Virus record (IMG/VR): IMGVR_UViG_3300028486_000080 | Location: 144,199 to 165,361 of that record | Length of the DNA stretch: 21,163 bases | Direction: 5' to 3' (one strand) | From: a virus | Lineage: Duplodnaviria > Heunggongvirae > Uroviricota > Caudoviricetes | In this document: positions 1 through 21,163 of the stretch, in pieces | Position numbering within the stretch: position 1 is the first letter of the stretch | How the letters are laid out: every line of letters starts with the position of its first letter | Notes under the pieces: generated by a model | What the model was told of the DNA's origin: nothing | What the model saw: the letters and a program-made list of their open reading frames with translations, nothing else | Databases searched by the model: none | Position numbers and translations under genes: made by a program

Positions 1-31
1 TAACGGGATCAGAAAATGACCATTTTACCAT
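1..31 (-). CDS. Probable 5' end of the next tail gene (MVKWSFSDPV...), truncated by the window edge
   Basis: ATG at 31-29 overlaps the stop of the 25..3729 gene (ctATGgTAA), like the overlap at 3722-3729. A GAGGG lies about 8 nt upstream and the frame is open to base 1. Only 10 codons are visible. Confidence 0.35.
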   Translation of the reverse strand, partial: MVKWSFSDPV

Positions 32-3000
32 AGCCGTTGCCCTCGACGCGGAACCGAATAGTCACCAGGAGACCAACGCATAACAACGCGACGTGTCACA
101 CGAACACCCTTACGATCCAAAAATGGATCGTTATTGACGTCAATGATGCCGTTTATCAGGACAACGTTGATATCCATCGTATCCTTATCAAAACCGAATT
201 CGTCCTGAAGAAGAGCGTCGTAGTTTATCGCCCATACAGCTTCGTTATTATTATCCAACGCAGCGGAGGCGTTGACAGAACCGATGATGTATGTACCCTC
301 ATACGGGTCATCCCATAGAGAGTCGAATAGTGTTTCATCGTATGGGGCGTTTAGGAAGTAAGCCTCAATACTATCGTTGCGCGCAACAGTCTCTTCATCG
401 AGCGTATCCGTAAAGCTGTAGAATGGTAGACGCGTGCCCAACAGAAGGCGTACGTCTCCAAAAGTATCCCAGCGATGGACGTTATGTGCCCCCTGCCCGA
501 GTAGTGGATAAGGGTCAAGCTGCACATCGAAGCGCTTGCTAGTATTGTTTGTTCCTGTCCCTCCCATCTTGAATGAAGGTTCTCTATTATCGGCGTGATA
601 CTCTTTGGAAATGACACGTTGTGATACCAAGGTCGGCTGATATGGAAGAACAATCTCACCAGCGGCGTGATGCATGGCATGGTCAGAACCATACCGCGCG
701 CGGAACAGCCCAGAAAACGTGACAGTCTTACCATCCATAGCGACAGATGCGTTCTGAAACTGTAGCCACTCTCTATCCACAAGGATCAGGTTTCTATGAT
801 GGTCCGCGTAAAGCTCCTCCAATGTGGCGTTACTAAAGTATCCAGCCACATCGCGGCAGAACAGCACGTCAATAGAGACGTTTTGTGTGGTGAAAGCTGC
901 GATAGTAAAAGGGGGGATGGTAAGCAGTCTGCCCCACAACACGCTACCCGGTAGCGACTCTGCGAACAGCGTCGTGCCTCCCGCAACTACACCGATGGTA
1001 TCTGTGGTATCAAACTCATGAACAACATCGGTCAGACCAGATAGAACAGTCGAGGTGAATACGTTGAAATCCGGCTGCATGACATGCACCGACAAGGGGA
1101 ACGGAGAATCACTAGGAACCTCGCGGTCGAAGTCATCAACGTTGTCTCCTTCAATTCCTGAAAGAGCCGCCTGTTCGCTGTACTTACCGACCGAATCAAC
1201 ATTCATCTGCACTTCGAGTGAAAAATCGGCACCAATGTCGATCTGCTTGATGCGCATGCCTCCGTTCACCGTCGTCAGGTCGGTGGGCGTGGCTGCCAAA
1301 TACTTGGACGGGATTCTGATGCGAGCGGAAGCTTCCGCATCCTCCAGCCCTTTGATGGCGAGGAATTCTGCTAGTTGAGCCATAGATGTGTCATCGGCGG
1401 TAAGGGTAAAAGTAAAGGTTGATAGGGTTGGTTGGTTAACAACTTCATCAGGAAGTTGGAAGGATTGTGACCACGGTTCGCCGTCGAGCGACACACTAAT
1501 ATAGTTAATAGTCACCGTCTTGGCAAGGTTTTCTTCCGAGCTTTTCTCGAACGAGAACGGCTTCTCTAGATCGTTAATATTAACGTTTATCGTTGATGCG
1601 GTCTGACTCATCAGGAACTCAATGCGATTGTCCACGTAAGAACGGAACTGGAACGCAGTTTCCAGGTCAGTAATGATGTCAGCGCCCTTGAGGTAGCTAC
1701 CTGATCGGTAACCGACAACGGGGGTGCCAGACAACCCTACAGCGTTAATCTCGTCTAGACGCAGCCCTGAGCGCTTCGCTAGGTCTGCCACGATATCCCC
1801 TAAGGCTTCCTCGTTTGCCTCCACACGGGACGCATAAGCGCGTACAACGACATCTGCCGTGGACACATATGTGATCGAATTCGCCTTGAAGTCGTAGAAC
1901 TGTGCCGTGGTGCTCTTAGGGGCATGCGTAGCGTTCTCAAGGGAGTGGATAACCCCCGTGGCAACATCCAGACTATAGATCACGGCGTCGGTTCCAACGA
2001 ACACGATAGAAGAGAACGCTCCAGCACGTACATCCACACTTCCTGGCAGATTGCCAAATGAAGTTGTCCACGTTACGCCACTAGCAGGGCTCCATCCAAT
2101 AATGCGGTCGTCCAAAAATATAATTAGGGAGCTAGGGCTGATGCAAGACACAACGCTGAGGATAGCTGTGGCACCACCTACAGGTATGATTGTCTCAGAA
2201 GGCGCCCAACGGGTCTCTAATGGGTTGGTTCCGCTGACCATATATTCATTGATTATGAGGTTTGTCCCATCCAGTTTGCTCAGGAACAAACTATTCACAA
2301 CCTCAGAAACATCCTCATCAGAACCGATGTAAGCCCCGAATGTCGCGAACTCGCCTGACTCGCTTATAGTTTGGATTTCTTCCAGCGCTGCGGTGAGTTC
2401 ATTTAGTAGATAGACCTTACAAGTGGCTCCCATAGAAACGAGGTAGCTAGCTTGATAATTGTAATCATCCAGCATATAGACTACGGCAAAGTCGTTACGA
2501 GCATCTTCGACCGTCGTCAACAACGTCCCGCTGTTGAAGTCATGTACGCCGATATCTGTGCCGTCGCTTGTGACAGCTAAAGGTAGTTCCGATAGAGCCA
2601 CGACTCCACTCAATGCAACATCGATAACTTCAGTAAGGCTGTCGTAGTCCAGCGCCTTTATATTAGCGCCATCAGTGATGAACACGCGACGAGAGGCAAC
2701 ATCGACCTTGAATAGCTGGTAGTCAGCATACTCTTCGCTCTCCAGGGCAGGTTGATCATCAGATACAGAGCGAGCAACTTCCACCTTCCACTGAGGGAAG
2801 CCATTAAGCGTGTTCAAATCGATGTTGGTGACATACATGCCCGCCATATCTCTGTACGCCGGGACACGACCGAACCCCTCCACGTGTGCAACATCAGCAA
2901 CCACCTTCTGTGCCGGGCTGCCCTTATAAAAGCTGATTGACACACCAGGAGGTATCTCGACTGTTGTAGTTGTCTTGTCGTAGATCAGAACGCTGTCAAG

Positions 3001-3729
3001 CCATATACGAGACACGCCATCGATCATCCCGGCGCATAGGGCGAGGTGTAGATCAATGTAAGTCGCGATTGTATAATAAGTCGTTCTAACGAGGGTCTTC
3101 CCTTCGTAAGACACGACAGTGTTCTTAGACTGCGTTTCTCTAGGTTCGCTAAGCCACACAACATTGCCAGGAAGGTAGGTTTTTCCATACACCAATTCGA
3201 TGGGTATACCATACTGAGAATTGGTAACAGCCAAGTCAACACCGCGCGCGTCCTTGAGAACATCACGTACAGTAATAGGGTCTCCAGCCGGTTTTGGGTT
3301 AGTTCCACCAAAACCTCCTGGGTTCAAATTAGGTCCAGGACATTTCAACTGCTTGCAGTAGCAATTCGCGGTATTCACCTCACCGTCTAATTGAAAAGCA
3401 GCGTTCCCCATGCAGATATAGTAGGCACCTTGGCATGATAGAGAACACCGTAGCTGCATAACCGGGCGATTGCTTTCTGGCGGCGGGCATCCGTTATGGC
3501 ATGCATCTAACTGATTTTGACATTGCTCAGATAGATTCTCATCAAGGTCTTTTAGGTCTTGCTCATGCTGCTCAAGGCAACGTTTTTTCGCCTCCTCGCC
3601 ACGCGGGAAAGCATCTGGCGAGTAGTCTCCACTAAGATCAAGGTTGGTAGGTCCAGGATCATTGTTGCAGTTCGGTCCTGTACCGGCGCTTGTGCATCCG
3701 TTATATGCCTCTGGTTTGCAGTTAGCCAT
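25..3729 (-). CDS. Tail tip / central fibre protein (lambda J-like, GTA-type host-specificity family), paralog 2, with Cys-rich N-terminal domain
   Basis: 1234-aa ORF. Carries family motifs YGIPIELVYG..GNVVW, ALCAGMIDGVSRIWLD..LIYD, PAYRD and NLILVDREWLQF...FSGLFRARYGS. Lies downstream of the tape measure. Start overlaps the upstream stop by 8 nt. Confidence 0.85.
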   Translation of the reverse strand: MANCKPEAYNGCTSAGTGPNCNNDPGPTNLDLSGDYSPDAFPRGEEAKKRCLEQHEQDLKDLDENLSEQCQNQLDACHNGCPPPESNRPVMQLRCSLSCQGAYYICMGNAAFQLDGEVNTANCYCKQLKCPGPNLNPGGFGGTNPKPAGDPITVRDVLKDARGVDLAVTNSQYGIPIELVYGKTYLPGNVVWLSEPRETQSKNTVVSYEGKTLVRTTYYTIATYIDLHLALCAGMIDGVSRIWLDSVLIYDKTTTTVEIPPGVSISFYKGSPAQKVVADVAHVEGFGRVPAYRDMAGMYVTNIDLNTLNGFPQWKVEVARSVSDDQPALESEEYADYQLFKVDVASRRVFITDGANIKALDYDSLTEVIDVALSGVVALSELPLAVTSDGTDIGVHDFNSGTLLTTVEDARNDFAVVYMLDDYNYQASYLVSMGATCKVYLLNELTAALEEIQTISESGEFATFGAYIGSDEDVSEVVNSLFLSKLDGTNLIINEYMVSGTNPLETRWAPSETIIPVGGATAILSVVSCISPSSLIIFLDDRIIGWSPASGVTWTTSFGNLPGSVDVRAGAFSSIVFVGTDAVIYSLDVATGVIHSLENATHAPKSTTAQFYDFKANSITYVSTADVVVRAYASRVEANEEALGDIVADLAKRSGLRLDEINAVGLSGTPVVGYRSGSYLKGADIITDLETAFQFRSYVDNRIEFLMSQTASTINVNINDLEKPFSFEKSSEENLAKTVTINYISVSLDGEPWSQSFQLPDEVVNQPTLSTFTFTLTADDTSMAQLAEFLAIKGLEDAEASARIRIPSKYLAATPTDLTTVNGGMRIKQIDIGADFSLEVQMNVDSVGKYSEQAALSGIEGDNVDDFDREVPSDSPFPLSVHVMQPDFNVFTSTVLSGLTDVVHEFDTTDTIGVVAGGTTLFAESLPGSVLWGRLLTIPPFTIAAFTTQNVSIDVLFCRDVAGYFSNATLEELYADHHRNLILVDREWLQFQNASVAMDGKTVTFSGLFRARYGSDHAMHHAAGEIVLPYQPTLVSQRVISKEYHADNREPSFKMGGTGTNNTSKRFDVQLDPYPLLGQGAHNVHRWDTFGDVRLLLGTRLPFYSFTDTLDEETVARNDSIEAYFLNAPYDETLFDSLWDDPYEGTYIIGSVNASAALDNNNEAVWAINYDALLQDEFGFDKDTMDINVVLINGIIDVNNDPFLDRKGVRVTRRVVMRWSPGDYSVPRRGQRLW

Positions 3730-6700
3730 TGTTCACTCGCAGTCCTGATCGGAATCGATCATAATTGGCGCCACCAGGGAAATACCACCCTACTACAGGT
3801 CCATCCGCTTTCTCCGGTAGGTTGATTTCTACCGCCGTAAAGGTTGCAAAGTGGAAGTCCCCATCCAAGGTAAATCCCGCATCTTCGAGTTCATTAAGCT
3901 CATAGCGCCGCCCAAATTCTCCATCCTGCCCAGTGTAATAGAGCATGTAAGCAATATAGTCGTTTGTGTTGACCACAGGCTCAAACGGAGTTGTCTCAAA
4001 TCCTCCTTCGGCAAATTTTGTCTCGAATAGTGCGGCATCGAATGGCGCCTTTAGGACGCAAATACCGACAGGTGGCTCTGGTGTTGGGAACTGTGAGTTA
4101 TTTCTGAATGTGGAGGTGAACGGCTGTGCCCCCGGAATTCGGATCAGAACACCCTCATCGTCCATCCCGTTTGGGCTCTTTTTGATCCACATACCACCAT
4201 GCTCCCACACATCATCAAGGAAGGAGTCAAAGGCAGTATTAATGGAACGGCTAAGTCCACCATTAGAGGCTACTACACTGATGTTCGTTGATTCTACGGG
4301 GATATCCCCGATCAACACACTATCGGTGTCGTATATGACGCACACTTCTCCTGGCACATGGGAGTTAGTGTGGTGAACTGTGCCAAAGCGCCCGCGGACA
4401 AGCCCTCGGAAAGATACTGTCTTTCCATCAATGTCTACCTCAGCAGACGTGTATTGCATAATCTCATCGCCAACAAATAACATGTTGACTCTTTCACCAG
4501 CACGTAGTTGATCAACTGTCTTATTCTGAACACGCCCTTCTACGTTTTTGTAGAACTCGATAACCAACACACTATCATAATCAGTGGTGTATGGGCGCGT
4601 CGTGTAGTTGGGCGCGGACACGAGTCGTCCGATAGCAAGCTCCTTCGAGGGTTCCCCGACAAGAAGAAAAGGAGCTACTGTATAAGTCTCCCCAACACCA
4701 CGGACGTAAACACTTGCCGGTTCGAACTCTGTATCGTCTGGGTTGGTGAGCCCTATATAAACTTGGTCACTTGAAAGCCCATTAGCGGTTGGTGGCAACT
4801 TGAGGAGCATAGGGAACACCCGAAGCGGGTACTTATTATCGTAAACCGTTGGGTCATTACCGGGAGTGGAAGAGATTCCATCCAAGCCAGGATCATCCGT
4901 ATAGATGTCTTGCGCGTCTATGTTACTCTCAACCTGCCCAATATAGCTCGACGACAGCGTTATTTCCGTAACCAACGCGTCTCCAAACAGATAATCTCCA
5001 GGTTCCAGAGTCAACAAGGAAGGAGCGGCTGTTAGTTCTACTGTTGACTGTCTCTGCAAGCGGCGAATAAGTTGCCGTTCCGCAGATCGACGGGCGATAA
5101 GAGGGGTAGTATTGATCGGAATTACAAACGTCTCATCCTCGATATTAGCGACGTAATCATCAAAGCCTGCTAGCACGTCGCGTCGCACGACCTGGGTGTC
5201 CTGTCCGCTATCCCCACCGAAGTAAGTGATGGCGATACCGGTAAGATCATCAGGAACTTGTCCACGGGTCTCAACCACATCGAGGGTTTCGCGAGCAACA
5301 TCGACAGCAACAATGTTGCTACCACTGATCGGAGCTATCTTGATCTCGTTGCCGTTGTTTATGGTCGTCAGGTTGAAGAACGTCTTGAGTTCAGTTAGTG
5401 CATCGACCGCCTTATCCTGATCCAACAAGAGATAACCTCCGAACACGACGTTCGATAAACTTGGCGCCTTGATGCTGGTATCCATATATTCCAAGACTTG
5501 ACGCAGATTTGCACCATTGTCTTGGCGCACATCTGGGTACAGCTTGCAGACTTCCCCATCATCTGTTGTATAGATGATGTTGCCGCGCTGACCGTCGTAG
5601 AACTGCGCTAGCGGAGTGGAAGCGTCAGGGGCATTTAGCATATCCCCTAGGGTCGTAACGACGCCTGTCTCTAGGTTCATGGTGTAAATAGCCCCGTCAG
5701 CGATGTAGTCGTAGCGCTTAAATCCTTGGAAAAAGCGTGCACCACTGACGTTTGGAGTATAGGCTGGAGTGCTAGATACCCATAGAGTCTCAATATTACC
5801 CCCCGCCAGTCGCAACTGGCGCACGACAATGTTGCCAGCTTCTTCGGTCCAAACAACGATAGAGCCGTTTGCTTTATAGACCATGGCGTCAAGGTAATTC
5901 CCAGTGAATGGGAAGACGTAATTAGTGTTTGGATTTGTGAAGTCGCCAACAATAAACTTTAGCTGACCTGTCTCCTCAGCGATGGCTACAAACTTGTTAT
6001 CCGCTTCGGTGTTCTCACCATAAGAGAAGTTATCAGCTAGTGAGGCAACAAGCGTTCCCGTGGTCACCGCGGAGAAGCTATCAGATTCCTCTAAAGTAAG
6101 TGTATCAACGATCCAGTCAACGACGGTAATATCATCGCCCCGAGCGAGGACGATCTTAGTAACACCATTTATGGTGATGGTGGACATGAATCCACCATCC
6201 GTCTCAAGAGCCATAGTGGCGGACTCTTGACGCACTCTGCCGGATACCACTTTTATGGTATCGTCATCAGGCTTCAGCAGAAAGTCTCCCTGATCGGTGA
6301 TTTGCGCACCAATGACATTATCCACCTCAGTTACGATAGTGGAAGACATATCTAGGAGATCAACCCAGTTACCATCAGAAACAACAACCTGAAGCGCTGT
6401 GGGATCGACACCAAATACACTGGGAGATACCACATCTAAATCGGTGGACTCAAAAACGCGCACACTGGTGTCAATGTCATTCATCACCTCGACGGTAACC
6501 GCAGGCAGGTTTGCGTCGCTGAACGTCAGCGGATAATTGTTGAACAGTAGGTAGCACATGTCTCGGTAAGCAGGAGTTCTACCAAAACCATCGTTCCCAG
6601 ACATAGTTGGGTTGACGCGCTGCGCATCATTACCCTTCCAAATATCCACAGTGAAGCCTAAATCGTATAGCTCCTGATTGTTGACCGCTATCGATGGGTC

Positions 6701-7375
6701 AAGCTCCCCAGAGGTGTTATTGTAGACCAAAACATCATTGAGCCAGATACGGGCAATAGCTCCGATCTCACCAACACATACCCCTACCATGAAGTCGCAT
6801 GTACCAATTTCTTCTTGTGTCACGGTCACAGTGTTTCCAGCCACAACCCGCGTTGTTTTAGTGGTTATGCGTGCGTCTCCTAGCCAGCAGATATTACCGG
6901 CAACGCTGATCGTGCCGAAGATTTTGGGCAACGGCAGTCCATAGTCGGAGTGTGGAACGGAAATTTGCGGCAGGGTCTTCTGGGTTACCGTTTCCGTCGT
7001 AACATCTGGATCATTGCTTGGCGGAGCTTCCTCTTCTGGGGGCTCCGGTAGACACGTAGTACACACATTTCCAGCAAGACCACCGCAGAAGCACCGGCTC
7101 GGCAATGACATGTCAAGATTATAAAGACAATTGGCGTAACTTGCAGGAGTTGACGCCGCCTGTTCTATTTCACCACCGCACGGGTTGTATGTTGGGAATA
7201 CGTTAAGTCCAGCGTGGATGTTCCCAAAACACACCGCAAATTCGCCTAGGTGATATAGTTTGGCATTCTCTAGACAGTCCTTCTGCCGAGGTTCCGCATC
7301 TTCATAGACTTTTTGCCGACATTTTGGTCCGATCACGAGTTCTTTCGTGCAGACCACGTTGCTGAAACCTGCCAT
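3722..7375 (-). CDS. Tail tip / central fibre protein (lambda J-like, GTA-type host-specificity family), paralog 1, with Cys-rich N-terminal domain
   Basis: 1217-aa ORF. Carries motifs YGLPLPKIFG..AGNICW, GVCVGEIGAIARIWLND.LVY, PAYRD and NMLFVGDEIMQY...FRGLVRGRFGT. RBS GGAGGGAG upstream. Starts 6 nt after the tape measure stop. Confidence 0.85.
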   Translation of the reverse strand: MAGFSNVVCTKELVIGPKCRQKVYEDAEPRQKDCLENAKLYHLGEFAVCFGNIHAGLNVFPTYNPCGGEIEQAASTPASYANCLYNLDMSLPSRCFCGGLAGNVCTTCLPEPPEEEAPPSNDPDVTTETVTQKTLPQISVPHSDYGLPLPKIFGTISVAGNICWLGDARITTKTTRVVAGNTVTVTQEEIGTCDFMVGVCVGEIGAIARIWLNDVLVYNNTSGELDPSIAVNNQELYDLGFTVDIWKGNDAQRVNPTMSGNDGFGRTPAYRDMCYLLFNNYPLTFSDANLPAVTVEVMNDIDTSVRVFESTDLDVVSPSVFGVDPTALQVVVSDGNWVDLLDMSSTIVTEVDNVIGAQITDQGDFLLKPDDDTIKVVSGRVRQESATMALETDGGFMSTITINGVTKIVLARGDDITVVDWIVDTLTLEESDSFSAVTTGTLVASLADNFSYGENTEADNKFVAIAEETGQLKFIVGDFTNPNTNYVFPFTGNYLDAMVYKANGSIVVWTEEAGNIVVRQLRLAGGNIETLWVSSTPAYTPNVSGARFFQGFKRYDYIADGAIYTMNLETGVVTTLGDMLNAPDASTPLAQFYDGQRGNIIYTTDDGEVCKLYPDVRQDNGANLRQVLEYMDTSIKAPSLSNVVFGGYLLLDQDKAVDALTELKTFFNLTTINNGNEIKIAPISGSNIVAVDVARETLDVVETRGQVPDDLTGIAITYFGGDSGQDTQVVRRDVLAGFDDYVANIEDETFVIPINTTPLIARRSAERQLIRRLQRQSTVELTAAPSLLTLEPGDYLFGDALVTEITLSSSYIGQVESNIDAQDIYTDDPGLDGISSTPGNDPTVYDNKYPLRVFPMLLKLPPTANGLSSDQVYIGLTNPDDTEFEPASVYVRGVGETYTVAPFLLVGEPSKELAIGRLVSAPNYTTRPYTTDYDSVLVIEFYKNVEGRVQNKTVDQLRAGERVNMLFVGDEIMQYTSAEVDIDGKTVSFRGLVRGRFGTVHHTNSHVPGEVCVIYDTDSVLIGDIPVESTNISVVASNGGLSRSINTAFDSFLDDVWEHGGMWIKKSPNGMDDEGVLIRIPGAQPFTSTFRNNSQFPTPEPPVGICVLKAPFDAALFETKFAEGGFETTPFEPVVNTNDYIAYMLYYTGQDGEFGRRYELNELEDAGFTLDGDFHFATFTAVEINLPEKADGPVVGWYFPGGANYDRFRSGLRVNNG

Positions 7376-7381
7376 CGGGGA

Positions 7382-10300
7382 TTATCTCCCTCCGATGCGC
7401 CGAGTCGCCTTGTTGATTTTGTTTCCAAGGTCACGCGCGATCTGGTCTTCGCTGCGCTTGAAGGAATCATAATCAGAAGCACGTATTTCGACGTTGATGA
7501 TGGTTGGTCCGCGAGATTGTATCTCTTGGACAGGTTTGCTGTCGGTGGTGTTAGGATCGGTGTTGGCGGTAGCCTCTGCCGTGCGCGTGCCGCTGTTGGT
7601 ACGCGCTTCGTTAGCCTGGGGTGGATTGACAAAATTCACATCAAGCTTCTTAGGTGTCGTGTCAGCCATCTGCGCAGGAGCTTCAGCCATGCTCTTAACG
7701 CCGTCGCTGAGGGCGCTGATTGCTGTGGTTAGCTTGCTCAGATCATTCATGAAGTCAGCCGGTATAGCCGCAGCAGTAGAAGCGTCGGGAACCTGAACTG
7801 GATCAGGCGCCTTAGGCATATTAGTATAGCTCAACTCGACTGGAATGTTCCGCCCCTTAGGTAGCGGCACCACAGCCTCGTTAGGGTGCAGGATTGTCGG
7901 AATGCCCCCACCGCTCATCTTACGAAGAAGCTTGTTCGTGTTAGAGATACCGCTGGCAAGTTTGGGAGCGTTGCTGAAGTCGCTTGCGCTCGTAGGCACA
8001 CTCTCCATAGCGTAACCGGAATAACCACCATAACGCTGAGCGTCGGAGCTTCCTCCACCACCGCCACCACCCGCGCTATCAGCGGCATTGGCTGCATCCA
8101 TCGCCTTCTTAGCGGCTTCAGCGAGCTTGTTGTACTTATCGATCAAGCGATCAACAGCGTTACCGGTGTCATCCAGTTTCGAGATATTAGCATCAAGTGC
8201 GTTGTTAAGAGAGTTGAGCCCTCCGCTTGCGCGACCTGTCGATCCGACGATTTCATCGAAGGAGCTTACGAGACTTGAAGAAGCTGTCTTCGCCTGTTCT
8301 GCCTTGCTACCCAGCGCGGTTATAACTTCTCCCAATTCGGATACCTTTGCGACAGCCTCAGGCAAGCGGTTGAAGCCGACTACGACTGCATCCACCGCCC
8401 CTTGGATTGTAGTCATCGACGTGCCGAGCGATGCAAAAGCTGCGGACACGACCGGCAACGTAGAAGCCAGCACACCAACGGCGAGGCTGATGATGTTGAT
8501 GCTATTTGAAAACGGCTGTAGACCAGTGTTTGCGGTCATTGCGTTCGTGCCTGTAGTTACCATCTGATCATTGACGGTGGGCAACGTTGAGCTAATTGGC
8601 GTCAAAGCAGTGGCGATTGCAGTCATCGACGCCGCAACCGTATTCATGCTGGCAGCAAGCGTGCTAAGCGTAGTCCCCCACGTAGTCCACGACTGTTGGT
8701 TAGACGTGACGGTACCGCTGGTCTTGGTCAACTCCCCAGATAGACCTGTAACTGCTTGCTGAAAGTTAGCGATGGGCGCTAACAAAGCTGCCATGGCAGT
8801 CTTGAACTGATCGGCTACACCAGAGACATCCCCGAGAGCGGAGCCAAGACTTTGCGTATCCTCGCCCGTCTTACTCAATCCCTCTCCAGCCGCTTTACCG
8901 GCATCGCCCGCCTTCTGGAGGGGATCAGTTACGTCGCCTGCTCCCTTAGCCAAACTACCAAAACCGTCTGCTCCTTGCGCCGCCGCAGGAGTGATGCCTA
9001 GGATGTTCTGGAGGAACGAGGCTATGCCAGAAGCTCCCTGCTTAAGGAAGTCAAGCAACTCCTTACCCTGCTCTGGGAGGCTCTTGGCTTTTTCACCGAA
9101 CTGATTCAAACCTTCGCCAGCCGGTTTGGTGGCGTCTGGCACCTTCTTAAGTTCGGTGTTGACCTGCTGCACCCCTTGTGTAGCTGTCTGAGTTGCGCTG
9201 TTTGCGCTGAATAGATATTGGACGAACCCGCTGAAAGATTTTCCAGCAGCCTCGGCAGCCGGAACCTGCCCCTCGATTGCTTTAGTAGCTTCCTCGTAGG
9301 TGGTCTTTCCGTCTTTGTTTGCATCAGTTAGCGCCTTGACAGCCTTAGTGGTGTCCAGGTGAGCCGCAGCTTCGCTCTTTAACTGCCCAACTTGCGCCTG
9401 CCCTACGGCGATGCTCTGACCCATCGTCGTGCTCTTATCTTCCATCGCCTTGATGGTGCCCTGGATGGTCTGGATTCGCTCACGCTCAGCATCATCTATC
9501 TTGCCATCAGCGAGCGCCGCCTGGATAATAGCGACAGCATTCTCTTTCATCTTAGCGATGTTTTCGTCGAGGTTAGTCTTGAACTCCTTCAACGTACTGA
9601 TATTCTTCTGGATCGCATCGCTAAGCTGCGATGGCGTAGCCGCAGCCAACGTCATTTCGTCAGCGAACTTGCCCGCTTCTTCCGCTCCCATACCAACCTG
9701 GACAGCCATGGCTCCCGCCTCCTCGCGCACTGATTGCAGTGCAGGAGACATTTCAGCCAATCCCTTAGCCGTTGGAGCCGTCGCATCACGCATCTTCTTA
9801 TTAGCTTCCGCCGCGTCGCTCATACCCTTTTCGTAAAGAGCGACGGCAGCTACTACAGCGCTGATACCGAGAATGATAGGGTTGAGCATCACTAGTCGAA
9901 GCGCAGCGGCGAATCCTTTTGTAGCCGCCTCGGCAGCGAAGAATCCCTTAACCAACTCTGTGAAATAGTTTACGACAGCTACACCGATGATCACTGTTAG
10001 TGCTGCACCCACAGCCTTGAGGGCGCCAGCAAAAGCATCAGCGCTCGTAGCCCCAGGAGCGAAGAAATTGATAAGTGATCCGATTGGGCTCAACAGCGTG
10101 CCGACAACACCTGCGATCCATGTGAAAGTCTCACCGAGCGTCTTTATGCCTGCGATAAAACCATCAATGACATTGATCATGGCGCCAACAACGGTACCCA
10201 ACGTCTTACCCATCGCGGCAAAAGCATCCACACCTTCAGTGCTGCTCATAGTAGCGGCGAGATCGTTCAATTGATTCTTGAAGGCGTCGAAGAAGCTTCG

Positions 10301-11449
10301 ACCAAACGCTTCCTGTAGGGTCCACACTGAGTTGGTGAATCGCGTCATGGCGGCTTGTGCAGACTTTACTGCGCCCTCCAAACCACCAGAGAAAGCCTTG
10401 TTCATTTCTACAGCCAATTTTGGCAGCAGGTCTGTCGCCAGCACATCACCGTTGCGCAGCATTTTATCTAGTTCGGCAGTTGTGACACCCATCGCTTTAG
10501 CAGCAAGGGCAAACGCGCCAGGAATGCGCTCACCAAACTGACGACGGAGTTCTTCAGTGGACACCTTGCCCTTAGAGAACATCTGCTCAAGAGCCAAGAA
10601 GGTGAGCTTCATATCATCGCCAGACAGCTTCAAAACACGACCAGCCGTAGCCGTCGCTTCGAAGATGTCATGCACATCCTGCAACGACGCACCAGCAAGC
10701 TTCGCTGCACCGGAAAACTTACCGTATGAATCTATGAGGGCGCCAATGTCTGTGGCGGTTCTGGCAGATACATCTGAAACAAACTTGAACTCGTCACCGA
10801 CCGCCGTCACAGAGCCAGAAGTAGCCTTGACGGTGTTGTTGAACTTGTCCATAGCTGTAACAGCATCGAACGATCCCTTGATGAAGTCCGCAAATAGTTG
10901 TGCACCCATGACAACGCCGAACGCCGCTAGGATGCTCTTCACACCACCCAATGCGCTACCAAAACCATCGACAGAGCCTTTGGCGCTGGACGCCTGTTGC
11001 CCCAGGTTATTGACGGCTTTAGCTGTCTGATTAGCGTGCTGCGCAACACCGGTCAGAGAAGCATTAAGGGAGTTGAGAGTGCCTGGAAGCTGAACCAATG
11101 CGGGAGGCACATGGATTCCATCCAGCGCGCGCTTCAGGTTCATAAAGGCGTTTGTTACCTTAGAAGGGTCAAGGCTGGAGAGCTTCTTGATCTCAGAGGT
11201 CAAACCCTTAAGTTCCGCCATACCAGAAAGAGTGGCGGCAGCCTTAGCCAAATTCTCGAATGAAGCAATAACGCTGGCGTCAATTGGCTTAATCTGTGCG
11301 GTAGCCTTGGCAATTGAGCCGAACTGTTTCGTTCCCGTAGCCGATAGGCCCGAGAGGCTAGTCCCCAGATTAGTTACCTCTTTGCCGAGACTCTTCAGCG
11401 CCTCTTTAGCGGCGTTGACATCAATCTCGACTTTTAAGGAGTCAGCCAA
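7382..11449 (-). CDS. Tail tape measure protein
   Basis: 1355 aa, Ala/Gly/Ser/Thr-rich and helical. Has the tape-measure N-terminal motif ALEQMFSKGKVSTEELRRQFGERIPGAFALAAKAMG, hydrophobic segments, GGIPTILHPNEAVVPL and a C-terminal IRASDYDSFKRSEDQIA. Follows the chaperone genes. At about 0.15 nm per residue this implies a ~200 nm tail (inference). Confidence 0.95.
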   Translation of the reverse strand: MADSLKVEIDVNAAKEALKSLGKEVTNLGTSLSGLSATGTKQFGSIAKATAQIKPIDASVIASFENLAKAAATLSGMAELKGLTSEIKKLSSLDPSKVTNAFMNLKRALDGIHVPPALVQLPGTLNSLNASLTGVAQHANQTAKAVNNLGQQASSAKGSVDGFGSALGGVKSILAAFGVVMGAQLFADFIKGSFDAVTAMDKFNNTVKATSGSVTAVGDEFKFVSDVSARTATDIGALIDSYGKFSGAAKLAGASLQDVHDIFEATATAGRVLKLSGDDMKLTFLALEQMFSKGKVSTEELRRQFGERIPGAFALAAKAMGVTTAELDKMLRNGDVLATDLLPKLAVEMNKAFSGGLEGAVKSAQAAMTRFTNSVWTLQEAFGRSFFDAFKNQLNDLAATMSSTEGVDAFAAMGKTLGTVVGAMINVIDGFIAGIKTLGETFTWIAGVVGTLLSPIGSLINFFAPGATSADAFAGALKAVGAALTVIIGVAVVNYFTELVKGFFAAEAATKGFAAALRLVMLNPIILGISAVVAAVALYEKGMSDAAEANKKMRDATAPTAKGLAEMSPALQSVREEAGAMAVQVGMGAEEAGKFADEMTLAAATPSQLSDAIQKNISTLKEFKTNLDENIAKMKENAVAIIQAALADGKIDDAERERIQTIQGTIKAMEDKSTTMGQSIAVGQAQVGQLKSEAAAHLDTTKAVKALTDANKDGKTTYEEATKAIEGQVPAAEAAGKSFSGFVQYLFSANSATQTATQGVQQVNTELKKVPDATKPAGEGLNQFGEKAKSLPEQGKELLDFLKQGASGIASFLQNILGITPAAAQGADGFGSLAKGAGDVTDPLQKAGDAGKAAGEGLSKTGEDTQSLGSALGDVSGVADQFKTAMAALLAPIANFQQAVTGLSGELTKTSGTVTSNQQSWTTWGTTLSTLAASMNTVAASMTAIATALTPISSTLPTVNDQMVTTGTNAMTANTGLQPFSNSINIISLAVGVLASTLPVVSAAFASLGTSMTTIQGAVDAVVVGFNRLPEAVAKVSELGEVITALGSKAEQAKTASSSLVSSFDEIVGSTGRASGGLNSLNNALDANISKLDDTGNAVDRLIDKYNKLAEAAKKAMDAANAADSAGGGGGGGSSDAQRYGGYSGYAMESVPTSASDFSNAPKLASGISNTNKLLRKMSGGGIPTILHPNEAVVPLPKGRNIPVELSYTNMPKAPDPVQVPDASTAAAIPADFMNDLSKLTTAISALSDGVKSMAEAPAQMADTTPKKLDVNFVNPPQANEARTNSGTRTAEATANTDPNTTDSKPVQEIQSRGPTIINVEIRASDYDSFKRSEDQIARDLGNKINKATRRIGGR

Positions 11450-11452
11450 TTA

Positions 11453-11860
11453 TTACCTCCCCACCGTTGCAATGACTTCGCGCTGCCGCCCACTGGTCCG
11501 TTTGTTGGCACGGTTATTTCTCTTCTGTTCCTCAGCCAAGCGTCTATGACGATCTTCGAGGAACACAGCATCCATGCTCAAGATTATCGAGAGCATGAAT
11601 TCCTGCTCGATACGGGATAAACCAACTATTTCCCCGTACGCTCTAATATCCCCAAACTGCAAAGGTTGGGGACCGATGTTGCTGTGGATTCTTTGAGTTG
11701 ACAGCGCCATGAAGGCGTTCCAAATCCATATCGATTCCTTCAACAACACCGGCTTGTTCTCATCGGCAGGAGGTGCCTTGCCCCGCTCTGCCTTGATCTT
11801 CTTAACGAAGGATTTCTTTTTGTCGCTGTTCTCAATCTCCCATTTGAGAACCGCTATTAG
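11453..11860 (-). CDS. Frameshift extension of the tail assembly chaperone (gpT part of gpGT)
   Basis: The -1 frame is stop-free from the slippery site (11860) to 11453: LIAVLKWEIEN...PVLLKESIWIWNAFMALSTQR...GPQPLQFGDIRAY...MDAVFL. This is a typical pre-tape-measure T-type motif. The fusion would be about 279 aa. Confidence 0.85.
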   Translation of the reverse strand, partial: LIAVLKWEIENSDKKKSFVKKIKAERGKAPPADENKPVLLKESIWIWNAFMALSTQRIHSNIGPQPLQFGDIRAYGEIVGLSRIEQEFMLSIILSMDAVFLEDRHRRLAEEQKRNNRANKRTSGRQREVIATVGR

Positions 11861-12291
11861 TTTCCCTCGGTCTCTTCCTTGTCCTCGTCACGGAAGTTGT
11901 CGAGCTTGATGGACATAGCCGCTAGATCGTCTCGGAGTTCAGGGAGCGCGGTGAGAAGCGCCAATGCCTGCTCCTTAGAATAGGAGAGCAAGTTGCCGCT
12001 CTTGTCGGTGAACCCCTTCCAATCAACGATGATCGCTTCAGCCATCTGTTCGGTCAGGATGCGCTCAAGCACCTCCTGCGGAAGTTCTCCGTTACGCGTG
12101 GTGCGCTTATAAGGCGCCTCTAGGCGCTCACGAACCTTGCGGGACTTCTTGGATTTGAATCGGCGGAGCTTGACACTGATGGTTGGGCTCAGTTCGAACC
12201 ATTTACCGTTCTCCGCATCCTCTTCGGAGGTAGCATAGAGATCGAAAATGCTAAGCTTCGGGAGTTCCGGGGCGTCGGTAGAGTCGGTCAT
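11857..12291 (-). CDS. Tail assembly chaperone (gpG-like), 144 aa
   Basis: Start reassigned to ATG 12291 (MTDSTDAPELPKLSIFDLYAT) with RBS GGAG. Motifs AENGKWF, IIVDWKG and YSKEQALALL..LPEL. Sits between tube and tape measure. Confidence 0.88.
   Translation of the reverse strand: MTDSTDAPELPKLSIFDLYATSEEDAENGKWFELSPTISVKLRRFKSKKSRKVRERLEAPYKRTTRNGELPQEVLERILTEQMAEAIIVDWKGFTDKSGNLLSYSKEQALALLTALPELRDDLAAMSIKLDNFRDEDKEETEGN
11860..11866 (-). other. Programmed -1 ribosomal frameshift heptamer G GGA AAC
   Basis: X XXY YYZ heptamer immediately before the chaperone TAA. The -1 frame is in register with the 11453..11749 ORF (offset 117 nt). Matches the lambda G/GT paradigm (GGGAAAG). Confidence 0.88.
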
Positions 12292-12331
12292 GTAGTTCTC
12301 CAGGTGCATAAAGGTTAACTGTGTAGGGTAA

Positions 12332-12360
12332 ACATAGGGTATGTTAAGGTTAATGTCAAG
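12332..12360 (-). promoter_or_regulatory. Sigma70-type promoter CTTGAC-N17-CTATGT upstream of chaperone/tape measure
   Basis: -35 at 12355-12360 and -10 at 12332-12337. Shares CTTGACATT with the promoters at 14697 and 20824. TTAACCTTAAC lies in the spacer. Confidence 0.7.
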
Positions 12361-12364
12361 AGGC

Positions 12365-12406
12365 AAAAGGAAAGCCCCGCTAGCCGGGAAGGGCAGTAGC
12401 GGGGCT
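12365..12406 (-). terminator. Intrinsic terminator after the tail tube gene
   Basis: 10-bp stem AGCCCCGCTA/TAGCGGGGCT (12373-12406), followed on the minus strand by TTCCTTTT. Confidence 0.7.
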
Positions 12407-12454
12407 CTCACTTGGGTCCGTCAACACCTAGCTCGGTGAGACCATCCCTAGCCT

Positions 12455-14617
12455 TTAGACCGTAGCTGGCAGGAGCGAGCTAAAGCGGTCAATCATGAAC
12501 ATGGTACGGAGGACCGGATCGCGCTTTGCAGCCCATTCCATTTCCTCAACCACGTCTTGGTCGATACCACCAGGGGCAATCGGGTCAGACGTGATGATAA
12601 CCGCAGGGATCGTGAAGAAGTAATAGTTGCGGTCGTTGTCCGAGAAGTCGAAGCCCAGAGAGATCGTCTCGTGGTTGATGAAGTGCTCGTACATTTCCAG
12701 CGTCTCGAAGTAGCTGGTGATCGTGCCAGTCAGGTTGAATCGACCAGCAGCCACACCGGCAGGGAACTTCGAAGAAACAGCCGACTGGTTGCGCAGGGTA
12801 GCCTCGCCGTTGATTTCGAGAGACTGAACTGCGGTAGCCAGAACTTCACCGTTCTTGTAGACGTTGCCCACGTTCGTGGTGGAGTTCATCACGGACGTTG
12901 CGGTAGAGTCTAGAACAACGTATGGAGAGTTGCCCAGCAACGAAACCTGCTGTGGAGTAGTCTCCTTACCCATGAACTCGATGGAACCTTCCACGATCTC
13001 GCCCGAAGACAGAGATAGTCCGAAGGTGCCCACACGCATACCCGTCTGGACGAAGTACTGCTCAACGTCCGAGAAGCCCGTCTCAATCGTGAATGATTGC
13101 GGCGTGATGTCTTCAAGGTCGCCAGGGTTGCGAAGATGCGAACCCTTGATCGTCACAGCGATAGAGCCGCCGTTTGCGTTCGTAGCCACATCCTCAGAAA
13201 CGGTGAGTACGTCATTGGTCACAGCCGTTAGTGTGTAAACACCGTGTGCCGTAACTTGGGCGTTCGCGAAGTTAGAGACAGTCGTGTTAGCTCCGTTCTC
13301 AGTTAGCGTGCCGCCCTGGTCGCCGCGGAGGTTGCGGATATAGACGCGGTTGTGTGCACCGAAGTCCGTGACGATATAATCATCGTCAGCGTCAGACTTG
13401 GTGATTGCACCGCCAGGGTTATGAGCGTAAACCGTGACTGTCGTGGTCGAAACACGTGCCGTTACGTCGAGCGCCGAAGCATTGATCGCCGCAGCGAGGT
13501 TTGCAGCCGTAGCCGCAGCCGTGGCTCCAAGCGCGACGACAGTGTTGCCACCGCCGACACCATCAGGGGTGTCAAACTCGAAGACAATCGGAGTGCCTAC
13601 GCCATCATCGATGGTCAAGGTGTCGCCATCATCAGCGTTGCCACCAGAGAAGGCGATTGTTCCGACTTCAACAGCCGCGATAGCGCTGACCTGAATCTTA
13701 CGTGCCCACAGCGCCCCCATGATGGCTGCCTGTAGGTTACGCGTAGATTCGTCAACGTCCGCACCGATGGTGACAGGAACGCGACCACGAGTGAAGGCGC
13801 TATCGTTATCCCACTCAAGGACAATCGTCTTGTCGCCATCATAGATCGTTACGGTATCTTCATCGGCAGGCTGACCACCGAGAGAAATATAACCCTCTTC
13901 GTAGCCAAGACCAGACACATAAATCTTCTGACCGACAACAAGCTGCCCAGCCGACACAGCCGTAGAGAACGCATTGGTGCTGTTAGAATCGAATTGCTTG
14001 GCACCACCAGTACCGGCACGGATCGTTCCGTTCTTGAGAACAATAACGTCATTGGCGTCCAGAACCTTGGTCACCGCAGAACCGGCTTCAGCAACCGCAC
14101 CGCCGCCTACGACAGTGATGTTGGTGTTGCCCCCCGAGAAGGCTTGGTTGGCAATCTCGAAGTAGTTGTTGTTCTTCGGGTTGATGAAGCCCTCTGTCTT
14201 GATGCGGCGGTTGTCGAGGAAGTAGCCAGTGTAGTCGCCACCAGATACGCGAAGCGTGGTGGAATCGATCCAGCTAACGACAGCACCAGAGAACTTGTCG
14301 AAGGTCATAGGACGAGTCCAGAGACCGAGCAAGAACGCCTGCATGAAGTCATCAAGAGAGCCCGCAGAGAACTCGATGTTGATTTCACCGCCCGAGGTTG
14401 CCGCAACCTCAACGATATCGGACACCATGCGGTCAGCACGGAGTTCGTTAGAAACAGTCGTTTCCTTTTCAGCCGTCAGAGCCGAAGAGGTGATACGCAT
14501 TTCACGCGAAGTTCCGCTGTTGGGAGTCACACCCCAGCAATCATTGTCTTCCGCCAGATAGCGAAGAACTGCGCGGTTGGCGTCAGCGGCTTGCAAGCCG
14601 CACTCATTCAGGGGCAT
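12455..14617 (-). CDS. Major tail tube protein (phiCbK-like / Phage_tube_2-like) with large nested decoration inserts
   Basis: 720 aa. The N-terminal ANRAVLRYLAE...WGVTP...ELRADRMVS...GEINIEF and C-terminal QSFTIETGF...GRFNLTGTITSYF...TIPAV motifs form a tube core split by a ~390-aa insert. Lies after the tail terminator. Strong codon bias. Confidence 0.92.
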   Translation of the reverse strand: MPLNECGLQAADANRAVLRYLAEDNDCWGVTPNSGTSREMRITSSALTAEKETTVSNELRADRMVSDIVEVAATSGGEINIEFSAGSLDDFMQAFLLGLWTRPMTFDKFSGAVVSWIDSTTLRVSGGDYTGYFLDNRRIKTEGFINPKNNNYFEIANQAFSGGNTNITVVGGGAVAEAGSAVTKVLDANDVIVLKNGTIRAGTGGAKQFDSNSTNAFSTAVSAGQLVVGQKIYVSGLGYEEGYISLGGQPADEDTVTIYDGDKTIVLEWDNDSAFTRGRVPVTIGADVDESTRNLQAAIMGALWARKIQVSAIAAVEVGTIAFSGGNADDGDTLTIDDGVGTPIVFEFDTPDGVGGGNTVVALGATAAATAANLAAAINASALDVTARVSTTTVTVYAHNPGGAITKSDADDDYIVTDFGAHNRVYIRNLRGDQGGTLTENGANTTVSNFANAQVTAHGVYTLTAVTNDVLTVSEDVATNANGGSIAVTIKGSHLRNPGDLEDITPQSFTIETGFSDVEQYFVQTGMRVGTFGLSLSSGEIVEGSIEFMGKETTPQQVSLLGNSPYVVLDSTATSVMNSTTNVGNVYKNGEVLATAVQSLEINGEATLRNQSAVSSKFPAGVAAGRFNLTGTITSYFETLEMYEHFINHETISLGFDFSDNDRNYYFFTIPAVIITSDPIAPGGIDQDVVEEMEWAAKRDPVLRTMFMIDRFSSLLPATV

Positions 14618-14634
14618 ATGAGAACTCCCTATTT

Positions 14635-14659
14635 GTTAAGCTTAACGAAATTGGTTAAC
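14635..14659. promoter_or_regulatory. Triple-TTAA operator-like motif (TTAA-N2-TTAA-N9-TTAA), copy upstream of the tube gene
   Basis: gttaagcttaacgaaattggttaac; 21/25 identical to 20763-20787. Intergenic, 10 nt downstream of the -10 box. Confidence 0.65.
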
Positions 14660-14669
14660 CAACTCTTGC

Positions 14670-14697
14670 ATATAGGTCGATTTAGGTTAATGTCAAG
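14670..14697 (-). promoter_or_regulatory. Sigma70-type promoter CTTGAC-N16-CTATAT upstream of the tube gene
   Basis: -35 at 14692-14697 and -10 at 14670-14675. Matches the rhizobial RpoD consensus boxes and lies just after the stop of the upstream gene. Confidence 0.75.
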
Positions 14698-14699
14698 GG

Positions 14700-15125
14700 T
14701 TAACCGGCACAAGTGTCGATATAAAAAGGCACCATCACTGTGGCTTCATAGTAGCCGTTAATGACTCCCCCCATGTTAGTCTTCGACACCATGATAGATA
14801 CAGTGCCAGAAGCCCCCGCGTTAACTATCTGCTTATCAAAGATTCCTTCAATGAAGTCAGTCATTTGCAGCAGGGTAGCCGTCCCGGAATCGCTCGGAAC
14901 AAAGACATCCACGAGGATGAAGCCCCACTGCCGCCGTGGCTCGCGGGTGGACCCAATAGTGGGCTGGTTTCGCTCAGTCCATTTGATGCCAAAATAGACC
15001 CAGGCAGTTGCCGGTTGATCTTGGGGAAGGTTCTCAAATCGAATAGGTACGGACGAATACTCCGCAGCGAACTCCGTCTGGAACAAATCAGCAATAGAGG
15101 CACGGGCGTCATTCTTTATACTCAT
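14700..15125 (-). CDS. Tail terminator protein (DUF4128-like)
   Basis: 141 aa. Pattern VPIRFEN...WVYF.I...IG...R.WG...VDVFVP..SG...VMVPF. Directly precedes the tube. ATGA overlap with the upstream gene. Confidence 0.75.
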   Translation of the reverse strand: MSIKNDARASIADLFQTEFAAEYSSVPIRFENLPQDQPATAWVYFGIKWTERNQPTIGSTREPRRQWGFILVDVFVPSDSGTATLLQMTDFIEGIFDKQIVNAGASGTVSIMVSKTNMGGVINGYYEATVMVPFYIDTCAG

Positions 15126-15640
15126 TTCACTCGTCCTCCGAACTTAGACTTCACCGCGGCTACAGCTAGCGTGCTAACAACCCCCGAGTTTCGTGGTGTG
15201 TGTGGGTCATGATCTGGTGCGTCTCCTTTCTCGATAAGACTCCACGCTGTGGAATTGCCCACCACGTATACCCGCTTCATGATAGAATAGTCTGCTCCAT
15301 CCAGCGAGGCTCGCGCGGTAGCTTCAGCGCGTGCTCGCTGAGGCTCAGCACCGAGAGCCATGCGGTTAGTGAAGCCAAACTCAGGATGAAAGTGGTATGG
15401 ACCGTCTTTCGATGTATTACGTCGGTCAGGGTGCGTCTCTTTAGTTGGGGCTGATGATGAGTTCGAGACCTGTATGCTTGCTACAGTTCGCCCTGACCAT
15501 ACGGGGATGTTCTTGAATAACTCTGTCAACAAAGCGTCCGCAATCTCACGACGTAGTTTCTCAACTTCCACCGCACTCTTATCGATATGCTGGCGGATGC
15601 CATTAAGAAACGAGTTGAGGTTTGCGTACTTCAAAGTCAT
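15122..15640 (-). CDS. Neck / tail completion protein (HK97 gp10-like)
   Basis: 172 aa. PVWSGRTVASIQV resembles the PVDTG...SW motif. Lies between head closure and tail terminator. Confidence 0.6.
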   Translation of the reverse strand: MTLKYANLNSFLNGIRQHIDKSAVEVEKLRREIADALLTELFKNIPVWSGRTVASIQVSNSSSAPTKETHPDRRNTSKDGPYHFHPEFGFTNRMALGAEPQRARAEATARASLDGADYSIMKRVYVVGNSTAWSLIEKGDAPDHDPHTPRNSGVVSTLAVAAVKSKFGGRVK

Positions 15641-15641
15641 T

Positions 15642-16010
15642 TTACGGTAGCCGTAGGTAAAAGATATAGCCTGCCTTGTTGGGGATAGTCTTGATCTGCG
15701 TTATCTCGAAGGTCTTACCATCCACTGTGATGGTGTCATTCTCACTAGGTACAACAGAGAGCCCAAGGTCTTTAGATGCGCAGAGAAATCGCCACGTCAT
15801 TTCAATTGGCTTCTCGAAGTCTTGAGTGATCTCCTTCGACTTATACAGCAGACCAGGGAGGTTGATGTTCGTGACTGTGGTAACCTGTGAGTCCGACGCA
15901 GGATCATATGGTCCGACGACGTTCACATGATATACTGCGTCGTCTGCCAGATCATCGATTGCGCTGATTGCCGTCTCTACGGCATCCTGCATTGTTGATT
16001 TTAGCCCCAT
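15642..16010 (-). CDS. Head closure / head-tail joining protein
   Basis: 122 aa, beta-rich. Has G.YDPASD and D.ITVDGKTFEI motifs. Lies 1 nt after the adaptor. Confidence 0.7.
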   Translation of the reverse strand: MGLKSTMQDAVETAISAIDDLADDAVYHVNVVGPYDPASDSQVTTVTNINLPGLLYKSKEITQDFEKPIEMTWRFLCASKDLGLSVVPSENDTITVDGKTFEITQIKTIPNKAGYIFYLRLP

Positions 16011-16011
16011 A

Positions 16012-16563
16012 TTACACCTTCAAGATGCGCCCGAAGCCCATACCACTACCCCCACCTCTAAGGCTGCCGAGAGGCGATAGAATAGTATTGATTCCTTTGG
16101 GGAAGTCCCCTCCTGAAGTTCCCGTCGTGCCTTCAGTATATTCGATCTCTACAACGTCAGCCTTGATGCGCTTGATAGCCCCACCGGCAGAGCCAGAAGT
16201 TCCACCGCTGTCGCTTGGATCAACGTCATTCTCAAACAAATTCCAAGCAATCTCCACGGTAGCATCTTTGATCTGCTTGGGAACGCAGTCGTTACACACA
16301 GGCAGGTCATTACGATCATAGACATACGCGCGTGGCCACTCTAAAGCGCCCGCGGGATATACCTTTGTTCCAGCATAAGATGCGCGCTGATCAAGAAGAC
16401 GAGTAGCCCACATGAGATACTTTTCAACGTCAGCATCGGTGAGAGCCAACCATGCTGTTGCGTTACTCTTGATGGAAATATAATCATCAGCGTAAGCTAC
16501 AGTGCAATAGCTGTTAGCCGTCTCACTGCCGTCTCCTGTCTCGACTTCAAACGTAACAGCCAT
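16012..16563 (-). CDS. Head-tail adaptor (DnaT_2-like phage family)
   Basis: 183 aa. VETGDG...ANSY.TV..AD.Y, ALEWPR, VP.QIK.AT.E.A and IKADVVEIEY are hallmark motifs of this adaptor family. Confidence 0.8.
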   Translation of the reverse strand: MAVTFEVETGDGSETANSYCTVAYADDYISIKSNATAWLALTDADVEKYLMWATRLLDQRASYAGTKVYPAGALEWPRAYVYDRNDLPVCNDCVPKQIKDATVEIAWNLFENDVDPSDSGGTSGSAGGAIKRIKADVVEIEYTEGTTGTSGGDFPKGINTILSPLGSLRGGGSGMGFGRILKV

Positions 16564-16566
16564 CGA

Positions 16567-17367
16567 TTATCTCCCCTGACCAGTATCGCGCACCTTCAGC
16601 CATATGCCTCCGATGATAGCCAAGATCACCACTCCGAACGCGACCAACGCAGCCGGGTTCTTCAAGAGCGGTTCAATCATCTGAGTCGCTGTAGCGATGG
16701 TGCCGCCAAGTCCCAACATGTACATCTTGAATGTCTCGGAGTAGCGGAACACTTCTTTAGCCGCGTCCCCCCACGGCTTGCGGTAAGCCTGAGCCGCTTC
16801 CACCGTACCTTCATTCTGCTCAGGGTCAGGGTATACGGTTGTGGACTGCTTATTGATCACTCTCTGAGGCACCGGAATGTCGTCTGGACGCAGGAACAGT
16901 TGCGCTTCATCGGCTCGACGGAGGGTCAATCCACGCAGTGTTACCATCTGACCAGTGGAGCGATCACGGGCACGATTCCACACAGCAAACTGTGCAGCAG
17001 CGCCTTCATAGTTGCCACGGTTAAGGAGTTTAAGTAAGGTTGACTTAGCTAGATTACCCTCCCCAGCGTTGTAGGTGAAGGAAATAAGAGCATCGAATTG
17101 GTGCTGAGTGAGCGGCACATTCACAAGCGCCTTCACCTTCTCCTCGAAGTATTCCATGTCGCGGCGCAGAAACTCGGTGCCCTGCTCCTTATCGATGATG
17201 CGCCCTTCCCAAACAACTTCGCCGTTTGGACCCATATTGGTGGTTCCCCACCCAATGGTCCAAACGCCTACAGGGTCTTTATACGCCTGTGGATACCAGC
17301 CCTCGTATTTCTTGATCAGAGCTAGACCAGCGTCGGAGATATGAAGATTAGTGTTTTGCGCGTTCAT
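16567..17367 (-). CDS. Endolysin, GH24 (phage lysozyme) with C-terminal hydrophobic/transmembrane tail, 266 aa
   Basis: Catalytic E-X8-D-X5-T triad (EGWYPQAYKDPVGVWT), QHQFDALISFTYNAG and GLTLRRADE. C-terminal NPAALVAFGVVILAIIGGIWL-KVR. Start reassigned to ATG 17367 with GGAGG RBS. Confidence 0.92.
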   Translation of the reverse strand: MNAQNTNLHISDAGLALIKKYEGWYPQAYKDPVGVWTIGWGTTNMGPNGEVVWEGRIIDKEQGTEFLRRDMEYFEEKVKALVNVPLTQHQFDALISFTYNAGEGNLAKSTLLKLLNRGNYEGAAAQFAVWNRARDRSTGQMVTLRGLTLRRADEAQLFLRPDDIPVPQRVINKQSTTVYPDPEQNEGTVEAAQAYRKPWGDAAKEVFRYSETFKMYMLGLGGTIATATQMIEPLLKNPAALVAFGVVILAIIGGIWLKVRDTGQGR

Positions 17368-17680
17368 CGTCGTCTTCCTCCAACAGGTCATCCAGATCGT
17401 GACCTATTTTGTTGAGGATCACGCGCCGGATTTTTGCAATGTGGGTCTCAAGGTTTAGGATGGTCAGCGTCTTCTCGTGAATCTCCGTCTCAAGAGAGCG
17501 AACGCGATCCTTCAATTCAGACAATTCATCCTTGAGGCTTTCATTCATTTTGAAGAGATCAGCGCGGAACTGTGCCATGTCGTCAGAGCGCCCGCGTCTC
17601 CAAGAAACCATGGAGGTGATCAGCGCTGTTATGAATGTCAGCAGTGCACCGATGATCGCTACCGTTACGTTATCGAGCAT
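17348..17680 (-). CDS. Holin-like / lysis-associated membrane protein (N-terminal TM helix plus coiled coil)
   Basis: 110 aa. VTVAIIGALLTFITALITSMVSW is followed by RRGR and a heptad coiled coil. Overlaps the endolysin start by 20 nt. The holin function is inferred from position only. Confidence 0.55.
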   Translation of the reverse strand: MLDNVTVAIIGALLTFITALITSMVSWRRGRSDDMAQFRADLFKMNESLKDELSELKDRVRSLETEIHEKTLTILNLETHIAKIRRVILNKIGHDLDDLLEEDDDERAKH

Positions 17681-17700
17681 CTGATCTACCTTCCCCCGCT

Positions 17701-17725
17701 GGTAACCTTAATGTATATGGTAAAG
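17701..17725. promoter_or_regulatory. Degenerate copy of the triple-TTAA motif upstream of the lysis cassette
   Basis: ggtaaccttaatgtatatggtaaag; 19/25 identical to 20763-20787 without gaps. Confidence 0.5.
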
Positions 17726-17742
17726 AAAAGAGGAAGTGCAAG
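17714..17742 (-). promoter_or_regulatory. Possible promoter CTTGCA-N17-CATATA for lysis/neck genes
   Basis: -35-like at 17737-17742 lies inside the terminator hairpin; -10-like at 17714-17719. Weaker match than the other three promoters. Confidence 0.4.
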
Positions 17743-17759
17743 TCTCCCAACACTTCCTC
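17723..17759 (-). terminator. Intrinsic terminator after the 136-aa gene
   Basis: 9-bp stem GAGGAAGTG/CACTTCCTC (17730-17759), followed on the minus strand by TTTTCTT. Confidence 0.7.
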
Positions 17760-17804
17760 AATAAGGTTTCCATTGCCTTTGTTTACACGGGATACAGTCC
17801 GTGC

Positions 17805-18215
17805 TTATTCTTCTACGGAGCCTCGGTTTCCCCGAGTTTCCTCTTCCGCTTCCAGATCGTCGAAGCCATCATCGAATGCTGAAGCATCGATATCTGGCTC
17901 TACGACCGCCTTCTTCTCCACCTTATCCTTGGCAGAAGCCTTGGACTTAGCCTTAGGTTCTGCCTTTGGCTTTGTGACTGGCTCCGGTTCTTCAACCGCG
18001 ACAGCCTTAGCCGCATTCAGCCGTGCCGCGGTCTCTTCATCGCGGTTCTTAACTGATCGAGGGGCGCGAGCCAGCGCGGTTTGCGCCTTATCTGCTTCCT
18101 CGATATCCGAACCTACATGCACAAATCCGTGGTGCTGTTTTAGGTCGGTAGCATTCTTACGAGCGACTTCAACAACCTCACCTTCCGGTGAGCGCATCTT
18201 CACTAAATTACCCAT
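17805..18215 (-). CDS. Hypothetical head-module protein: small folded N-terminus plus Lys/Ala/Pro-rich then acidic disordered tail, 136 aa
   Basis: Start reassigned to ATG 18215 (MGNLVKMRSPEGEVVEV) with RBS GAAAGGA. The upstream ORF-track start lies inside the terminator tail. Confidence 0.75.
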   Translation of the reverse strand: MGNLVKMRSPEGEVVEVARKNATDLKQHHGFVHVGSDIEEADKAQTALARAPRSVKNRDEETAARLNAAKAVAVEEPEPVTKPKAEPKAKSKASAKDKVEKKAVVEPDIDASAFDDGFDDLEAEEETRGNRGSVEE

Positions 18216-18246
18216 AGGGATAGTCCTTTCTTTCTGTTCCCCGAAC

Positions 18247-18279
18247 AAAAAAGGCGAGAGGAGACAATCTCCTCCCGCC
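18247..18279 (-). terminator. Intrinsic terminator after the minor capsid gene
   Basis: Minus strand GGCGGGAGGAGA-TTG-TCTCCTCTCGCC-TTTTTT: a 12-bp stem with one G.U pair and a 6-U tail. Confidence 0.88.
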
Positions 18280-18309
18280 CCCGTTTCTTCTTCTCAACTA
18301 AGCTTAAGC

Positions 18310-18774
18310 TTAGCCGTGACCGTGATAGGTCATCCACGCACCGTAGGTGATGGAAGGCGTGCCGCCAGAAGTCGTCTTGGTCACGCCGATGCGGATGAAG
18401 TCCGCGTTCGGTGCCAGCTTCGCGATCATCTTAGACGAGACGTAAATCTCGTAGTACTCAGCGCCGAGCGCTGGATTGACCGAGAGGCGAGCGACTTCGA
18501 CGTTACCCGTGCCGCCAGAATCTTCGCAAGCTTCCACAAGCAAGATGTAGGCGTTCGAGTTGGCGTTAGTTACCGCCGTCACGAAGACGTTGATCTTGAT
18601 CAACCCATCGGCAACTTCACCGTTGTCCCAATAGGCGTCAACAAGCTTGTCCAGTGCGACTGCGGTCTCGTAATCCGTATCCGCACCCGTCTCAGCACCG
18701 TCAGCAACGTTACGAAGCGTAACGGCTGCGGCTGCGTCGAACTCGCTGCGAACCTTTCCAGACATATCAGCCAT
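18310..18774 (-). CDS. Minor capsid / decoration protein
   Basis: 154 aa, beta-rich, immediately after the major capsid gene and before a strong terminator. RBS AAGGGAG. Size and position match the phiCbK-type minor capsid protein (recollection). Confidence 0.7.
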   Translation of the reverse strand: MADMSGKVRSEFDAAAAVTLRNVADGAETGADTDYETAVALDKLVDAYWDNGEVADGLIKINVFVTAVTNANSNAYILLVEACEDSGGTGNVEVARLSVNPALGAEYYEIYVSSKMIAKLAPNADFIRIGVTKTTSGGTPSITYGAWMTYHGHG

Positions 18775-18816
18775 TGTAGTCTCCCTTTAACTATCCGTGG
18801 TTGGTGTCACCGTTGG

Positions 18817-18855
18817 AAGGTACCGACTAACCAGTTAAGGTTAGTCGGTAACCTT
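18817..18855. repeat. Perfect 12-bp inverted repeat (stem-loop) between major and minor capsid genes
   Basis: taccgactaacc (18821-18832), agttaa, ggttagtcggta (18839-18850); extendable by aagg/cctt with one bulge. No U-tract follows. Confidence 0.8.
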
Positions 18856-18860
18856 AATCC

Positions 18861-19790
18861 TTAGGTGGTCACGTCACCGTTGGTGATGCCCCACACGCGG
18901 GCAACAGCGCGACCGTGCATAACGGCAAGGCCAACAAGCCAGTCGATGCGAGTGCGAAGGACCGGAGCGGAGTCGATCTCACCGAGATCGGCAACATCCA
19001 TCACGCCGTTCTGGAGACCGGTCAGGTAACCGTCGCCAAAGCGAACAACGTAGATAGAGGTGCTGGTAGAACCACCGCCAGGACCAACCTCATCGAAGTC
19101 GATGATGCGTTCGCCGTTGTCGTTGTAGTCGGCAATCAGGATCGGCAGGTCGTTGTAGAAAGCAACGCGGAAGCCGAACTGATCCTCGTCAACAACTACG
19201 TCGCCGCCAACACCGGCACGAGCAGCCTTCTGAAGCTTACGGCGCATTGCCTTGCTCATGATCAGTGCGTTAGCACCGTCAACAGCGTCGATGGCTGCGT
19301 CGAGGGCTTCGAGCGAAAGCGGAGCGTTAGCTGCCGGGCTCGTGAGAAGAGCCGGGATAAGCTGCGCGCCGACGATACGCTTACGGAGACCGTCGAAGTG
19401 GCGTGGGTTCTCTTCCGAGTCGCCGTTGATGATCTTGTCAGCGATATGAAGCGACAGAGCCTTGATCTTCATAGCCTCGTGCGAAGCGCGAACAGCCTCA
19501 CCACGCGTCTTGATCATCGCCTTGTCAACGTCAAGCTCGCCACCAGCGATCTTCAGCGTCTCAACCGCAGGGTTGATAACGCCCGTCGAAGCGGTGTAGC
19601 CTTCGTTGTAGCCACGGAAAGCAACGCCTGGAAGTGCACCCTCAACGTTATAGCTGAGCGAGCCGCCAGGAACGTCTTCGAACGGGAGCGCACGGAGGAT
19701 ATCCGTGTTCTCCGCGAACATTTCGATCACAGCGTTGCGCTTTACTTCGCCGCTGTTGATCTTAGAAGCTTCGAGCAGAGTAAGACCCAT
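18861..19790 (-). CDS. Major capsid protein (HK97 fold, phiCbK-like), 309 aa
   Basis: MGLTLLEASK...LPGVAFRGYNEGY...IAGGELDVDK...FDGLRKRI...DLGEIDSAPVLRTRIDWLVGLAV. Start reassigned to ATG 19790 with GGAGG RBS. Very biased codon use. Confidence 0.95.
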   Translation of the reverse strand: MGLTLLEASKINSGEVKRNAVIEMFAENTDILRALPFEDVPGGSLSYNVEGALPGVAFRGYNEGYTASTGVINPAVETLKIAGGELDVDKAMIKTRGEAVRASHEAMKIKALSLHIADKIINGDSEENPRHFDGLRKRIVGAQLIPALLTSPAANAPLSLEALDAAIDAVDGANALIMSKAMRRKLQKAARAGVGGDVVVDEDQFGFRVAFYNDLPILIADYNDNGERIIDFDEVGPGGGSTSTSIYVVRFGDGYLTGLQNGVMDVADLGEIDSAPVLRTRIDWLVGLAVMHGRAVARVWGITNGDVTT

Positions 19791-19830
19791 AGTAGTTACC
19801 TCCAATTGGTGTGTCGCTCGATTGCGATTG

Positions 19831-19847
19831 AAGGCTCCCCGAGCCTT
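19831..19847 (-). promoter_or_regulatory. 7-bp hairpin with C(GGG)G loop in the major capsid leader
   Basis: Minus strand AAGGCTC-GGG-GAGCCTT. Confidence 0.45.
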
Positions 19848-19870
19848 AGTTCACTCTAGTAGTTACTGAA

Positions 19871-20704
19871 TTAGCGTTTACGTGCAGCCGCTTCTTTAGC
19901 GCTCTGCTTGTTCGCCAACTCCAGTCGCTTCAGCGGAGAAAGCTTTGCAAGCTCTTCCGCAGATAGTCCGTGGGCGCCGTCATTACCGCGTCCATCCCCA
20001 CCACCAGAACCACCGCCTTGCGATGGCTTGAAGTAGTAAGGAACCTCTTTACGTAGCGTGGTATCAATCCACTCACGCACCGTCATCGGTGTAACGCCGT
20101 CCTCGCCCCAGACCGTGTTTCCGTTCTTCTTCGGTAGGAGAGAATTGTCCTCCTGCACCTGGAAGATTTCGTAAGCACGCTTGGTAACGTCAGCGATAGC
20201 GGCTGGGTGGACACCAAGGTCTTCCAGCGTTGCCGCCTCCGAAACCGCGCGGTCGATGAAGGTCTGTTTGAAGCGAGCCTTGTACTCAGCGCCTTCGGCT
20301 TTCGCCTTAGCCAGAGCTTGTGCCGCTGCCTGAAGTTCCTCGCCATGCTTAGAGCGCATTGCTTCAGTACGTTCCTTCACCAGAGCGTCGATCTGGCTGT
20401 CGTCTTTAATCTCGCGGTCGTCCACGCGTCGCTTGATATCTCGAAGCGAAGCGAGTTCTTCCTGAAAAGTGTCTAAGTCAACGTCCTCACCGAGAACCGT
20501 TTTGAATTTGCTCAACGCGGCGACGGCTTCCTCAAGCTTTTCGCTGGTTTCAATATTGCGCTTGCGGAACTCGTCCACCTTGGACTTTGCCACAACCGCG
20601 ATAGCGAAATGACCTTTGGATTCTCCCTCTGTGATTTCCTTCGCATCGTCGCGAAGTTCCTCAGGGATTTCGTCTTTCGTCGCGAACTTCAAAGTATAGG
20701 GCAT
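19871..20704 (-). CDS. Capsid scaffolding protein
   Basis: 277 aa, highly charged and coiled-coil rich. KSKVDEFRKRNI, GEDGVTPMTVREW and PYYFKPSQGGGSGG near the end. Immediately upstream of the major capsid gene. RBS AGAGGAG. Confidence 0.85.
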   Translation of the reverse strand: MPYTLKFATKDEIPEELRDDAKEITEGESKGHFAIAVVAKSKVDEFRKRNIETSEKLEEAVAALSKFKTVLGEDVDLDTFQEELASLRDIKRRVDDREIKDDSQIDALVKERTEAMRSKHGEELQAAAQALAKAKAEGAEYKARFKQTFIDRAVSEAATLEDLGVHPAAIADVTKRAYEIFQVQEDNSLLPKKNGNTVWGEDGVTPMTVREWIDTTLRKEVPYYFKPSQGGGSGGGDGRGNDGAHGLSAEELAKLSPLKRLELANKQSAKEAAARKR

Positions 20705-20719
20705 AGTGTTTTCTCTCCT

Positions 20720-20736
20720 CTAAACCCCCGGTTTAG
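20720..20736 (-). promoter_or_regulatory. 7-bp hairpin with C(GGG)G loop abutting the scaffold RBS
   Basis: Minus strand CTAAACC-GGG-GGTTTAG directly followed by AGGAGAG; preceded by a second GC-rich hairpin (20737-20755). Confidence 0.45.
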
Positions 20737-20762
20737 CGCGGCGGCACCGCCCCGCATTGAGT

Positions 20763-20787
20763 GTTAACCTTAACAAATATGGTTAAC
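20763..20787. promoter_or_regulatory. Triple-TTAA operator-like motif upstream of scaffold/capsid
   Basis: gttaaccttaacaaatatggttaac, 9 nt downstream of the -10 box. Contains TTAACCAT on the minus strand. Confidence 0.65.
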
Positions 20788-20796
20788 GTAAAGGTC

Positions 20797-20824
20797 ATAT
20801 AGCGTAAACGTGTTGAATGTCAAG
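20797..20824 (-). promoter_or_regulatory. Sigma70-type promoter CTTGAC-N16-CTATAT upstream of scaffold/capsid
   Basis: -35 at 20819-20824 and -10 at 20797-20802. Same boxes and spacing as 14670-14697. Confidence 0.75.
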
Positions 20825-20846
20825 ACTTCCACCATAAAAAATTTCA

Positions 20847-21163
20847 TTATTTCTTGGCGGCAGGTCTAGCAGCCGGTGCCGCAGGCTTGGGTGCAGGCTT
20901 CTCGGCAGCCTTCTTCTTGATCACGCGATCCTTGTCTGCTGTCTTGGACTGAACCTGAACAGCCTCGCGAGATTGCTCAACCTTACGCTCGTTGATGTGC
21001 TTGTCGGCTTCCACCTTGGTATCCAGAAGCGCTTGCTGCATGCCAGTTTCGCGCTTCGAGATAGTATCCTTGAGTCGCTCTTTTGAATCGGCATAACCTT
21101 CGCGCATTGCATCCACGTCGGGCTGATGCGGGAAATTCTCAAGGTTATCAAGCATTTGTGTGA
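20847..21163 (-). CDS. C-terminal part of a larger gene, probably the portal protein (5' truncated by the window edge)
   Basis: The frame stays open past the ORF-track ATG to base 21163. Located upstream of scaffold. NFPHQPDV.A..G recalls phiCbK-type portal C-termini (recollection only). Ends in a coiled coil and a KPAPKPAAPAARPAAKK tail. Confidence 0.55.
   Translation of the reverse strand, partial: TQMLDNLENFPHQPDVDAMREGYADSKERLKDTISKRETGMQQALLDTKVEADKHINERKVEQSREAVQVQSKTADKDRVIKKKAAEKPAPKPAAPAARPAAKK

Follow-up and report, generated by a model that had tools for sequence, protein, structure and literature searches.

Three paralogous tail-tip proteins of a phage carry a conserved cysteine-rich leader predicted to form a disulfide-stapled hairpin

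The window considered here is a stretch of 21,163 nucleotides at the end of a complete phage genome of 165,361 bp with terminal repeats. The genome is found in sludge metagenomes, from which it may derive, and no RNA data set is listed as containing it. It covers part of a tail gene cluster in which the order is tape measure, tips A, B and C, distal tail (DUF2460), hub and fibre-type genes (all window coordinates below are on the minus strand). The tape measure gene (7382-11449) has a TTG start behind a strong Shine-Dalgarno sequence and encodes 1355 residues, 0 of them Cys, with hydrophobic segments near residues 475 (2.15) and 520 (2.34). The stop of tip A (3722-7375, 1217 aa) overlaps the start of tip B (25-3729, 1234 aa), which was tip paralog 2 in an earlier, sequence-only reading of this DNA. 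Tip C (genome positions 140489-144229, 1246 aa) is the third paralog, and the window holds its first 10 codons (1-31). The tail tube protein (phrog_290, 12455-14617) has 720 residues against a profile of 411 positions, implying, on sequence grounds, putative large inserted decoration domains. At 718 residues the hub (L001:7653-9809, minus strand) is longer than that of RcGTA (296); a long insertion, with a weak HpiC1-like match (E 2.8e-5), separates its conserved pairs of Fe-S Cys.

From residue 166 onward tip B matches, in sequence and in fold, the megatron (g15, Rcc01698) of RcGTA and that of roseophage R4C (vB_DshS-R4C; PDB 6TBA/6TEH and 8GTC), the adhesin-like, central and C-terminal parts being homologous. 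The adhesin-like domain (residues 166-325; 2755-3234) is homologous to RcGTA residues 47-229 (phmmer E 2.2e-7 to 6TBA chain 8A; Foldseek E 3.9e-8) and also matches 8GTC chain M. The C-terminal domain PF23666 is found in tip B at E 7.7e-5, which is below the cut-off, and the central domain PF13550 in tip A above it; both families are found in distant triads. The sequence-only reading placed tip B among J-family proteins; homolog of the GTA g15/megatron is a more precise description than lambda-J protein. As for g15, genes for a DUF2460 distal tail protein and a four-Cys hub accompany the tip genes. The order differs, however: canonical relatives have distal tail, hub, a peptidase-type gene and then the megatron, whereas here the tip genes precede distal tail and hub. 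The NlpC/P60 peptidase (PF00877, RcGTA g14) has no match in the complete genome, while nine control genomes and a canonical phage are positive. The genome does encode a lysozyme with a hydrophobic C-terminus (window 16567-17391) and, after the fibre genes, an Amidase_2 plus SH3 protein (L001:5443-6162, minus strand); either cell-wall hydrolase is a possible substitute for the tail peptidase that is missing.

The N-terminus of tip B is rich in Cys. Its first 130 residues (3340-3729), hereafter the leader, hold 13 of the 17 Cys of the protein (hypergeometric p = 1.8e-10), at positions 4, 12, 21, 51, 70, 77, 81, 95, 99, 106, 123, 125 and 130; beyond them there are Cys at 232, 437, 529 and 958 only. 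The excess had been noticed from the sequence, and the two spacing patterns reported with it are present exactly as described: a mirror, C70-x6-C77-x3-C81, PPP, C95-x3-C99-x6-C106, and a cluster, C123-x-C125-x4-C130 (3340-3363). When 13 Cys are placed at random, the mirror by itself appears in about 2% of cases, and across the family described below an exact mirror of depth 2 occurs in 18 of 111 leaders, against 1.7 (maximum 5) in gap shuffles. A real start downstream of the Cys block had been envisaged as well, and the start proves to lie upstream of it. The ATG at 3729 follows an in-frame stop with no other start in between and gives an 8-nt overlap with the tip A stop, and two independent orthologs from other assemblies have the same six N-terminal residues. 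Together with the lack of conservation of M91 and M107, these observations support the annotated start; the downstream candidates M91, M107, V118 and L128 were rejected as not conserved in orthologs. Purifying selection acts on the leader (pN 0.29-0.38, pS 0.80-0.86). It begins with an arm (residues 1-25; 3655-3729) that carries C12 and a GxGPxC21 motif and contributes to the conserved base described below, and is followed by a Pro/Gly linker (residues 131-165; 3235-3339) of low model confidence.

The Cys block, reported for paralog 2, is not special to it. Tips A, B and C are tandem paralogs, each with a Cys leader: tip A has 10 of its 17 Cys in the first 110 residues, all 10 within residues 1-108 (7052-7375), the final codon being that of C108, and the leader of tip C has 11. 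Each of the 10 fully visible loci has exactly three paralogs between its tape measure gene and its distal tail gene (this genome, L002, L004, L005, L010, L012, L021, L022, L024 and L025). A profile search found Cys leaders, defined by at least 6 Cys before the adhesin-like domain, in 111 clusters at 50% identity; no cultured phage has a matching leader, either by tblastn or among the 111 clusters. In an unrooted FastTree phylogeny with 43 canonical megatrons, the proteins with Cys leaders lie together on one side of a branch, opposite the canonical ones (1 change, support 94), which is consistent with one origin of the leader followed by triplication.

Absence of Cys conservation in homologs, also envisaged in the sequence-only reading, was not what the alignment of 89 sequences revealed: G18, C51, C123, C125 and C130 are invariant, and C12, P19 and C21 nearly so. 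The conserved core thus consists of a base of six Cys (12, 21, 51, 123, 125 and 130), far more conserved than the variable Cys pairs, or rungs, beyond it. The PPP turn and the inner mirror Cys (77, 81, 95 and 99) are found only in the closest relatives, and both the turn and the exact inner mirror were accordingly rejected as conserved features of the family. Leader length ranges from about 80 to 350 residues; the apex of the hairpin described below is hypervariable, with inserts of up to about 200 residues, and some tip C types have long N-terminal extensions added.

Both of the megatrons with solved structures have their N-terminus inside the tail channel. Residues 1-46 of the RcGTA megatron form an iris/penetration domain that blocks the channel and is a proposed outer-membrane pore (PMC7296036), and residues 1-45 of the R4C megatron likewise form an iris that blocks the channel (PMC10276861). 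The sequence position of this domain is taken here by the Cys leader. In the megatrons known so far, a single gene gives a homotrimer, and the leader is a hydrophobic Gly/Ala stretch of 45 residues, whereas the present phage has three paralogs with an acidic Cys hairpin. The claim that a Gly/Ala-rich hydrophobic leader would be expected at this place agrees with the canonical homologs in the compared set, which begin with one. The median of the maximal 19-residue hydropathy is 0.63 for Cys leaders against 1.57 for canonical ones; none of 111 Cys leaders exceeds 1.6, as against 14 of 36 canonical leaders, and 8 of 111 exceed 1.2, as against 35 of 36. Since the Cys leaders are acidic (104 of 111 are net negative) and lack a hydrophobic stretch, they are unlikely to have kept a penetration role. 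Judged from sequence comparison, the leader is a new N-terminal domain that replaces the iris/penetration helix of a GTA-type megatron.

Two AlphaFold2 models of the tip B leader agree on two helices, residues 44-79 (3493-3600; C51, C70 and C77) and 89-117 (3379-3465; C95, C99 and C106), with pLDDT 88-98, and on short strands at 13-14 and 128-129. According to the models the leader is a long antiparallel helical hairpin, the N- and C-terminal ends of which meet in the six-Cys base, closed by the C123-x-C125-x4-C130 motif, and Cys as well as slots from which Cys have been replaced lie on one helical face. Covariation across the family connects the same slots. With slots anchored on C51 and C123, at offsets 8, 15 and 19 on helix 1 against their counterparts on helix 2, and defined after the data were seen, partner slots agree in 101/103, 102/103 and 75/83 cases (phi 0.94, 0.98 and 0.81), against phi of -0.29 to 0.23 for non-partner slots. 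After correction on a tree built from the full body without the leader (a short adhesin tree had too little support), two rungs retain independent pairs at 6.8:0 (p 0.016) and 6:0 (p 0.031), and the third gives p 0.22. The Cys lost at the offset-8 slot are replaced mostly by L, I, A or V. Tip B has lost two of the family rungs (L59/V118 and L66/A110) and keeps the third as C70-C106; its rungs 77-99 and 81-95 are additions seen in its small subclade. The proposal that the mirror spacing signals Cys pairs running from helix to helix is therefore upheld by the hairpin models and the pairwise covariation.

The mode of change also bears on the chemistry. In an Fe-S domain of the lambda gpL/hub type, four invariant Cys would be lost or kept as one set; in the leaders Cys change in twos. 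Independent losses and gains in twos are the behaviour of disulfide staples, unlike that of four-Cys metal sites, so that gain and loss in cross-helix pairs favour a disulfide ladder over multi-Cys metal sites; two-Cys metal sites would give the same covariation. The leader Cys thus very likely form a nested ladder of disulfides, which in tip B would run 81-95, 77-99, 70-106, 51-123, 21-125 and 12-130 and leave C4 over. Rungs 51-123 and 21-125 are invariant, so their pairing is read from the mirror order only. It is distinctly unlikely that only the hairpin rungs are disulfides and that the base Cys (12, 21, 51, 123, 125 and 130, with C108 of tip A and C4 of tip B) bind Zn or an Fe-S cluster, like the hub. 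Such a metal-bound base would suit the typical ligand character of CxC and CxxC clusters, the folding of tail proteins in the reducing cytoplasm, the failure to find a thioredoxin-family gene in the genome, and the much stronger conservation of the base. It does not suit the joint absence of the C12 and C130 equivalents in P0055, P0112 and P0114, where the other four base Cys stay, nor the paired loss of A108 and B4, nor the spacing after CxC, which varies between paralogs from 2 to 8 residues. The four Fe-S Cys of the hub (153, 162, 682 and 689), moreover, are still in place there, and the cluster has thus not moved.

Beyond the six-Cys base, tip A has an extra Cys at the end of its leader (C108), tip B has one at the start (C4; 3718-3720), and tip C has none. 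Eight triads have both C108 and C4, and two (L024 and L025) have neither; the absence of C4 from L024 and L025 was predicted from A-position proteins without the extra Cys before look-up, and was confirmed in both. These are only two loss events, on separate branches within a single subclade. This joint presence and absence suggests an inter-subunit bond, and tip B C4 is probably disulfide-bonded to tip A C108. Tip A C66 (window 7178-7180) and tip C C83 (L001) have no obvious intra-chain partner and co-occur here and in L002; a second inter-chain bond, between A and C, is a weak candidate for the pair. The parity of total Cys per triad was set aside as evidence, being even in only 7 of 10.

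Modelling of the N-terminal parts of A, B and C together gave a complex with a score of 0.77, against 0.41 for the best control; among solved complexes 58 of 80 attain the score mark applied, and among mismatched pairs 2 of 110, counts that are only a rough guide for a three-chain job. The runs share at least 40% of contacts, with partner pLDDT of at least 64. The confident contacts are all in the leaders (A 23-75 and 108; B 4-128; C 1-6): residues 101-112 of tip B, in helix 2, pack on helix 1 of tip A, and residues 1-6 are the only share of tip C in the confident interface with tip B. A108 and B4 are both in the modelled interface, while the A108-B4 pair itself is absent from the contact list. 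The solved megatrons being homotrimers, the model could have passed by likeness to them, yet its confident contacts are confined to leaders, for which no solved relative was found. Three paralogs in every fully visible locus and the modelled mixed complex both point to a heterotrimer, unlike the homotrimer made from a single gene. One copy each of A, B and C is thus likely to make up the trimeric baseplate, with the three hairpins in one partner-selecting bundle.

Partner selection might be all that the leader does, in which case it would register A, B and C at assembly and then be cleaved or idle. The confinement of the modelled A-B interface to the leaders is in keeping with this, as are the paralog-specific conserved residues that line the leader helices and the low-complexity linker that follows. 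Given the redox state of the cytoplasm, however, disulfides form only after lysis, and selection on the Cys pairs thus argues that the mature virion retains the leader. The linkers show no conserved motif for cleavage, and a role in chain selection only is very improbable.

Pfam and PHROG scans gave no family for the leader, and Pfam searches with 76 leaders and with ten long leaders revealed no shared family. A sequence profile of the leader had no match in the PDB at E 1. Searches with the leader model gave at best Z 7.7, to unrelated hairpins, a best viral E of 0.78 and Atlas TM below 0.5; helical hairpins are common, and these searches therefore show neither a relative nor a new fold. An ESM Atlas feature search was blank. 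No stand-alone leader was found among proteins of 53-286 residues by a search that is insensitive, and the 8 longer matches were all of tip size. A match to a well-known tip domain, which would have made the module a familiar one, was thus not found, nor was a published description of the triad or the leader, within an incomplete coverage of the literature. Of the undescribed, disulfide- or metal-stabilised module put forward in the sequence-only reading, the module stands as unclassified and conserved; covariation favours the disulfide over the metal. No specific support was found for its suggested role as a redox or periplasm sensor, and that as a plug is plausible, as we discuss below. Sequences and models together indicate that the tail tip of GTA type exists here in a variant form, with a conserved, unclassified and putative disulfide-ladder domain whose function we infer.

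In the mechanism that we propose, the leaders would assemble reduced in the cytoplasm, and their Cys would oxidise after lysis to give six intra-chain bonds in B and the A-B bond. Tips A, B and C would form one heterotrimeric baseplate, the three hairpins being packed as one bundle that corks the tail axis at the iris position. Opening of the baseplate would pull the bundle aside as a rigid body on the Pro/Gly linkers, and membrane penetration would pass to the tape measure protein. Disulfides are known from the virions of Milano, T1 and other tails, with spontaneous oxidation as one proposed route (PMC10811340, PMC11945409, PMC13576161). A channel made by the tape measure protein has been proposed for T5 (10.1101/2022.09.20.507954), and by analogy this protein could supply the membrane channel here too.

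The bundle comprises about 365 residues, which is near the size of the three iris domains plus the 150-residue peptidase of the RcGTA lumen (about 290). An axial cork is therefore the best reading, and we put at about one in two the probability that the bundle occupies the iris position on the axis of the tail and fills the space that iris helices and NlpC/P60 have in RcGTA. Two points count against it: the linker of about 35 residues permits either side of the baseplate floor, and leaders that vary so much in length, with large apex inserts, are hard to fit into a cavity of fixed size. The main rival has the same ladder and heterotrimer with the bundle pointing outward below the baseplate as an asymmetric spike, the apex loops of which would bind a pilus, S-layer or capsule. 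A spike would agree with the hypervariable apex and its inserts, with disulfide stapling, which suits an exposed part, with a linker that is long enough and with the N-terminal extensions of tip C types. The channel position of the N-terminus in both solved megatrons speaks against it, the genome has separate fibre-type genes, and ten long leaders showed neither a sugar-binding nor an enzyme domain; a spike is possible, though rather unlikely.

An axial cork is compatible with a redox latch, in which the tail opens only once a labile bond of the ladder, such as A108-B4, has undergone reduction or shuffling at the host surface. The periplasm is oxidising, the rungs are freely gained and lost, which fits stabilising staples, and the A-B pair is dispensable in two lineages, all of which makes such a latch improbable. 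What commends it is that the Cys of the virion are concentrated in the three leaders, the capsid and tape measure proteins having none, and that the baseplate disulfides of Milano must break before contraction (PMC10811340). The full combination, an asymmetric heterotrimeric baseplate in which a cross-linked six-helix cork replaces iris and lumen peptidase and opens by breaking or shuffling of the inter-subunit disulfide at the host surface, is unlikely to be right in all its parts.

Comparison with known systems sets the cork in context. In T5 the pb3 hub has a homologous fold in the adhesin-like region, and an axial helical trimer, formed by the tape measure C-terminus, lies where the GTA iris helix does (10.1101/2022.09.20.507954). 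Unlike the present tip, pb3 is a homotrimer and its plug an internal insertion; disulfides are not mentioned in the T5 paper. Intra- and inter-chain tail disulfides occur in the Agrobacterium phage Milano and in the T1 and gp39 tail tubes (PMC10811340, PMC11945409, PMC13576161), spread over ordinary tube, sheath and wedge proteins, whereas here a dedicated Cys-rich domain holds most of the structural Cys. More than one megatron gene per genome is also found in phiCbK-like Caulobacter phages (CcrBL9 gp170/gp171) and Erythrobacter phage XM05. These have two copies, with canonical hydrophobic leaders free of Cys and a peptidase-type gene between hub and megatron, and their megatrons fall outside the Cys-leader branch.

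In GTAs and related phages, the gate and the outer-membrane pore are both proposed to be the N-terminal helix of the megatron. An entire lineage in which this helix has been exchanged for an acidic, stapled hairpin would mean that the helix is dispensable, and hence that tail closure and membrane crossing must differ. The published siphophage hubs compared are homotrimers. A new tip architecture would, if true, be given by a fixed heterotrimer of A, B and C, with subunits of 1200-1500 aa and a predicted inter-subunit disulfide. A tail tip of three related proteins with stapled hairpins, as many uncultured phages appear to have, points to an undescribed, covalently locked closure of the DNA exit. 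The predictions, six intra-chain bonds and A108-B4, are concrete, and are approachable on small recombinant domains without phage culture.

The cultured Caulobacter (L008:8324-15528) and Erythrobacter (L009:4539-12477) phages have two megatron paralogs with ordinary hydrophobic leaders. The leader of tip C in L025 (L025:16546-17520) has 25 Cys, including those of an extra Cys-dense N-terminal extension of about 95 residues. In the close relative L002, tip C (L002:13726-14330) has an inserted hairpin block of about 80 residues, absent from tip C of this genome, with eight Cys that form an exact mirror of depth 4 (spacing 10-6-10-3 / 3-10-6-10).
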